Assembly (NCBI GenBank): GCA_020425605.1
Contig: JAGQRH010000007.1
Span: forward strand, 76,834 to 140,833
DNA: 64,000 bases
Direction of reading: 5' to 3'
Origin: Planctomycetota bacterium
GTDB taxonomy: Bacteria; Planctomycetota; UBA8742; UBA2392
Part shown: piece by piece, positions 1 to 64,000 of the stretch
Layout: the number at the start of each line of letters is the position of its first letter
Numbering within the stretch: position 1 is the first letter of the stretch
The notes under the pieces: generated by a model
The model's database searches: none
What the model saw: the letters and a program-made list of their open reading frames with translations, nothing else
Told to the model about the DNA's origin: nothing
Program-made: the position numbers and the translations under genes

Positions 1-485
1 TCCTCGAGGTGTCCGTAGTCCTTGTGCCTGTAAACAGCGCGCGTGGCCTTGGACAAACGACAGCCGTCAATAATGCTGGCGTGGTTCAGCTCATCGCTGA
101 TGATGTGGTCCCCGGCGACGCTGAGCGTGCTGACCACACCCACGTTGGCCGTGTAGCCGCTCTGGAACAGCAGCGCGCTTTCGACCTTCTTGAACTTCGC
201 GATCTTCTCTTCGCACTCGACGTGGATGTCCATCGTGCCGCTGATCGGCCGAACCGCGCCGGAGCCAACGCCGTACTTGTCGATCGCCTTCTTGGCCGCT
301 TCCACCACCTTGGGGTGCGTGCTGAGACCGAGGTACGAGTTGTTCGAAAGCTGGATGACCTGCTTGCCGTCAATCATCACCCGTGCGCCCACGGCCGACT
401 GGTGAACCTTCGGCATATGGAACAGGCTGCGTTCCTTGAGGCCCGCGATTTCGTTCGTGCACCATTCGATCAGGTTATTCGTCAC
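1..485 (-). CDS. N-terminal ~161 codons of a PLP-dependent alpha-oxoamine synthase (2-amino-3-ketobutyrate CoA ligase / 8-amino-7-oxononanoate synthase family); the rest lies outside the window
   Basis: Not in the ORF track because it is open at the window edge. My own minus-strand translation starts at GTG 485, with GGAG about 8 nt upstream. It reads VTNNLIEWCTNEIAGLKERSLFHMPKVHQSAVGARVMIDGKQVIQLSNNSYLGLSTHPKVVEAAKKAIDKYGVGSGAVRPISGTMDIHVECEEKIAKFKKVESALLFQSGYTANVGVVSTL...DHIISDELNHASIIDGCRLSKA. The NNYLGL, SG..AN and LNHASIIDG hallmarks of Kbl/BioF are present. The + strand ORF 9-503 is its shadow. Confidence 0.8.
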   Translation of the reverse strand, partial: MTNNLIEWCTNEIAGLKERSLFHMPKVHQSAVGARVMIDGKQVIQLSNNSYLGLSTHPKVVEAAKKAIDKYGVGSGAVRPISGTMDIHVECEEKIAKFKKVESALLFQSGYTANVGVVSTLSVAGDHIISDELNHASIIDGCRLSKATRAVYRHKDYGHLE

Positions 486-780
486 GTCAGCACTCCGGTA
501 TGAGCCGCGAATTCTTTCGCTGGGCGTTTTAGGGCGGAAGCGCCCAGGATGGCAAGGCGTAACTCGCACCCACCCGATCCGCATCGCGCGCAACTTCTCT
601 GCGTGAGCCCCGTCACCTAACGAGCTCGGACCAGCGCCCGCCGACTCGCCGGGCACTCGCCACAAGCCGGCCGAATCGCACCGCACGCACCCTGCAAGCC
701 CCCATGAATGCACGTTTGCGGCTGGATATCAAATCGCCAACACCCGGCGGCGCGGCCGGGTTGCACGCCTGACGCCGGGG

Positions 781-1350
781 CTAAATGTGGTACAGCCCGC
801 GGCGGTCCAGTCGCTCCCATGCCAGGCGCGACTTGTCCGAGTGCAGGTCCAGTTTCTGGTCCACGGTCAAAATGTTCTGCAACCCCGGGTGAGTACCGCC
901 GCCGATCTGGCGCAGCAGTCGCGACGCCTGCACACCCAGCCGCACCAGCATCAGCAGCGGGTGCACGCGCCCGCGAGGCTCTTTGCGGTGGTCGCGCTCG
1001 GGCCTTTTTGGCGCGGGCTTGTCAGCCTCAGCTGCGCTGATGGAAGTGTCCGGCGCGCGCCGACCGTCGCCGTCAATGCAGCCGTAGGAAAGCGGCAAGT
1101 CGTCCGCGCAGATGGCGCGCACATCGGCCGTGCGCACGGTCTCCAGCACGCCTGACGTCAGGGCCGCCACTTGCCACAGCAGGCGGCAGGCGGTGCCGAG
1201 CATGAAGCGCATTTCATCGTTCGCGACGACCGGCTCATGGGGAGGGGTAAAGCTCGCTCGCAGGTCGGCCGTTCGGCCGTCGCCGTCACGAAAGGGAAGC
1301 GGTTTGTCCTGCGCCGATTCGTCCAGGCGGGATTCGACAGGTTCTGGCAT
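781..1350 (-). CDS. hypothetical protein (189 aa), no recognisable domain
   Basis: ORF 781-1350 (-). Third-position G/C bias is clearly better than in the overlapping + strand ORFs. I recognise no motif. Confidence 0.45.
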   Translation of the reverse strand: MPEPVESRLDESAQDKPLPFRDGDGRTADLRASFTPPHEPVVANDEMRFMLGTACRLLWQVAALTSGVLETVRTADVRAICADDLPLSYGCIDGDGRRAPDTSISAAEADKPAPKRPERDHRKEPRGRVHPLLMLVRLGVQASRLLRQIGGGTHPGLQNILTVDQKLDLHSDKSRLAWERLDRRGLYHI

Positions 1351-1669
1351 CGCATCACTCCAGATTCCGGAAACGGGCCAACCCCGTCCCTATTAATCCC
1401 GGCGGAGCGAATGTGCTTTCACCCGAATACGGGACGAAAAATGGAAGAAACTTTGTGGCCGGCCGTATGGATGCGACCCCGGTCAGCACCCCAACCCTTG
1501 GCGCGTCCCGAAACCTTCACAAGTTTGCGGCGCGCATAGGCCTGCGGAGCAGGCCTTCAATGTTAGCCCTCAGCGCAAGCTCGGGGTTCGCGAGACAAAA
1601 GGGAAAACAGGCGCGGAGCGCCGACACAACCCGATCACTCCCCGCTGCGTCGGACGATGACTGATCCGG

Positions 1670-3268
1670 CTAGCCCAGGAACTTGATCGCGTTGTCGATG
1701 CGCTTGAGCGTCTCGTCTTTGCCGAGCACGAGCATGCTTTCCATCAGCGGCGGGCTGACTTTGCTGCCGGTGATGGCCATGCGGATCGGGCCGAGGAACG
1801 GGCCAAGCTTCATGCCGAGCTCTTCGGCCTTGGCGCGCGATGCCTCGTCCAGGTGTTTGATGGCGGCTTCCGGGTCGTTGAAATCAGCAACGTCGACGAT
1901 GGCGCGCACTTCGGCGAGTGCTCTCTCCGCGTCGTCCAGCGTGCACTTCTTCTGCACGAAATCGTCGGGCGTGTAGCTGAATTCGTCCGTGAAGAACATC
2001 GGCAGGTAGTCGGCCGCCTCGCTCAGCGTGTGCATGCGCTCGCGGATCAGCGGTATGATCGGCGCAAGCAGCTTCGGGTTGACTTCGTAGCTGGTCATCA
2101 GCTCGGGCGCGAGGCCGCCCAGCACGCGGCTGCGCTGACGGCGCTTGATTTCGAATTCCCGCAGGAACTGCTCGGTCGGCAGCTGGTCTTCCGGCAGGTC
2201 GGCGAATTCCTTTTCGCGGTGCATCAGCAGCTTCGCGTACTCAACGAGGCGCTTCTCCAGCTCATCGGGCGCCAGCGCCCGGATGTATTCGCCGTTCAGC
2301 CAATGCAGCTTCTGCAGGTCAAAGATCGGCGCGCCGGTGTTGACCTTCTCCAGTGCGAACTCGCGCAGGAATTCTTCGTAGGTGAAGATCTCCTGGTCGT
2401 TGGGCATGGAGAAACCCATCAACGACAGGAAGTTGCGCAGCGCCTCGGGCAGGAAGCCCGCGTCGCGATACCACAGCAGGCTGGTCGGGTTCTTGCGCTT
2501 GCTGATCTTGCTCTTGTCCTTGTTGCGCAGCAGCGGCATGTGCGCGAAGACCGGCAGCTCATAGCCCAGCGCTTCATACAACACAAAGTGCAGCGGCGTG
2601 CTCGGCAGCCACTCCTCGGCGCGGATCACGTGGGTGATCTTCATGGCGTTGTCGTCCACTGCCATCGCCAGGTGATAGGTCGGGAAGCCGTCTGACTTGA
2701 GCATCACGGCATCCTGCTGGTCGGCGGCCTCGAACTTCAGCACGCCGCGGAACAGGTCACGCGTCTCGATCTCGCCTTCACGCGGCATCTTCAGGCGCAC
2801 GACATATTCTTCGCCGGCCGCCTCCTTCGCCGCGACTTCTTCAGCGCTCAGTCCGCGGCACAGCCCGTCATAGCCGAAGCGGCTGGCCTTCTCGGCCTGC
2901 TGGATCTTGCGCAGCGTCGCGAGCCGCTCGGCCGTGCAGAAACACTTGTAGGCCTTGCCGGCGGCGCAAAGTTTGTTGGATGCTTCCTTATACAGGGGTA
3001 ACCGCTCGCTCTGGCGGTACGGGCCGTACTCGCCACCGACGCCGGGGCCTTCGTCGGGCGAAAGCCCGAGCCACGCCAGCGCCTCGAAAATCTTCTGCTC
3101 AGAATCAGCGACGTAGCGGGTTCGGTCCGTGTCCTCGATGCGCAGGACGAACTTGCCGCCGGTTTTGTCGGCAAGCGCGCGGTCGAAGAGCGACATATAG
3201 GCAGTCCCCACGTGCGGGTCGCCGGTCGGGCTGGGGGCTACGCGTACTCTGGCTGGCTTGTCAGTCAT
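1670..3268 (-). CDS. gltX: glutamate--tRNA ligase (glutamyl-tRNA synthetase)
   Basis: ORF 1670-3691 (-). The conserved region begins at MTDKPARVRVAPSPTGDPHVGTAYMSLF (HIGH-type motif) and includes KISKRK (KMSKS-type motif). I place the start at ATG 3268. The upstream 141 codons of the ORF are Arg/Pro-rich read-through, not GluRS-like. Confidence 0.93.
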   Translation of the reverse strand: MTDKPARVRVAPSPTGDPHVGTAYMSLFDRALADKTGGKFVLRIEDTDRTRYVADSEQKIFEALAWLGLSPDEGPGVGGEYGPYRQSERLPLYKEASNKLCAAGKAYKCFCTAERLATLRKIQQAEKASRFGYDGLCRGLSAEEVAAKEAAGEEYVVRLKMPREGEIETRDLFRGVLKFEAADQQDAVMLKSDGFPTYHLAMAVDDNAMKITHVIRAEEWLPSTPLHFVLYEALGYELPVFAHMPLLRNKDKSKISKRKNPTSLLWYRDAGFLPEALRNFLSLMGFSMPNDQEIFTYEEFLREFALEKVNTGAPIFDLQKLHWLNGEYIRALAPDELEKRLVEYAKLLMHREKEFADLPEDQLPTEQFLREFEIKRRQRSRVLGGLAPELMTSYEVNPKLLAPIIPLIRERMHTLSEAADYLPMFFTDEFSYTPDDFVQKKCTLDDAERALAEVRAIVDVADFNDPEAAIKHLDEASRAKAEELGMKLGPFLGPIRMAITGSKVSPPLMESMLVLGKDETLKRIDNAIKFLG

Positions 3269-3337
3269 GCTTGCTCCGGGGCATTTCGGGCCGCAAGGGT
3301 AACGAGCACACGTTTCGGTTGCCATCCCTTGTACACT

Positions 3338-4114
3338 ATGCCCATGAAGCCGAAGCCCAGGCACCTCGGGCCGGAGTACGGCTCGCAATGGCAAGACCGC
3401 AGCATGGCGGCTGCATACCAGCACAGGCCGCCGTACCCCGCCCTGGTGTTCGAGGTGCTGAAGCGTATCGCCAAGCCCGGGCCGGTGCTGGAGATCGGTG
3501 CAGGCAGCGGCGACGCGACTCTCGAGCTTGCCTGGCGCTTCGACCGCATCGACGCCATCGAGCCATCCGCTGCGATGCTCGCCATGGCGGCGCGACGTAC
3601 GGGCCGCAACATCCGCTGGATCCAGTCCAGCTTTGAGGATGCGGAGCTTTCGCCACCTTACGGGCTGGCCGTCGCGGCCGAGAGCCTGCATTGGACGAAC
3701 TGGAGTGTGAGCCTGCCCAAGATCGCGGATGCGCTCGCGCCCGGGGCAGTACTGGCGTTGATCGAGCGAATCACCGTCGAGACGCCGTGGACGGCCGAGC
3801 TGGCCAATGCACTAGAACGCTACTCGACGAACAAGCTGTACGAGCCGTACGACCTGGTGGAAGAGCTTCGGGCTCGCCGACTGTTTCGGGTCACGGGAGG
3901 TACCAGCACACTGCGCGAGAGGCGAGCGGTCACGATCGAGGATTACATCGAAGGCCTTCACTCGCGAAACGGCCTGTCACGTGACCGCATGCCTGCGGCC
4001 GACGCCGACGCGTTCGATGCCGCGATTCGCGCGACGGTCCAGCCGCACCTGAAGGACGAACTGGTACCCCTCGCCACGTACGCGCAGCTGACCTGGGGCA
4101 TCCCGATGCCATGA
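3338..4114 (+). CDS. class I SAM-dependent methyltransferase
   Basis: ORF 3212-4114. SAM-binding motif I is VLEIGAGSGDATLELA, followed by IDAIEPS (acidic loop). The likely start is ATG 3338 (MPMKPKPRHLG), which avoids overlap with the divergent gltX start. Confidence 0.75.
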   Translation: MPMKPKPRHLGPEYGSQWQDRSMAAAYQHRPPYPALVFEVLKRIAKPGPVLEIGAGSGDATLELAWRFDRIDAIEPSAAMLAMAARRTGRNIRWIQSSFEDAELSPPYGLAVAAESLHWTNWSVSLPKIADALAPGAVLALIERITVETPWTAELANALERYSTNKLYEPYDLVEELRARRLFRVTGGTSTLRERRAVTIEDYIEGLHSRNGLSRDRMPAADADAFDAAIRATVQPHLKDELVPLATYAQLTWGIPMP

Positions 4115-4163
4115 CAAATGGGCTAGGGCTTTACCCGGGCGAAAACCTCCACACAATGGCGCC

Positions 4164-7100
4164 ATGGCTCAGGACCGTAAGGCGCTGTTGGCAGTCATCC
4201 TCGCGGTGAAACGGGGTTTCGTTTCGCCGGAGGAAGGCATGAATCTGCTGGAGCAGGCAGAGAACGAGCCCGACGGCGCAGCTACCATTTATGAGCAGGT
4301 GCCGCACTCACAGGCCGAAGAGCTGCGCCAGGACGCCACTGTCCTCGCCGAAGACACGGTCGAGGCGGAGAAGCTGCTGGTCGAGGCCGGCGTCGCACCC
4401 GAGGTGCAGGAAACTCTGCTGAAGCTCGGTCTTGGCCAGGCCACACGTGAAGACGTGGAAGCTACGCTCCTGAGCCTCGCCCCTACGCGCGCGACCACCA
4501 TCATTGAGCGTCCGAAACTGAAGACCTCAACGGACGAACGCTACAAGATCCTGCGTGAGCACGCCCGCGGCGGCATGGGCCGAATCCTTGTGGCCGAAGA
4601 CAAAGTCGTCGGGCGCGAAGTGGCTCTGAAGGAGCTGCTGCCCTTCAAGGGCGCGTCGGGCACGTCGCCGATCACCGGCCCGTTGCAGGCCACACCCGCG
4701 AGCGCGACTTCGACGGCCGCGGCCGCGCGCTTTCTTCGAGAAGCGACGGTCACCGGCCAGCTTGAGCACCCGAACATCGTGCCGGTTTATGAAATCGGCC
4801 AGCGCGAAGACGGCAGCCTTTACTACACGATGAAATTCGTGAAGGGCCGCACTCTGGCGAGCCGCCTGCGCGCAATCCGGAACGACGTCGATCTCTCGGC
4901 CGCCGAAAAGCAGGCTGAGCGCATGAAGCTGCTGGACGGATTCGTGGACATCTGCAATGCGATCGCGTTTGCGCACTCACGCGGCGTCATCCACCGCGAC
5001 ATCAAGCCCGCGAACATCATGCTGGGCGACTTCGGCGAGGCGATGGTGCTCGACTGGGGCCTGGCGCGCGTGGTCGGCGGCGAAAACGTCGCGCTGAGCA
5101 ACAAGTCGGACCACGAAGTCAGCCCGGAGCTTACGCTCGAAGGCGAAGTCATGGGCACGCCGGCCTACATGCCGCCGGAACAGGCTGCCGGCAAGCTCGA
5201 CCAGGTTGACGAGCGAAGCGACGTGTACGCGCTGGGCGCGGTACTGTTCGAGATCGTCACCGGCGAAGCGCCCTACGTGGGCAAGACCGCAAAGCAGGTG
5301 CTGTCGAGCGTCCTGAGCGAAGACCCCCGGCGCGTCGAGGACATCAACGACGACACTCCGCCCGAATTGGCCGCACTGGTCATGCGCTGCCTGGAGCGAA
5401 GGCCGGAAGACCGTTTCCAGAGTGCCCGCGAACTGGCCGACGAAGTGCAGGCCTTCCGCGACGGCCGAATGGTCAGCACCTACCGGTACTCTGCAATCGA
5501 GCTGCTGAAGCGCTTTGTAGCCAAGAACCGCGGGGCGGTAGCCGTCAGTGCGCTTGCGCTGTTGCTCATGATCGCGGGCGGCGTCTACGCCTACACAAAG
5601 GTCAAAGGCGAGCGCGACTCTGCGCTGGCGGCCGAGACCGACGCGCGCACCCAGCGCACCATCGCAGAGAACCAGGCGAAAGAAGCAGAGAACCAGAAGA
5701 AGATCGCCGAGAACCAGGCCGCCGAAGCCGAGCGGCAGAAGGGCATCGCGAAGGACCAGGCCGAAGAGGCCGAACGCCAGAAAACAACCGCCGAACAGAA
5801 GGCAAAAGAAGCCGAGTTCGAGCGCAAGCGGGCCGACGACAAGGCGAACGAAGCCGCCCAGAAGGCAGAAGAAGCCCGCCAGAGCCAGGAGCGCGCCACC
5901 CGCGCGCTTGAAGACGCACAGCGAAACCTGGCGCAGGCCCACCTTGGCTACGCAGCGCTGGCGGAAGAGCGCGGCCAGCCGGGCGGACAGGTGCTGCACC
6001 TTGCCGCCGCACATGCAGCGGACCCGTCCACGGTCAGCAGCGACCAGCTGGTTGCGGCACTCAGCGAGACTGCGTTTCCCCTGTGGCGCTCTCGCAGCTA
6101 CGTGGACCTGCCGGCCGGGCCGGCCACCTTCAGCGCGGATCGGCGCCTCTGCGCCGCGCCCATGTACAAGCCGCCGAAGCTGATTGACGACATCTCGGCC
6201 AACGCCAACGCCACGGCGCTGCCAGACATCGGCGTCTGGGACGTCGGGAGTGCAACGCTGCTGCGCCGGATTTCGACCGAGACCGCCATCGATCGCCGAA
6301 TGGCGTTCAACGGCGACGGCACCCGCCTGGCGATGCTCGAGGCCAGCGGAACACTTCGCATTTGGGACATCACGACCGGCGACGAGATCGCCAGCCGATC
6401 GCTGTATCCATGGAGCAACACCCCGCTGATCGTGCCCGTCCCGGGCGGCGAAACGTTCGTTACCGCAGGCAACGACGGCAAAGTCTGGGAGTGGAGCTTT
6501 GCCGACGGCTCGGCCGTGCGCTCGCGTGAAGTAAAGGATACGGAGTACACCGCGCTCGCGGTGTCCCGAGACGGAGTTCGCATCGCCGCGGGCACTTCCG
6601 AAGGCGTTCTGCTCTGGAATCTGGATACGGATGAGCCGCCGCTTGAGCTGCCCATGGTCGGCGAAAGCGTCAATGCGCTGTGCTTTGCGCCCGATGGCCT
6701 GCTCGTCGGCCTGGCGGGCAGCGAAATTCAACTCTGGGACCCGGCGACGTCCACAAAACTGAGAAGCTTTCAGTCATGGAGCTGGACCATCGGCTCGCTC
6801 GAGGTCAGCCCGGACGCCAGGTATCTCGCGGTCGGCCTGTTTGACCAGGGCTGGAAGCTGTTCGACTACGCTTCCACGGAGATCGCACTTCAGCGCACAA
6901 GCGCCAGCGGCCGCGTCCAGGGAGTCACGTTCAGCCCGGATGGAAACGCATTGCTGCTCGCCCTCAAGGGCGAGGGATTTGACGTGCTCGGTGTGGACGG
7001 CACGCCGATGGTTGAGCGCGCTTTTGACCACCGGCTTGGCTCACTCGCCGTTGAGATCAGCCCTGACGGAAGCACCTTCGCGAGCGGCGATCACGCCGGC

Positions 7101-10034
7101 CGCCTGCTGCTCCGGCGGGTCGCCGACGGCTCCACCGTCTGGAGCCGTGACGCCAGCAAAAGCAGCCTGCTGCGCGTCACGTTCAGTCCCGACGGCTCGT
7201 TGCTGGCTGTGTTCAGCAGTGACGGGATGATCTCCTTCATTGACGCAGCCAACGGCAATCAGCTCCGGTTCACCAAGCAGAATGCCTATGCCTACTGCGT
7301 GAAGTTCAGCCCGGACGGGCGCTACCTGATTGCGCCCACCAGCGACGGGCCGATCCAGCTGATCGATACGAAGACGGCGACAATCCGACGAACGCTCAAG
7401 CTCAGCACGGGCAGCGCGGTGATCTCCGTCGGGTTTGATCCGTTGATGGACCGGGTGTGGCTGGCCGATCGCTCACTGGCGGTGTGGGATTGGCGGTTCG
7501 ATTCAGATGCGCCGCCCACGAAAGTCGGGCAGCTGACTGTCCAGGGGTCACGCTCGGTGTACACAACGACCATCAGCCCGGACGGCAAGATCGGTGTCAT
7601 CGCGCTCGACGATGGCAACGTCTGCGCGTGGCAAACGGAGCCGTTCGCGCCGCTGTATTACGCCCGCATGGGCGAGGGGCCTATCACCAATTGCTCGTTT
7701 GGGCCGGGCTCGGCCTTCTTTGCATGCGGCACCGGCGATGGGCTGCTCTGTTTCGCAAACGCACGGACGGGCGCGGTCGTCAAGCAGCAACGCGCACATC
7801 GGGCCGCTATCTCCGGCACTGCCGTGTCGCCGGACGGCCGGGACATCATCACCTCCGGCGTAGACGGCGAGTTCCTGGCGTGGGATGCGCCACCGCTGAT
7901 GTATCCCGAAGCTTACCGCATGGGCATCTCGGGCGCGCAGGAAGTGAAGATCGCGCCGGATGGCAGGACTGCGGCGGTCGTCACGGACAGCGGATTGATC
8001 AAGTTGTTCGACGTCGCATCGGGCAAGACCCTCCACGAGTTTGATGTGCTTCCCTGGTACGCGACGTCGCTGGCGTTCTCATCAGATGGCTCGTCGCTGG
8101 CGGCCGCGCATTCCGGTGGTCGAGTCCAGGTTTGGGACACCACAAGCGGTGGATCCCGACACAACATCGAGGTATGCGATTACCCGACTTGCGTGGCCTT
8201 TGACTCCGCAGGTCGAATGCTTGTCAGCGGGCAGTACTACGGTCTGCAGATCTATGATGTTGAAAGCGGCGAATTGCTTCTGAGGCACCGCAGCACCGAA
8301 GGCTACTACGATGTGCTGCCGTTCCCTGACGGCAAACGCGCGCTCCAGATCTCACAGTCCGGTGAGCCTCGGGCCATCGACATCGAGACCGGCAACGTGC
8401 TGGCGAAGTTTGAGCGCAGTGCCTACTTCTCACATGCGAATGCGGTTTCACCGGACGGAACGGTGGTAGCCCTGATGCGGGACAGGGGGCTGATCGCGAT
8501 TCATGATTCCGAAACCGGCGCGCGACTGCGGACCCTGAAGGTCCGGGCGAACTACATATGCGGACTGCAGTTCTTCGCAGACGGTCGACGGCTTTTCTAC
8601 GCGACTGAAACGGGCGGGGCGGCGGTAGTCGACATCAACTCCGGGCAGGAACTGGCCGGCACCTGGTTCGGCTACCCGTACATCAATCGTGCCGCGCTGT
8701 CGCCCGACGGCAGTTTTGCATTGATCGCCGCAAGCACCGGTGACGTCGAACGCTGGAGCCTCGGGCCTGTGCTCTTGCGCAATCGCGCGCTCGCGATGCT
8801 GGACGTGAAGATCGTGATTGCAATGGCCCAGGTCCTGTCCGGCATGATCCTCGACAACCTGGAAACGATCGCGCTTCCCAGGCGCACCGGGCGATTCAAC
8901 TGGACGACTACAGACGGCAAGGCGCCTGAATTCCTGCGCGGCACGTTGCCTGACTGGGTTCCCCGATTGCAGGGGATTGACGTAACAAGGGCCCGCGAAT
9001 TCCTGCGGGGCGGCACCTCCCAGCGAGTTGCACGCCTGCGCGACGCCGCGAAAGCCTGGGAAAACGGCTTCGAAGGCTATCGCTACAAGGAAGTGCTGGA
9101 AGCGGATCTATCGACCTCCCGCGTTGAAATCCCGCCCCGCGAAAAGGACGCCGATGGGAACTACATCGGTGAGCCCGAAGGCCGCGTCGACTACTCCAGA
9201 TGGCTGAAGGCGCAGCGCGACCTGGCAGCAAACGACATGCGGGCACGGGCAGGCTCCCTGCTGGCGCGGGGCGACGCCGCAACAGCCCGCGGAGACTGGC
9301 GTTCGGCGCAGACCTGTTTCAACAACGCGCTGCTGCTGGAACCCACGAACATAGACCTGCTGCTCAAGTACTGCCGCGCCAGCGCTGAGGTGCGCGAGAC
9401 CTGGAACGCAACGTGGCAGCTGTCGCAGCACTTCGACCAGGCAACCGAAGCCCAGCGCCCGGAGCTGCAGATGGTATGGGCCAGGCTTGTGGGCCTTGAA
9501 GGTGACTACGAAGGCATGCTGCAGCGCTACCAGGCAGCACGGGAGGCCGGCTACAAGTCCGACGACTGGTACCTGCGCAGGCTTGAGTCCATGGAGGGTG
9601 CGGGACACTACCAGGAGGTCATTGCAGAGGCTGAACTGGCGCTCGCGCAGGTCGCCGACAGCAAGTTGCGCGTCGAGATTGCCGGCGTGCAGAGCCGCTG
9701 CGTCGTATGGAACGAATTGCGCGGGCGGGCCGGTAACAGGCAATGTGTGCTCGTTGCGGCTGTACCGGAGGAATCGGCAGCTGCATCGGCGGGATTGAAG
9801 CCGGGCGACATCATCCTCACCGTCAGCATCGGCGAAGAAGAGCGACTGAACTACGACCCTGAGCCCGTAGATGAATCATCACTGCGCTGGACCTGGCAGC
9901 AATTCGTCAACACGGGCGACAGCGCCCTCGACCACGCGACATTCACCGTACGCCGCGCAGACGAGGAACTCGAAGTCCAGATGCCCCGCGGGCTGCTTGA
10001 TGCGAAGCTCTTCACCCTGCGGCCGGTGGAGTAG
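4164..10034 (+). CDS. giant transmembrane Ser/Thr protein kinase with an extracytoplasmic coiled coil, multiple WD40/beta-propeller repeats, a TPR-like region and a C-terminal PDZ-like domain
   Basis: 1956-aa ORF.
- Hanks kinase motifs: G-loop HARGGMGRILVA, VALKEL, HRDIKPANIML, DWG (a DFG variant), GTPAYMPPEQ.
- Single TM segment AVAVSALALLLMIAGGVYAYT (~5536-5598).
- Q/E/K/A-rich coiled coil AENQAKEAENQKKIAENQAAEAERQK... (~5640-5900).
- Many blades of the type DG..LA.....G.L.IWD.
- C-terminal GLKPGDIILTV PDZ-like segment (~9740-9990). Confidence 0.9.
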   Translation: MAQDRKALLAVILAVKRGFVSPEEGMNLLEQAENEPDGAATIYEQVPHSQAEELRQDATVLAEDTVEAEKLLVEAGVAPEVQETLLKLGLGQATREDVEATLLSLAPTRATTIIERPKLKTSTDERYKILREHARGGMGRILVAEDKVVGREVALKELLPFKGASGTSPITGPLQATPASATSTAAAARFLREATVTGQLEHPNIVPVYEIGQREDGSLYYTMKFVKGRTLASRLRAIRNDVDLSAAEKQAERMKLLDGFVDICNAIAFAHSRGVIHRDIKPANIMLGDFGEAMVLDWGLARVVGGENVALSNKSDHEVSPELTLEGEVMGTPAYMPPEQAAGKLDQVDERSDVYALGAVLFEIVTGEAPYVGKTAKQVLSSVLSEDPRRVEDINDDTPPELAALVMRCLERRPEDRFQSARELADEVQAFRDGRMVSTYRYSAIELLKRFVAKNRGAVAVSALALLLMIAGGVYAYTKVKGERDSALAAETDARTQRTIAENQAKEAENQKKIAENQAAEAERQKGIAKDQAEEAERQKTTAEQKAKEAEFERKRADDKANEAAQKAEEARQSQERATRALEDAQRNLAQAHLGYAALAEERGQPGGQVLHLAAAHAADPSTVSSDQLVAALSETAFPLWRSRSYVDLPAGPATFSADRRLCAAPMYKPPKLIDDISANANATALPDIGVWDVGSATLLRRISTETAIDRRMAFNGDGTRLAMLEASGTLRIWDITTGDEIASRSLYPWSNTPLIVPVPGGETFVTAGNDGKVWEWSFADGSAVRSREVKDTEYTALAVSRDGVRIAAGTSEGVLLWNLDTDEPPLELPMVGESVNALCFAPDGLLVGLAGSEIQLWDPATSTKLRSFQSWSWTIGSLEVSPDARYLAVGLFDQGWKLFDYASTEIALQRTSASGRVQGVTFSPDGNALLLALKGEGFDVLGVDGTPMVERAFDHRLGSLAVEISPDGSTFASGDHAGRLLLRRVADGSTVWSRDASKSSLLRVTFSPDGSLLAVFSSDGMISFIDAANGNQLRFTKQNAYAYCVKFSPDGRYLIAPTSDGPIQLIDTKTATIRRTLKLSTGSAVISVGFDPLMDRVWLADRSLAVWDWRFDSDAPPTKVGQLTVQGSRSVYTTTISPDGKIGVIALDDGNVCAWQTEPFAPLYYARMGEGPITNCSFGPGSAFFACGTGDGLLCFANARTGAVVKQQRAHRAAISGTAVSPDGRDIITSGVDGEFLAWDAPPLMYPEAYRMGISGAQEVKIAPDGRTAAVVTDSGLIKLFDVASGKTLHEFDVLPWYATSLAFSSDGSSLAAAHSGGRVQVWDTTSGGSRHNIEVCDYPTCVAFDSAGRMLVSGQYYGLQIYDVESGELLLRHRSTEGYYDVLPFPDGKRALQISQSGEPRAIDIETGNVLAKFERSAYFSHANAVSPDGTVVALMRDRGLIAIHDSETGARLRTLKVRANYICGLQFFADGRRLFYATETGGAAVVDINSGQELAGTWFGYPYINRAALSPDGSFALIAASTGDVERWSLGPVLLRNRALAMLDVKIVIAMAQVLSGMILDNLETIALPRRTGRFNWTTTDGKAPEFLRGTLPDWVPRLQGIDVTRAREFLRGGTSQRVARLRDAAKAWENGFEGYRYKEVLEADLSTSRVEIPPREKDADGNYIGEPEGRVDYSRWLKAQRDLAANDMRARAGSLLARGDAATARGDWRSAQTCFNNALLLEPTNIDLLLKYCRASAEVRETWNATWQLSQHFDQATEAQRPELQMVWARLVGLEGDYEGMLQRYQAAREAGYKSDDWYLRRLESMEGAGHYQEVIAEAELALAQVADSKLRVEIAGVQSRCVVWNELRGRAGNRQCVLVAAVPEESAAASAGLKPGDIILTVSIGEEERLNYDPEPVDESSLRWTWQQFVNTGDSALDHATFTVRRADEELEVQMPRGLLDAKLFTLRPVE

Positions 10035-10134
10035 CGCGGGATTTCATTCAATTTCTGTCGCCATGTACGTGTAAGATCATCAGCGTTTGCAGCCACCCAT
10101 TAGGGAGCGCCCGCGCCGCATCATTGGAGGGATC

Positions 10135-11130
10135 ATGAGATTTCTGTTAGTCACTGCGATCGGTTTCCTTGCATTCGCGCAAAGCCTGAGCGCCCAGAGG
10201 ATTGAGGGCAAAGATGCCCCGGCGTTCAGCATGGGCGGCGTCGTTAACCGGGATGGTGCAGTGGACCTGGCCGACATGGCCGGCGATGTCATCGTCATCA
10301 AGGTCTGGGGAATTACTTGAGGTCCCTGCCTGCGGCAGTTGCCGCACTTCGAAGAGTCCTACAAGAAGTACAGGGAAAAGGGTGTTCACTACTTTGCACT
10401 GGAAGGCGACGGGCTGACCATGCCCGAGAACCAAGCTTTCGCGGGCGAATGGGGCTACTCCTTCCCGATCGTGACCCTGGCCGACAGCAAACTGTCGGGC
10501 TATGACGTTGTCACCATGCCCTCGACATTCGTGATCAACGCTTTCGGCCGTGTCGTGTTCCAGGGCGACGGAGACTATGAGAAGTACATCGAGGCGTCAC
10601 TCAAGGACGCCCCATACCCGTACCTCGCAAAGAACAAGGTCGCATCCGAGTGCGAAAAGGCCGCGGAGGCCTTTGCCAAGGGCGACTACACAACGGCCCG
10701 AACCCTGGCAAACGAGTTGCTGGCCGGCGAGCCGGCTGAAGAGGTCGCCGCGGACGCATCCCACATCGTGGGTCGATGCGAGGCGTTTGCAAAGCTGTGG
10801 CGCGACGAGGCAGACGCGGCAAAGGCAGATGGCAGATATGAGGACGCCCTGTCGGCCGTCGAGAATCTCGCCACGCACTTCAAAGGCGAAGAGCTCGGGG
10901 ACAAAGCGGGCGACGAAGCCAAGGAACTCAAGAAAGACAAGGACGCCAAGGCCGAGATCAAGGCCAGAAAAGACCTCGCCAAGGTGCTTGCAGCAAACAA
11001 GAAGCTGAAGACGAAAGAAGACAAACTGTCCGCGCTCTACAAGTTCTACGAAAAGAACGAGGGCACGGCGGCCGCCAGCGATGCCAAGGCCATGGCCGAA
11101 GCGATCAAGGACAGCAAGCTCTTCAAGTGA
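10135..11130 (+). CDS. exported TlpA/ResA-like thioredoxin-fold protein, predicted selenoprotein (TGA 10318-10320 read as Sec; active site W-G-I-T-U-G-P-C), with a K/E/A-rich helical C-terminal domain
   Basis: Track ORFs 10087-10320 and 10339-11130 are in the same frame and are separated only by TGA. The joined product reads ...VIVIKVWGIT[TGA]GPCLRQLPHFEESYKKYREKGVHYFAL...VTMPSTFVINAFGRVVFQG. Start is ATG 10135 after GGAGGG, giving the signal peptide MRFLLVTAIGFLAFAQSLSAQ. A hairpin lies 10 nt after the TGA. Confidence 0.7.
10331..10346 (+). promoter_or_regulatory. SECIS-like stem-loop downstream of the in-frame UGA
   Basis: Perfect inverted repeat TGCGGCA-GT-TGCCGCA. Realistic fold is a 5-6 bp GC-rich stem with an AGUU/CAGUUG apical loop containing GU. 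The stem base lies 10 nt after the UGA, close to the ~11 nt spacing of the E. coli fdhF minimal SECIS. Confidence 0.5.
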
Positions 11131-11142
11131 GCCGGAGATGCC

Positions 11143-12645
11143 ATGCGCACCGCAATACGGATCATTGCCGTAGCTTTGCTGTTTGGACTGTTCGCAAATG
11201 GGCCCCAGGGGCAGAAAGCCACGGGCAGCCAGGCTGCGGTGTTCGACACGCCGGCCGGCAGGTTCACGGATCTCGGATTGAACTCGCAGGGCTACCGCGA
11301 AGTACGGCGCGAGAAAGACGGCGCCACGATGGTGGTTGTTCCGGCCGGCTGGTTTACCAAGCAAACCTATGTCGGCGACCCGACCGTGGACGCCGAAACG
11401 TTCCCCCTCTTCACTCCGGCATTCCTGATCGACAAGTACGAAGTCACCAATGCGCAGGTCGGCGCGTACTTCGCGCAGGCAAAGGACCTTAGATTTGATT
11501 CCGAACGGGTGTACGCCGGCAAGCAGCTGCTCGCACGGGATCACAAATGGGGCTTGTCAGTAGAAGACGGCAAAGTAGCGGTGCGGACGGGGCTTGAGAA
11601 GTATCCAAGCGTCGGCACGACCGGAGATCTCGCGCTGGCCTTCGCCCACTGGGTGGGCGGTGATCTTCCCTACGGCTACGAGTGGGAAAAGGCCGCTGCC
11701 GGACCGTCCGGGCTCCAGTTTCCCTGGGGAGACGCTGCCGCAGACAGCACGCGGGCGAACAGCTTCCTGAGTGGCCCCAGGCACCCGATGCCCGTTGGAA
11801 GCTACGCCGACGGCGTCTCGCCCTATGGCCTGTACGACATGGCCGGCAACGTTTACGACCGCTGCTACTGGTTCGAGTCCGACAAGGAGATCGATCCCAA
11901 GGCGGTACCAAGGATGATCCGGGGCGGCAGCTGGGTCTCGCCGCACTGGGCGAACTTGCGCACCGTGGATCGCTGTGCCCAGCCCATGGACGCCGCTGAG
12001 GGTTCCGTCGGCTTCCGCTGCCTGATCCGCGACGAGAAAGTGCTTGAGGCAATCGGAGAAGCAAGCAAGCCCGCGTTGCGCATCCACGACGACGTGGATG
12101 GCGCATTCAAGGAAGCCGCGGCCAGAAACGTGCCGATTTTCCTGTTTCTGGCCTACGAAACCTGCGGCCAGTGTGACCGCAGCCGCGCCCAGGTGTTCAC
12201 CGACCCCGAGTTCATCAAGTACATCAACGAGAACATCGTTCTACTCGTGGGTCACAACGCCGGCGATGGCGCGGCTGACCCCGTGGATCCGGACAGCGGG
12301 CCTAGCGTTCTGTATCCCGGCTGCCGCGCGGAGAAGCTGCACGCCACGTTCGACTACTTCTGCCGCATGGTGAACGTGCGGGTGGTGCCGAAGCAGATCA
12401 CGGAATTTACAGTCAGCCCGGGACTCTTTGCGCTGAACCCTCACCTGGACCTGCAGGAAGCGCCCGACCAGATGGTGCTGGTCGGCGAATCCGCATTCAG
12501 GAAGAGCGGTGATGACGCAAAAGGGCTCGTCGCGGCGCTGAAAAAGGCACAGGGCCGGCTCGGCACGGGGCTGACGTTCGCAGAGTTTGAAGCCGGCAAG
12601 GAAACACCCGTCACGACCTGGCAGCCACCGGCCGATGAAGACTGA
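11143..12645 (+). CDS. exported formylglycine-generating-enzyme (FGE-sulfatase/SUMF1) domain protein fused to a C-terminal thioredoxin-like domain (CGQC)
   Basis: 500-aa ORF with an N-terminal signal-like segment MRTAIRIIAVALLFGLFA. FGE-type motifs are YEVTNAQ, YGYEWEKAA, SPYGLYDMAGNVYD and RGGSW. The C-terminal part has PIFLFLAYETCGQCDRS, a thioredoxin-fold CxxC context. Confidence 0.8.
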   Translation: MRTAIRIIAVALLFGLFANGPQGQKATGSQAAVFDTPAGRFTDLGLNSQGYREVRREKDGATMVVVPAGWFTKQTYVGDPTVDAETFPLFTPAFLIDKYEVTNAQVGAYFAQAKDLRFDSERVYAGKQLLARDHKWGLSVEDGKVAVRTGLEKYPSVGTTGDLALAFAHWVGGDLPYGYEWEKAAAGPSGLQFPWGDAAADSTRANSFLSGPRHPMPVGSYADGVSPYGLYDMAGNVYDRCYWFESDKEIDPKAVPRMIRGGSWVSPHWANLRTVDRCAQPMDAAEGSVGFRCLIRDEKVLEAIGEASKPALRIHDDVDGAFKEAAARNVPIFLFLAYETCGQCDRSRAQVFTDPEFIKYINENIVLLVGHNAGDGAADPVDPDSGPSVLYPGCRAEKLHATFDYFCRMVNVRVVPKQITEFTVSPGLFALNPHLDLQEAPDQMVLVGESAFRKSGDDAKGLVAALKKAQGRLGTGLTFAEFEAGKETPVTTWQPPADED

Positions 12646-12720
12646 TTGGCCCTCGGCCCGTTGACGCTTTGACCTGCCAAGCCACTATGGTATGGCAACC
12701 AGGCTCGGAGCATCTGCTAC

Positions 12721-13833
12721 ATGCCCATTCGCCTTCAGGTTCGCGTCCCCCGTGGAGCCACGGTAGACGTGTCGGACCACACCTTCACCCGCTCCGTCAT
12801 CACGGTCGGGCGCTCGCCGGAGTGCGACCTGGTGTTGCCTGGCGACGAGGTGCGGGTATCGCGCCAGCACGTGCGTGTCGAGCGTCGCGAGGGAGGCTAC
12901 CTGCTGGTCGACCTCGGCAGCCGCAATGGGACGCTGCTGAATGACGTGCAGATACCGCCCAGCAGCACGCATCCCCTCAACGAAACCGATGTTGTAAAGA
13001 TGGGCTCCGTCGAGATGGTGATTGAAGCCGTCCTGCTCGATAACGACACCCGCGACAAGGTCCAGGCGATCCGCAAATCCGGTAACACGGAAGGGCGAAG
13101 GCAAAGCGAGGTCATCCGCAGCGACCCGCGTGAAGCCGCCGCCCTGCGCGCCATGCAGTCGATTTCCAAGAGCCTGCTCGGCGAGGATGATTTCCAGACC
13201 CCGGAGCAACTGACGCTGTTCGGTGAGATGATCCGCGTCAGCCTCGACGTCCTGCTGGAAGGCCTGTTCCAGACCCTTTCCGCACGCAAAGAGTTCGAGG
13301 GCGAGTTCGACGCCAGCGTGACCATGGCGTTCCAGCGAGACGCCAACCCGATCAAAATGATGGAAGAGCTTGAGCGCTTCAAACGCTTCCCGGTCGACTG
13401 GAAGGCGGGCTCTGACGTCATGGCCGTCAAGGACTCGCTGGAACGCGCGATCAAGGACGTCAGTCAGCACCAGATGGGCCTCCTCGCCGGAATGCAGCAG
13501 GTTCTTGATGCAATCATCAAGCGCCTCGACCCGATTGCGATCGAGAAGGCGGCCATGGGCAAGGCCAGCCTGCTCGGCCGCATGAGCAAGGCGCGCGTCG
13601 CATGGCAGGAATACCTCGACACGTACAGCGAGTTCCTGGCCGAGAGCAGCAAGCTGTTCAACGACATGATCTACCCGAACCTGCAGAAGGGCTACCTGCT
13701 GAGCCACAAGGAAAAGACGCGGATCATGCAGTCAGCACAGGACTTAACACGCAAAGCTGCAGAAGCCGCCGCCAAGGCTGCGGAGAACGCCGCGCAAGTC
13801 GTTGGTGAAGCGGATGAATCCGACAGTGCTTGA
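12721..13833 (+). CDS. tagH: T6SS-associated FHA-domain protein TagH (Fha), canonical FHA
   Basis: 370 aa. The N-terminal FHA domain has all phosphothreonine-binding signatures: ITVGRSPECDLVL, VSRQHVRV, LGSRNGTLLN. The C-terminal ~200 aa is paralogous to the next gene (HQMGLLAG...ESSKLFN..IYP...KGY). It sits at the head of the T6SS gene block. Confidence 0.85.
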   Translation: MPIRLQVRVPRGATVDVSDHTFTRSVITVGRSPECDLVLPGDEVRVSRQHVRVERREGGYLLVDLGSRNGTLLNDVQIPPSSTHPLNETDVVKMGSVEMVIEAVLLDNDTRDKVQAIRKSGNTEGRRQSEVIRSDPREAAALRAMQSISKSLLGEDDFQTPEQLTLFGEMIRVSLDVLLEGLFQTLSARKEFEGEFDASVTMAFQRDANPIKMMEELERFKRFPVDWKAGSDVMAVKDSLERAIKDVSQHQMGLLAGMQQVLDAIIKRLDPIAIEKAAMGKASLLGRMSKARVAWQEYLDTYSEFLAESSKLFNDMIYPNLQKGYLLSHKEKTRIMQSAQDLTRKAAEAAAKAAENAAQVVGEADESDSA

Positions 13834-13884
13834 CGCGCCGTAAGTCGTTGCCAATACTGCCTGCCCTTTCAATTCGGCGGGTGC

Positions 13885-14856
13885 ATGGCTCTAAAGGTCG
13901 TGGTCACGAAGGTTGGATCAACTGAGCCGGTCTCCGAACATACGTTCGGCAAAGAGGCCCGCGCCCGCGGCATATCCGTAGGTTCTTCACCTGACAACGA
14001 CATCGTGCTGGAGGGTGCGAAAGACAACGCCGGGCGCGTAGAGCGCCAGAAAGCCGGATACTACTACGTGGACCTTGGCGGCGGCGTCGGATTCACCGCA
14101 GACGGCGAGGTCCAGGAAACCGGCACTACCTTTCAGGTCACCGTCGGCACGAAGATCGGAGTCGGGAACTACACCCTGGAGTTCATCCGCGGCGAGACCC
14201 CGCGCCGCGAGCCGGTGGTCGAGGTCGCCCCGGACGACTCTGCTGCGACGGACATCCAGTCCGCCGCGTACAAGCTGGTGTCTCAGGTTTCGCGCTACTT
14301 CCTTGGTGAAGGCAACTTCCAGACCGTCCAGGAAATCGACCGTTTCGGTGAGCTTATCCAGCTGACGCTCGAAGTCGCCATGGAGTGGATGGGCCGCTCG
14401 CTGAAGGGGCGCGAAGAGTTCAAAGACCAGTTCAGCGCGCCACTTACGCAACTCTTTGCGCGCAGCCTGAACCCGGTAAAGAAGGGTACGGACATCAGCC
14501 AGATCGCCAACTTCCTGCTCGATTGGCGTGAAGAGCGGGACCTGAATGAGATCAAAGGCTCACTGCAGCACACGTTCAACGACATGGCGAAGCACCAGAT
14601 GGGCCTGTTGGCGGGCGTACAGCAGTTTGTCAGCGACCTGCAGCAGAAGCTGGACCCGCAGAAGATCGAAAAGGACGCCGGCGGCGGAATCTTCGGCGGC
14701 GCAAAGAAAGCATGGGAGAGATACGCCGACCTGTACGGTGAGACATTTGCCGAGAGCAGCAAACTCTTTAACGAGTTGATCTACCCAAGCATCCGGAAGG
14801 GCTATATTTTCTCGCACGAAGACATTCACAGTGATGACAAGCCGCAGGGCGGCTAG
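13885..14856 (+). CDS. TagH paralogue with a degenerate (pThr-binding residues lost) FHA-like N-terminus
   Basis: 323 aa. The C-terminal domain is clearly homologous to TagH (HQMGLLAGVQQFV...FAESSKLFNELIYPSIRKGYIFSHE). The N-terminus aligns to the FHA domain but reads ISVGSSPDNDIVL...AGRVER...LGGGVGFT. The G-R, S-x-x-H and N-G motifs are therefore all absent. Confidence 0.75.
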   Translation: MALKVVVTKVGSTEPVSEHTFGKEARARGISVGSSPDNDIVLEGAKDNAGRVERQKAGYYYVDLGGGVGFTADGEVQETGTTFQVTVGTKIGVGNYTLEFIRGETPRREPVVEVAPDDSAATDIQSAAYKLVSQVSRYFLGEGNFQTVQEIDRFGELIQLTLEVAMEWMGRSLKGREEFKDQFSAPLTQLFARSLNPVKKGTDISQIANFLLDWREERDLNEIKGSLQHTFNDMAKHQMGLLAGVQQFVSDLQQKLDPQKIEKDAGGGIFGGAKKAWERYADLYGETFAESSKLFNELIYPSIRKGYIFSHEDIHSDDKPQGG

Positions 14857-14871
14857 GAAGCGGGAGGCGCT

Positions 14872-15351
14872 ATGCGCAACAGGTTGATGTTGTTGGGCCT
14901 GGCACTGGCACTTGCAGTGCTTGCGGGATGCACCAGCACTACGGTCACCTTGGACCTGGTGGCCTTGAAGCCCGTGAATGAAGGCAAGGTCGGGGACGCC
15001 ACCGATGGCGAGAGCCGCGTCGTGGAAGTCCGCGTCTACCAGCTCAAGGACGACGCCAAGTTCAAGGCCGCCACGGTTGAAGACGTGTGGACCAACGCCG
15101 AAGAAGCCCTTGGCGACTCAATGATTGACGTAAAGCTCGGCGAATCTGTCTTTCCGGAGGACGCCAACGGTCAGGCCAACGGCAAACAGATCACGATCGA
15201 CCCGTTGGACGCCGGCACAAAGTTCATCGGCATCCTGGCCCTTTTCAGCAACAGTGACGATGGCGAGCGCAAGGTCGTGGTGCCGCTCGACCAGGCAGAT
15301 GATGTGCTGTTTGAGCTGACCGGCTACCACATCACCATCAAGCAACAGTAG
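14872..15351 (+). CDS. tssJ: T6SS outer-membrane lipoprotein TssJ
   Basis: 159 aa. Lipobox LAVLAGC. TssJ-like VEVRVYQLKDDAKFKAATVEDVW. Position between tagH and tssK. Confidence 0.8.
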   Translation: MRNRLMLLGLALALAVLAGCTSTTVTLDLVALKPVNEGKVGDATDGESRVVEVRVYQLKDDAKFKAATVEDVWTNAEEALGDSMIDVKLGESVFPEDANGQANGKQITIDPLDAGTKFIGILALFSNSDDGERKVVVPLDQADDVLFELTGYHITIKQQ

Positions 15352-15365
15352 CAGCGGGAGACTTC

Positions 15366-16721
15366 GTGGAGCAGCAGTTGAAAGTTCTGTGGACCGAGGG
15401 GATGTTCCTCACCCCTCACCATTTCCAGCAGTGGGACCGCTATTACGAGCACCTGCTGCAGCAGCGGCTGCGCAACATCTCTCCCTTGGCGTGGGGAGTT
15501 CGTGAGCTCGCCATTAATGAGGAAGCCCTCGCCAACGGACAGGTTGCGTTGTCTCGCATCTCGGCGATCATGCCCGACGGAATGGTGATCGATGCCCCCG
15601 GCTCAGACACCGCGCCGCCGGCCCGGGATGTCGGCGATCGCTTCCCCGCCGAGAAAGAACGACTGGGCGTCTTCCTGGCCTCGCCGATCGTTCCCGAGGG
15701 CGGCGTCGCTCAGGACCCGACCGGCAGCCACGACGGCCGCCCGACGCGGTACCGCGGCAAGACCATCAGCAGCCGCGACGAGAACGCGCAGGCCGCGAAC
15801 CGCGACATTCAGGTCGCCGCCAAGAACACACGCATCCTGTTTGAAGGCGAATCGCTCGACGACCATGTCTGGGTCAAGATCGCCGAGCTTGGCAAGGGCA
15901 GCACCGGCGGGTTCGCACTGGATGAGCACTACGTGCCGCCAAGCGTCAACATGGGCGCATCAGCCCATCTGATGGCGCGCCTGCGCAAGATCCTGGAAAT
16001 TCTGGCGGTCAAAAGCACCGAGTTTGCCCGCCAGCGGCGCAATCGCGGCGCCGGGCTTGCCAGCTTCAGCACCAGCGAAAGTGCGAGCTTCTGGCTGCTG
16101 CATACCGTGAACGGGTTCATCCCGCCGCTGCAGCACATGTACGGCTCAGGCCACCATCATCCGGAGCAGGTCTACCTCACGCTCGCCCAGATGACCGGCT
16201 ATCTGTACACCTTCGCGGGCGAAGGCCACCCGAAGGACGTGACGGCCTACCAGCACGAAGATCTCGCCGGCACCTTCGCTCGTCTTGAAGAGAAGCTGGT
16301 AGCGCTGCTGGGCACGATCATCCCGACCAAGTGCACCAATATCGAGCTGCAGCAGACCCGCGACAATATGTTCGTCGCAAAGATCCAGGACGACCGCGTA
16401 CTTCAGCCCGAGGGCGCAATCTACGTCGCGATCCAGGCCGACGTTCCGGCCGAGAAAGTTGTCCGCGAGGCGCCGCTCAAGTTCAAGATCAGCAGCCAGG
16501 ACCGTGTGGACCAGCTCATCACGGCCGCGTTGCGCGGGATAAGCGTAAGGCACATCCCGGCACCGCCGCCGGAGATCCCGGTACAGCCCGGCAGGAACTA
16601 CTTCCAGATAGACAAGGCCGGCGACCACTGGGAAGCCATTCGCAGCTCTCGGAGCATGGCGTTCTACCTGCCGCCGGAGTTCCAGGGGCTGAAGCTCGAG
16701 TTGATGGCAGTAAAGGAATAG
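15366..16721 (+). CDS. tssK: T6SS baseplate protein TssK
   Basis: 451 aa with a GTG start. N-terminal hallmark VLWTEGMFLTPHHFQQWDRYYEHLL. Synteny tssJ-K-L-M. Confidence 0.92.
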   Translation: MEQQLKVLWTEGMFLTPHHFQQWDRYYEHLLQQRLRNISPLAWGVRELAINEEALANGQVALSRISAIMPDGMVIDAPGSDTAPPARDVGDRFPAEKERLGVFLASPIVPEGGVAQDPTGSHDGRPTRYRGKTISSRDENAQAANRDIQVAAKNTRILFEGESLDDHVWVKIAELGKGSTGGFALDEHYVPPSVNMGASAHLMARLRKILEILAVKSTEFARQRRNRGAGLASFSTSESASFWLLHTVNGFIPPLQHMYGSGHHHPEQVYLTLAQMTGYLYTFAGEGHPKDVTAYQHEDLAGTFARLEEKLVALLGTIIPTKCTNIELQQTRDNMFVAKIQDDRVLQPEGAIYVAIQADVPAEKVVREAPLKFKISSQDRVDQLITAALRGISVRHIPAPPPEIPVQPGRNYFQIDKAGDHWEAIRSSRSMAFYLPPEFQGLKLELMAVKE

Positions 16722-17414
16722 ATGATGCCTCAGGAAGGTGAACAGCGGCCGCCACTAGCCGACCTGTGTTGTGAAGTCTTCGCATTCGCGTTCCAGCTCC
16801 GGGCCAGCAAGGACCCGGGCACTGCTGCGGATGTAAAGGCCAAGATCAGCACCCTGTTCAGCGACTTTGAGCAGAAGGCAAGGACCGCCGGATACAAGCC
16901 CGAGACCGCCCAGACGGCCAAGTACGCACTGGCCGCATTCATCGACGAAACCGTCCTTGCAAGCAAGTTTCAGATGAAGGATGAGTGGGCCGGCAGCCCG
17001 CTTCAGCTCGAGTACTTCAACGACTTCGCGGCCGGCGAGGAATTCTACAACAAGCTCAAGACCATCCGCGGCAGCAGCGACTCAGATCGCCGCGACCTCA
17101 CGCAAGTCTATTTCCTTGCACTGACGCACGGCTTCAAGGGGATGTACATCGACCTGAAGGGCATGGAAGAGCGCAAGAACCTGCTTGAGTTGCTGTCCCG
17201 TGAACTGAAGGAAGGCCAGACCGGTGACGTCGTCCAGATGTCACCCTCATGGCAGCCGCCGGACGAGTTGCCCGCGTTGGTTCGATCAACGCCCTCATGG
17301 CTCGTGCCCGCTGTGTGCGCGGTGTTGTTGATCGCGCTGTTGATTGCCCTCGCAGCGACCGCCGAGTTCATGTCAAAGGGCGCCATTGAAGCACTCACCG
17401 GGCAGGGGGGCTAA
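16722..17414 (+). CDS. tssL: T6SS membrane-complex protein TssL (DotU family), without a peptidoglycan-binding extension
   Basis: 230 aa. DotU-like AKYALAAFIDETVL...WAGSPLQLEYFN....GEEFY. C-terminal TM segment WLVPAVCAVLLIALLIALAA. No OmpA/PG-binding domain follows. Confidence 0.88.
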   Translation: MMPQEGEQRPPLADLCCEVFAFAFQLRASKDPGTAADVKAKISTLFSDFEQKARTAGYKPETAQTAKYALAAFIDETVLASKFQMKDEWAGSPLQLEYFNDFAAGEEFYNKLKTIRGSSDSDRRDLTQVYFLALTHGFKGMYIDLKGMEERKNLLELLSRELKEGQTGDVVQMSPSWQPPDELPALVRSTPSWLVPAVCAVLLIALLIALAATAEFMSKGAIEALTGQGG

Positions 17415-17417
17415 AGC

Positions 17418-20400
17418 ATGCGCCAGGTTCTGTCCGCACTCATGAAGGAAGGCGTGATCAGCGTGGTTGTGCTGATCCTGCTGTGCCTGCTGGTCTGGTT
17501 CGGGGGTATGTACCTCGAAACCGAGCCCAACGAATACCTGAAGACACGCATTGCGATCATCGCGGTTCTGATCGGCATTTTCCTGGTGCTCTTCCTGGTC
17601 CAGAAAGTGATGGCCGTCCGCAGCGCCGTGCGCATTGAGCAGCAGCTCAAGGCCCAGTCCGGAAGCCAGCTGGAAGGTGCCGACGCCGACAAGAAGGCCG
17701 AGATCGAGACGCTCTCCAAGAACTTCGCCGACTCGTTGGAAGCCCTGAAAAAGACCAAGGGCGGCAAGAGCGCGCTGTTCACCCTGCCCTGGTACATCAT
17801 CATCGGCCCGCCCGGCAGCGGCAAGACGACCGCGCTTCAGGAGTCCGGGCTGAACTTCCCGGCCGTACAGGGCGGCGCAAAAGTCCGCGGCATTGGCGGC
17901 ACGCGCAACTGCGACTGGTGGTTTACGGAAGACGGCATCCTGCTCGATACGGCCGGGCGCTACACCACGGTTGCAGAGGACCAGGAAGAATGGTTCGCCT
18001 TCCTCGAGATGATCCGCACCAGCCGCAAGGACAAGCCGATCAACGGCGCCATCGTCGCGATCGCGATCGATGAGCTGCACCGGGCGACAGCCTCTGAGCT
18101 TGACCAGATGGCCAAGGATGTGCGCAACCGGCTGGATGAGCTTGCCGCGCGCCTGCAGGCGGTCTTCCCGGTCTACATGATGTTCACGAAATGCGACCTG
18201 ATTCAGGGGTTCGTTGAGTTCTACGAAGACTTCAACAAAGAGCAGCGCGGCCAGGTCTGGGGCTTCACGTTCCCCTACCAGCTGCCTGACAAGCAGTACA
18301 CGGAAGTCTTCAGTGAGCAGATCGCGAAGATGTCCGGCAACATCAGCGCCCGCCAGCTTGAGTTGCTGGGTACAGAGCGCCCGCCTGCAAAGAAACAGAG
18401 CATCTACCTGTTCCCGCGTCAGTTCGCGCTGGCACAGGTCAAGATGAAAGAGTTCCTGGCTGCGTTGTTCCACGCAAACGCCTTCCAGGAAAGCGCCATG
18501 TTGCGCGGTATCTACTTCACGTCCGGCACTCAGAAGGGCACGCCGATCGACCAGATCCTGGCCCGGATGGGCGAAGCCATGGGGCTGGACGCCGGCGCAA
18601 ATCAATCCGAAGAGCGCGTCGAGAAGAAGAGCTACTTCATCCACAACCTCTTCACGAACGTAATCTTCCACGACAAGACACTCGCCCGCAGCAGCAGCCG
18701 CGTATTGCGAAAACGCCGCGCCGCCCGCCTGACACTTCAGATCACCTCGTTGCTGGCACTGGCGCTCATGAGCTGGGCCCTGTTGCAGTCGTTCTTCGGC
18801 AACCACGAGATCATTGAGAAAGTCGAGACCGCAGGCATCAGCGTGCGCGACATGGAGCTCGACAGCAGGCCGGACCTCGATGAGCTGAAGTCACTCGACG
18901 CCCTGCGGCGCGAACTCTCACACTTGGACGAGTTCAAGCGCGATGGCCGCCCGGTGCGCCTCAGCTTCGGCATGTACAAAGGCGACGCCATGTTTGATGC
19001 CGGCGCAAACGTCTACTTCCAGCGCCTCCGCCCGCTGTACATCGCCCCCTGTGGTACGCGCGTCGAGCGCGAACTCGACCGCCTGGTGGGCTCGCTGCAG
19101 CCCAACTCGCCATCCAACGAGTACCAGAAGCTGCTCGACCTGTGGCGCGTCTACCGCATGATTGGCGGCAAACTCCCGCCGCAGGCCGCACTCGTCAGCA
19201 ACATCCTCAAGAAGGAAAATCGCTGGAGCGGAATGCTGCCGGGGATGAACGCCGACGAAATCGAAGCGCTGTCCGGCGAACAGCTGGAATTCTACGCAGC
19301 GCAACTCGCAATCACTGACAAGGAAAACGACAAATACGGGCTGTATGTCTCGCTCGATCCCCAGCTCGACAAGCGCGCCGCGGACAAGCTGCAAAACGCG
19401 TTCTGGACCGTCTCGGCCTACGAGGCGATCATCCAGCACACCAGCGAGAATCGCAAACCACTCAGGCTCGAGGATATCGCGCCGACCAACACGGCCTATC
19501 TTGAGCTGCGTACAAACGACACGGCCGGCACGAACCTGAGCCGACTGAACGCGTTCACGCAAGAGGCCTGGGATACCGAGATCAAGTCGCTGATCGACGA
19601 GCGAAGCATTGACCTCGAGGCGCTCTACAACGAACTCGGAATCAAGAAGACACGTGGGGACATCCGCGACGACCTGTACAAGCGCCACAAGGCCGCGCAG
19701 ATCGATGTGTGGAACATCTTCCTCCAGCAGGTCTACCCGAAGCCCAGCCTGTTCAGCAACGTGAAGGACACGAATGAGGCGCTGAAGGTCCTGGTTGGCG
19801 ATCAGTCACCGTATCGGGACCTGATCCGGAACGTGTGGAACAAGCGCCAGCTGGCGCTCGCCGTGGACAACAAGATCGACGGCCCCAGCGAGGCAGACCT
19901 CAAGGCCCTGGATACGTCGTTCGCAGCACTGGACGCGTTCTCCAAGGCATACAACACGTTCTGGAGCACGGGCGGTCGCAAGGGCTCCCGCGTGATGAGC
20001 TATGTCGACAACAAGGTTCCGTTGCCGACGCTCGCCACTGCCTTTCTTTCGGCATCTCAGGACGTACCGCAGCCGTTCTCGACTCGCGACGAGTCGGTGA
20101 AAGTTGCACTGCTGAAGATCATCGACGTCAGCTTCGACGCACTGAAATCCGAGGCCGACGCTGAAGTCAAGGACTACTGGAATGACGGCCCGCAGAAACT
20201 GTGGAAGCTGAGCTTCGCAGGCAAGTATCCGTTCGATCCAAAGGGCAAAGACTCCGTCTCGATGGTCAACTTTTCTCGCATGTTCAGCCCGAAGTCAGGC
20301 CAGATCTGGAATGTCGACACGCGCGTGCGCGAAGTCCAGAAGATCGCCTTCCACGGCGGCCGCAGGCTCGTGACCCTGACCCAGGAGTACGAAAACACGA

Positions 20401-20915
20401 TCCGCCTCGCCACTGACATCCGCGAGGCGATGTACGACACCGAGAATGACGACAACGTGAAGGTGAAGTTCTCGGTCAAGCTGGTCCAGGCCGGCCTTCT
20501 GGTTGAGAGCCTGATCGAGATCGGTACGGATGAAAACGGCAACGTCGAGTCTCTGCCCTACAACAAGTACCCCGACCAGACCCGCGACTTCGTCTGGGCC
20601 CAGTACAGTACCGGTCGCTCCAAGATGGGCGCCCGCGTCACTGCCAAGTACACCGAGCGCAAGATTCCGTTGCCCGGCAAGGGCCAGATGGATGACGAGT
20701 GGGGCCTGCTGCGCCTGGTACACCGCCCGTATGCGCTCTCTTTCACCCAGGATGAGGCAAGCGAAGTACCGGTCTACCGTTGCCTCTGGGAGTTCAAGTC
20801 GGCCGACGGGCAGCTGTTTTACCTGCAGGCAGAGTTCGCACCCCGAAAGAAAGTGAACCCCTTCCAGGATGACCTGTTCCCCGGCTTCTCGCTCGCGGAG
20901 GCCGTGAGCAAGTGA
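17418..20915 (+). CDS. tssM: T6SS membrane-complex protein TssM (IcmF family)
   Basis: 1165 aa. N-terminal TM segments, Walker A GPPGSGKTTAL, and IcmF-like length and synteny after tssL. Confidence 0.92.
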   Translation: MRQVLSALMKEGVISVVVLILLCLLVWFGGMYLETEPNEYLKTRIAIIAVLIGIFLVLFLVQKVMAVRSAVRIEQQLKAQSGSQLEGADADKKAEIETLSKNFADSLEALKKTKGGKSALFTLPWYIIIGPPGSGKTTALQESGLNFPAVQGGAKVRGIGGTRNCDWWFTEDGILLDTAGRYTTVAEDQEEWFAFLEMIRTSRKDKPINGAIVAIAIDELHRATASELDQMAKDVRNRLDELAARLQAVFPVYMMFTKCDLIQGFVEFYEDFNKEQRGQVWGFTFPYQLPDKQYTEVFSEQIAKMSGNISARQLELLGTERPPAKKQSIYLFPRQFALAQVKMKEFLAALFHANAFQESAMLRGIYFTSGTQKGTPIDQILARMGEAMGLDAGANQSEERVEKKSYFIHNLFTNVIFHDKTLARSSSRVLRKRRAARLTLQITSLLALALMSWALLQSFFGNHEIIEKVETAGISVRDMELDSRPDLDELKSLDALRRELSHLDEFKRDGRPVRLSFGMYKGDAMFDAGANVYFQRLRPLYIAPCGTRVERELDRLVGSLQPNSPSNEYQKLLDLWRVYRMIGGKLPPQAALVSNILKKENRWSGMLPGMNADEIEALSGEQLEFYAAQLAITDKENDKYGLYVSLDPQLDKRAADKLQNAFWTVSAYEAIIQHTSENRKPLRLEDIAPTNTAYLELRTNDTAGTNLSRLNAFTQEAWDTEIKSLIDERSIDLEALYNELGIKKTRGDIRDDLYKRHKAAQIDVWNIFLQQVYPKPSLFSNVKDTNEALKVLVGDQSPYRDLIRNVWNKRQLALAVDNKIDGPSEADLKALDTSFAALDAFSKAYNTFWSTGGRKGSRVMSYVDNKVPLPTLATAFLSASQDVPQPFSTRDESVKVALLKIIDVSFDALKSEADAEVKDYWNDGPQKLWKLSFAGKYPFDPKGKDSVSMVNFSRMFSPKSGQIWNVDTRVREVQKIAFHGGRRLVTLTQEYENTIRLATDIREAMYDTENDDNVKVKFSVKLVQAGLLVESLIEIGTDENGNVESLPYNKYPDQTRDFVWAQYSTGRSKMGARVTAKYTERKIPLPGKGQMDDEWGLLRLVHRPYALSFTQDEASEVPVYRCLWEFKSADGQLFYLQAEFAPRKKVNPFQDDLFPGFSLAEAVSK

Positions 20916-21859
20916 CCGACTACCCCACCGGATGTCTGGGAAAGCTGCCGCTGCACGGCGATTTCATTCGCTTCAACGCGTCGTTGGCAGAAGTGCGCGA
21001 GTTCGACACCTGGGTTCAGGAAGGCATCTACGAGGGTTATCAGCAACTCGACAGCAACTGGGACAGCAGCTTCGACTCCGCACCGGTCTCACGTTTCATC
21101 TACTGCTCACCGAAATCCCGCAGGCTGCTGGCGGGTCTGTTCAAGCCGTCTGTAGACAAAGCCGGTCGACGCTACCCGTTCATGGTCTATACGGTCATTG
21201 AGCCGGGCGCTCTCGGAAATGACGCGGCCTACCTGCCATGGGCCATGGAGCCGTTCCTGCTGAAGGCAGTCGAGCTCGCGGCCTGGAGCGACACCGCCAT
21301 TGACCTGAGCACGTTTCTGAGAAGTTTCGAGACGTTCCGGTTCGAGCTCGACCTGACCGAAGCACGCAAGTCATTTGCCAAGTACGTCCTTAGCCACAGT
21401 TCCGGCGACTACTGGGCCGCGAACTTCGGACAGGCTGACGACCCGCGCAGGTATGCGGCAATTCAGTTGGCCGCCTGGGGCGCTGATCTGCGTCCGCCCG
21501 AAAGCGAGGCCCTGCGCCTGCCGGTGAGCGAGCCTGAGGCGGAAGCGGCCTTCTGGCTGGACCTCAGCCGACGCTTTTGCGCCGGGAACCAGCTCCCCAC
21601 GCTTGCCTTCTGGAATGAGCCCTCGGGCAGTGTTCCGACGCGCCTGCACCTGTGTTTCGGTGCGTTGCGGCCGTCGGCATTCCTGCCGTTCGTGCTTCCC
21701 GGCCGCGCGGACGGACAGGTAAAGGACATCACCCTGAACCAGGCGGTAGACGCGGCGCTGCTGGATCGCGCCCGTGCCCAGTTTGAAGAAGTTTTGAGTG
21801 AACCTTCACTCAAGTTGTCGGACCTGTTGCAAAGATTGCCCCGCTCCAAAGAGGTTTGA
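20912..21859 (+). CDS. tagF: T6SS-associated protein TagF (ImpM/DUF2094 family)
   Basis: 315 aa. The GTG start overlaps the tssM stop (GTGA). N-terminal hallmark GCLGKLPLHGDFIRFN. Position after tssM matches the Pseudomonas H1-type order. Confidence 0.8.
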   Translation: MTDYPTGCLGKLPLHGDFIRFNASLAEVREFDTWVQEGIYEGYQQLDSNWDSSFDSAPVSRFIYCSPKSRRLLAGLFKPSVDKAGRRYPFMVYTVIEPGALGNDAAYLPWAMEPFLLKAVELAAWSDTAIDLSTFLRSFETFRFELDLTEARKSFAKYVLSHSSGDYWAANFGQADDPRRYAAIQLAAWGADLRPPESEALRLPVSEPEAEAAFWLDLSRRFCAGNQLPTLAFWNEPSGSVPTRLHLCFGALRPSAFLPFVLPGRADGQVKDITLNQAVDAALLDRARAQFEEVLSEPSLKLSDLLQRLPRSKEV

Positions 21860-21935
21860 TTTGGGGCTTTTGGACGGCTATGTTGACCGGTCCTCAATAG
21901 ATTCCGGTCCCGGAACCCGCTAGAAAGGCGGCTAC

Positions 21936-22781
21936 GTGGCAGAAGGCACAACAACCCCGCTGGGCACCGATCCCATCCCGGGGGACAAACCCGCCGGCGC
22001 ATCCGCGCGCTATGAGCCGGAGTTTGAACAGCTTGAAGCCGAGATCAGCAAGCTTGGTAACCCAGCCGGCGGCGAAATCCGCTGGCCTGAAGTGGTCAGC
22101 CTCAGCAAGCAGATCCTTTCCGGAAAGTCCAAAGACCTGCTGGTAGCCGCCTACTTCTCGTATGCACTGCTCCAGCAGCAGGGCTACCAGGGGCTTCTTG
22201 AGGGGCTGGCAACGATCAACGGAATGTGCCAGGCGCACTGGGAGGGTCTGTTCCCGGAAGTTCGCCGAATGAAGGCGAGAGACTCGGCGCTGGACTGGCT
22301 GATTGATCGCGTTACGGCCTACCTCGAGAGCTCTCCCCCACCGGGAAGTGAAGAACTTGCCGTCCTGCAGCAGGCGGTCCAGGTTGTGGACACTGTAGCT
22401 GCATTCGTGAATCCGAAGCTGGAATCACCAAACCCGAAACTCGCCGCATTCAGCCGTGCATTGGCGGCCAAGGGCGCCGGCGCCCCGACAGATGCGGGCG
22501 AGGCCGCCCAGACAGGTGGAGCAATGGAAAGCACTGTCGCTCCGGCGGCGTCAGGTCCGGCCGGGCCGATCACCAACCGCAAGGTCGCGTTTGAGCGCTT
22601 GCGGGAAGTCGCTGACTTTCTCAAGCGCACTGAGCCGCACTCGCCGGTCGCCTACCTGATCGGCCGCGCCATCAAGTGGGGCGACATGAGCCTCGAAAAT
22701 GTCATTGGCGAGCTTGTCAAAAACAACGATGTCCGCCGTCAGGTTTACGAAACGCTGGGCATCAAGAACGAAGAGAGCTAA
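21936..22781 (+). CDS. tssA: T6SS protein TssA (short, ImpA_N-type)
   Basis: 281 aa with a GTG start. ImpA N-terminal signature PIPGDKPAGASARYEPEFEQLEAEISKL...W.EVV.L...IL...SKDLLVAAYF..AL. C-terminal EPHSPVAYLIGRAIKWGDMSL. Lies immediately upstream of tssB. Confidence 0.85.
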   Translation: MAEGTTTPLGTDPIPGDKPAGASARYEPEFEQLEAEISKLGNPAGGEIRWPEVVSLSKQILSGKSKDLLVAAYFSYALLQQQGYQGLLEGLATINGMCQAHWEGLFPEVRRMKARDSALDWLIDRVTAYLESSPPPGSEELAVLQQAVQVVDTVAAFVNPKLESPNPKLAAFSRALAAKGAGAPTDAGEAAQTGGAMESTVAPAASGPAGPITNRKVAFERLREVADFLKRTEPHSPVAYLIGRAIKWGDMSLENVIGELVKNNDVRRQVYETLGIKNEES

Positions 22782-22807
22782 GCCCACAGGGCACAAAGGA
22801 GTAAGTC

Positions 22808-23311
22808 ATGGCCAAAGAAGGTTCCGTAGCGCCGCGTGAGCGCGTGAATATCGTCTACAAACCCGCAACCGGGGGCGCCGCCGAAGAGAAGGAGTTGCCG
22901 CTCAAGCTGTTGGTAATGGGCGACTTCACGCTCGGGCAGGACGAAACGCCGCTCGAGGACCGCAAGCCGGTCAATATCGACAAGGACAACTTCAACGACG
23001 TGATGAAGAACCAGAACATCAACATCAACGTCAACGTGAAGAACACCCTGTCCGGCAAGGACGACGAAGAGCTTTCAGCGAACCTGAAGTTCAAGAATCT
23101 CAAGGACTTCGACCCGGACGCCGTCGCGCGCCAGGTGCCGGAGCTGAAGAAGATGCTTGAGCTGCGCGAGGCGCTGGCAGCATTAAAGGGGCCGATGGGC
23201 AACTTCCCGGCATTCCGCAAGAAGATCCAGTCCATCATCACCGACGAGGCGACACGCGAAAAAATCCTCGGCGAGATCCAGAAGGGCGGCTCAGGCGAAG
23301 GCGGCGAGTAA
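22808..23311 (+). CDS. tssB: T6SS contractile sheath small subunit TssB (VipA)
   Basis: 167 aa. SVAPRERVNIVYKPATGG..EEKELPLKLLVMGDFT is the classic TssB N-terminus. AAGGAG RBS. Confidence 0.95.
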   Translation: MAKEGSVAPRERVNIVYKPATGGAAEEKELPLKLLVMGDFTLGQDETPLEDRKPVNIDKDNFNDVMKNQNININVNVKNTLSGKDDEELSANLKFKNLKDFDPDAVARQVPELKKMLELREALAALKGPMGNFPAFRKKIQSIITDEATREKILGEIQKGGSGEGGE

Positions 23312-23384
23312 CGCGCTGACTTGAAGCTCACTTACGAATATGTCCCGGCCCCACGGGTCGGTATCGGAACGAAGGAGTAGTGCC

Positions 23385-24866
23385 ATGGCAGACGCTGAAC
23401 AGCAGAAGCAGCCCGGCGAAGCGCAAGCTGAAGAGGGTTCGCTGCTCGACGAGATCATGTCGCAGTCAAAAATGAAGCCGGCCGACGAGGGCTATGAGGT
23501 CGCCAAGCTCGGCGTCCAGGCCTTCCTGAAGGAAATCCTCGCCCCTGACAGCAAGTTCGCCAAGGCCGACAAGGCCGCAGTGGACCAGATGATCGGCGAG
23601 ATCGACAAAAAGCTCAGCGCGCAGGTCGACCAGATCCTGCACAACCCGGAAGTCCAGAAGCTGGAAAGTGCCTGGCGCGGGCTGAAGATGCTCGTTGACC
23701 GCACCGACTTCCGCGAAAACGTGAAGATCGAGATGCTCAACATCAGCAAGGAACAGCTGATGGAGGATTTCGAGGACGCGCCCGAGCTGCAGAAATCCGG
23801 GCTCTACAAGCACGTCTACACAGCCGAGTACGGTACGTTCGGCGGCGAGCCCTACGGTGCAATCATCGGCAACTACGACTTCGGGCCCGGCCCGCAGGAT
23901 GTCGCGCTGCTGAGCAAGGTCGCGGCAGTCGCCACCATGTCGCACGCGCCGTTCATCGCGGCGGCCGGCCCCAAGTTCTTCGGGCTGGACGACTACCAGG
24001 GCCTGCCGAACCTGAAGGACCTGAAGTCAATCATGGAAGGCCCGCAGTACACCAAGTGGCAGTCCTTCCGTGAGTCGGAAGACGCCCGCAGCGTCGGGCT
24101 TACCTGCCCGCGCTTCCTGCTGCGGCTGCCGTACGGCGAAAACACCAAGCCGGTCAAGGCGTTCAACTATGAAGAGAACGTGCGCGACAACCACGCTTCA
24201 TACCTGTGGGGCAACACGGCCTTTGCATTCGCCACACGTTTGACGGAAAGCTTTGCAAAGTTCCGTTGGTGCCCGAACATCATCGGCCCACAGTCGGGTG
24301 GCGCGGTCGAAGACCTGCCGCTTCACCAGTTCGACAGCATGGGCGAGATCGAGACCAAGATCCCGACCGAAGTGCTGATTTCTGAGCGGCGCGAGTACGA
24401 GCTGTCGGAGGAAGGCTTCATCGGGCTGACCATGCGCAAGGGCAGCGATAACGCCTGCTTCTTCAGCGCAAACAGCTGCCAGAAGGCCAAGAACTTCGGC
24501 CAGAGCGCCGAGGGCAAGGAAGCCGAGCTGAACTACCGCCTCGGCACACAGCTTCCATACCTGTTTATCGTGAACAGGCTGGCACACTACATCAAGGTGC
24601 TCCAGCGCGAGCAGATCGGCTCATGGAAGGAAAAGGACGACCTGTCACGTGAGCTCAACAAGTGGATCGGCCAGTACGTGGCCGACACCGACAATCCGTC
24701 ACCCGCGATCCGCAGCCGCTGCCCGCTTCGCAGCGCGAGCATCCTGGTTGACGACGTACCGGGTGAGGCAGGCTGGTACAAGGTCAGCATGCAGGTTCGC
24801 CCGCACTTCAAGTACATGGGCGCATTCTTCACGCTCGGCCTGGTTGGAAAGCTCGACAAGAAGTAG
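23385..24866 (+). CDS. tssC: T6SS contractile sheath large subunit TssC (VipB)
   Basis: ORF 23340-24866. I prefer ATG 23385 (MADAEQQK...), preceded by GAAGGAG. TssC-like LESAWRGLKMLVDRTD, VKIEMLNISKEQL and PRFLLRLPYG. Confidence 0.93.
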   Translation: MADAEQQKQPGEAQAEEGSLLDEIMSQSKMKPADEGYEVAKLGVQAFLKEILAPDSKFAKADKAAVDQMIGEIDKKLSAQVDQILHNPEVQKLESAWRGLKMLVDRTDFRENVKIEMLNISKEQLMEDFEDAPELQKSGLYKHVYTAEYGTFGGEPYGAIIGNYDFGPGPQDVALLSKVAAVATMSHAPFIAAAGPKFFGLDDYQGLPNLKDLKSIMEGPQYTKWQSFRESEDARSVGLTCPRFLLRLPYGENTKPVKAFNYEENVRDNHASYLWGNTAFAFATRLTESFAKFRWCPNIIGPQSGGAVEDLPLHQFDSMGEIETKIPTEVLISERREYELSEEGFIGLTMRKGSDNACFFSANSCQKAKNFGQSAEGKEAELNYRLGTQLPYLFIVNRLAHYIKVLQREQIGSWKEKDDLSRELNKWIGQYVADTDNPSPAIRSRCPLRSASILVDDVPGEAGWYKVSMQVRPHFKYMGAFFTLGLVGKLDKK

Positions 24867-25002
24867 GCGGCAGCGGGCGTGTCCAGTCGGATGGGGTTTG
24901 GTTGAGGCTTGAAACAGTCTGCAAACCTGACACGCCAAAAGCAGGGATCGACGGCGGAAGCACATCTCTGAAGGGTAGGCGCCTCGGAGTTTGCAGGACG
25001 CG

Positions 25003-25163
25003 TAAGATTGTTTTATAGTTTTTACGTTCTAACTAATTTTGTTTCATTCTTGGCGTTCTTTTTGACGCGGCGTATTGTTCTAGTGTCGCCGATGGGGCGC
25101 AAGAGACCAAAAAAACTAATCGAACTGTAAGATTTAGGCGCAGTATTCACCAGGAGATCAGCC
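25003..25163 (+). promoter_or_regulatory. AT-rich regulatory/promoter region upstream of hcp, including a near-consensus sigma-54-type -24/-12 element (TGGC-N7-TTGA at 25051-25065)
   Basis: This is the only conspicuously AT-rich stretch in the T6SS locus (GTAAGATTGTTTTATAGTTTTTACGTTCTAACTAATTTTGTTTCATTC...). TGGCGTTCTTTTTGAC matches TGGCAC-N5-TTGC except that the -12 C is replaced by A. AGGAG RBS at 25152-25156. Confidence 0.3.
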
Positions 25164-25649
25164 ATGGCCAGCATGAAAGTGTTCATGAAGATTGACGGGA
25201 TGCCGGGTAGCAGCCAGGACAAGGATCACTCGGATTGGTGTGACGTCCGCGGCTTCGAGCACGCGATGGAATACCCGTTCGACATGCGCGAAAACAAGGG
25301 TCGCGGCGAGCCCGTTCACGGCGCCTGCAGCGTCAGCAAGGAAATCGACAAGGCATCGCCCAAGATCTTCGAGGCGCTGGCCAAGAAGAAGAAGGTCAAG
25401 GAAGTCGACATCGAGTTCTGGCGCGACAACCCGACCGAGGGTGGCAGCGAGAAGTACTTCACCATCAAGCTCAAGGACTGCCGCGTTGTCCAGGCCAAGC
25501 CCTATATGCCGACGGCCGGCGGCGCAAGCGCCGAAGATGCCATGAGCCACATGGAGCAGGTCGGCTTCGCCTACCGCCAGATCGAATGGACCTGGTTGAG
25601 CGGTGGACAGGTTCCGACCACGTTCGACTTCAGCAACCCGGACGCCTAA
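25164..25649 (+). CDS. hcp: T6SS inner tube protein Hcp (TssD)
   Basis: 161 aa. Hcp hallmark MKIDGMPGSSQDKDHSDWCDV..FEHAM......, KEIDKASPKIFEAL and FTIKLKDCRVV. Confidence 0.93.
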   Translation: MASMKVFMKIDGMPGSSQDKDHSDWCDVRGFEHAMEYPFDMRENKGRGEPVHGACSVSKEIDKASPKIFEALAKKKKVKEVDIEFWRDNPTEGGSEKYFTIKLKDCRVVQAKPYMPTAGGASAEDAMSHMEQVGFAYRQIEWTWLSGGQVPTTFDFSNPDA

Positions 25650-25658
25650 TGATCTCTG

Positions 25659-25694
25659 CCGGGTGGGGCGGGCAGCAGCCCGCCCCATGCCCGG
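25659..25694 (+). terminator. GC-rich stem-loop immediately after hcp (attenuator or mRNA-stabilising hairpin; no U-tract)
   Basis: GGGGCGGGC-AGCA-GCCCGCCCC (25665-25686) forms a perfect 9-bp stem, extended by CCGGG/CCCGG. It lies 10 nt after the hcp stop and just before the tssE RBS AGGAG. Confidence 0.4.
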
Positions 25695-25709
25695 TAGGAG
25701 CCTTGCCCA

Positions 25710-26126
25710 ATGTTTCAGAAGCGAACGCTTTTCGAGAGGTTGAAGAACCCCGAAGGAACCACCGCACGCACGTTGGAAGAAGACACCAACGCGCAAGTGC
25801 GGTCGATCCTTCGAAACCTCGCGCGCATTCTGAACGCAAGGGTAGGCCAGGCGCCAGCTCAAATGGACTTCGGTATTCCCTCACCCAGTGAGATCGCCCA
25901 GGGTTATCCGGAATCCCTGACGACGATGCAGAAGACCATCCGCAAGAGCATTGAGCGCTACGAGCCAAGGCTGAAGGACGTACAGGTTTTGCAGATCGAG
26001 AGCGACGACATTCGATTGGCGGTGCGCTTCCAGGTATCAGCGCGTTTGGCAACGTCAAAGGAAGGGCGGCACGTCAGTTTCGATACACTGATGGACCCCT
26101 CCGGACACGTGAACCTCAACGCCTGA
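25710..26126 (+). CDS. tssE: T6SS baseplate protein TssE (gp25-like)
   Basis: 138 aa. TLFERL..........V..ILRNLARILNAR.G and DFGIPS are typical of TssE/GPW-gp25. Synteny before tssF. Confidence 0.88.
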   Translation: MFQKRTLFERLKNPEGTTARTLEEDTNAQVRSILRNLARILNARVGQAPAQMDFGIPSPSEIAQGYPESLTTMQKTIRKSIERYEPRLKDVQVLQIESDDIRLAVRFQVSARLATSKEGRHVSFDTLMDPSGHVNLNA

Positions 26127-26164
26127 TGCGCCAGCGCAACGCCCCGACAACGGGACGGTAGGGC

Positions 26165-27913
26165 GTGTTCAACAAGTACTATCAAGATGAGCTGGTCTTC
26201 CTGCGGGACATGGGGCGCGAATTCAGCGCAGCCAACCCCGAGGCCGCACGCTTCCTCGCCGAGCCCGGTAGCGACCCTGACGTCGAGCGCATGCTGGAAG
26301 GCTTTGCTTTCCTGACCGCAAAGCTGCGCCAGAAGCTCGACGACGAGCTACCCGAATTTACGCACTCGCTGGCCGAGATGTTCTGGCCGCACTATCTGCG
26401 CCCCATCCCCAGCACGACCATCATGCAGTTCGAGCACGCCAATAAGGACACAGCCGAGCTGAAGCAGTTGCAGGCGGGCATCGAAATCGACAGCGCGCCT
26501 GTGGACGGCACACGCTGCCGCTTCCGCACGACCGCCGGCTTTGACCTGCTTCCCCTGCAATTGACGGAGGTACAACTTCGCCGAGAAGCTCCAGCACGCC
26601 TGCGCTTGCGGCTTGCGGCGCCGCCCAAACTCGGGCTGGAAAAGGCCGGGCTGAAGTCGCTCCGCCTGCACCTTTCCGGCGAATCTGCCGTGACGCGCTC
26701 GCTTTACGTGGCGCTGCTGCGCCACGTTCGTCGGGTCGTCATTCGCAAGGGTGACGGCGCGGATGGATCCGAGAGCTATGAATTGCCTGCGTCCGCCATC
26801 AGGCCCGTTGGCCTGGGCGAGAATGAGGCGCTGCTCGGCGGCCCCGGCCCGAGCTTCCCGGGTTTCCGCCTGCTTCAGGAGTACTTCACCGCGCCGGCCA
26901 AGTTCATGTTCATAGATCTGGACCGACTCGACGGCACGGCCGCGTTTGGCGGCGAACATCAGTTCGTCGTGGACTTCGAGTTCTCGCGCCTGCCGGACAA
27001 CATGCCACCCGTCAGCAAGGCGAACCTGCAGCTCAATTGCGTGCCGGCCGTGAACCTCTTCAAGCACGATGCCGACCCGATCCGGCTTGAGCGGGGCCGT
27101 ACCGAATACGCTGTGCGCCCGGCGGGCGACGATCCGCGCCACTTTGAAGTGCATTCGATCGACCGCGTCTACGGCCTTGAAGTCGGAAGTGCCCAGGAGC
27201 GGGAGTACAGCGCCCAGTTCAAGCTTGCCCGCTCAGGCCGCCGCAACGAGCTGTTCTATCACGCACGTCGCAGGGAAGCCGTCACCGGCTCCGGCAGCGA
27301 AATGATGATGACGTTCCTGGATCCCGAAGATCCGGATGCACGACCGAACGTCGAGACTGTCACCATCGACCTGACCTGCACCAATGGGCATCTGCCCTCC
27401 CGACTGGACGCCGGAGACATCTCGGTGAAGACCGGCAATGCGCCGATCTTTGCTCGATACCAGAACATCACGCGCCCAACGCCAACCGTGCCTCCGCCCT
27501 TGAAGGATGACCTTCACTGGCGCCTGATCGGGCACCTGTCGCTCAACTACATGTCGCTCCTGAGTGTCGACGCGCTTCGAAGCGTGATCGGCCTCTACAA
27601 CTTCCGCGCCCGCGTCGACCGCCAGACGGAGCAGGCACATTCCCGGCTGCTTGAGGGCATCAAGGGCGCCAATGGCGCACCGACATCCATCCTGGTTGAC
27701 GGCATTCCCGTCCGCGGACTGGACGTCGAGTTGACGGTCGATGAGGACCTGCTGAACGGTGAGGGAGAGACCTACCTGTTCGGAACGATTCTCAATGAGT
27801 TTTTTGCCCAGTACGTATCGTTGAATTCTTTCAGCCGCCTGAGCGTAAAGGGCGCGAAACGTGGAGAGGTCTTCGAATGGCCGGCTCGGATTGGCAAACG
27901 CGCCATCCTCTAG
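26165..27913 (+). CDS. tssF: T6SS baseplate protein TssF
   Basis: 582 aa with a GTG start. N-terminal hallmark FNKYYQDELVFLRDMGREFSAANPEAARFL....DPDVERMLEGFAFLTAKL. Confidence 0.93.
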   Translation: MFNKYYQDELVFLRDMGREFSAANPEAARFLAEPGSDPDVERMLEGFAFLTAKLRQKLDDELPEFTHSLAEMFWPHYLRPIPSTTIMQFEHANKDTAELKQLQAGIEIDSAPVDGTRCRFRTTAGFDLLPLQLTEVQLRREAPARLRLRLAAPPKLGLEKAGLKSLRLHLSGESAVTRSLYVALLRHVRRVVIRKGDGADGSESYELPASAIRPVGLGENEALLGGPGPSFPGFRLLQEYFTAPAKFMFIDLDRLDGTAAFGGEHQFVVDFEFSRLPDNMPPVSKANLQLNCVPAVNLFKHDADPIRLERGRTEYAVRPAGDDPRHFEVHSIDRVYGLEVGSAQEREYSAQFKLARSGRRNELFYHARRREAVTGSGSEMMMTFLDPEDPDARPNVETVTIDLTCTNGHLPSRLDAGDISVKTGNAPIFARYQNITRPTPTVPPPLKDDLHWRLIGHLSLNYMSLLSVDALRSVIGLYNFRARVDRQTEQAHSRLLEGIKGANGAPTSILVDGIPVRGLDVELTVDEDLLNGEGETYLFGTILNEFFAQYVSLNSFSRLSVKGAKRGEVFEWPARIGKRAIL

Positions 27914-28908
27914 CTACGCAATTGCTTCAGAACGGGAATCACTTCTCGTTCTATGAAGCAGTGCGCCTGCTTCACGGTCTGCACCGTGATGCGCCCAAGC
28001 TTGGGCGACAGGGACCGCCGGAGCTCGAGCGCGTCCGTATCCGCCCGTTGCTGAGCATGAGTTTTCCGGCGGCCGACATCGCCCACGTAGAGTCGAAAGA
28101 GATGCCCGGCGGCACCGAGCGTTTCCAGCTCGACGTCACGTTCATGGGACTTTACGGCTCCAGCAGCCCGCTGCCGAGCTTTTACACCGAAGACCTCATC
28201 CGGCTCGAAAACGACGAAAGTCTGCTTCGCGGCTTTCTCGACCTGTTCCACCACCGCCTGTTCAGCCTGCTTTTCCGCACCTGGGAAAAGTATCGCCACA
28301 CGGTTCAGTACGACGCAGAAGGCAGCGACTACTACTCGCAGCGTCTGCTGACGCTGATCGGCGCGACCCTGGAGTACCTGCCACCGGATGAGTCGATGCG
28401 ACCCGGTCGCCTGCTCGCGTATGCCGGCCTTCTTACCCAGCAACCGCGAAGTGCAGCGTCATTGCGCGCCCTGCTTGCAGACCACTTCGAGGAAGTCCCG
28501 GTAGACGTCGACCAATGCCGCGGGCGCTGGTGCGACATTCCTCCGCGGCAGCGCAATCGCCTCGGACAAGCCAATTGTGCCCTGGGGCAGGACACCGCGC
28601 TCGGCTCGGCCGTGTTTGACCGCGCGGGGAACTTCGGTATCGACCTCGGCCCGATGGACTTCGACACCTGGCTCGAGTACCTGCCGGACGGCGCCAACAT
28701 TGCACAATTGCGCGAGTTGACGGACCTGTTCAACAGCGACTGCCTCGACTATGAAGTCACCATGATCCTGCGCGGTGAAACCATGAAACGGGCGCAGTTA
28801 TCGAGCAACCACACACGCCTCGGCTGGTCAAGCTGGCTGGGCGAGAAGTCCCCCCACGACGAGACTGTCACGTTCAAGTTCAAAGGATGGAAACATGGTC
28901 GAGGTTGA
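27877..28908 (+). CDS. tssG: T6SS baseplate protein TssG
   Basis: 343 aa. FSFYEAVRLL and FMGLYGSSSPLPSFYTE signatures. Overlaps the tssF end by 37 nt, suggesting coupling. Confidence 0.9.
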   Translation: MAGSDWQTRHPLATQLLQNGNHFSFYEAVRLLHGLHRDAPKLGRQGPPELERVRIRPLLSMSFPAADIAHVESKEMPGGTERFQLDVTFMGLYGSSSPLPSFYTEDLIRLENDESLLRGFLDLFHHRLFSLLFRTWEKYRHTVQYDAEGSDYYSQRLLTLIGATLEYLPPDESMRPGRLLAYAGLLTQQPRSAASLRALLADHFEEVPVDVDQCRGRWCDIPPRQRNRLGQANCALGQDTALGSAVFDRAGNFGIDLGPMDFDTWLEYLPDGANIAQLRELTDLFNSDCLDYEVTMILRGETMKRAQLSSNHTRLGWSSWLGEKSPHDETVTFKFKGWKHGRG

Positions 28909-31636
28909 TCTCAAGCGACTCGTTGGTCGGCTGAACCGCTTCTGCACGCGCGCACTTGAAGCGGCGGCGGGCAACTGCGTGTCGCGCACCAACTACGAGG
29001 TCACGGTTGAGCACATGCTGCAGGCGATGCTGGAAGATCCCAATGCGGACATCCAGCAGGCGCTGCAGAAGTTCGAAATCGATCCCGGCCGGGTGAGCAA
29101 GCAACTCACGCGTGACATTGACGGGCTCAAGACCGGCAACGCCGGTCGGCCGGTGTTCAGCCCGCTGCTGACGTCGTGGTTCCAGAACGCCTGGCTGATC
29201 GCGAGCATTGAGCACAATCAGGCCGAGATCCGCAGCGGGAACTTGCTTGAGGCGATGCTGTCCAATCCGGCACGCCTCGCCAGCGGGGACTACATCGACA
29301 TCCTTACGGAGATGCCGGTCGCGGAGCTGTCGAAGAACTTCGGCGACATCATGTCCACCTCGCAGGAAACGGCAGCGCAGGCCGGAGTCGCGCCAAGCAG
29401 CGGCGGGGCGCCAGGTGCCGAGCCAAGCCGCGACGGAACGGCCCTGCAGCGCTTCTGCCAGAATTTCACCGAACGCGCCCGCGCAGGCGAGCTTGACCCG
29501 GTTTTCGGCCGTGACGGCGAGATCCGCCAGATGATCGACATCCTCGCCCGTCGCCGAAAAAACAACCCGATCTGTGTAGGCGAGCCGGGCGTGGGCAAGA
29601 GCGCCGTGGTCGAGGGCCTGGCCATGCGCATTGTGGAAGGCGACGTGCCGGAAGTACTCCAGAACGTCGACATCATCGGCCTTGACGTCGGCCTGCTGCA
29701 GGCGGGCGCCAGCGTGAAGGGCGAGTTCGAAAAGCGCCTCAAGGGCGTGATCGACGAGATCAAGGCCAGCCCCAAGCCGCTGATTCTCTTCATCGACGAA
29801 GCCCACACCCTGATCGGCGCCGGCGGCGCGGCCGGGACGGGCGACGCGGGCCAGCTTCTCAAGCCGGCGCTCGCGCGTGGCGAGCTGCGCACGGTCGCGG
29901 CCACCACATGGTCCGAGTACAAGAAGTACTTCGAAAAGGACGCGGCTTTGGCCCGTCGCTTTCAACTCGTGAAGCTCGACGAGCCCGGGCCGGAACTGAC
30001 CGCAACCATGCTGCGCGGCCTGCGCGCGAACTACGAAAAGGCCCACAAGGTAGTCATTCGCGACGAGGCGCTGGTCGCCGCGGCCGAGCTTGGCTCGCGC
30101 TACATCGCCGGGCGCCAGCAGCCTGACAAGGGCATCGACCTGGTCGATACCGCGGCCGCGCGCGTGAAGGTGGCGTTCATCAGCAAGCCGGCCGAGCTGC
30201 AGGACCTCGAGCGCAGCATCGAGACGGATCAGCGCACGCTGAACGCCCTCAAGCGCGACGCCGACACCGGCGGCCAGAACGACGCCGAGCAGATGAAGGA
30301 AATTGAGGAGCGCATCGAGGCGACCAACAAGAAGGTCGAGGAGTTCAAAGGCCGCTGGATGAAAGAGCGCGAGGCCGCCCACAAGGTTGTCGCGGTCCGG
30401 AACAAGCTGAACGATGTGCTCGCGCCCAGGGACGCAAAGCCCGCGGACAAGGCCGAGCCAAAAAAGGACGAGCCAAAGGGCGACAAAAAAGAAGACGCAA
30501 AGACCGCCGAAGTCCCGGCCGAGCCGAAGCTGGACCTTCCCGATGACCCGGACGCGCTCAAGAAGATGTTTGAGCAGGCCTTGGCCGACTTGCGCAAGCT
30601 TCAGGGCAAGGATCCGCTGGTTCCAGTGGAAGTCACCAGCGAAGTCGTCGCCAAGGTCGTCGGCGACTGGACCGGCATTCCGGTCGGCAACATGGTCGCC
30701 GACCAGGCCGCGCGTTTGCTGACTATGGAGCAAGAGCTAACCAAGCGCGTAAAAGGCCAGGATCACGTGATGAAGGCCATCGCGACCACCATCCGCGCAA
30801 ACAAGGCCGGGCTCGGCAACCCGGACGCGCCGATCGGCGTCAGCCTGTTCGTTGGGCCGAGCGGCGTCGGCAAGACCGAGACCGCGCTGGCCGTCGCCGA
30901 CCTGCTTTTCGGCGGCGAGCGCTTCATGACGACGATCAACATGTCCGAGTACCAGGAAAAGCACACCGTCAGCCGCCTGATCGGCAGCCCCCCGGGCTAC
31001 GTCGGCTACGGCGAAGGCGGCCAGCTCACGGAAGCGGTCCGGCAGCGCCCCTACAGCGTCGTGTTGCTGGACGAAGTCGAGAAGGCCGACCTTGAGGTCA
31101 TGAACCTGTTCTACCAGGTGTTCGACAAGGGAATGCTCAATGACGGCGAAGGCCGTGAAATCGACTTCAAAAACACCGTCATATTCCTGACCAGCAACCT
31201 GGCGACAGACATCATCACAGAAGCCTGCAGCGATGGCGACAAGCCGGACATGGACGAGCTGGTCAGCATGATCCGACCGCAGCTCAGCGCCCACTTCAAG
31301 CCCGCACTGCTGGCACGCATGAGCATCCTGCCGTTCTTCACGATCGACCAGGGCGCGATGGTGATGATTACGAACCTGAAGCTGAACAAGATCGTGCGCC
31401 AGATGCACGCGACACACGGCATGACACTCGCCTTCGACGACAAGGTCACGGAGGCCATCGCCGCCCGCTGCAAGGAAGTCGAAACGGGTGCCCGCAACAT
31501 CGACCACATCATCCGCGGGAACCTGTTGCCGCAGATGAGTACACAGCTCCTTCAAAAAATGAGCGAGGGCGACCTTCCCGCGCAGATGAAGGTCGGAATC
31601 GGTGAGAGCGGCGACTTTTCGTTCGCATTCGCGTAG
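28895..31636 (+). CDS. clpV: T6SS AAA+ ATPase ClpV (TssH), with a K/E/D/P-rich insertion in the middle region
   Basis: 913 aa. ClpV-type N-domain LVGRLNRFCTRALEAAAGNCVSRTNYEVTVEHML. Two Walker A motifs, GEPGVGKSAV and GPSGVGKTE. Low-complexity segment RDAKPADKAEPKKDEPKGDKKEDAKTAEVPAEPK at ~30421-30545. Confidence 0.93.
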   Translation: MVEVDLKRLVGRLNRFCTRALEAAAGNCVSRTNYEVTVEHMLQAMLEDPNADIQQALQKFEIDPGRVSKQLTRDIDGLKTGNAGRPVFSPLLTSWFQNAWLIASIEHNQAEIRSGNLLEAMLSNPARLASGDYIDILTEMPVAELSKNFGDIMSTSQETAAQAGVAPSSGGAPGAEPSRDGTALQRFCQNFTERARAGELDPVFGRDGEIRQMIDILARRRKNNPICVGEPGVGKSAVVEGLAMRIVEGDVPEVLQNVDIIGLDVGLLQAGASVKGEFEKRLKGVIDEIKASPKPLILFIDEAHTLIGAGGAAGTGDAGQLLKPALARGELRTVAATTWSEYKKYFEKDAALARRFQLVKLDEPGPELTATMLRGLRANYEKAHKVVIRDEALVAAAELGSRYIAGRQQPDKGIDLVDTAAARVKVAFISKPAELQDLERSIETDQRTLNALKRDADTGGQNDAEQMKEIEERIEATNKKVEEFKGRWMKEREAAHKVVAVRNKLNDVLAPRDAKPADKAEPKKDEPKGDKKEDAKTAEVPAEPKLDLPDDPDALKKMFEQALADLRKLQGKDPLVPVEVTSEVVAKVVGDWTGIPVGNMVADQAARLLTMEQELTKRVKGQDHVMKAIATTIRANKAGLGNPDAPIGVSLFVGPSGVGKTETALAVADLLFGGERFMTTINMSEYQEKHTVSRLIGSPPGYVGYGEGGQLTEAVRQRPYSVVLLDEVEKADLEVMNLFYQVFDKGMLNDGEGREIDFKNTVIFLTSNLATDIITEACSDGDKPDMDELVSMIRPQLSAHFKPALLARMSILPFFTIDQGAMVMITNLKLNKIVRQMHATHGMTLAFDDKVTEAIAARCKEVETGARNIDHIIRGNLLPQMSTQLLQKMSEGDLPAQMKVGIGESGDFSFAFA

Positions 31637-31695
31637 AGCAAGTCAACGGACCCGAAGTGATCGCTCACAACGGGAACTGAGAAGAGGACCAAGCC

Positions 31696-34218
31696 ATGCC
31701 GGAGATCGCGACTACACAGGTGATGCAGTTTCATTCGGATGCCGTCGATGACGGCGACCTGCAGATCACCAAGCTGGAAGGCGAAGAATCGCTCAACAAG
31801 CCGTACGAGTTCCGACTCGAGCTGGCCTCGACGAAGACGGATATTGACCACGCGGAAGTCCTCAAAAAAGCCGCCTGGATCGGTATCAAGCAGGGCATCC
31901 AGCTCGCCGGCCAGGACACGCGCGCCGCGACGACGCTGAAGATCCACGGAGTGATCCAGAGCTTCGAGCAGGTGGGCAAAGAGCTCGAGCTTGTCAGGTA
32001 CCGCGCTGTGCTGGTTCCAAAGTTGCAACGTCTCGGGCTGCAGCACCAGAGCCGCATTTTCCAGAACAAGAAGATCCCCGACATCATCAAGACAATCTGC
32101 GACGAACACGGCGTAGAAGTCGACATGGGCAAGCTCGGCAGTTACGACGAGCGTGAGTACGTCGTCCAGTACGAGGAATCCGACCTCGACTTCATCCATC
32201 GCTGGATGGAGCACGAGGGCATCTTCTACTACTTCGTCCAGAGTGAAGACTTCGAGAAAGTCGTGTTCGCCGACGCCCCCGAGGGCTACGGCAGCATGCA
32301 GGGCAACTCGACGTTCAGCTACAAACCCGCGCCGGAAGAGGACAGCCGTGTCGAGGCCGGTGACTCTGAAGAGGCGGCCGAGGACTGGTTCAAGGAAGAA
32401 GTGATCACCTCAATCTCGGCCAGGACCAACCAGCTGCCCAAGAAAGTCGTTCTCAAGGACTACAACTGGCAGGACCCGGACACTGACCTGAAGTGCGAGT
32501 CCGAGATTCACAAGGAAGGCGTCGGCGTCGTCTACAAGTACAACAACCACTACCAGACCAAAGAACAGGGCAAGAAGCTCGCCGACATCCGCGCACAGGA
32601 AATCAACTGCCGCGAGACGATGTTCCACGGCACATCCGACTGCCGTGGCTACCGCGCAGGCATGGTCTTCAGCATGGAAGACCACTACCGCGGCAGCATG
32701 AACACCAACTACCTGCTGGTCGAGGTGAAGCACCGCGCCACGCAGGCCGTTGCACTCGGCACGGCATCCGGCGGCGGTGCAAGCTATTCCAACAGCTACA
32801 AGGCGATCCTGAAGGAAAAGACCTTCCGCCCGGAATTCAAGACCAAGTGGCCGCAGATCAAGGGCGTGATGCACGCAAAGGTCGACGGCGGCGACGCCGG
32901 CACGCCCTACGCCCAGATCGACGACAAGGGCCGTTACAAGATCAAGATGCCGATCGACATCGGCGACAGCAAAGACGGAAGCGCCAGCAAGTACATCCGC
33001 AAGGCCGAGCCCTACGCCGGCCCGAACCAGGGCATGCACTTCCCGCTGCTGAAGAACTCGGAAGTCATCCTGACGCACGTGGACGGCGACCCCGACCGCC
33101 CGGTGGTCGCGGCCGCGATGTTCAACGCCAACAACGGCTCGGTCGTCAGCCAGGCCAACTCGACGCAAAACGTGATCGCCACGCCGGGCGGCACCAAGTT
33201 CATCATGGATGACACGGTGGATTCGCAGTTCGCCTACCTGCACACGAAAGATGAAAAGGTGCTGATGAAGCTCGACGCCAAGAGCGGCGACGAGAACGTG
33301 AACATCAAGACCACAGACAAGAACGAGATCAAGCTGCACAGCGGCGACGAGAACCTGTTCATCAAGAGCGCCAAGGAAAACACCTACCTGCGGCTCGGCA
33401 AAGCCGCCAGTGAAGCCGGCCAGACCGAAGGCAGCGTCACGGTTACCGGCGGCGACGACGGGTTCTTCCTCACGACCGACGCGAAGTGGAACCAGTACGT
33501 CAAGAAAGACGCCAACATCATCATCAAGGGCAAGGAGAACAAGCAGGTCGGCGACGCGTCCGAGTGGACCATCAAGGGCACCAGCGCCTGCTATAACCAC
33601 GGCGACTGGTTCAAGCTGAACTTTGCGCTCACTTACGGCATTGAGATCGGCTTCACCGCCGACTTCAAGCTGAGCGGCGGTATTGCCATCGCCGTCGGCG
33701 CGAGCTTTGCCATCAAGGGCGGCGTCAGCGTAGCCTTCGAGGCCTCGGCCGCCCTCAAAGTCAGCAAGTCGAAGGAGAAGAATTACGTCTTCGACGGCCT
33801 GACCAACGTTGCCAAGAAAGATCGCGAAGACAGCGCGGAGAAGAACTTCACGCTTTCAACCAAACAGAATATGACCATCAAGGCCAAGCAGAAGGTGGTC
33901 ATCCAGGGCAACGCTGCATTCCCGCCTGCCGACCCGAGTCTCGCCGCGCGCATGGCTGCGTGGGCCGCCGGCGCCATGGCCTCGGTGAAGGGCAAGTCAG
34001 CCAGCAGCCCGCCGCCCCCGCCGCCGCCGCCCGTACCGGGGCCGCCGCCACTTCCAAGATCCAAGATCGAAGTGGAGGGACAAAAGATTCTGCTGCTGTT
34101 CAACACGACCACGATGATCCGTCTGGACTCCAGCGGCATCAAGTTGAAGTGCGGCGCGAGCGAACTCGTCATCGGGCCTTCCGGTATCACCGCCAAGCCG
34201 ATGGTCACAGGAGGCTAG
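31696..34218 (+). CDS. vgrG: T6SS spike protein VgrG (TssI), with an Ala-rich/poly-proline insert near the C-terminus
   Basis: 840 aa. gp27/gp5-type N-terminus (L.GEESLNKPYEFRLEL, RIFQNKKIPDII, REYVVQYEESDLDFIHRWMEHEGIFYYF). Beta-helical repeats. SSPPPPPPPPVPGPPPLP at ~34008-34055, followed by terminal beta strands. Confidence 0.92.
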   Translation: MPEIATTQVMQFHSDAVDDGDLQITKLEGEESLNKPYEFRLELASTKTDIDHAEVLKKAAWIGIKQGIQLAGQDTRAATTLKIHGVIQSFEQVGKELELVRYRAVLVPKLQRLGLQHQSRIFQNKKIPDIIKTICDEHGVEVDMGKLGSYDEREYVVQYEESDLDFIHRWMEHEGIFYYFVQSEDFEKVVFADAPEGYGSMQGNSTFSYKPAPEEDSRVEAGDSEEAAEDWFKEEVITSISARTNQLPKKVVLKDYNWQDPDTDLKCESEIHKEGVGVVYKYNNHYQTKEQGKKLADIRAQEINCRETMFHGTSDCRGYRAGMVFSMEDHYRGSMNTNYLLVEVKHRATQAVALGTASGGGASYSNSYKAILKEKTFRPEFKTKWPQIKGVMHAKVDGGDAGTPYAQIDDKGRYKIKMPIDIGDSKDGSASKYIRKAEPYAGPNQGMHFPLLKNSEVILTHVDGDPDRPVVAAAMFNANNGSVVSQANSTQNVIATPGGTKFIMDDTVDSQFAYLHTKDEKVLMKLDAKSGDENVNIKTTDKNEIKLHSGDENLFIKSAKENTYLRLGKAASEAGQTEGSVTVTGGDDGFFLTTDAKWNQYVKKDANIIIKGKENKQVGDASEWTIKGTSACYNHGDWFKLNFALTYGIEIGFTADFKLSGGIAIAVGASFAIKGGVSVAFEASAALKVSKSKEKNYVFDGLTNVAKKDREDSAEKNFTLSTKQNMTIKAKQKVVIQGNAAFPPADPSLAARMAAWAAGAMASVKGKSASSPPPPPPPPVPGPPPLPRSKIEVEGQKILLLFNTTTMIRLDSSGIKLKCGASELVIGPSGITAKPMVTGG

Positions 34219-34221
34219 ACC

Positions 34222-36498
34222 GTGAAAGTCCGCAACCGTACGGATTTCCCGTTCGCGCCTCTGCTCGGCCGCGTGAACTATCCCAACTACGCCGTGACGT
34301 GCACGGTGAAGGGGACGTTCGCGCTGAAGCCGGGTGGCGTGCTTGAGCCGCTGGACGAGCAGCCCCAGTTCGAAGGCGACGTGCCCAGCAAAGCCGAGCG
34401 GCCGGAGTGTCTCTACGCCGCCGACCTTGTGCCCTACAAGCCGAAGGCCGACCTGCTGCTGCGGGCCGAATGCCACACGCCCGGCGGGAAGGGCGTAACG
34501 GCGTGCCCGGTTATCTTCAGCGTCGGCCAGTGGTCGAAAGAGCTGGCGGTGATCGGCAACCGCAAGTGGGAGAAGAGCCTCGTATTCAGCAAGATGACCG
34601 AGCCGGATGTCTTCAACCGCGTCGAGCTGACCTGGGGCAATGCCTTCGGCGGCGAGAAGTTCGCACTGAACCCGGCCGGCAAGGGCCGCAAAGACGGTTT
34701 GCTGCCGAACGTTGAGTACCCCGACGAACTGGTCAAAAGCGCAGGCAATCAGCCAACGCCGGCGAGCTTCGGCCCGATCGACCGTACCTGGAAGCAGCGC
34801 GCAAGCAAGCTTGGCACATACGACAAGAAGTGGCAGAAAGAGCGCTGGCCTGCATACCCCAAGGACCTCGACTGGACACACTTCAACGCGGCTGCAGAGG
34901 ACCAGCAGGTTCCGTTCCTGCGCGGCGACGAGAGCTTCGCACTGACGAACATGCACGCGGAGCACGCAAGCCTGAAGGGCGAGTTGCCGTCACTGCGTGT
35001 GCGCTGCATCGCGCGCCTGAAGCCGGAACAGGGCGAAGACTTGCTCGTTCGCGACGTGGCGATGAACCTCGATACGCTCTACATCGACGTGCCGAAGATG
35101 CAGGTGACGCTGGTCTGGCGCGGCGTGTGTGACATTCGCGAGGAAGAAGGTGAAGACGTTGCCGATGTGCTCGTGTTCAGCGAGCCGCTGGCTGACTCGC
35201 CGGCCACAATCCAGCAAGTCATGCCCTGGTTTGAAGAAGAGCCAGATGACGCCGACGCCCTCCCGCCCGAGCCGCCGCTTGTCGTAGACACCGGCGTGAT
35301 GGAGGGCGACGCGCTCGCCGGCGCGATCGAAGCAATGGCGAAACAAACCGTCGGCCAACTCAACACCATGTCGCCGGTCGCTCTCAGCATGGCCCCGGCG
35401 GCGTTTGAAGGCTTCGGCCAGATGCGCTCGGCACTGGCGGGAATCGCCTCGCGCCTCAGGGCGGCCGGGCAGCCAGTCCCGCCGTCGCTCAGCCAGGTGA
35501 TGAGCGACTTTGAAAGCGACCCCGACCTGAAGGACGGCGAATCCGACCTTATGGTCGCGCAAGCGTTGGCGCTGCTGCCGGCGGCCGCGGCACTGACCGG
35601 CGCCCAGCTGGCGGGCAAGATCCGATCCGGCGAAGCCCCGCACCGCGATTTCGCGGGCGTGGACATGGCGGGCGAAGACCTGTCGGGCTCTGACCTGTCA
35701 CAAGCCGACTTCACCGGCGCCAACCTGGCGGACACCGTCTTCACGGGCTGCAAGCTCGACGGCGCGCTGTTCAGCAGTGCGAATCTGGCCGGCGCGAATC
35801 TGGCCGGCGTAAAGGCCGAGCGGGTCGATTTCACGGCAGCCAATCTGGAAGGCGCCGACCTTACGGGCGCGGGCTTCCCGCAGTGCAGTTTCGACCAAAT
35901 CAAGGCCACCGGCATCAAGCTCGACAAGGCGGAGCTGCCGGGCGCCACGTTCGCCGATGCCGACCTTGTCAATGCCGAGGCAGGCGAAGCGCAACTCAAG
36001 CAGGCCGACCTTTCACGGGCCGACCTGACGGGCGCGAACTTCGAGAAGGCCGACCTGTCCGAAGCCACGCTCAATTACGTGAAAGCCGACGGTGTGAACT
36101 TCAAGCACTGCAAAGGCGCGAGTCTGCGAGGCGCCGAAGCAAACTTCAAAGGCGCCGACTTCGAGGAAGCTGAACTGCCCGGCGCGATCTTCGAGAATGC
36201 GAACCTGGAAGATGCGAACTTCCGCTTTGCGATGCTCAAGCGTGCGCTGTTCGCGAACGCAAACCTGAGCAAGGCTGTACTGTTTGGTGCAGTCGTGCGC
36301 GGCGGCAGCCTGCGCAAGGCAAACATGGCCGGCGCCCAGGCCGGCAACGCAGACTTTTTCGAATGCGACTTTGAGAAGTCGAACCTCAAGGGCGCATCGC
36401 TGATCACCAGCAATTGCTACGGCGCCGCCTTTCGCGACGCAGACACAAGCGGCGCAGACCTGACCGAAACGAACCTCAAACAGACACTGCTGGCTTAA
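34222..36498 (+). CDS. DUF2169-domain protein fused to a C-terminal pentapeptide-repeat domain (~290 aa of A(D/N)LXX repeats)
   Basis: 758 aa with a GTG start 3 nt after the vgrG stop. The N-terminal ~330 aa are DUF2169-like (NRTDFPFAPLLGRV...VKGTFAL..GG....DEQP....D.........DLVPYKPKADLLL). From ~35640 onward there are continuous pentapeptide repeats (DLSGSDLSQADFTGANLADTVFTGCKLDGALF...). Confidence 0.8.
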   Translation: MKVRNRTDFPFAPLLGRVNYPNYAVTCTVKGTFALKPGGVLEPLDEQPQFEGDVPSKAERPECLYAADLVPYKPKADLLLRAECHTPGGKGVTACPVIFSVGQWSKELAVIGNRKWEKSLVFSKMTEPDVFNRVELTWGNAFGGEKFALNPAGKGRKDGLLPNVEYPDELVKSAGNQPTPASFGPIDRTWKQRASKLGTYDKKWQKERWPAYPKDLDWTHFNAAAEDQQVPFLRGDESFALTNMHAEHASLKGELPSLRVRCIARLKPEQGEDLLVRDVAMNLDTLYIDVPKMQVTLVWRGVCDIREEEGEDVADVLVFSEPLADSPATIQQVMPWFEEEPDDADALPPEPPLVVDTGVMEGDALAGAIEAMAKQTVGQLNTMSPVALSMAPAAFEGFGQMRSALAGIASRLRAAGQPVPPSLSQVMSDFESDPDLKDGESDLMVAQALALLPAAAALTGAQLAGKIRSGEAPHRDFAGVDMAGEDLSGSDLSQADFTGANLADTVFTGCKLDGALFSSANLAGANLAGVKAERVDFTAANLEGADLTGAGFPQCSFDQIKATGIKLDKAELPGATFADADLVNAEAGEAQLKQADLSRADLTGANFEKADLSEATLNYVKADGVNFKHCKGASLRGAEANFKGADFEEAELPGAIFENANLEDANFRFAMLKRALFANANLSKAVLFGAVVRGGSLRKANMAGAQAGNADFFECDFEKSNLKGASLITSNCYGAAFRDADTSGADLTETNLKQTLLA

Positions 36499-36499
36499 C

Positions 36500-38428
36500 A
36501 TGACGACTGGATCAAAACCGGAAAAGGCAGACGCGCTGGCGACCATCAAGGAAGCGGCCGGCGATGTATCGCGCGCACTGACCGGCGTCGATTTCTCGGG
36601 GCTTGACCTGTCGAGTGTCGACTTCAGTAGACTGAGGCTTGGCGGCGTCAACTTCGGCGCCTGCAACCTCGACGGCGCGAATTTTACCGATGCCGTCGTC
36701 ACACGCTGCAACTTTCGCGGCGCGCGTCTGCGAAAGGCCGTGGCCAGCCGCGCGGTGCTGACCGCCTGCGACTGGGGCAACGCCGATTTTGAATCCGCCG
36801 CGCTGGAAGAAGCCAACTTCATCGGTGGCACGGCCGGCGGCGCAAGGTTCAACAAGGCCAGCCTGTCCCGCGCGCGCTTCGCCAACATGGAACTGGCCAA
36901 GGTCGACTTCCAGCAGGTCACGGCCACCGACTGCGGCTTCGACGGCTGTGTGGTGGCGGGCGCCAATTTTGACGGCGCGAACCTCTCCGGTGCCGGCTTC
37001 ATCCGCGCAGACGTTCGGGGGGCCTCGCTGCGCGGCGTAACACTGGCGCAGACTTTGTTCTTGATGGCCGACCTGCGCGGCGCAGATTTCGAGAGCGCAA
37101 CCGTCAGCGAGACGCTGTTCGACGATGCCGATCTGCGCGAGGCACAGAACCTGCCGGTTCAACTGGACGGCTCCAGCTTCGGTGACGCGAACCTTGAGGG
37201 ACTGGATCTCAACGGCCGAAGCATGACGCAATGCGTGTTCACTGGCGCGAAGCTGGCGGGTACGAATCTCAGCGGCGCTGACGTGACTTCGTGCGACTTC
37301 GCACTCTCGGACCTGTCGGGTGCCAAACTCGACAATGCCATCGCCGGCGAAGCCAACTTTTCCGGCGCGACTGTTACAGGCGCCACGTTCGGCGGCACGC
37401 AACTGATTTACGCCGCCTTCGGCGAGTGCGTGCTCGACGGCCGCGACTTCAGCACCTGCGACCTGCGCGGCGCCGACTTCAACAAGTGCTCGCTGGCCGA
37501 AACCAACTTCATGGGCGCGGTGCTGCGCGGCGCAAACTTCACATCCGTGGACCTCAGGAAATACAGCTTCCGAGGCTGGCAACTCATGGAGGTCGACTTC
37601 AGCGGCTCTGACCTGCGCGAAGCGGATTTCTCGTACGCCGACCTTACCAGCGCCGTCTTCAACGATGCGCTGCTGGAGAGCGCCGACTTCCGCAACGCCG
37701 TCTGCAAGGACACCAGCTTCGCCGGCACGGAGCTCAAGGGTGCGCGCTTTGACGCCGCCAACGTGGACAAGGCGGACTTCACCAACGCGAAGCTGGCGGG
37801 CGTGGATTTCTCCGGCGCGACCCTTAAGGGCGTGATGTTCAACGGCGTCGACCTGACCACGATGCGCATCGACCAGGTACAGAGCTTCCAGTGCAGCTTC
37901 ATCGGCGCGGACCTGCATGGCCTGAAGCTGGCGGGCTCCAGCTTCGTGATGGGCGACTTCACCGATGCGAAGCTGGAGGGTGCGGACTTGACCGGCTGCG
38001 ACCTGTCGCAGGCGACCTTCACCAACGCCAACTGCAAGGCCGCGAAGTTCACCGGCGCGAAGCTGCAGGCGGCACTGTTCGACAAGACGAACCTCGCCGA
38101 GGCGCTGCTGAATGACATCACGGCACACATGGCAAACTTCCAGGAAGCGGAGATGGCCGGCGCGCGCCTCGACGGCGCGATGCTGAAGGAAACGGTGTTC
38201 AACGCCGCCAAGGCGAAGCAGGCAAGCTTCCGCAAGGCAAACCTGAACTACGCACTGCTTGAGAATGCCGAGATCGAGCTGGCTGATCTTTCCGGCGCAA
38301 ACCTGTCACACGCCAGCCTGCACTGCGCGCGCGAGACCGGCGCAAAGTTTGACGGCGCAAACCTGAAGAAGACCATCCGCACTGACGCGGACCGACTGGA
38401 GGCTGAAGCATGGAAACCCAAACGCTGA
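36500..38428 (+). CDS. pentapeptide-repeat protein (almost entirely repeats, 642 aa)
   Basis: Repeats run from ~residue 25 to ~620 (VDFSGLDLSSVDFSRLRLGGVNFGACNLDGANFTDAVV...). The start follows the upstream stop by 1 nt. The 3' end overlaps the next gene by 19 nt. Confidence 0.85.
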   Translation: MTTGSKPEKADALATIKEAAGDVSRALTGVDFSGLDLSSVDFSRLRLGGVNFGACNLDGANFTDAVVTRCNFRGARLRKAVASRAVLTACDWGNADFESAALEEANFIGGTAGGARFNKASLSRARFANMELAKVDFQQVTATDCGFDGCVVAGANFDGANLSGAGFIRADVRGASLRGVTLAQTLFLMADLRGADFESATVSETLFDDADLREAQNLPVQLDGSSFGDANLEGLDLNGRSMTQCVFTGAKLAGTNLSGADVTSCDFALSDLSGAKLDNAIAGEANFSGATVTGATFGGTQLIYAAFGECVLDGRDFSTCDLRGADFNKCSLAETNFMGAVLRGANFTSVDLRKYSFRGWQLMEVDFSGSDLREADFSYADLTSAVFNDALLESADFRNAVCKDTSFAGTELKGARFDAANVDKADFTNAKLAGVDFSGATLKGVMFNGVDLTTMRIDQVQSFQCSFIGADLHGLKLAGSSFVMGDFTDAKLEGADLTGCDLSQATFTNANCKAAKFTGAKLQAALFDKTNLAEALLNDITAHMANFQEAEMAGARLDGAMLKETVFNAAKAKQASFRKANLNYALLENAEIELADLSGANLSHASLHCARETGAKFDGANLKKTIRTDADRLEAEAWKPKR

Positions 38429-38949
38429 ACACGCTGCTGACCGGCACCGACGTCAAGCTCACGCCCGCAAGCGTGCTGCAGACCTCCGGCCGCATGCTGA
38501 CGGTCATGACGGCCGAAGGCGAAGTCGTCGCCGAGAACGCGCTGGCTTTCCCGTACCAGCCGGTGAAGGGCGACAGCCTGCTGGTGATCGGTCAGGGCGA
38601 GCACTGGTTCGCGATCGGCCTGCTGGCCGCGCAAGGTGACATGGCGATCGCGTTTCCCGCCAACGCGGTGTTTTCGGCCCCGCGCGGCGAGATCAAGTTC
38701 AAGTCCGGCAAGGCGATCGACATGCACAGCCCCAACGTGCGCATCCGCGCAGGCAAGCTGGAGCTGCTGGCCAAGACCATCAGTGAAAAGGTCGACAACG
38801 CCTACCGCAGCGTCCGCAAGCTGCTGAAGCTGGATGCCGGGCGTATCAGCACCACCGTCGAAGAAACCACGCACACGCGCGCCGGGCGCTTCGTGGTGAA
38901 TGCCAAGCAGGACGTGAAGATGGACGGCGAGAAGATTTACCTGGGCTAG
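38410..38949 (+). CDS. DUF3540-like protein (family call from synteny plus weak recall)
   Basis: 179 aa. It sits in the recurrent vgrG-DUF2169-pentapeptide-DUF3540-DUF4150 gene order. The sequence is rich in beta-strand-like segments (GEIKFKSGKAIDMHSPNVRIRAGKLELLAK...). Confidence 0.55.
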   Translation: METQTLNTLLTGTDVKLTPASVLQTSGRMLTVMTAEGEVVAENALAFPYQPVKGDSLLVIGQGEHWFAIGLLAAQGDMAIAFPANAVFSAPRGEIKFKSGKAIDMHSPNVRIRAGKLELLAKTISEKVDNAYRSVRKLLKLDAGRISTTVEETTHTRAGRFVVNAKQDVKMDGEKIYLG

Positions 38950-38985
38950 TAAACGCGCGCTCACGCAAGCTGACAGGAGGCTGAC

Positions 38986-39396
38986 ATGTTTCCAGCATCG
39001 AATAAAGCGGCCGGCCAATGCATGGGCATGCCCGATGTGTGCAACGTTCCCGCACCGCCGGCGCCGCCCGTCCCGACACCGTTTCCCAACATCGCCATGT
39101 GCGCACAGGCGCAGCCGGGGTCCTTTTCCTTGAAAGTTAAGGTCGGCGGTGCCAACGCACTCGTCCAGACCAGCAAGATCACCATGAGCAGCGGCGACGA
39201 GGCCGGCAGCCTTGGCGGCGTCATGTCCGGCATGATCAAGGGCCCCTGCGAATACAAGATGGGCAGCATGAAGGTGAAATTCGAGGGCAAGGGCGCTGCG
39301 CACCTTACCTCTATGGTTGCACAGAACGGCAGCAACCCCAACGTGCCCGCCGGGCAACAGATCGCGCCGAGCCAGGTCGTCGTGATGGTCAACTGA
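38986..39396 (+). CDS. PAAR-like DUF4150 protein, stand-alone with no C-terminal toxin domain
   Basis: 136 aa. DUF4150 hallmark GMPDVCNVPAPPAPPVPTPFPNIA, then V.VGG.....TSKI.MSSGDEAG..GGV.SG...G...Y..GS.KVKFEGK.AA.L. Confidence 0.8.
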   Translation: MFPASNKAAGQCMGMPDVCNVPAPPAPPVPTPFPNIAMCAQAQPGSFSLKVKVGGANALVQTSKITMSSGDEAGSLGGVMSGMIKGPCEYKMGSMKVKFEGKGAAHLTSMVAQNGSNPNVPAGQQIAPSQVVVMVN

Positions 39397-39429
39397 TAGA
39401 CGCAACCCCACGTTATGGTAGTGTTTCGC

Positions 39430-39454
39430 TCCCGGGCGGGTGATCCGCCCGGGA
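39430..39454 (+). terminator. strong GC hairpin between the last T6SS gene and sdaA (terminator-like, short U-tail)
   Basis: TCCCGGGCGG-GTGAT-CCGCCCGGGA forms a perfect 10-bp stem, followed by TTGCATCT and then the sdaA ATG at 39463. Confidence 0.45.
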
Positions 39455-39462
39455 TTGCATCT

Positions 39463-40698
39463 ATGGAATCGCTTCGCGAACTCTATCGCATCGGCGCAGG
39501 ACCCTCTGCCAGCCACACAATGGGGCCCAAGCGTGCCGCTGAGCTCTTTCTCCAACGCACACCTGACGCGGCAAGCTGGCGCGTGAGCTTGTTCGCCAGC
39601 CTCGCCGCAACCGGCCGTGGACACCTCACCGACGTCGCCATGCAACAGGTGTTTGCCGGCCGCAATTTCAGCATCGAATGGAAAGCCAGAGAGCGTTTGC
39701 CGCTGCATCCAAACGGGATGCGCTGGGAAGCGCTTGACGCAGCGGGGAACGCGACTGACACCTGGGAAGTCTACAGCATCGGTGGCGGCGCCCTGCGTGA
39801 GGAGAACAGTCCTCCCCCACCGGATCTCTACATTCGCCGCAGCATGAAAGAGATTCTGCAGTACGCGCGCGAGAGCAATCAGCCGCTCTGGAAGTTCGTG
39901 GAAGAGCGCGAAGGCAGAGACATCTGGGACTACTTCGCCGAGTGCTGGAAGGTCATGCAAGAGGCGATCGAGCGCGGCCTCGAAGCCCACGGAGTGCTCC
40001 CCGGCAGCCTGAAGCTTCGCCGCAAGGCCCACCGTCACTATGAACAGGCCAAGGGACGTCCAGGCCCGCTACAACGTACCGGACTGGTAACCGCATACGC
40101 ACTGGCAGTCAGCGAAGAGAACGCCAGCGCCGGCACCGTCGTGACCGCACCGACCTGCGGCGCTTGCGGCGTGCTGCCGGCCGTGCTGCGCTACCTGAAA
40201 GAGACGCTGAATGCCGACGACCGCAAAATCCTGCGCGCCATGGCTACGGCCGGCATTGTCGGCAACCTGGTCAAGACCAACGCCAGCATCAGCGGGGCGG
40301 CGGTCGGCTGCCAGGGTGAAGTCGGCACGGCCTGCGCAATGGCGGCGGCGGCGGCGGCACAGCTGATGGGCGGCGACCAGCGCCAGATCGAGTACGCCGC
40401 CGAGATGGGCATTGAGCATCACCTGGGGCTGACCTGCGACCCCGTGGCGGGCCTGGTGCAGATCCCGTGCATCGAGCGCAACGCCGTGGGCGCCATGCGA
40501 GCGGTCGATTGCGCCGACTACGCGCTGCTGAGCGACGGCGAGCACGAGATCCCGTTCGACACGGTCGTGGCCACCATGAAGGCCACCGGCGAAGACCTGC
40601 AGGAACGCTACCGCGAGACCAGTGAGGGCGGGCTGGCGCGTTTGCACGTCCCCCCCGGGGTGGACGTATCGGCGATTGAGGGCAACCACTGCGCCTGA
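39463..40698 (+). CDS. sdaA: L-serine ammonia-lyase (iron-sulfur-dependent L-serine dehydratase, single chain)
   Basis: ORF 39415-40698. The start is set at ATG 39463 because MESLRELYRIGAGPSASHTMGP aligns residue-for-residue with the E. coli SdaA N-terminus [22 protein letters not shown]. Also present are VVTAPTCGACGVLPAVL, SISGAAVGCQGEVGTACAMAAA, LGLTCDPVAGLVQIPCIERNA and YRETSEGGLA. Confidence 0.92.
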   Translation: MESLRELYRIGAGPSASHTMGPKRAAELFLQRTPDAASWRVSLFASLAATGRGHLTDVAMQQVFAGRNFSIEWKARERLPLHPNGMRWEALDAAGNATDTWEVYSIGGGALREENSPPPPDLYIRRSMKEILQYARESNQPLWKFVEEREGRDIWDYFAECWKVMQEAIERGLEAHGVLPGSLKLRRKAHRHYEQAKGRPGPLQRTGLVTAYALAVSEENASAGTVVTAPTCGACGVLPAVLRYLKETLNADDRKILRAMATAGIVGNLVKTNASISGAAVGCQGEVGTACAMAAAAAAQLMGGDQRQIEYAAEMGIEHHLGLTCDPVAGLVQIPCIERNAVGAMRAVDCADYALLSDGEHEIPFDTVVATMKATGEDLQERYRETSEGGLARLHVPPGVDVSAIEGNHCA

Positions 40699-40748
40699 AC
40701 ACCTATGTTTGGGCCGTTTCGCACTGGTCAAATTGGTCAATAAGTGAT

Positions 40749-40767
40749 TGTGATTTTTATTGTCACA
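40749..40767. promoter_or_regulatory. inverted repeat TGTGA-N9-TCACA in an AT-rich intergenic patch (candidate operator)
   Basis: GGTCAAATTGGTCAATAAGTGATTGTGATTTTTATTGTCACATCG. This holds direct GGTCAA x2 and GTGATT x2 repeats plus the TGTGA/TCACA arms, about 57 nt upstream of the GTG at 40824. Confidence 0.25.
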
Positions 40768-40823
40768 TCGGGCCCGTACACCTACTGTCTTACGCTTCGC
40801 GACGGGGCAGAGAGGTAAATGCA

Positions 40824-41246
40824 GTGAAGGGTTCATACGTTCACCTTCGACTGGGACTGCTGCTGGCAAGTGAGCGGCAGGCCAAACTGGTCGCCCAGCC
40901 ACTGGCCGAGCAGCACCAGGTTCGCCTCGAGCGTTTTGAGCACGCACATGAGGCGATGGATTTCGTGCGCGAGAAGCGTCCGCAGGTAGTAATCGCCGAC
41001 TTCGAGCGCTTCGGGGCGGCCGGCATCTACGGCCTCGCCGACCTGATGTCCGAGGCCGACGCGCCCGTCATCCTGATCGTGCGCGACGTAAGCGAGTGGG
41101 AGCAGGAGCAGTTCAAGACGCTCGGCGTCTTCCACGTGTTCCAGGGCAGCTTCAAGATCAGCGAACTCTGTGACAAGGTAGCCCTCGCACTCAAGCGGCG
41201 CTTCCGAATCGGCAGCAGCGACCGCCTGCCAACCGTGGGCGTCTAG
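40824..41246 (+). CDS. stand-alone receiver-like (CheY-fold) protein with a degenerate active site
   Basis: 140 aa with a GTG start. The pattern LGLLLASE....(beta1), PQVVIADFE (Asp at the phospho-acceptor position) and PVILIVRD fits a REC fold. However, the N-terminal acidic pair is A-S-E and the conserved Lys position reads FQGSF. Confidence 0.4.
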   Translation: MKGSYVHLRLGLLLASERQAKLVAQPLAEQHQVRLERFEHAHEAMDFVREKRPQVVIADFERFGAAGIYGLADLMSEADAPVILIVRDVSEWEQEQFKTLGVFHVFQGSFKISELCDKVALALKRRFRIGSSDRLPTVGV

Positions 41247-41262
41247 GCCAAACAGGCACGAG

Positions 41263-41300
41263 AAACGCGCGCGGCTTCGGTCGCGCGCGTTTTTGATTTG
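41263..41300. terminator. bidirectional Rho-independent terminator between convergent genes
   Basis: AAACGCGCGCG-GCTTCGGT-CGCGCGCGTTT (11-bp stem) followed by TTGATTTG. The reverse complement is also followed by a T-rich run (TTTCTCG). Confidence 0.8.
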
Positions 41301-41321
41301 TCCCGTCCGCGCTTTGGCAGC

Positions 41322-42068
41322 CTACTTCAGAAACCAGGCCGGGTTTCGCAGCACGATGTCGTCACGTTCGCGGAGGTGGTCGAGGAACCAATACTTGTGC
41401 CAGGCGCCGAACATGATGAGGAAGCGCTTCTCCTCACCCTTGTGCTGGTCCAGTGCCGCCGTGATCAAGGCGTAGTGCGCACCCGTGATGTTCTCCCAGC
41501 CGCCGGGGCCGAGGTCGTCATTGAACAGCCTGCTGTAGGGCTCCAGCCCCTGCCGAACCGCCTCATCGTATCGGTCCGAGTGTATCTCGAATGGGTCGTC
41601 GCTGGTGTGATCCGACAGCCAGGCGTAGCCCGCGTTCACCTCAGCCGTGTCATCTGGTCGCGTATGCTTCCAGATCTCAAGCTTGGTCGACCGGTCTCGC
41701 GACATCTCGGCCGTCCATGCGGAAACGGGGATCAGTTCAAAGTGCAATTGGTCACGCAACGGCAAAGCAACCTGAACGAACTCGGGATAGACCAGACTGC
41801 GCGGCTCCGTCACGACGCCGTTCTGCTCGTATTGCTCTATTGCGATCGGCAGACGATCCGGCGGGATCTCGACCATCACGTAGTCCGGCCGGATGGCCCG
41901 GACCCACTTTTCCACAACGTCTAGACCATAGCTCTCGCTTCGAAGGTGGCCTGAGTGGATCATCCCCATCACAACGACTTCATTGCGACCGTTCAGTGTC
42001 TCAATCGGACGCTTTGCCACGCATCCAGCGAGCAAAGGCACAACCAGAATCAGTGCGAGTCGTTTCAT
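41322..42068 (-). CDS. lipoprotein of unknown function (possibly TraB/GumN/ChaN-Tiki superfamily; weak)
   Basis: ORF 41322-42182 (-). The start is set at ATG 42068 (MKRLALILVVPLLAGC lipobox). MGMIHSGH and IMFGAWHKYW resemble the conserved His motifs of that superfamily, but I cannot verify this. Confidence 0.55.
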   Translation of the reverse strand: MKRLALILVVPLLAGCVAKRPIETLNGRNEVVVMGMIHSGHLRSESYGLDVVEKWVRAIRPDYVMVEIPPDRLPIAIEQYEQNGVVTEPRSLVYPEFVQVALPLRDQLHFELIPVSAWTAEMSRDRSTKLEIWKHTRPDDTAEVNAGYAWLSDHTSDDPFEIHSDRYDEAVRQGLEPYSRLFNDDLGPGGWENITGAHYALITAALDQHKGEEKRFLIMFGAWHKYWFLDHLRERDDIVLRNPAWFLK

Positions 42069-42306
42069 TCCTATACCCCGGATCGAAACAGTGGATTTGG
42101 AGCCAGCATTCCGGCATTGCGAGGCCCGTTCAAGGCCGGCCTGCTGGTTCGAACCTGCTGAGAATGAAGGGCTTGCGTACAAACGGTCGCTTCGTTAGGC
42201 TTTTCGCGTTCAAAACTAGCAGATTCGATTACGGGTGCTGATGTCACCCCGTGGAATGGCCGCGGGATGGATCGCCATGACGAACCGGGACGGGCGGAGG
42301 TAGATC

Positions 42307-44751
42307 ATGAGGTGGATTCAGACAACGCTAGTGCTTGGACTTCTGGCGGCCTGTGGCAGTCTGTTTGCTCAAACTGCGCCTTCATCATCTCTGCCGGGCT
42401 CTTCCACATTCTCCGGAACCCATCCGAACTACACCATTACCGTCGCGCCCGGCGGCGCGCTGTCGAACGCCGACATTACGATTGAAGACACCGCCGATAG
42501 CGACCAGGTCGAGATTCAGACCATCACCCCAACCACGACTACGCCTACTGGCGTCACCATCACGCCGTCTTCGCTTCCAACGGGCTTGGGTGCGACTCAG
42601 ACCATCAACTTCGCCGGCACCGTCGCGGCGTCAAATGCGCCCGGCAACTACGTCTTCACGGTGACATACCAGGATGACGAGCCCCTGTCGGGCACAGCGC
42701 TGACAATTACGTTGACGATTACAGACGCCGCACCAGTCGCTTCACAGGGCGCGCAGGCAACGGCAGGAGACGGCAGCGGCGGCAACCCGTTCGCGCCGGC
42801 CACCCAGCTTACGGGCTCTACGCCTGCGCTTGCGCTGGCGAGCGTTGCCGATGCGAACACCGGCCAGACACTGACTCGCGGAACTACCACCCAGGGCGGC
42901 GGTCCTACAACTGTATTCACGATCAGTGACAACTCGCCGGGCGCCGGTGCCGCGCTTGTTATTACCGCTACCGCCGGCTCTGCCCTGTCTGCTGCCGACA
43001 TTGGCACTCATACATTTACGGTGGACATCAGCGACGGTGGCGCAAACAACATCACCATCAACCTGTCCATCACTGTCACGACCAACAGTCCCGCACTCCA
43101 GACGCCGTCCGGACTTGCAGACATCTCACTCGGTGGCACAGACCCGAACTTTACCGGATCGTGCACCGTGGGCGATGACATCGCCATCAGCTTCCAAGCC
43201 ACGGACGCGGACGCGAGCGACACGCTCACTACCACCGTTTCCGTCACCAGCGGTACTCTTACCGGCGCCACGGCAGGTTTCGGTCAGAGCTTTCCGTTCG
43301 CGCCAGCCGGCGCCGTTTCGCCACACACAGTCTCCCTCACTGGCACAGCCGCCAATGCCGGCACCATTGAGCTGACCATTGACGTCAGTGACGGTAACGG
43401 CGGCACCGATCAGTACGTCATCACCATCACCATCGCGGCCGGTAACAGCAACCCGGTACTGCAGACACCGTCCGGACTTGCGGATATTTCACTCGGCGGC
43501 ACGGACCCGAACTTTACGGGGTCCTGCACCGTGGGTGACGACATTGCCATCAGCTTCCAGGCCACGGACGCAAATGCGACCGACACGCTGACGACCACAG
43601 TGTCTGTCACTAGCGGCACTCTTACCGGCGCAACAGCCGGTTTCGGTCAGAGCTTTCCGTTCGCGCCTGCCGGCGCAGTCTCACCTCATACCGTTTCCCT
43701 CACCGGCACGGCCGCCAATGCGGGTACGATTGAGCTGACCGTTGACGTCAGCGACGGCAACGGCGGCACGGATCAGTACGTCATCCTCATCACAATCGCC
43801 TCAGCAGGAACGCCGACGATCAATGTAACTGCAAGCCTCACGGCGTTTACTTCCACCGGTATCGGCACACCTTCAGCGCAACAGAGCTACACCGTCGCCG
43901 GCTCAAACCTGACGGCCGACATCACGATCACACCGCCGACGGATTTCCAGATCTCAACGACCTCCGGCAGCGGTTTCGCAACCACACCAATCGTATTGAC
44001 GCAAGCCGGTGGGACGGTTGGCAGTACCAGCATTTTTGTGCGCTACAACCCCACGACCGGCGGCCCGCACGCGGAAATGATCGCCCACACCAGCACTGGC
44101 GCGACTACCCAGAACCTGAACGTGAGCGGCAGCATCGCGGGACCGGCAGCAGTCGCGATCTCTGCATCGGGCAACCCTGGTGGACAGAATGCCAACCCGG
44201 GCAGCACCAAGACCGCGCTTGGCTTCCGACTGGCGGAGACGGGCGGCGGTAGCACCTTCACCGTCACGAGCGTCACCGTCCGTGTCACGACCATCAACAA
44301 CACCGGTGGCGTGGCAATTGCTGCAATCTCCTCCATTGCGCTTCGGCGCGGTGGAACCGTTCTGGGCACCATGACCAGCTCAAGTTGGTCAGTCGCCGGA
44401 GACGTCATCACACTGAACTTCACCGGCCTCAGCTCGGCGATTACAGCCAGCTCTGCGGCGGACTTCTCGCTCGCCATCACGTTTGCCGGTACGGCCGTTC
44501 CAACGCCGCGTCCCGCATTCGTCGCCAATATCACACCCGCAGACGTCAACGGCGGTACTTCCGTCTCGGGCGCAACGATCACGGGCGGCACAATCACACT
44601 GGTGGAAAGCCTTCCGGGCGACCCGCTTGACGAAGACAAGAAAGACGATTCATGCAACCTTGCGACCGAGGGCGGTCCGGCCTGGCCGGTGCTGTTCGGC
44701 GCATTGATTGTGGCGTTTGCAGCAGTCCGGCGTCGTCGCCGGACAGTTTGA
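42307..44751 (+). CDS. secreted repeat-rich surface protein (Ig/cadherin-like domains) with a C-terminal sorting-signal-like tail
   Basis: 814 aa. Signal peptide MRWIQTTLVLGLLAACGSLFAQ after a GGAGGT RBS. T/G/S/A-rich beta-domain repeats each end ...(I/V)D(V/I)SDG.G......I.I(T/S)(V/I). The C-terminus is GGPAWPVLFGALIVAFAAVRRRRRTV, a hydrophobic helix plus an Arg cluster. Confidence 0.8.
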   Translation: MRWIQTTLVLGLLAACGSLFAQTAPSSSLPGSSTFSGTHPNYTITVAPGGALSNADITIEDTADSDQVEIQTITPTTTTPTGVTITPSSLPTGLGATQTINFAGTVAASNAPGNYVFTVTYQDDEPLSGTALTITLTITDAAPVASQGAQATAGDGSGGNPFAPATQLTGSTPALALASVADANTGQTLTRGTTTQGGGPTTVFTISDNSPGAGAALVITATAGSALSAADIGTHTFTVDISDGGANNITINLSITVTTNSPALQTPSGLADISLGGTDPNFTGSCTVGDDIAISFQATDADASDTLTTTVSVTSGTLTGATAGFGQSFPFAPAGAVSPHTVSLTGTAANAGTIELTIDVSDGNGGTDQYVITITIAAGNSNPVLQTPSGLADISLGGTDPNFTGSCTVGDDIAISFQATDANATDTLTTTVSVTSGTLTGATAGFGQSFPFAPAGAVSPHTVSLTGTAANAGTIELTVDVSDGNGGTDQYVILITIASAGTPTINVTASLTAFTSTGIGTPSAQQSYTVAGSNLTADITITPPTDFQISTTSGSGFATTPIVLTQAGGTVGSTSIFVRYNPTTGGPHAEMIAHTSTGATTQNLNVSGSIAGPAAVAISASGNPGGQNANPGSTKTALGFRLAETGGGSTFTVTSVTVRVTTINNTGGVAIAAISSIALRRGGTVLGTMTSSSWSVAGDVITLNFTGLSSAITASSAADFSLAITFAGTAVPTPRPAFVANITPADVNGGTSVSGATITGGTITLVESLPGDPLDEDKKDDSCNLATEGGPAWPVLFGALIVAFAAVRRRRRTV
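43084..43809 (+). repeat. in-frame tandem duplication, 2 x 363 nt (121 aa), within the surface-protein gene
   Basis: Copy 1 reads NSPALQTPSGLADISLGGTDPNFTGSCTVGDDIAISFQATDADASDTLTTTVSVTSGTLTGATAGFGQSFPFAPAGAVSPHTVSLTGTAANAGTIELTIDVSDGNGGTDQYVITITIAAG. Copy 2 is nearly identical at the protein level, but many codons differ at third positions. Confidence 0.9.
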
Positions 44752-44893
44752 AAGAAAAGTCGGATTGATGTGCCGGGCCGGCTGTGTAGTTGACCCGGTT
44801 GAATTCAGCGGACTATCTTGTTGATTGCGCATCCTGTACCTAACCTCGTACAGGCAAAGCACGTAGACTGAGCAAGAAATCGGGGGGGGCGTA

Positions 44894-45715
44894 GTGAACG
44901 CGACAAAGAAACTGGCGACGGCTGTTTGCCTGCTGAGTGTGTTCGTTCTGATGACCGCATGCTCAAGCAGCATGTCGATCAAACAGGGCGGCGAAGAGTT
45001 CGGCATCAAGGCCGACAAGTACTATGAAGCCCTGAAGCTTCAGGATGACGCCGACTACTTCGAGTCGATTCGGGCCTGGTCCGAAGTGCTTGAAGATGAG
45101 CCCCGCTTCGCGCAGGGCCAGTTCAACATCGGGCTCATCTACGACATGCTGAACATGGTCCCCGAAGCCATCGAGCATTATGAGCTCGCAGTGCAGGTGG
45201 CCGAAGAGTCCCGGGACCTGATTGGCAACGGCAACGAGGCGCGTGAAAACAGCGCCGACACGAAGGCGTCGATTGCGCTCTACAACGCGCACCTCGGTGC
45301 GGCGTACCTCCGCGGCGGGCTGATTGATGAAGCCATCACTGCGCTGGTCAAGGCCGAGACAGATGACCAGTTCAACCCGGCCATCCATTACAATCTCGCC
45401 GCTGCGTTCATGGCCAAGGGCAACTACGAGGTCGCCCTGAAGCAAGCCGACATTGCGGTCGACCTGGTTGCCAAACCGGACTCGAAGACGACTTCCGGCC
45501 TGGCATCAGACGTCGACACGGACCGTCTTGCAGCTTACCTGCTGCGCCAGGGCAAGTGCCACATCGCCCGCGCCGAGTGGGAAAAGGCCAAGGCCTGCTT
45601 CGATCGAATCGTTGCGCAGTGCCACGGCACTGTCCCGGCAGAAACCATGGCCGAATTGAATGCCGGAATGAAGGCAGCCGAGCCCGCGAAAGGTGACGAA
45701 GGCTCGGAGGGATAG
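44894..45715 (+). CDS. TPR-repeat lipoprotein (PilF/PilW-like position upstream of the pilB-pilT-pilC block)
   Basis: 273 aa with a GTG start 4 nt after a G8 run. Lipobox VFVLMTAC. TPR-like helices (AQGQFNIGLIYDMLNMVPEAIEHYELAVQ, AIHYNLAAAFMAKGNYEVALKQADIAV). Confidence 0.7.
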   Translation: MNATKKLATAVCLLSVFVLMTACSSSMSIKQGGEEFGIKADKYYEALKLQDDADYFESIRAWSEVLEDEPRFAQGQFNIGLIYDMLNMVPEAIEHYELAVQVAEESRDLIGNGNEARENSADTKASIALYNAHLGAAYLRGGLIDEAITALVKAETDDQFNPAIHYNLAAAFMAKGNYEVALKQADIAVDLVAKPDSKTTSGLASDVDTDRLAAYLLRQGKCHIARAEWEKAKACFDRIVAQCHGTVPAETMAELNAGMKAAEPAKGDEGSEG

Positions 45716-45778
45716 GAAAGTGCAAGTGGCGGGCAGTCGTGCGCCCGAATGGGTGCACATCGCGAGGAGTGCAGCTGA

Positions 45779-47680
45779 ATGGCGGGAACGCCCCAAAATC
45801 CGGCCAATACGGGCCAGTCGCGCAAGCCCACAACCGGAGTCCGCTACGTTCGCAGCGTTGCTGTAGCCGGCCAGACTTCCCAGCCCGCAAGCGATCCTGC
45901 TGGCGTAGCCCCGTCTCGCCGCGGCCCGGCCGCGCGCCCACTGCCATCGCGAGTCGGTGCAGGTGGCAAGCGCAAGCGCCTCGGTGAGTTGCTGCTTGAA
46001 GCCAACGTAATCGATGAAGACCAGCTTGAGCACGCACTCAAGATCCACCGCCAGACCGGCAAGCAACTCGGACGGGTGCTGGTCGACACAAACCTGGTTG
46101 AAGAAAGCGAGTTGATCAAGTACCTCGCCATCAACTTGGGCGTCGATTATGTCGACCTGAATGATGAAAACCTGCAGATTCAGTCCGATGCCGTCCTGAT
46201 GGTCCAGGAGCGCCAGGCGCGCCGCTTCAACCTGATTGCTTATCAGCTTGATGACGACAAGGACGTCCTGCTGGTCGCGATGGCCAACCCGGCCGACGTG
46301 ATTGCCATCGACACGATCAAGTCGCTGACCGGCAAGAACGTGAAAGTGCTGATCGGCTCCCGCATCGCGATCGCCGACGCCATCGACAAGCACTACGCCC
46401 AGCAATACAGCCTCGACCAGATGGGCGAGGACCTGAAGAGCGTCGACGCCGAGTTGATTGAAGACGGCGACGACGACATGGGCATGGACCATGATGCCGT
46501 CGACGCAGCGAGCAACGCGCCGGTAGTGAAGTATGTGAACGCCACGCTGATGGAAGCTGTCAAGCAGCGCGCATCGGACATTCACTTCGAGCCGTTCGAA
46601 CGCGAGGTAGCTGTTCGGTTTCGCATCGACGGTGCGCTGCGCGAGGTGACTGCGCCACCCAAGCGACTGATGAACGCGGTAGTGTCGCGCATCAAGATCA
46701 TCAGCGGCCTCGACATTGCAGAGCGACGCCTGCCGCAGGACGGTCGCGCCAAGCTGAAACTCGGCGACCGCGTCGTCGACATGCGCGTTTCAACCCTGCC
46801 GGTTGTACACGGCGAAAAGGTCGTGATGCGAATCCTGGACAAGTCCGCCACGTCCATGGATATCGACAGCCTCGGCTTCGACCCGATGACGCTGAAGGAA
46901 ATGAAGCGCGTACTGCAGACGCCGCACGGCGTCATCGTGCTTACCGGGCCGACCGGCTCGGGCAAGACCACGACACTGTACAGCTTCCTGAAGCACGTTT
47001 ATTCGCCCGAGATCAACATCGTCACGGTCGAAGACCCGGTTGAGTACCAGCTGCCCGGCATCAACCAGGTGCAGGTGCGAGCAAACATCGGCATGACCTT
47101 CGCCGCCGCCCTGCGAAGCATCCTGCGTCAGGACCCGGACGTCGTGATGATCGGCGAGATGCGAGACCAGGAGACCCTTGAAATCGCCGTTCGTGCGGCC
47201 CTCACCGGTCACTTGGTATTCAGCACGATCCACACAAATACGGCCGTCGCCACTGTCACTCGTATGGCTGACATGGGGCTTGAGCGCTACATGATCACGA
47301 GCTCACTGATCTGCGCGATCAGTCAGCGACTGATCCGCATGATCTGCCCCAAGTGCAAGGAGCCATACACTCCAAGTCCCGCGCTGCAGCAGCAGCTCGC
47401 CAACAGCTTCCGCCAGCCCAGCGTCGAAATCGACTTGTGGCGAGGCAACGGCTGCGCCTTCTGTAACCAGACCGGCTACAAGGGCCGACTTGCGGTACAC
47501 GAGTACATGACCATGACGCCCAAACTGCGCGAAATGATCATCGCTCTGCGCCCTGAAACCGAGCTAGAGGAAGAGTGCCAGAAGAACGGCATGCGCACGC
47601 TGCGCCAGAGCTGTTTCATGAAACTGCTGGACGGGCTGACCACCGTGGAAGAAGCGGTCAGCTTGTTCTACGAAGACTAA
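45779..47680 (+). CDS. pilB: type IV pilus assembly ATPase PilB (GspE family)
   Basis: 633 aa. T2SSE N-domain LGELLLEANVIDEDQLEHALKIHRQTGKQLGRVLVD. Walker A GPTGSGKTTTLY. Asp box, Walker B VVMIGEMRD, His box, and tetra-Cys CPKC...CAFC. The exact start is uncertain because the N-terminal 75 aa are basic and low-complexity. Confidence 0.9.
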   Translation: MAGTPQNPANTGQSRKPTTGVRYVRSVAVAGQTSQPASDPAGVAPSRRGPAARPLPSRVGAGGKRKRLGELLLEANVIDEDQLEHALKIHRQTGKQLGRVLVDTNLVEESELIKYLAINLGVDYVDLNDENLQIQSDAVLMVQERQARRFNLIAYQLDDDKDVLLVAMANPADVIAIDTIKSLTGKNVKVLIGSRIAIADAIDKHYAQQYSLDQMGEDLKSVDAELIEDGDDDMGMDHDAVDAASNAPVVKYVNATLMEAVKQRASDIHFEPFEREVAVRFRIDGALREVTAPPKRLMNAVVSRIKIISGLDIAERRLPQDGRAKLKLGDRVVDMRVSTLPVVHGEKVVMRILDKSATSMDIDSLGFDPMTLKEMKRVLQTPHGVIVLTGPTGSGKTTTLYSFLKHVYSPEINIVTVEDPVEYQLPGINQVQVRANIGMTFAAALRSILRQDPDVVMIGEMRDQETLEIAVRAALTGHLVFSTIHTNTAVATVTRMADMGLERYMITSSLICAISQRLIRMICPKCKEPYTPSPALQQQLANSFRQPSVEIDLWRGNGCAFCNQTGYKGRLAVHEYMTMTPKLREMIIALRPETELEEECQKNGMRTLRQSCFMKLLDGLTTVEEAVSLFYED

Positions 47681-47746
47681 CGAAGTACGGTTCCTGCCTG
47701 CCTCCCGGGCATGCCGTCTGTTGCCACACCGAGTGAGAAGAGCTGT

Positions 47747-48889
47747 ATGTCCGGCCAATCCGCTGTCCGACTTGACGACCTGCTTGTCTTCACGCGCCGC
47801 GCGGAGGTGTCCGACCTTCACTTGACCGTGGGTGTTCCGCCCGTATTGCGCATTGACGGCCAATTGCGAGCGATTGAGGGCTTCAAGCCGCTCATGCCGG
47901 CGGATACGCGCAGCCTCGCCATGGAGTTGCTGGACGAAAAGCAGATGGCTGTTCTGGATGCCGAGCGCGAACTCGACCTCTCCTTCGGCCGTCGCGGCGC
48001 AGGCCGTTATCGTCTTAACGTGTACTGGCAGCGGGGATCCATCGGCCTCGCGATTCGCGTGATTCGCTCGACCATTCCCACCATCGACGAGCTTGGCCTG
48101 CCGCAGATCACCAAGCAGTTCGCCATGTCGGACAAGGGCCTGCTGCTGGTTACCGGCCCAACGGGCTCGGGCAAATCGACGACGCTGGCGGCGATGATCC
48201 AGTACATCAACCAGAATGACTCCTGCCACATCATCACGGTCGAAGACCCGATCGAATACCTGTACCGGCATGAGCGCAGCATCATCAACCAGCGCCAGAT
48301 CGGCGATGATACGATGGGCTTCGCGCCCGCTTTGCGCCACATTCTGCGCCAGGACCCGGACGTCATCCTGATCGGCGAAATGCGCGACCTCGAGACGATC
48401 GAAGCCGCCATGACCATGGCCGAAACCGGCCACTTGGTTTTCGCCACGCTGCACACCACCGACGCCGTCCAGACCATCAACCGTATTGTCGACGTTTTCC
48501 CCACCAACCAGCAGCAACAGGCCCGAGTGCAGCTTTCATTCGTCCTGCTGGGCGTGGTGGCGCAGCAGCTTCTGCCGCGCGTAAAAGGCGGCCGAGTGCT
48601 GGCGATGGAGATCCTTAAGATCAACGCCGCAGCCCGAAACCTGGTGCGCGAGAACGAGGTTCACCAGATCTACACGATCCTCGAAACCGGCAGCCGCGAG
48701 GGCATGATCACCATGAACCAGTGGCTGTTCAACCTGTACACGCACGGGGAAATCAGCCGCGAAATCGCGCTGAACCGGTCCACCAATATGGACCAGATGA
48801 AGCGCATGCTCCAGCAGGGTGGGCGCCGCGGTGGCGGCGGAACCCAGGCGACCGGCGGCGGCGCGGACGCAGCAATGCGACCCGCCTAG
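47747..48889 (+). CDS. pilT: twitching-motility / pilus retraction ATPase PilT
   Basis: ORF 47711-48889. ATG 47747 is preferred (MSGQSAVRLDDLL). SDLHLTVGVPPVLRIDGQL, GPTGSGKSTTLAAM, ILIGEMRDLETI and GHLVFATLHT are present. The Gly/Arg-rich C-terminal tail is atypical. Confidence 0.88.
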   Translation: MSGQSAVRLDDLLVFTRRAEVSDLHLTVGVPPVLRIDGQLRAIEGFKPLMPADTRSLAMELLDEKQMAVLDAERELDLSFGRRGAGRYRLNVYWQRGSIGLAIRVIRSTIPTIDELGLPQITKQFAMSDKGLLLVTGPTGSGKSTTLAAMIQYINQNDSCHIITVEDPIEYLYRHERSIINQRQIGDDTMGFAPALRHILRQDPDVILIGEMRDLETIEAAMTMAETGHLVFATLHTTDAVQTINRIVDVFPTNQQQQARVQLSFVLLGVVAQQLLPRVKGGRVLAMEILKINAAARNLVRENEVHQIYTILETGSREGMITMNQWLFNLYTHGEISREIALNRSTNMDQMKRMLQQGGRRGGGGTQATGGGADAAMRPA

Positions 48890-48977
48890 TCGCGGATCGT
48901 CACGATCAGGGTTTAGCTGGCTACGCAAACCCATAAGATGTAGGCTTTAACGCGAATTCATACCCGCGAGGCTACCT

Positions 48978-50246
48978 ATGCCGCTCTATACCGTCACGGC
49001 GCGTGATGCGTCCGGCCGCACGATCAATCAGGTGAAAGATGCGCCTTCCGTGGGCGACCTCGTTGCGGAACTGCGCCGTTCCGGCCTGACCGTAATTGGC
49101 GTCAAGTCTGAAGGCGGTGCGGGCCCGTCAGGACCGATGGCCGCGCCAACAGAGGCTCAGGCCGTTGCGAAATCACAGGGCAGCATTTTCGCGCGAAAGA
49201 TCAAAGTCAGCGACATGGCTGCCTTCTGCCGCCAGATGTCGACCATGCTTCGCGCCGGCCTGTCGCTGCTCGACTCGCTGGAAACCATTGCCGCCGAGAT
49301 GGAAAACCCGCTGTTCAAGACCGCCCTCGAGTCCGTCATGACTGACGTCGAGGCCGGTAGCAAGCTGTCGGACGGCATGCGCAAATACCCCGCGGTATTC
49401 AATGCGCTGATGTGCAGCATGGTTGAGGCGGGTGAAGTTTCTGGCTCGCTCGATACGATTCTCGAACAGCTGGGCCAGTTCTTCAAACGTCGCCATAAGC
49501 TGCAAAGCCAGATCAAGGCGGCCACCGCCTACCCGAAGTTCGTGGGTGGCTTCTTCGTGTTGATCGTGACCGGTATCTTCACTTTCCTCGTGCCGCAGTT
49601 CGCCGACCTGTTCAAGCAATTCGGCGCGGACCTGCCGTTCCTGACGAAGGTGCTGATCCTGATCTCGAACGCCATCGTTCACTACTACTGGATCACGCTT
49701 CCGGCCCTTGGCGGCGCGGTTGCGGCCTTCATTTTCTGGCGTCGAACGCCGGCGGGCGCAGCCAGTTGGGACCGCTTCATTCTCAAGACGCCGCTGTTCG
49801 GCCCGCTGGTGCTGAAGTCCGGCGTGTCGCGCTTCACCATGACGCTGTCTACCCTGATCCGCAACGGCATCACGCTGGACCAGTCGCTGGAAATCACCAG
49901 CAAGACGCTCGGCAACATCGTACTTGAGCAGACCGTGCTGGACGCCCGCCAGAAGCTGATCCAGGGCTATAGCCTTTACCAGGCGCTCAGCGAAAGCGGC
50001 GTGTTCCCCGGGCTGATGACCAAGATGGTTCGAGTCGGCGAAGACTCAGGTGCGTTGCCTGACATGCTCGGCGACGTGACCGAATACTACGAAGATGAAG
50101 TGTCCAGCCAGGTGCAGGCCATCACGTCGATGATTGAGCCTGCCCTGATCGTCGGCCTCGGCTGCGTTGTGCTGGTCGTGATTCTCGGTATCTATCTTCC
50201 GATCTTCGGCCTGTCACGTGCGGCGGCCAAAGCATCGGCCAAGTAG
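48978..50246 (+). CDS. pilC: type IV pilus platform protein PilC (GspF family)
   Basis: 422 aa. Two GspF repeats (FCRQMSTMLRAGLSL...; FTMTLSTLIRNGITL...) and three TM segments. Confidence 0.88.
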   Translation: MPLYTVTARDASGRTINQVKDAPSVGDLVAELRRSGLTVIGVKSEGGAGPSGPMAAPTEAQAVAKSQGSIFARKIKVSDMAAFCRQMSTMLRAGLSLLDSLETIAAEMENPLFKTALESVMTDVEAGSKLSDGMRKYPAVFNALMCSMVEAGEVSGSLDTILEQLGQFFKRRHKLQSQIKAATAYPKFVGGFFVLIVTGIFTFLVPQFADLFKQFGADLPFLTKVLILISNAIVHYYWITLPALGGAVAAFIFWRRTPAGAASWDRFILKTPLFGPLVLKSGVSRFTMTLSTLIRNGITLDQSLEITSKTLGNIVLEQTVLDARQKLIQGYSLYQALSESGVFPGLMTKMVRVGEDSGALPDMLGDVTEYYEDEVSSQVQAITSMIEPALIVGLGCVVLVVILGIYLPIFGLSRAAAKASAK

Positions 50247-50265
50247 CAGCCAATTGATTGAACGT

Positions 50266-50300
50266 CACGGGCCGGGACCTTCCCGGCCCGTGCTCATTTG
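50266..50300 (+). terminator. Rho-independent terminator after pilC
   Basis: CACGGGCCGGG-ACCTT-CCCGGCCCGTG (11-bp stem) followed by CTCATTTG. Confidence 0.7.
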
Positions 50301-50414
50301 AACGCCCGGTAATCATGGAATTGCTGAAGCCCCATCACCCTTGCGTCCGATAGGCCCGATGACGTGCGGTCTGCGCGCTATGCAGCCTGCACATATTTCG
50401 AGCCGGAGGACGAC

Positions 50415-51614
50415 ATGAACTTGCTTCGAACCCTCAGCCTGCTGCTGCTTGCCGCATTTGCGATTCCCATGCTGGCGCAGGACTCCTTCACACCCTACAT
50501 CGCCAAGGTCAAGGGCGACTCCGTGCGCCTGCGCAGCGGCTGCAGCCTGGCCCACCCGCCGGCCGCCGTGATGAACGAAGGTGATGAGTTGACGGTAGTC
50601 GGCGAAAAAGATGGCTGGGCTGTGGTCCAGTTGCCCGCCGAGGCGCCCTGCTGGATCTCCGCCGACTTCGTCAAGGCAACGGACGACGGCAAGGCCTGGT
50701 CCGTGACTGGCGACAAGGTCAACCTGCGCGTCAGCGCAGACACCAAGTACTTCCCGGTTGGGCAGGCCGAAAAGGGTGCTCAGCTGACGGCCGTGATGGA
50801 TGGCTCGACCGGCAAGCCAATGGCAGAGAACGGCTACGTCCGGATCGTGCCGCCAAGCAACGCACATGGTGGCATCGCCAAGGAATTGATCGAGAAGGTC
50901 AAGAACGTCGCGCCTGAGAAGATTGCCGACAGCAAGCCCGTCGAAGCCAAAGAGCCGGCGGCCAAGGAGCCTGGAAGCATCATCCCGAAGGCTGAAGACA
51001 AGCCGATCAAAGAGACCCTGGTCGAAACCCCCAAGCATGAGCCCACCAAGGCCGAGCTGGAGGATGAACAGAAGACTTTCCTTGAGCTGGAACGCCTGCT
51101 TGAGGACGAGCTGAAGAAGCCGGCTGCCGAAGTGAACCTGACCGACATCCGCAAGATGTTCGAGCAGTTCACCGAGTTCTCGCTCGACAAGAAGATCGGC
51201 GACAAGGCCAAAGGCTACATCGAGAAGATCGACGCAACCGTCAAGCTGATTGAGACCGAGAAGGCCCGCCTTGCCAAGCAGGAGGCCGACCGCAAGGCCG
51301 AGATCGAGCGCATCCACAAGGAAGCCACCGAGAAACCCGCTGAGCCCGAACAGCCTAAGGGCCCGGTCGAGTACCTGGTGACCGGCACGGTCGGCAGCAC
51401 CGGCAAGTCAGCCAAGACCCCCGCCAGCCACCGCCTGTTCGATGAGAACGGCAAGGTCCTCTACGACCTTCGCTGGGACAAGGGCGACCTGAGCAAGCTG
51501 ATGGGAAGCAATGTCGGCATCGTTGGTACCGTCAAGCAGTACGACGGCTGGCCGAACAAGGTGATTGTGATCGAGCGTGTCGACGTGATCGACGACGGCG
51601 GAGATAAGAAGTAG
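50415..51614 (+). CDS. secreted protein with two bacterial SH3-like domains and a K/E/P-rich central region
   Basis: ORF 50364-51614. The start is set at ATG 50415 after GGAGGA, giving the signal peptide MNLLRTLSLLLLAAFAIPMLAQ. SH3b-like segments VKGDSVRLRSG....P.....NEGDELTVVGEKDGWAVVQLP and GDKVNLRVSAD. Confidence 0.65.
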   Translation: MNLLRTLSLLLLAAFAIPMLAQDSFTPYIAKVKGDSVRLRSGCSLAHPPAAVMNEGDELTVVGEKDGWAVVQLPAEAPCWISADFVKATDDGKAWSVTGDKVNLRVSADTKYFPVGQAEKGAQLTAVMDGSTGKPMAENGYVRIVPPSNAHGGIAKELIEKVKNVAPEKIADSKPVEAKEPAAKEPGSIIPKAEDKPIKETLVETPKHEPTKAELEDEQKTFLELERLLEDELKKPAAEVNLTDIRKMFEQFTEFSLDKKIGDKAKGYIEKIDATVKLIETEKARLAKQEADRKAEIERIHKEATEKPAEPEQPKGPVEYLVTGTVGSTGKSAKTPASHRLFDENGKVLYDLRWDKGDLSKLMGSNVGIVGTVKQYDGWPNKVIVIERVDVIDDGGDKK

Positions 51615-51633
51615 CCGAACCAGTATACACAAG

Positions 51634-51669
51634 GACGCCCGGCAGATGCCGGGCGTCTTTCATTTTCCG
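51634..51669. terminator. bidirectional Rho-independent terminator between convergent genes
   Basis: GACGCCCGGC-AGAT-GCCGGGCGTC (10-bp stem) followed by TTTCATTTT. It lies between the stop at 51614 (+) and the stop at 51674 (-). Confidence 0.85.
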
Positions 51670-51673
51670 GGCG

Positions 51674-52324
51674 CTAGCGCTCGTACTCAACTTCCCAGGC
51701 CTGGGTCGTGCCAAGCGGAGTCTCTTTGGCCATCTGCAACTTGAACGGTGAGTCGTCTTTCACGGCAGCGTGGAAGTCAGCGGAGCATTGAATGCACCAA
51801 TGGCGCCCAAGATCTTCGCCCAGCTTGCAGGCAACGTTCACTTCACTGCCATAAACGTCCTGATCACCAAACTTCAGCACGTCGCCGTAGCCCAGCCCAA
51901 TGCTCAGCAACAGCTTCTCCGCGTCGTCCCGGTCCTTGTTGTACGCAGTGTTCGCCTGCTGCATCGCGACTGCGCATTTCAGCGCCAGTTGCGGTCGGCG
52001 GAACAGTACCATCATGCTGTCGCCCTCGACCTTCAGCAGCAGGCCGCTATGGGCCTCAATGATCGGAATCTGGATCCGGAATGACTCGTAAATCACCTGC
52101 AGAAAGTGTGTGACGCCGAAGCTCGCCACATGGCGAGAGAACCCGGCCAGGTCCGTGAACATCACGGCCCAACGCTCGCCGTAAAGATCCCATATCTGGG
52201 CGTCAATCGCGTCGCGATCTGAGCCCGCCGATGCACGCTGGCTAAGCAGCTTGTTGAGGCGCGACTGCATCGCCGGGTACGTAACACAATGAGTATCTGG
52301 CAACAGAACGTGAGTCAGCATCAA
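51674..52324 (-). CDS. class III nucleotide (adenylate/guanylate) cyclase catalytic domain protein, without a sensor domain
   Basis: 216 aa. WAVMFTDLAGFS (metal Asp), LKVEGDSMMVLF (second metal Asp), and LLLSIGLGYGDV...G.DVYGSEVNVACKLGE. Confidence 0.8.
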   Translation of the reverse strand: MMLTHVLLPDTHCVTYPAMQSRLNKLLSQRASAGSDRDAIDAQIWDLYGERWAVMFTDLAGFSRHVASFGVTHFLQVIYESFRIQIPIIEAHSGLLLKVEGDSMMVLFRRPQLALKCAVAMQQANTAYNKDRDDAEKLLLSIGLGYGDVLKFGDQDVYGSEVNVACKLGEDLGRHWCIQCSADFHAAVKDDSPFKLQMAKETPLGTTQAWEVEYER

Positions 52325-52380
52325 TTACCCCCAGACAGGCCACCTATACGGTGCCCTGAACGCTTTGTGCAGGCAAGCGG

Positions 52381-53118
52381 CTAACTGGCAGCGGATTGAG
52401 ACTTGGCGCGGTCCACCAGACCACCGAAGCGACGTTCGCGCCCGTTGTAGTCCTGGATGGCGGCCTGAAGATGCACTTCCCGGAAATCGGGCCAAAGCGT
52501 CTCGGTCACGTACAACTCGGCGTAGCTGATCTGCCAGAGCAGGAAGTTGCTGAGGCGCATTTCGCCGGCCGTGCGGATTACGAGGTCCGGGTCGGGCATA
52601 TTGGGCTGGTACAGCTCAGCGGCAATTGCGGCTTCGTCAATCTGATCCGGCTTCAGCTCACCTGCCTGTACTTTCTCGGCCAACACACGCATGGCATCTG
52701 ACAGTTCTGCTCGACCGCCGTAGCTGAGGGCAAGGCACAACAGTGTGCCCTTATTGCCGGCTGTCAGCTGAATGGTCTTGTCCAGTTCTTTGCGCACGTC
52801 CTTCGGCAGGCGATCAATACGCCCGATTGCCCCGAAACGCATGTCGTTGCGCATCAGGGTCTCGCGCTCTTTGACCAGAAAGCGCTTCAGCATGCGCATC
52901 AGGAACTCGATCTCGAGTCTGGGGCGGCGCCAGTTTTCTTCGGAAAACGCGTAAAGGGTCAGTTGCTCGACGCCAAGCCGGGCGCATTCCTCACTGATCG
53001 CGCGGACACTGTCGATCCCCGCCTCATGCCCCTTCACACGCCGCATGCCACGGGCCTCGGCCCAGCGGCCGTTGCCGTCCATGATGATGGCGATGTGTCT
53101 GGGGCACGCAGCGGTCAT
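52381..53118 (-). CDS. uppS: di-trans,poly-cis-undecaprenyl-diphosphate synthase
   Basis: 245 aa. PRHIAIIMDGNGRWA, LTLYAFSEENWRRP, IRTAGEMRLSNFLLWQ and AELYVT..LWPDF. Confidence 0.95.
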   Translation of the reverse strand: MTAACPRHIAIIMDGNGRWAEARGMRRVKGHEAGIDSVRAISEECARLGVEQLTLYAFSEENWRRPRLEIEFLMRMLKRFLVKERETLMRNDMRFGAIGRIDRLPKDVRKELDKTIQLTAGNKGTLLCLALSYGGRAELSDAMRVLAEKVQAGELKPDQIDEAAIAAELYQPNMPDPDLVIRTAGEMRLSNFLLWQISYAELYVTETLWPDFREVHLQAAIQDYNGRERRFGGLVDRAKSQSAAS

Positions 53119-53212
53119 CTTACTCTCTGAGACAAAGTGACTTCAAAGATGGTATTGGGCGGAGGGCGATCCCGCAAGCGATCCTCGGTCTACTGACGTG
53201 TATTTCGCGAAA

Positions 53213-53722
53213 TCACAGCAGCTTCTTCAGGCTGACCGAGCGCGGCTCGTAGCCCAGCTTGTCGTACAGACCCGCAGCATCCGCGTTGTGTGCCATCACC
53301 TGCAAGCCGAGGCGCTTGAACCCGGCATCCTGAAGGAATTGCACAGCTGTCGCGTGAAGCGCCTTGGCGACTCCGCGTCCCCGGAATTCCGGATAGACCG
53401 AAAGGTCGAAGATCCAGGGGTCGACGCGTCGAGTGAAGAAATCCGTCTGCTGGCCCAGCCAGCAGTGGCCGGCGTACTTCTCGTCGAACTCCGCCACAAA
53501 GACGGTGTTCTTGCGCGGATCGTGTGGAGCGAAGTGGCGCAGCAACCAGGCGTGGTGTTGCTTAAACTCAGCCTCGTCGACGAATTCGTCCTGCGGAATC
53601 GAGTCCCGGAACGTGGCGAAGTTCAATGCAGCGAACTTGCGCTGGTCGCGCAGATGGTCATAGCGGCGTATTCGGATACCCCCCATAGGACCCCAATCTA
53701 CCGGCGGTACGAATGGCAGCAA
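53213..53722 (-). CDS. GNAT-family N-acetyltransferase
   Basis: 169 aa. An alternative start is ATG 53686 (MGGIRIRRYD). The acetyl-CoA motif is VYPEFRGRGVAKAL, followed by GLQVMAHNADAAGLYDKLGY. Confidence 0.8.
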   Translation of the reverse strand: MLPFVPPVDWGPMGGIRIRRYDHLRDQRKFAALNFATFRDSIPQDEFVDEAEFKQHHAWLLRHFAPHDPRKNTVFVAEFDEKYAGHCWLGQQTDFFTRRVDPWIFDLSVYPEFRGRGVAKALHATAVQFLQDAGFKRLGLQVMAHNADAAGLYDKLGYEPRSVSLKKLL

Positions 53723-53729
53723 CTGGCGC

Positions 53730-55166
53730 CTAGCTGGCAGGCGGTCGGCTTGCGGGAGTCAGCGGGAACCAGACGGTGAAGCAGGTGCTTCCGGGCTCGG
53801 ACTCGACCTTGATGTCTCCGCCGTGCTGAACGGTCACGATGCGGTGCACGATATCGAGCCCAATGCCGGTACCCTCCCCCATGGGCTTGGTCGTGAAGAA
53901 CGGCTCAAAAATCCGGCTGACAACGTCTTTGGGTATGCCGGAGCCGGTATCGCAGATCCGCGCGCAGACGCAGCCGCCATCCTTGCCGGTCTTGATGGTC
54001 AGCGTGCCGCCCTCCTCCATGGCATCGACCGCGTTGTCGATCAAGTTGGTCCAGACCTGGTTCAATTCGCCGGGATAGGCCGGAACCAAAGGCATCTGTT
54101 CATCGTATTCGCGCTTCACGCGGATGGCCTTCCTGCGAAGCTTATGGGCGAGAATCGTCAGGGTACTCTCAATGCCCTCGCGGATGTCCATCGGCTGCTT
54201 GTCCGGATTGTTGTCCATGTGGGAATGGACCTTGATCGATTGGACCAGGTGCGATATCCGCTCGGCCGCCGAGATAATCTCCTCGACCATGCGCTGCATG
54301 CCGGCGCTGCCCTCAATCCAGCGAATGCCGAGCGGAAGAGCGCCCTTGATGTGGCCGACAGACTTCGCGAGTTCCTCGAGCTCGACTACGGTGGCACCCA
54401 TATCGGCGAGGTTTTCCGCCAGCACCCAGGGCTCCGGCACGTCGTGCGCCTCCAGCCAATCCGATATCTCGTCTTCTCGCTCCCCGCGTTCCACGGTCGT
54501 CAAGTCTTGGGGCTTCCTGGCAAGCAGGCTGTCACGAAACTTCGCCGCTGCCATGATGTCTTCGGCCGACACGTTGAGAGTCATCAGTGTCGAGCCGATC
54601 TGCAGCATTCCTGCAAGCCGGTCTTGCAGTGACTGTGCTGACCGCTTCAGCGCGCTCGCAGGGTTATTCAGTTCATGCGCCAGACCGGCGGCCATCTTGC
54701 CCAGCGCCGACATTTTCTCCCGGTGGTCTATGAACTGCGTGCTGCGCCGAACGCGATCGGACATGATCGACACCAGCCTCTGACCGAGGACGGGAATCTC
54801 GTGCAGCATCTCATGGAAGTGGTCCTTGTGAATCTGAAGTCCCACCGAATCGGTAATCGCCCTGGCTTCGCCGGTGTTCTTCGTAGCCCGTGAAAACGGC
54901 AGCATCCCGCCGACGGCACCCCGGCGCGCCTCGTTGAATACGGTGTTCTGCCCGCCCACCCCGAACTTCCATTGAAACGAGCCCGTCAGCAGGATGTACA
55001 TGTGGTCTGCGGGGTCGGCCGGGCGCGCGATGATCTCGTCCGCTGCGACTTCCATGCGCTCACTGTGCTTGCGAATCCAGTCGAGCTGCTTGTCGGTCAG
55101 GCCCTCGAACAATTCGAGCTGTCCAAGCACGTCGCTGGAAACGTCCGTTCCCGGTGTAATGCGCAT
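53730..55166 (-). CDS. sensor histidine kinase with an N-terminal cyclic-nucleotide-binding (cNMP/CAP-like) domain
   Basis: ORF 53730-55298 (-). The start is set at ATG 55166 (MRITPG...), 1 nt after the stop of the upstream gene. cNMP-like segment LELFEGLTDKQLDWI....E.....DEII.....PADHMYILLTGS. H-box MAAGLAHELNNP, N-box NLIDNAVDAM, G-box GTGIGLDIV. No TM segment. Confidence 0.85.
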   Translation of the reverse strand: MRITPGTDVSSDVLGQLELFEGLTDKQLDWIRKHSERMEVAADEIIARPADPADHMYILLTGSFQWKFGVGGQNTVFNEARRGAVGGMLPFSRATKNTGEARAITDSVGLQIHKDHFHEMLHEIPVLGQRLVSIMSDRVRRSTQFIDHREKMSALGKMAAGLAHELNNPASALKRSAQSLQDRLAGMLQIGSTLMTLNVSAEDIMAAAKFRDSLLARKPQDLTTVERGEREDEISDWLEAHDVPEPWVLAENLADMGATVVELEELAKSVGHIKGALPLGIRWIEGSAGMQRMVEEIISAAERISHLVQSIKVHSHMDNNPDKQPMDIREGIESTLTILAHKLRRKAIRVKREYDEQMPLVPAYPGELNQVWTNLIDNAVDAMEEGGTLTIKTGKDGGCVCARICDTGSGIPKDVVSRIFEPFFTTKPMGEGTGIGLDIVHRIVTVQHGGDIKVESEPGSTCFTVWFPLTPASRPPAS

Positions 55167-55167
55167 G

Positions 55168-56826
55168 CTAGAGCTCCGCGAGGTGACGGTGGATGAATGC
55201 AACGGAAACCGAGCCTTCGCCGACAGCTGAGGCGACGCGCTTGATCGACTCACTGCGCACGTCGCCCGCCGCGAACACGCCGGGCACGCTGCACTCAAGC
55301 AGGAACGGGTCGCGCTTCAGCGGCCACTGTTTCAGTTGCTCCGCGCTGAGCGACGGCCCCGTAAGAATGAACCCGCGCTTGTCACGCGCGACGCAATCGC
55401 TCAGCCATGCCGTTCCCGGCTCGGCTCCGATGAAAATGAAGACGTAGCTTGTGTCCACCTTCATGGTTTCGGCGTTGCGTCGGTTGCGGAGGGTCAGGGC
55501 CTCCAGGCCCTCTTCCCCGTGGCACTCGGCGATTTCGGTCTGCGTGAGAATCTCGATCTTCGGATGGGCTTCGAGCCTCTCGACAAGGTAATTCGACATC
55601 TTGGTGGCGAGCGAGTCGCCGCGCACAAGCACCGTGACCTTTCCCGCGTGCTCGGCAAAGAACATCGCAGCCTGACCGGCGGAATTGCCTGCGCCAACGA
55701 TATAGACCTGCTTGTCAGTGCAGCCCATCGCCTCGGTCATCGCGGCGCCGTAGAACAGGCCGCGCCCCGCGAGCCGCTCCGCACCCGGTGCAGGAAGCTG
55801 CTTCCAGGTCACACCCATAGACAGCATCAGGGCATGGCAGGCGACCTGCTTGCCGCTCTTTAGCGTGAGGCGTTTGTAGGGACCGTCCACGGCCATTGAG
55901 GCGACTTCGGCCGGGGCCAGGATCTCGACGCCGAAGCGCGTCGCCTGGGTAACGGCACGCCGGGCAAGGTCAGCGCCCGTGAGTCCCGACGGGAAGCCCA
56001 GATAGTTCTCGATCAGACTGCTGGTACCGGCTTGCCCACCGGGCGCCTGCCGCTCGATCAACACCGTCTTGAGGCCTTCGGATGCGCCATATACGGCCGC
56101 CGCCAGACCAGCCGGGCCGGCGCCTACGATGGCGAGGTCGTAGAATTCAGCCTTGGCCTCAGTGCGCATGCCGATCTCGGCTGCGAGCGAATCGGTGGTC
56201 GGGGCCTGGAGGCGCTTCCCGCCCGGCAGCAGCACGATAGGCAGGCGATCGCGCGCAGAACCGGAGTCTGGCCCCAGCACTGCCCGAGCCTCTTCAGAGG
56301 CTTCAATGTCCATGAACTGGTACGGGATCTGGTTGCGGGCGAGGAATTCCTTTACGTCGTGGGTTTGCGCGGACCAGCGATGCCCCACCACGCGCAGCCC
56401 GCCATAGCCGGGCCTGTAGCCTGCCCGCCAGTCCTCAAGGAGATCATCAGCCACCGGATACAGCCGCTCTTCAGGAGGGTCCCAGGGCTTCAGCAGGTAG
56501 TAGTCAATCTGGGACTCGTTGATGCTGGCAATGGCTGCATTCGTATCGGCATACGCAGTAAGGAGGGCGCGCTTGCTTCCGGGGTAGAGCCTGCGTGCCT
56601 CGGCGAGGAACTCCGTGCCGTCCATCTTGGGCATGCGCTGGTCCGACAGGATCAGCGCCACTGGCTCGCCGCGCTCGCGCAGCTCAACCAGGGCATCGAC
56701 TCCCTCGCGGCCTGAGGATGCCCGCAGGACGCGATAATCCTCGCCGTATCGCTTTCGCATGTCACGAGCGATGGCGCGCAGCACCTCGGGTTCATCGTCT
56801 ACAACTAGAATTGCCGGCTTGGCCAC
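55168..56826 (-). CDS. response-regulator receiver fused to a thioredoxin-reductase-like FAD/NAD(P)H flavoprotein domain (redox CxxC absent)
   Basis: 552 aa. REC domain: ILVVDDEPEVL...ALILSDQRMPKMDG...LLTAYAD...YLLKPW. A Grx-like linker follows (HDVKEFLARNQIPYQFMDIE...LPIVLLPGG). FAD motif DLAIVGAGPAGLAAAVY, second dinucleotide fold VYIVGAGNSAGQAAMF, and GVFAAGDVR. Confidence 0.85.
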   Translation of the reverse strand: MAKPAILVVDDEPEVLRAIARDMRKRYGEDYRVLRASSGREGVDALVELRERGEPVALILSDQRMPKMDGTEFLAEARRLYPGSKRALLTAYADTNAAIASINESQIDYYLLKPWDPPEERLYPVADDLLEDWRAGYRPGYGGLRVVGHRWSAQTHDVKEFLARNQIPYQFMDIEASEEARAVLGPDSGSARDRLPIVLLPGGKRLQAPTTDSLAAEIGMRTEAKAEFYDLAIVGAGPAGLAAAVYGASEGLKTVLIERQAPGGQAGTSSLIENYLGFPSGLTGADLARRAVTQATRFGVEILAPAEVASMAVDGPYKRLTLKSGKQVACHALMLSMGVTWKQLPAPGAERLAGRGLFYGAAMTEAMGCTDKQVYIVGAGNSAGQAAMFFAEHAGKVTVLVRGDSLATKMSNYLVERLEAHPKIEILTQTEIAECHGEEGLEALTLRNRRNAETMKVDTSYVFIFIGAEPGTAWLSDCVARDKRGFILTGPSLSAEQLKQWPLKRDPFLLECSVPGVFAAGDVRSESIKRVASAVGEGSVSVAFIHRHLAEL

Positions 56827-56883
56827 AACCGCCCCCTGACGGGCTCACAACGCCGGCAGCATGGCTTTTCATCCATGCCGGAG

Positions 56884-56922
56884 CAACAAGAACGCCCTGA
56901 GCAGCGCTCAGGGCGTTCTTGT

Positions 56923-56924
<2 letters not shown>
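56884..56924 (-). terminator. long perfect hairpin immediately 3' of tRNA-Ala (terminator-like)
   Basis: On the + strand, GCAACAAGAACGCCCTGAGC-AGC-GCTCAGGGCGTTCTTGTTG forms a stem of up to ~19 bp that reaches into the tRNA CCA end. There is no clean U-tract beyond the stem. Confidence 0.5.
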
Positions 56925-56998
<74 letters not shown>

Positions 56999-57100
56999 AC
57001 AAAGGCTGGCGCGAAAGGTACTTTCGCCCGCGCTTGAGCACAACAGGGAGGCCTCCGCTTTTCTGTCCAACGCTCCGGGGTTTCTGCTAACTTCCGCCCC

Positions 57101-58237
57101 ATGCGGCGCTTTGCCCCCTATCTGCTTTTGATTGCTGCGGCCGTGGTCGTCAGCGTGCTACTGCCGGCCCCTGACCGAACCGTTCAGGCCGATGCAGGCG
57201 AGGTAGCCCGCACCACCGGCATACGAGTGCTCGGCGCGACTCGCGGCTACGCTACCACCGCGCTCTGGTTGAGGGCAGGAGATGCGTACCAACGCGGTGA
57301 CCTGTATGAGACCCTTGCCACCTACCGACTGATCAGTGAGCTGCAGCCCCGCAACCCGGCCGTGTATAGCTACCTTGCCTGGAACCAGGCCTACAACATC
57401 TCGGCCCAGTTTCCGGAACACGACCGGCGCTCCTACTGGGTAGTTCTGGGCCTCCAGACGCTGATTGACGGCCAGAAGCGTCTGCCCGACGACGCCTCGC
57501 TGCGACTGGACGAGTGGAACTTCTTGCTGAACCGAACGATCAGCTACCCGGCTGCGGTGCTTGAGGCAGAGCGCAATCACCTCGGCGAAGTGGACAGCAC
57601 ATGGAACCAAGTGGTTGGCGTCGCGCTAAAGCTGCGCAAGGACCTAAATGGCAAGGACGTCGCGGCACTGGACGATTTTCTCGAGAACATTGGCTTGCAG
57701 ATTGGTCTGTTCGACACGGCCGATGACGTGGCGGCCCTGTCAGCATCTGACCGGGACCGGCTCCTGGCCCCGGCGTTTGAGGAGCAGACGCCGGAACAGC
57801 AGGGCGAGCTGGGTCAGGCCTTTACCGTCCTTGAGCGCGACCAGATGCGCGCCCTGTTTTCGCTGACGCCGGATGTGCTTGCATTTCTTGCGGTCGCGCA
57901 CTGGTGCCGCCTGCACGCAATGGTGCTTGCGATCACGCCCGCACTGGATGCCCAACCGCACGGGTTGGCCGTCGAATCAGCCTTGTTGAACGCTGTTCGG
58001 CTGGCCAGTTTGCGGATTCCACCGACACTGGCCCATGAGACCCGGCAAGAAATCGAACGCCGTTATAAGGAAGCAGTTGCACATGCGTTCGTCTCGGGTA
58101 TAGAGAACGCCCTTCGGATCGGCGGGCGGGAAGCCGCCGACGATTTTGTGGACGCAATGAAGTTCAACTTTGAGGGCCAGCCCGAATTACTGCCCCCCGA
58201 AGTGATCGAAAAGGCGCAGCAGGAGATTCACGAATGA
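57101..58237 (+). CDS. membrane-anchored hypothetical protein (378 aa), possibly TPR-like helical
   Basis: N-terminal TM/signal anchor FAPYLLLIAAAVVVSVLL. Helical-repeat-like LWLRAGDAYQRGDLYETLATYRLISELQPRNPAVYSYLAWNQAYN. The stop overlaps the hppA start (ATGA). Confidence 0.55.
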   Translation: MRRFAPYLLLIAAAVVVSVLLPAPDRTVQADAGEVARTTGIRVLGATRGYATTALWLRAGDAYQRGDLYETLATYRLISELQPRNPAVYSYLAWNQAYNISAQFPEHDRRSYWVVLGLQTLIDGQKRLPDDASLRLDEWNFLLNRTISYPAAVLEAERNHLGEVDSTWNQVVGVALKLRKDLNGKDVAALDDFLENIGLQIGLFDTADDVAALSASDRDRLLAPAFEEQTPEQQGELGQAFTVLERDQMRALFSLTPDVLAFLAVAHWCRLHAMVLAITPALDAQPHGLAVESALLNAVRLASLRIPPTLAHETRQEIERRYKEAVAHAFVSGIENALRIGGREAADDFVDAMKFNFEGQPELLPPEVIEKAQQEIHE

Positions 58238-61176
58238 TCGTTTCCCTCCGCGGCAGGACCCATTCCGTTTCGCCCCGCAAACTGCTGACGGCAGCAGGAT
58301 TTGTGCTGGCGGGACTTCTGCTTGCCGTAACGGCCATGACTCACGACGGCGGCCCGGCTGCCTTCTTCAACCTTGGCCCGGCGCTTGATCACGTGGCGCA
58401 TGCGGTCGGGCTCGAGACTTCCGCGACGCCGGTGCAGATCGCCACCGCACGCGACGGCATCGTCAATACCGGTGATGAAGTGTGGAAGGGCACCACCAAG
58501 GGCGAGACAACATTCTGGCAGAACTGGTACTACGGCGTATTCGCCGTCCTGCTGGGTCTGATTGGCTCGGCGGCGGCATTGGTTACCGCCCGCAAATTCT
58601 TCGGCGACGTCAAGAAGGCCGCGCCGGGCAACGAGCGCATGATCGAGATTTCTGATGCCGTCCGCGACGGCGCAATGGCCTACCTGGTGCGCCAGCGGCG
58701 AATCGTTCTGCCGGTGCTAGGCGGCGTGGCCATCATCATCATGGCGATCAATTTCTTCGGCGCGGTACCGTACCTCGCGATTTTCGCGCTGGTCGGATTG
58801 TTCACCGGCGGTCTGTGCAGTTTCGCCACCGGCTGGTTCGGAATGCGCACGGCAACAATGGCCAGCAACCGCACGGCCTGGGCCTGCAAAGAAGGCGGGC
58901 TGAATGCCGGTCTGCAGGTCGCGTTCAAGGCCGGCGCGGTAATGGGCCTCATGGTGGTGGGCGTCGGCATGGCGTTCATCACGTTCTGGCTGCTGGTGAT
59001 GGCCGGCATCGTGGATGCGATCGACACGAAGATCACGCTGAATGAGATCGCCAACATCATGATCACATTCGGACTCGGCGCCTCGCTCGTTGCGCTGTTC
59101 GCGCGTGTTGGCGGCGGTATCTTCACCAAGGCCGCGGACGTCGGCGCAGACCTGGTGGGCAAAGTTGAAGCCGGCATCCCGGAAGACGACCCGCGCAACC
59201 CGGCCACGATCGCTGACAACGTCGGCGACAACGTCGGCGACGTCGCAGGCATGGGTGCCGACCTTTACGAGTCCTATGTCGGATCGATTCTGGCGGCCAT
59301 CGCGCTGTCCTGGTCCGCGGCTGTAAGCCTCGGCAAGAACCCCTGGGGCTTTGTCTTTGCGGCTGTCGGCATTGCTGCAATCGGCATCCTGCTGTCTGTT
59401 GGATGCACCAAACTGGTGAAGACGAAGGATGGGGCGACTCTCCACGAGCTGCTGGCCGCGCTGCACAAGGGCGTCAATGTCGCATCGCTGGGAGTCGGCG
59501 TGTTGGCACTGCCGATCTGCTGGCTTGGCTTTGGATTCATCCTCGGTACTTCCATGTGGGCTGCGGTGGCCGTTGGCCTTACCGCTGGTCTCGTCATCGC
59601 CTGGGGCTCAGAGCGCTTTACTGCCTATGACTACGAACCCACTCAGAGCGTCGCAAAGCAGTCCGTGACCGGCCCGGCAACCGTCATCATCGGCGGTCTT
59701 GCGGTCGGCATGATGTCGACCTGGATCCCGATTGCCACGGTTGCCATTGCGACACTTCTGGCTTTCGGCTTCGGCGGCGGGTTCGCAAGCATGCCCGCAG
59801 GCCTTTACGCCGTGGCGCTCGCTGCTGTCGGCATGCTCAGCACGCTGGGCATCACGCTTGCAACGGACGCATACGGCCCGATCGCGGACAACGCGGGCGG
59901 CAATGCCGAAATGGCCGGCCTGCCGCCGGAAGTTCGTGAGCGCACGGACGCGCTGGACAGCCTCGGCAACACGACGGCCGCGATTGGCAAGGGTTTCGCG
60001 ATTGGCTCAGCAGCGCTGACCGCGCTGGCGCTGATTGCTTCCTACCAGGATTCGCTGATTGGGCTGCTGCGCTCGGGTGAAGACAAAGTCGCCAACGCAC
60101 AGGGCCTTCGCATGCTGATGGAAAGCATGAGTGTCTCGGCACCTCAGGTGATCATCGGCCTGTTCATCGGCGCCATGCTCGTGTTCGTGTTCGGCGCGTT
60201 GACCATGAGCGCTGTAGGCGATGCGGCCAAGGAAATGGTCGAAGAGGTTCGCCGCCAGTTCCGTGAAATCCCCGGCATCATGGAAGGCACGGGCAAACCG
60301 GACTACGCAAGCTGTGTGGACATCTCCACTACAGCAGCTCTCAAGCGCATGCTTGTGCCGTCGCTCCTTGCAGTGGCCGGCCCCATCGTTACCGGCGTGC
60401 TTTTCGGTGCCGGCGCCGTGTTTGGTCTGCTCGCGGGTGGTCTGGCTGCGGGCTTTGCAATGGCCGTAATGATGGCCAACGCGGGCGGCGCATGGGACAA
60501 CGCCAAGAAGTGGGTCGAAAAGGGCGGGCTTGCCGAGAAGTTCATTGAAGAGGGCATATACAACCCCGAGGTCGAAGATGCGGCGCTTGCTGCAATCGAC
60601 GGCGACCAGGGCGGCCCCGACGGCAAGAAAGACACGAAGAAAAAGTCCAGCAGCAAGAAGAAGTCGGCGGCCAGCAAGAAGAAGGGCACCAGCTCGCGCA
60701 AGACGAAAGCGACTGCCAAGCCTGCGGAGCCGGCTGAGATGGCCGACGCCGACGCGGACGCAACCGAAGACAACGAAGAGGCTTCGGCTGAAGAGCCGAC
60801 GCCCGGCAAGGCAGAGGATCAGACTGCTGACAGTCCGAAAGAAGCCGCACAAGAAGAAGCCAGGGAAGAAGCCAAGGCTGAGCCTGCCGCGCCGGTTGCT
60901 GCTGCCAAGCAGGAAGTGCCCGCTGCAGCGCCAGCCGCACCCACCGAGCCGGCGAAGAAGAAGTACAGAAAATACGTCAAGGGCTCGCCGGAGCATAAGG
61001 CAACGGTCGTGGGCGATACCGTGGGTGACCCGTTCAAGGACACGTCCGGCCCCTCGCTGAACATTCTCGTGAAGCTCATGAGCATGGTTGCGGTCGCTAC
61101 CGTCGCGCTGGTTCTGGCCGTCAACAAGGGCGGAGGCCTTCTGCCCTGGCTGTTCGAGTGGATCTATACCAAGTAA
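58234..61176 (+). CDS. hppA: membrane-bound ion-translocating pyrophosphatase (M-PPase, HppA family), with an N-terminal extension and a ~150-aa low-complexity insertion in the last cytoplasmic loop
   Basis: 980 aa. M-PPase motifs GGIFTKAADVGADLVGKVEAGIPEDDPRNPATIADNVGDNVGDVAGMGADLYESY, DAYGPIADNAGG, GNTTAAIGKGFAIGSAAL, NAGGAWDNAKKW and VGDTVGDPFKDTSGPSLNILVKLM. The insertion lies at ~60529-60978. Confidence 0.92.
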   Translation: MIVSLRGRTHSVSPRKLLTAAGFVLAGLLLAVTAMTHDGGPAAFFNLGPALDHVAHAVGLETSATPVQIATARDGIVNTGDEVWKGTTKGETTFWQNWYYGVFAVLLGLIGSAAALVTARKFFGDVKKAAPGNERMIEISDAVRDGAMAYLVRQRRIVLPVLGGVAIIIMAINFFGAVPYLAIFALVGLFTGGLCSFATGWFGMRTATMASNRTAWACKEGGLNAGLQVAFKAGAVMGLMVVGVGMAFITFWLLVMAGIVDAIDTKITLNEIANIMITFGLGASLVALFARVGGGIFTKAADVGADLVGKVEAGIPEDDPRNPATIADNVGDNVGDVAGMGADLYESYVGSILAAIALSWSAAVSLGKNPWGFVFAAVGIAAIGILLSVGCTKLVKTKDGATLHELLAALHKGVNVASLGVGVLALPICWLGFGFILGTSMWAAVAVGLTAGLVIAWGSERFTAYDYEPTQSVAKQSVTGPATVIIGGLAVGMMSTWIPIATVAIATLLAFGFGGGFASMPAGLYAVALAAVGMLSTLGITLATDAYGPIADNAGGNAEMAGLPPEVRERTDALDSLGNTTAAIGKGFAIGSAALTALALIASYQDSLIGLLRSGEDKVANAQGLRMLMESMSVSAPQVIIGLFIGAMLVFVFGALTMSAVGDAAKEMVEEVRRQFREIPGIMEGTGKPDYASCVDISTTAALKRMLVPSLLAVAGPIVTGVLFGAGAVFGLLAGGLAAGFAMAVMMANAGGAWDNAKKWVEKGGLAEKFIEEGIYNPEVEDAALAAIDGDQGGPDGKKDTKKKSSSKKKSAASKKKGTSSRKTKATAKPAEPAEMADADADATEDNEEASAEEPTPGKAEDQTADSPKEAAQEEAREEAKAEPAAPVAAAKQEVPAAAPAAPTEPAKKKYRKYVKGSPEHKATVVGDTVGDPFKDTSGPSLNILVKLMSMVAVATVALVLAVNKGGGLLPWLFEWIYTK

Positions 61177-61188
61177 GGTTCAAGCCAG

Positions 61189-61220
61189 ACCGGGCGCCTC
61201 AGGGCGCCCGGTTTGCTTTT
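61189..61220 (+). terminator. Rho-independent terminator after hppA
   Basis: ACCGGGCGCC-TCAG-GGCGCCCGGT (10-bp stem) followed by TTGCTTTT. Confidence 0.85.
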
Positions 61221-61252
61221 GCGGGTGTCGCACGGCCGTCTATGCTGTGTGG

Positions 61253-62329
61253 ATGCTCAGAATTGCCTTCTTCCTGTGTGTGATGTCTGCGCCTCTCTTC
61301 GCGGCTGACCAGCCGGCTTCGCTTTCGCTGGTCGCGGCAAGTGTTCAGGTCAAGTTGTCAGCCGCCAAAGGCACTGTGTCGGCTGAAGTCTCGTGCAACC
61401 TGACCGTCCAGAATGATGGCTCCGCCGGCGGGACGGACTTCGCAATCCGGTCCGAGCTGATCCCTGAGACAAAGGACGATCGGTTCTGCATCCAGATCGA
61501 TGGAAAGCGTCGTGCGTGGGAGTCGGATGCTGGAAACAGCTTTCACTGGACTCTGACTACTGAAGCCGGTCAGCTGGTCGGCATCTCGTGGTCCTACACG
61601 GGCGGCACGACCTTGCTTCCGCACCTTCACCCGCTCGGCCGCCGCCGTCTGCTTGTGCCCCTGGCCTACTTGCGGAGTTTCGAAACGCTGCCAGAAGCCA
61701 TTTCAGTGAGCATCAGCTTTGGCGACCTCCCACCTGAATTGTTCGGACTCAACGATGCCAGAACGATCGAGATTTCACACACCGTCGGCAAGAAACTCGA
61801 GGACTTCACGTTTGAGTGGTACGCCTCAAGCCTGGCCGACCGAACCTCGTCCGCAATCGGTCTGCGGGACACCTTCACCAACAAGCAACGGACAGGCGCG
61901 AATCGCGGCTACACGTCCACGCTTGCACTCCTGGCCGACCTGTATTCGCTGGCTGACAATCAGGCGGCACTGGCCGAGACTTGCGGCTTGCTGGCCGACC
62001 TCGAGGCTTCATCGGGCGTAGCACTAACGCTCTGCGGTCCGTCCACCGCATGGCGACACTACGTGCCCTGGCGCTTGCTGCAGATGGAAGCACTGGAGAA
62101 AGCCGGGCTCGATGCGAAGCCGGTTGCCGGCAAGACCCAGATGCAGGAACGCTGGCAGGCATATATCGCTGCCCGTGAGAGCGCGCGCCCCTTCGACCAA
62201 TTCGACAAGTCCAGTTACGGAAACTACTGGGACTACGACTGGAAACGAACGCAGGAATTGTACGCGCATGCGCTGGAGGTAATTGGCGACAATGAAGCGG
62301 CGAAGGCCGTTCGAGAAGTGGAAGGTTGA
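61253..62329 (+). CDS. secreted hypothetical protein (358 aa)
   Basis: ORF 61088-62329. The 5' part of that ORF overlaps hppA and its terminator, so the start is set at ATG 61253, giving the signal peptide MLRIAFFLCVMSAPLFAADQ. No recognisable domain. Confidence 0.55.
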   Translation: MLRIAFFLCVMSAPLFAADQPASLSLVAASVQVKLSAAKGTVSAEVSCNLTVQNDGSAGGTDFAIRSELIPETKDDRFCIQIDGKRRAWESDAGNSFHWTLTTEAGQLVGISWSYTGGTTLLPHLHPLGRRRLLVPLAYLRSFETLPEAISVSISFGDLPPELFGLNDARTIEISHTVGKKLEDFTFEWYASSLADRTSSAIGLRDTFTNKQRTGANRGYTSTLALLADLYSLADNQAALAETCGLLADLEASSGVALTLCGPSTAWRHYVPWRLLQMEALEKAGLDAKPVAGKTQMQERWQAYIAARESARPFDQFDKSSYGNYWDYDWKRTQELYAHALEVIGDNEAAKAVREVEG

Positions 62330-62331
62330 AG

Positions 62332-64000
62332 ATGCTCAAGTGCGCGCTGATTGTCGTCATGCTGTTTGCGGCTCCGCTCTGCGCGGACGTTGACGCCGAC
62401 TATCAGGCGCTGCTCGAGGCATTCAAGGCAAAGCAGTACACAAAGGCGCTCGATCAGGCTGAGAAATTCGTCGAGGCGAATCCAGACTACAAGTATGTCG
62501 ACGCAGCCCACTACATGGGTGGAAACGCGGGTCTGAACGCCGGCGAGTACTCGCGCGGCGAGGTGCTATATCGGGCGTTGCTCAAGAACCACCCCGCCAG
62601 CCGCCATGCCGAGAAGGCCAGAAATGAGCTGGTATCGCTGCTGGACAGCGACCGGCGGCTGCTCGACTGCATCAACCAGTGCGAAGCCAACCTGGCCGCC
62701 GAGCCGGACGACAAGAACCGCGACCGCTGGACCTACATGATCGGCCAATGCCGCTTCCGCCTATGGCAATTTGAGCAGGCCGAAAAGGACCTGAAGGCCT
62801 TCAAGAAGTCATTCCCGAAGTCCGAGTTCATCAATTCGGCGGACTACTACCTGGACAGGATCAATCCCGTCCTTGACGTCGATGCCGGCGGCATCGTCGC
62901 GGGCTACAAGGGCAAGTTCGCCAAGGATGTACGCTTTCTTGCGGCCTTGGAACATCTTCCGGGCTACGTCAAAGAGGCATGGAAGATCCTCAAGCGTACG
63001 CTCGGAGTCGACCTTAAGGGGGCGCAAGTGGTCTTTGAGTTCAAGGACAAAGGCTACAGCCGGGACAGCAACCGCGCGTACACCGAGACAGTCTGCGTCG
63101 ATTACAAGCCTTACACCCGCATGGTGTTCTACACAGAGCACATCGTCGTCAGCGAAGAGGAATTCCGCAGCCGTGTTACCCATGAGCTGAAGCACGCGGC
63201 ATTCCGCGACGTGATGGGTGTCGGCTATCTCGACCTGCCCAAGTGGGTTCGCGAAGGCTTGGCTGTCTACGGGGCGGAGCAGTTTGAAGATCGACTCGCC
63301 GCGCTGGTCGGCGGCGAAACATTCTCCGGGCGCGACCCTAGACAATTGTTGGATGGCATTGCCGATGCGGACCACAACACAAACGATTACCTTGAGGACG
63401 CCGCCGCGTTCATGTGGCTTGAAAGCGTTAGCAAGGGCGCCGTCTCCAGGTTCTGCAAGCGGCTGCTGAAGGGCGAAGATTGCAACAAGCTGTTTGCAGA
63501 GCTTTCCGGTATGTCGCTTAGCGACGCCTTCGAAGCCGCTGCGAGCTACGCCAGGAAGCTTGTTGACGATAGGCTCGGCGAGGGCGAGGCGGAATTCATC
63601 AAGATACGCAGCGCCGACTTCAAGAACACGAACAACCGCGCCTGGGCAGCAGAAGAAGGAGCGGCCCTGTACACGGACTGGTTGAAGGCGCATGTCGGGC
63701 ATCCGCTCACGGCCAACGCCCGCTACCGCCTGGGCAAGTTGCTGATTCGTTCCGGGAAGTACGAGGATGGTCGAGAGTGCATGCGCAAGGTGATCGAGCA
63801 AGAGCAGTTACGCAGCACCATCTGCGACGATGCCCAGTTCTGGATTGCCCAAAGCTATGAGGATGAAGGAGAGGCTGAACTGGCGGCGCGCGAATGGGGT
63901 GTTCTGCTGCGCGACTATTCCTGGTCGCGCCAGGCAATCGATCGCAAGGACCGCTTCAAGCCGGCCGGACCCGAGACCGGCCCAAAACCCGCCGAAGAAG
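62332..64000 (+). CDS. secreted TPR-repeat protein with a central HExxH (putative zinc-metallopeptidase-like) motif; 3' end outside the window
   Basis: Not in the ORF track because there is no stop in the window. My own translation from ATG 62332 reads MLKCALIVVMLFAAPLCADVDADYQALLEAFKAKQYTKALDQAEKFVEANPDYKYV... with TEHIVVSEEEFRSRVTHELKHAAFRDVMG...WVREGLAVYGAEQ. TPR-like helices lie at both ends. The antisense ORF 62809-63801 is a shadow. Confidence 0.7.
   Translation, partial: MLKCALIVVMLFAAPLCADVDADYQALLEAFKAKQYTKALDQAEKFVEANPDYKYVDAAHYMGGNAGLNAGEYSRGEVLYRALLKNHPASRHAEKARNELVSLLDSDRRLLDCINQCEANLAAEPDDKNRDRWTYMIGQCRFRLWQFEQAEKDLKAFKKSFPKSEFINSADYYLDRINPVLDVDAGGIVAGYKGKFAKDVRFLAALEHLPGYVKEAWKILKRTLGVDLKGAQVVFEFKDKGYSRDSNRAYTETVCVDYKPYTRMVFYTEHIVVSEEEFRSRVTHELKHAAFRDVMGVGYLDLPKWVREGLAVYGAEQFEDRLAALVGGETFSGRDPRQLLDGIADADHNTNDYLEDAAAFMWLESVSKGAVSRFCKRLLKGEDCNKLFAELSGMSLSDAFEAAASYARKLVDDRLGEGEAEFIKIRSADFKNTNNRAWAAEEGAALYTDWLKAHVGHPLTANARYRLGKLLIRSGKYEDGRECMRKVIEQEQLRSTICDDAQFWIAQSYEDEGEAELAAREWGVLLRDYSWSRQAIDRKDRFKPAGPETGPKPAEE

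Follow-up and report, generated by a model that had tools for sequence, protein, structure and literature searches.

Response regulators in which a receiver (REC) domain is joined to a thioredoxin reductase (TrxR)-like module have been catalogued as 'TrxB-type' in two-component censuses (PMC9739842, PMC5847659), with the regulator gene followed by the kinase gene, as in SCO7298/SCO7297 of Streptomyces coelicolor. The censuses list the class without assigning it a function, and both sources are silent on a glutaredoxin-like domain, a missing CxxC and a CAP-type kinase sensor. Both sulfane sulfur (PMC9952706) and acid shock (PMC2631018) induce SCO7298 ('trxB3'). Relatives outside two-component systems include the low-Mr NADPH-thioredoxin reductases (TrxB, TIGR01292, EC 1.8.1.9; PDB 4GCM, 5MH4, 1F6M), which have a two-domain FAD/NAD(P)H fold with a CxxC; AhpF and NTRC, which carry a thioredoxin-fold domain and a TrxR-like module on one chain, the thioredoxin fold and the NAD(P)H domain each containing a redox-active disulfide; and the TrxR-like ferredoxin/flavodoxin-NADP+ reductases (YumC, Chlorobaculum type; PDB 3LZW, 3AB1), which have the TrxR fold without CxxC. 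In a further group, named 'cyclic nucleotide-binding domain-containing thioredoxin-disulfide reductase' at NCBI, a CAP-type domain is fused directly to the module. A member of this group, ATII-TrxR, which shares 87% identity with a protein of Cupriavidus metallidurans, was reported to be an FAD-containing dimer that oxidises NADPH and NADH and reduces DTNB and also thioredoxin, with Cys376 named as part of a redox centre (PMC6544261).

The window, i.e. the whole 64,000-nt stretch of Planctomycetota DNA analysed, includes a regulator gene of the 'TrxB-type' followed by a kinase gene (Table 1). No structural difference between this regulator and the catalogued class was found, and in Streptomyces loci the regulators are 53-54% identical to it and the kinase is likewise adjacent. 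At the junction of the two genes (...CTC TAG C ATG CGC...), one base separates the regulator TAG from the kinase ATG at 55166. A full-length homologue of the kinase adjoins the regulator at 79 of 87 loci in at least eight phyla, and the tight coupling of the genes proposed in the initial annotation is hence borne out. Loci with the pair were found in Planctomycetota, Cyanobacteria, Acidobacteriota, Chloroflexota, Actinomycetota and Bacteroidota, and also in Burkholderiales, Gemmatimonadota and Deinococcus; the regulator orthologues, from at least eight phyla, are 50-86% identical. In an unbiased clustering of neighbouring ORFs, the regulator and kinase genes were the only conserved ones, and no conserved neighbour hinting at an electron acceptor was seen. 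These data support the view that the two proteins are a tightly coupled cognate pair. The GNAT gene, which lies immediately 3' of the kinase gene in three planctomycete relatives and is present at 3/87 loci overall, is a lineage-specific third operon gene. The transcription block is bounded upstream by the hairpin following tRNA-Ala, and the next intergenic terminator-like site on the minus strand is the one after the cyclase gene. No intergenic terminator-like hairpin occurs from the regulator start to the cyclase stop, the two terminator-like matches in this interval both being inside the regulator coding sequence.

Table 1. Features of the regulator-kinase locus (positions in the window).
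Feature	Position	Strand	Basis or remark
Response regulator gene, 552 aa	55168-56826	-	ORF list; GTG start
REC domain, aa 1-125	56452-56826	-	Pfam Response_reg
Phospho-acceptor Asp62 codon	56641-56643	-	Codon checked
Mycoredoxin/glutaredoxin-fold domain, aa 138-224	56155-56415	-	AF2 topology and profile match
TrxR-like FAD/NAD(P)H two-domain module, aa 226-552	55171-56151	-	PDB TrxR matches, TIGR01292, Foldseek
Former CxxC site, G360-A361-A362-M363-T364	55735-55749	-	Alignment to TrxR
Cys369 codon	55720-55722	-	Five residues past last position of lost CxxC
Soluble histidine kinase gene, 478 aa	53730-55166	-	ORF list and Pfam
CAP-family (cNMP_binding) sensor domain, aa 14-125	54792-55127	-	Pfam, 42.6 bits; CRP alignment
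Phospho-accepting His164 codon, H-box AHELNNP	54675-54677	-	Codon checked
Four-helix insert, aa 197-275	54342-54578	-	AF2 model, pLDDT mostly 88-97
Catalytic ATP-binding domain, aa 320-470, N/G1/F/G2 boxes	53757-54209	-	Pfam HATPase_c, 95 bits
GNAT acetyltransferase gene	53213-53722	-	Pfam Acetyltransf_1; ATG at 53686 is likely start
Minimal class III nucleotidyl cyclase gene, 216 aa	51674-52324	-	Pfam Guanylate_cyc, 32.8 bits
Terminator-like hairpin	56890-56909	-	After tRNA-Ala (56923-56998)
Terminator-like hairpin, 10 base pairs, 9 G-C	51634-51657	-	After cyclase gene

The regulator consists of a REC domain, a glutaredoxin-fold domain and a TrxR-like FAD/NAD(P)H module. Pfam assigned residues 6-118 to Response_reg and residues 229-538 to Pyr_redox_2; as annotated initially, the protein has no DNA-binding output, and it has no membrane segment (maximum Kyte-Doolittle 19-residue mean 1.46). 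The receiver residues Asp10, Asp11, Asp62, Thr90 and Lys113 are shared by 71-72 of 73 diverse orthologues. The linker domain, which had been described as glutaredoxin-like without CxxC, shows the beta-alpha-beta-alpha-alpha-beta-beta-alpha topology of glutaredoxins in the AF2 model, and its family profile matches mycoredoxin-1 (Rv3198.1, PDB 2LQO) with E = 3.6e-10, the Pfam Glutaredoxin match being weak (E = 0.0036). It has its fold in common with mycoredoxin-1 and the NrdH-type glutaredoxins, and keeps the Trp that precedes the active site and the cis-Pro (Pro196). The active site itself, WCGYC in mycoredoxin-1, is W151-S152-A-Q-T155 in the regulator and W-S-x-x-[ST] across the orthologues, and thiol chemistry at this site is therefore impossible.

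The TrxR-like module shares 26-31% identity with low-Mr TrxB (E = 1e-44 to PDB TrxR chains). Both contain the FAD and NAD(P)H motifs, which in the regulator are GAGPAGLAAAVY and GVFAAGDVR for FAD and VGAGNSAGQAA for NAD(P)H; in the orthologue alignments, GxGxxG, Glu258, GGQ, GxGxxA/G, Arg402 and the G-D522 motif show little or no variation. The HRRD of TrxB is replaced by VRGD, the score against TIGR01292 (218 bits) is below the 343-bit cut-off, and only the regulator has the additional REC and glutaredoxin-fold domains. As judged by Foldseek, the AF2 model resembles FR-conformation TrxRs (TM 0.90-0.91) more than FO-conformation structures (TM 0.62). Confidence in the model is low at residues 266-282 and 524-532, which are both highly conserved and align with TrxR motifs that we take to be FAD-contacting; this may reflect only the lack of the cofactor in the model.

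In the HMMER alignment, the sequence YCAVC-DG of Staphylococcus aureus TrxR stands opposite YGAAMTEA in the regulator, and an ungapped count back from GxGxxG also places A-A-M-T at the CxxC site, neither method finding a Cys there. None of 73 diverse orthologues has a Cys at positions 360-364, and only 5/73 have a CxxC anywhere in the protein. The module thus lacks the CxxC family-wide with its cofactor motifs intact, as had been read from the single sequence. With both dithiol centres missing, thioredoxin reduction by a classical dithiol relay is ruled out. A likeness to the ferredoxin/flavodoxin-NADP+ reductases, suggested initially, holds for the absence of CxxC but not for the sequence as a whole: matches to those enzymes are weak and partial (E about 1e-13, residues 226-470 only), and TrxR (E = 1e-44) and AhpF (E = 7e-29) are far closer. 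Their C-terminal extension carries an FAD-stacking aromatic residue; the regulator ends with the last TrxR helix and therefore has no such extension.

In layout the regulator is similar to AhpF and NTRC. TIGR03140 and TIGR03143 match its residues 219-551, and Foldseek aligned full-length AhpF to it over 531-536 columns, with the REC domain in place of the second thioredoxin fold of AhpF, but both redox-active disulfides of these enzymes are absent. The glutaredoxin-like domain and TrxR-like module are also shared, at 43-47% identity over ~400 residues, with the proteins fused to a cNMP_binding domain, which are numerous and likewise have no CxxC; there, the CAP-type domain takes the place of the kinase and receiver. 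In one protein (P0125), a receiver and a canonical cNMP domain are both joined to the module. The paralogue from C. metallidurans CH34, 43% identical to the module, has YYWASPVEAKLC at the CxxC site and reproduces the Cys206/223/376 spacing published for ATII-TrxR. Given this spacing and the closest named homologue, ATII-TrxR probably belongs to the CxxC-less family, and its Cys376 is equated with Cys369 of the regulator. Hence, the initial view that the pathway is uncharacterised needs qualification: the searchable literature yielded no functional work on the receiver-fused family, but the architecture has been catalogued and a cNMP-fused relative has a reported enzyme activity.

The kinase is soluble, as expected, with no membrane segment (maximum Kyte-Doolittle 19-residue mean 0.94). 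Its Pfam domains are cNMP_binding (residues 38-122; 42.6 bits against a cut-off of 27.5), HisKA (155-183, partial) and HATPase_c (367-470). His164, compared in 45 homologues, and the N/G1/F/G2 boxes are invariant, and the catalytic domain is close to that of ThkA (Foldseek TM 0.9). Between helices 125-196 and 276-319, the dimerisation/histidine-phosphotransfer (DHp) hairpin contains a four-helix insert without a Pfam match, whose conserved motifs include REDxxxDWLE. The CAP/cNMP-like character of the input domain, claimed initially, is upheld by Pfam; however, the canonical cNMP signature is absent. The phosphate-binding cassette is non-canonical (G87-M-L89-P90-F-S92-R93), in the HMMER alignment to Mycobacterium tuberculosis CRP the canonical Glu and Arg are replaced by Met88 and Asn97, respectively, residues 88-95 form a loop without the cassette helix in the AF2 model, and the kinase family keeps the invariant motif L-P-[YF]-S-R. 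Sensing of cAMP or cGMP by the kinase is therefore unproven.

The reading that we favour, with a probability of about 0.55, is that of a two-component pair complete in itself, whose output is flavin-based rather than transcriptional, namely a phosphorylation-gated NAD(P)H flavoenzyme without dithiol chemistry. The kinase would sense a cytoplasmic ligand, not necessarily cAMP or cGMP, via its CAP-family beta-barrel domain, autophosphorylate on His164 and pass the phosphate to Asp62. We infer that the output module descended from a fusion of mycoredoxin and TrxR in an AhpF/NTRC-like layout, and that it would have retained binding of FAD and NAD(P)H on losing both dithiol centres (WCGYC to WSAQT and CxxC to AAMT). 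The phosphorylated receiver would most likely gate the oxidation of NAD(P)H by the flavin toward an acceptor reacting directly with reduced FAD, candidates being O2, a quinone, a metal chelate, a small redox protein or an activated disulfide.

Alternatively, the flavoprotein could be a non-enzymatic NAD(P)H/redox-sensing adaptor that acts through protein contacts, e.g. with Kef-type CPA2-RCK transporters or zf-UBP zinc-finger proteins, much as KefF acts on KefC. The unusually high conservation of the regulator (50-65% identity across phyla) would also fit a non-catalytic sensor, and the loss of both redox cysteine centres points the same way. In some marine lineages, the regulator and kinase genes are separated by a Na_H_Exchanger-TrkA_N-TrkA_C gene whose product has a zf-UBP or glutaredoxin domain at its C-terminus, and at 25/91 loci from several phyla the pair is flanked by a zf-UBP gene or domain. 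We nevertheless consider an adaptor unlikely: a CPA2 gene is adjacent at only 3/87 loci, the only CPA2-RCK homologue of this genome is on another contig, the assembly, which is 86% complete, yielded no zf-UBP, every cofactor-binding and hydride-transfer motif is kept, and NAD(P)H turnover was reported for ATII-TrxR (PMC6544261).

A pathway in which cAMP or cGMP made by the nearby cyclase binds the cNMP domain of the kinase and drives phosphorylation of the flavoprotein is quite improbable. The class III cyclase was correctly identified; its gene is on the same strand, 1.4 kb away from the stop of the kinase gene, and the enzyme retains both metal Asp, the Asn and the Lys/Asp pair for the substrate. 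Such a pathway is further favoured by the above-cut-off Pfam match in the kinase, the canonical cassette on the same module in P0125, the uninterrupted interval between the outer hairpins, and retention of the arrangement in relatives with regulators 77% and 86% identical; with ~10 cyclase genes spread over 4.2 Mb, the probability of finding one within 1.4 kb by chance is ~1%. However, the cyclase adjoins the pair at only 2/87 loci, both in close planctomycete relatives, and is already missing where the regulator is 70% identical. It is a lineage-specific neighbour rather than a conserved partner, and its proposed role as ligand source is not upheld as a general feature. The essential housekeeping gene uppS and the GNAT gene intervene between kinase and cyclase, a Lys replaces the transition-state Arg of the cyclase, and the kinase cassette has neither the canonical Glu and Arg nor the helix.

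Cys369 lies at the C-terminal end of the helix that formerly bore the CxxC (AF2 helix 363-369), and is kept in 119/120 close homologues and in 60/73 diverse orthologues (82-99%), with Tyr in 8/73. The invariant Glu365, directly after the former CxxC site, aligns at the place of the TrxR acid catalyst, which is Asp139 in Escherichia coli. A thiol-directed reductase, with Cys369 as the single catalytic thiol acting on a disulfide, persulfide, polysulfide or thioredoxin, would agree with these features, with the inducers of SCO7298 and with the DTNB and thioredoxin reduction reported for ATII-TrxR, which in the latter case, if true, needs thiol chemistry outside the flavoenzyme model, but is very improbable, as Cys369 is missing from many cNMP-fused paralogues, no second Cys is conserved (Cys435 in 7/73, Cys330 in 52/73), the TIGR01292 score falls short, and Cys369, five residues beyond the flavin-proximal Cys of TrxR, would be too far away to touch the flavin directly unless the domain docks differently. 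Cys369 had gone unmentioned in the initial annotation. Members of the family are commonly annotated as 'thioredoxin reductase'.

The kinase and the regulator form a conserved cognate pair, in which the catalytic residues of kinase and receiver are competent, the FAD and NAD(P)H motifs are intact, and both dithiol centres have been lost throughout the family. The pairing of a histidine kinase with a TrxR-like regulator devoid of its cysteine motif, as reported in the initial annotation, was confirmed. In the window, the kinase ATG lies 1 base past the regulator TAG, and a full-length kinase homologue, from sensor through catalytic domain, adjoins the regulator gene in 79 of 87 loci. The 87 represent Planctomycetota, Cyanobacteria, Acidobacteriota, Chloroflexota, Actinomycetota (Streptomyces among them), Bacteroidota, Burkholderiales and Gemmatimonadota; the 8 exceptions are mostly contigs ending near the gene. 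Streptomyces coelicolor, Nostoc/Anabaena and Chitinophaga pinensis carry the pair, and a pair of the same kind is found at a Deinococcus plasmid locus outside the 87. A word-based search returned at least 8000 matches to the regulator family, which is 50-65% identical across phyla; 3473 representatives (clustering at 50% identity) have E <= 1e-30, and at least 598 species genomes include a relative. The pair in the window adds a member to a family already catalogued and is not a new kind of system.

On the minus strand, the terminator-like hairpin after the cyclase gene is the next one past that following tRNA-Ala(GGC), and the two terminator-like matches between them both fall within the regulator coding sequence. 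The start of the GNAT acetyltransferase gene is at most ~45 bases from the kinase stop, which it overlaps in L007, one of the compared loci. As this position is conserved in three planctomycete relatives, the only loci with such a neighbour (3/87), the GNAT gene is regarded as a lineage-specific third gene of the operon. Clustering of all neighbouring ORFs revealed no third conserved gene, other genes occurring in at most nine loci each.

Features of the window in and around the regulator-kinase pair
Feature	Position	Strand	Remarks
tRNA-Ala(GGC)	56923-56998	-	upstream of regulator
Terminator-like hairpin	56890-56909	-	after tRNA-Ala(GGC)
Regulator, 552 aa	55168-56826	-	GTG start 56826, TAG 55168-55170; N-terminus MAKPAILVVDDE...
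Kinase, 478 aa	53730-55166	-	ATG 55166, end 53730
Four-helix insert of kinase, aa 197-275	54342-54578	-	in DHp hairpin loop
GNAT acetyltransferase	53213-53722	-	Pfam; downstream of kinase
uppS	52381-53118	-	between GNAT and cyclase genes
Class III cyclase, 216 aa	51674-52324	-	Pfam
Intergenic terminator-like hairpin	51657-51634	-	after cyclase
ORF, 378 aa	57101-58237	+	no Pfam match
H+-pyrophosphatase, 980 aa	58234-61176	+	

The regulator is a TrxB-type response regulator, with a D-D-D-T-K receiver fused to a TrxR-like module and a kinase encoded adjacently. Pfam assigned Response_reg to residues 6-118 and Pyr_redox_2 to residues 229-538. Of 73 orthologues drawn from genomes of many phyla, 71-72 retain the receiver residues Asp10, Asp11, Asp62, Thr90 and Lys113. 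The FAD and NAD(P)H motifs GAGPAG, GAGNSAG and G-D522 are present, and across the same orthologues the dinucleotide motifs are nearly invariant and Tyr359, Glu365, Arg402 and Asp522 are invariant. The HRRD motif of low-Mr thioredoxin reductases reads VRGD, with Arg402 alone retained, and the score against TIGR01292 (low-Mr thioredoxin reductase), 218.1 bits, is below the curated cut-off of 343.45 bits.

The loss of the CxxC was evident from both alignments made. HMMER paired YCAVC-DG of Staphylococcus aureus TrxR with YGAAMTEA of the regulator, giving G-A-A-M-T at the CxxC site, and an ungapped count back from GxGxxG reproduced the previously assigned A-A-M-T; neither places a Cys there. None of the 73 orthologues has Cys at positions 360-364, in agreement with the proposed loss, and a CxxC anywhere in the sequence was found in 5/73 only.

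The linker between receiver and TrxR-like domain (residues 144-218) was modelled by AlphaFold2 (AF2) as beta-alpha-beta-alpha-alpha-beta-beta-alpha. A profile built from 21 members, comprising receiver-fused, cNMP-fused and stand-alone proteins, best matched Mycobacterium tuberculosis mycoredoxin-1 (2LQO, E = 3.6e-10), followed by NrdH-like redoxins and glutaredoxins. The mycoredoxin WCGYC aligned with W151-S152-A-Q-T155; Ser152 is kept in 66/73 orthologues and is Cys in none, and the cis-Pro (Pro196) is present in 72/73. Hence, the linker has the thioredoxin fold and cis-Pro of glutaredoxins and mycoredoxins and no CxxC or CxxS active site, and its earlier description as glutaredoxin-like without a CxxC was right. 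The glutaredoxin-like and TrxR-like parts together (the module) look like a fusion of a thioredoxin-fold domain with TrxR minus both dithiol centres, the loss of which distinguishes the module from AhpF and NTRC, likewise thioredoxin-fold and TrxR fusions.

The output had also been likened to the TrxR-like ferredoxin/flavodoxin-NADP+ reductases. Matches of the C-terminal module to these enzymes were of partial length (E = 1e-11 to 1e-13), as compared with E = 1e-44 for solved thioredoxin reductases and 7e-29 for AhpF. In the ferredoxin/flavodoxin enzymes, the FAD-stacking aromatic residue sits in a C-terminal extension. The regulator has no such extension, ending at residue 552 right after helix 534-551, which corresponds to the last TrxR helix by both alignment and AF2 model. 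This identity was therefore rejected, the closest sequence relatives being thioredoxin reductases. The AF2 model of the regulator (47 sequences, mean pLDDT 82.6) superposed on thioredoxin reductases in the flavin-reducing (FR) conformation, 5MH4 and 3CTY, with TM scores of 0.90-0.91, as compared with only ~0.62 for flavin-oxidising (FO) structures, and full-length AhpF was aligned to it over 531-536 columns.

In the mechanism favoured here, the kinase would respond to a cytoplasmic ligand and phosphorylate Asp62, whereupon the receiver and glutaredoxin-like domains would rearrange around the TrxR-like dimer and would thereby gate NAD(P)H oxidation toward an acceptor able to react with the flavin itself. 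Such a phosphorylation-gated NAD(P)H flavoenzyme, taken as a whole, is given a probability of about 0.55.

Alternatively, the module might be a non-catalytic NAD(P)H/redox sensor that acts via partners such as zf-UBP or CPA2-RCK (Kef-type transporter) proteins. A zf-UBP zinc-finger gene or domain lies beside the pair in 25/91 loci from several phyla and is a partial partner; it was not found in the window genome, the assembly of which is 86% complete. A CPA2-RCK transporter gene between regulator and kinase was found in 3/87 loci only and is not adjacent to the pair in the window genome, where a homologue is encoded on another contig; it was thus rejected as a general partner. The purely sensory role is considered unlikely. 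In 23 loci (L010, L012, L018, L031, L044 and 18 more), a small zf-UBP (PF02148) gene flanks the pair, either immediately 5' of the regulator gene or 3' of the kinase gene, and the count of 25 is completed by L004 and L005, in which the CPA2 transporter ends in a zf-UBP domain. At L002:7749-10115 (Rhodothermales), the CPA2-RCK transporter encoded between the two genes has at its C-terminus a glutaredoxin domain (Pfam E = 1.8e-6), a place taken by zf-UBP in other lineages. A 12-kb stretch of a metagenome genome (L005:1252-13612) includes three module paralogues, two cNMP-fused and one receiver-fused, together with AhpC-like, ferritin-like, CPA2-RCK-zf-UBP transporter, diadenylate-cyclase-domain and flavodoxin-like genes.

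The input side of the favoured mechanism depends on the kinase, in which Pfam identified cNMP_binding (42.6 bits, cut-off 27.5), a partial HisKA and HATPase_c, and no hydrophobic segment was found. Neither His164 nor the ATP-binding boxes vary among homologues. In the AF2 model (pLDDT 86), strands at 36-113 form the beta-barrel of the CAP effector fold, and the barrel runs into a single long helix, 125-196, bearing His164. Between this helix and the second DHp helix (276-319), which leads to the catalytic domain, the hairpin loop contains a confidently predicted four-helix insert, unmatched in Pfam and carrying motifs conserved in the family, for example REDxxxDWLE. The sensor domain is a member of the CAP effector superfamily. 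On alignment to M. tuberculosis CRP, the positions of the canonical cassette Glu (FGE) and Arg (R-[ST]-A) are occupied by Met88 and Asn97. The kinase family has instead the motif G-x-[LM]-L-P-[YF]-S-R, in which L89-P90-[YF]-S92-R93 is invariant and the Arg lies ~5 residues earlier than that of the cassette, and residues 88-95 were modelled as a loop in place of the cassette helix. As judged by these residues, binding of cAMP or cGMP would not be supported. Foldseek with the kinase model retrieved kinase cores only and gave no information on the sensor ligand.

The initial annotation had proposed that the neighbouring cyclase supplies a cyclic nucleotide to the kinase. The cyclase retains the motifs FTDLAGFS, KVEGD and DVYGSEVN, and has both metal Asp residues, the substrate Lys/Asp pair and the transition-state Asn, with the transition-state Arg replaced by Lys (VNVACK as compared with VNVAARL). 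It adjoins the pair in only 2/87 loci, in relatives with 77% and 86% identical regulators, and is absent at a relative with a 70% identical regulator; the window genome has about ten cyclase genes. The cyclase and cyclic nucleotide parts of the proposed pathway are lineage-specific or unproven, and the route from cyclase through cNMP to kinase is quite improbable. Overall, the earlier interpretation holds in part.

Module paralogues occur with an N-terminal cNMP_binding domain in place of the receiver and are named by NCBI 'cyclic nucleotide-binding domain-containing thioredoxin-disulfide reductase'. Among library representatives, P0252 has C-terminal EF-hand pairs, P0132 has a SnoaL-like domain N-terminal to receiver and module, and P0125 has the order receiver-module-cNMP with a canonical cNMP cassette (GEMAVLQQAPRTASVRA). 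A stand-alone module of 423 aa with no regulatory domain is encoded on a conjugative Cupriavidus basilensis plasmid (L088:2944-4215), directly 3' of a branched-chain amino-acid ABC transporter operon. All these architectures lack the CxxC. The recurrent association of CAP-type domains with the module is real, irrespective of ligand; BLAST of the kinase sensor against the module-fused cNMP domains gave only generic 20-24% identity and hence nothing to suggest that the two arose by recent fission of a single ancestor.

The previous statement that the redox-active cysteines are lost holds family-wide for the CxxC. It had missed Cys369, five residues C-terminal to the end of the lost CxxC, and a claim extending to all redox cysteines needs qualifying because Cys369 is near-invariant, being kept in 119/120 close homologues and 60/73 diverse orthologues (Tyr in 8/73). 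Cys330 (52/73) and Cys435 (7/73) would be unreliable partners for it, and a Cys369-Cys435 disulfide was rejected, given the presence of Cys435 in 7/73 orthologues only. ATII-TrxR, a 552-aa cNMP and TrxB protein 87% identical to a Cupriavidus metallidurans protein, was reported to be dimeric, to contain FAD, to oxidise both NADPH and NADH, and to reduce DTNB as well as thioredoxin, with Cys206-Cys223 and Cys376-Cys467 proposed as redox centres and the CxxC not discussed (PMC6544261). A paralogue from C. metallidurans CH34 shares 43% identity with the window module, reads YYWASPVEAKLC at the CxxC site, and matches the 17- and 170-residue spacings of ATII-TrxR Cys206/223/376. Hence, as deduced via this paralogue rather than the ATII sequence, Cys376 most likely is the equivalent of Cys369. 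A residual single-thiol reductase with Cys369 as the thiol would suit the conservation of this residue in close homologues and is very unlikely, its equivalent being present in only some of the paralogous architectures.

In a review of S. coelicolor two-component systems, SCO7297/SCO7298 are listed as a classic kinase and 'TrxB'-type regulator with no function given (PMC9739842). Both sulfane sulfur (PMC9952706) and acid shock (PMC2631018) induce SCO7298 ('trxB3'). No functional study of the receiver-fused family was found in the searchable literature, where the material retrieved comprised only census mentions, expression data for S. coelicolor and the paper on ATII-TrxR; two reviews (PMC9025218, PMC8945050) and a 2026 paper (PMC13683863) use relevant terms in unrelated contexts only.

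The FAD/NAD(P)H module is unlike the usual outputs of response regulators. To our knowledge, those studied almost all target DNA, c-di-GMP or motors. Tentatively, the pair may represent a widespread bacterial signalling device in which phosphorylation directly controls a flavin redox reaction and not gene expression: a divergent CAP-type domain would read a cytoplasmic ligand and turn NAD(P)H-driven electron flow on or off, for example toward regulated formation of peroxide or toward an acceptor such as a quinone or a metal, with the module recruited from a mycoredoxin-TrxR fusion that had lost all of its dithiol chemistry. Learning the function of the regulator would link two-component signalling directly to cellular redox or NAD(P)H metabolism, and would correct a very common mis-annotation, many family members being annotated by JGI as 'Thioredoxin reductase (NADPH)'. 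S. coelicolor, Nostoc/Anabaena and C. pinensis are genetically tractable carriers. The gain specific to the window is small, namely one further member, whose GNAT and cyclase neighbours are lineage-specific.

On the opposite strand, the stop of the 378-aa ORF overlaps the ATG of the H+-pyrophosphatase gene. The pyrophosphatase includes a Lys/Ala/Glu/Pro-rich low-complexity insert of ~150-170 aa, placed immediately ahead of the conserved GDTVGDPFKD motif. Relatives carry an equivalent ORF and H+-pyrophosphatase pair, with pyrophosphatases of 975 and 968 aa.
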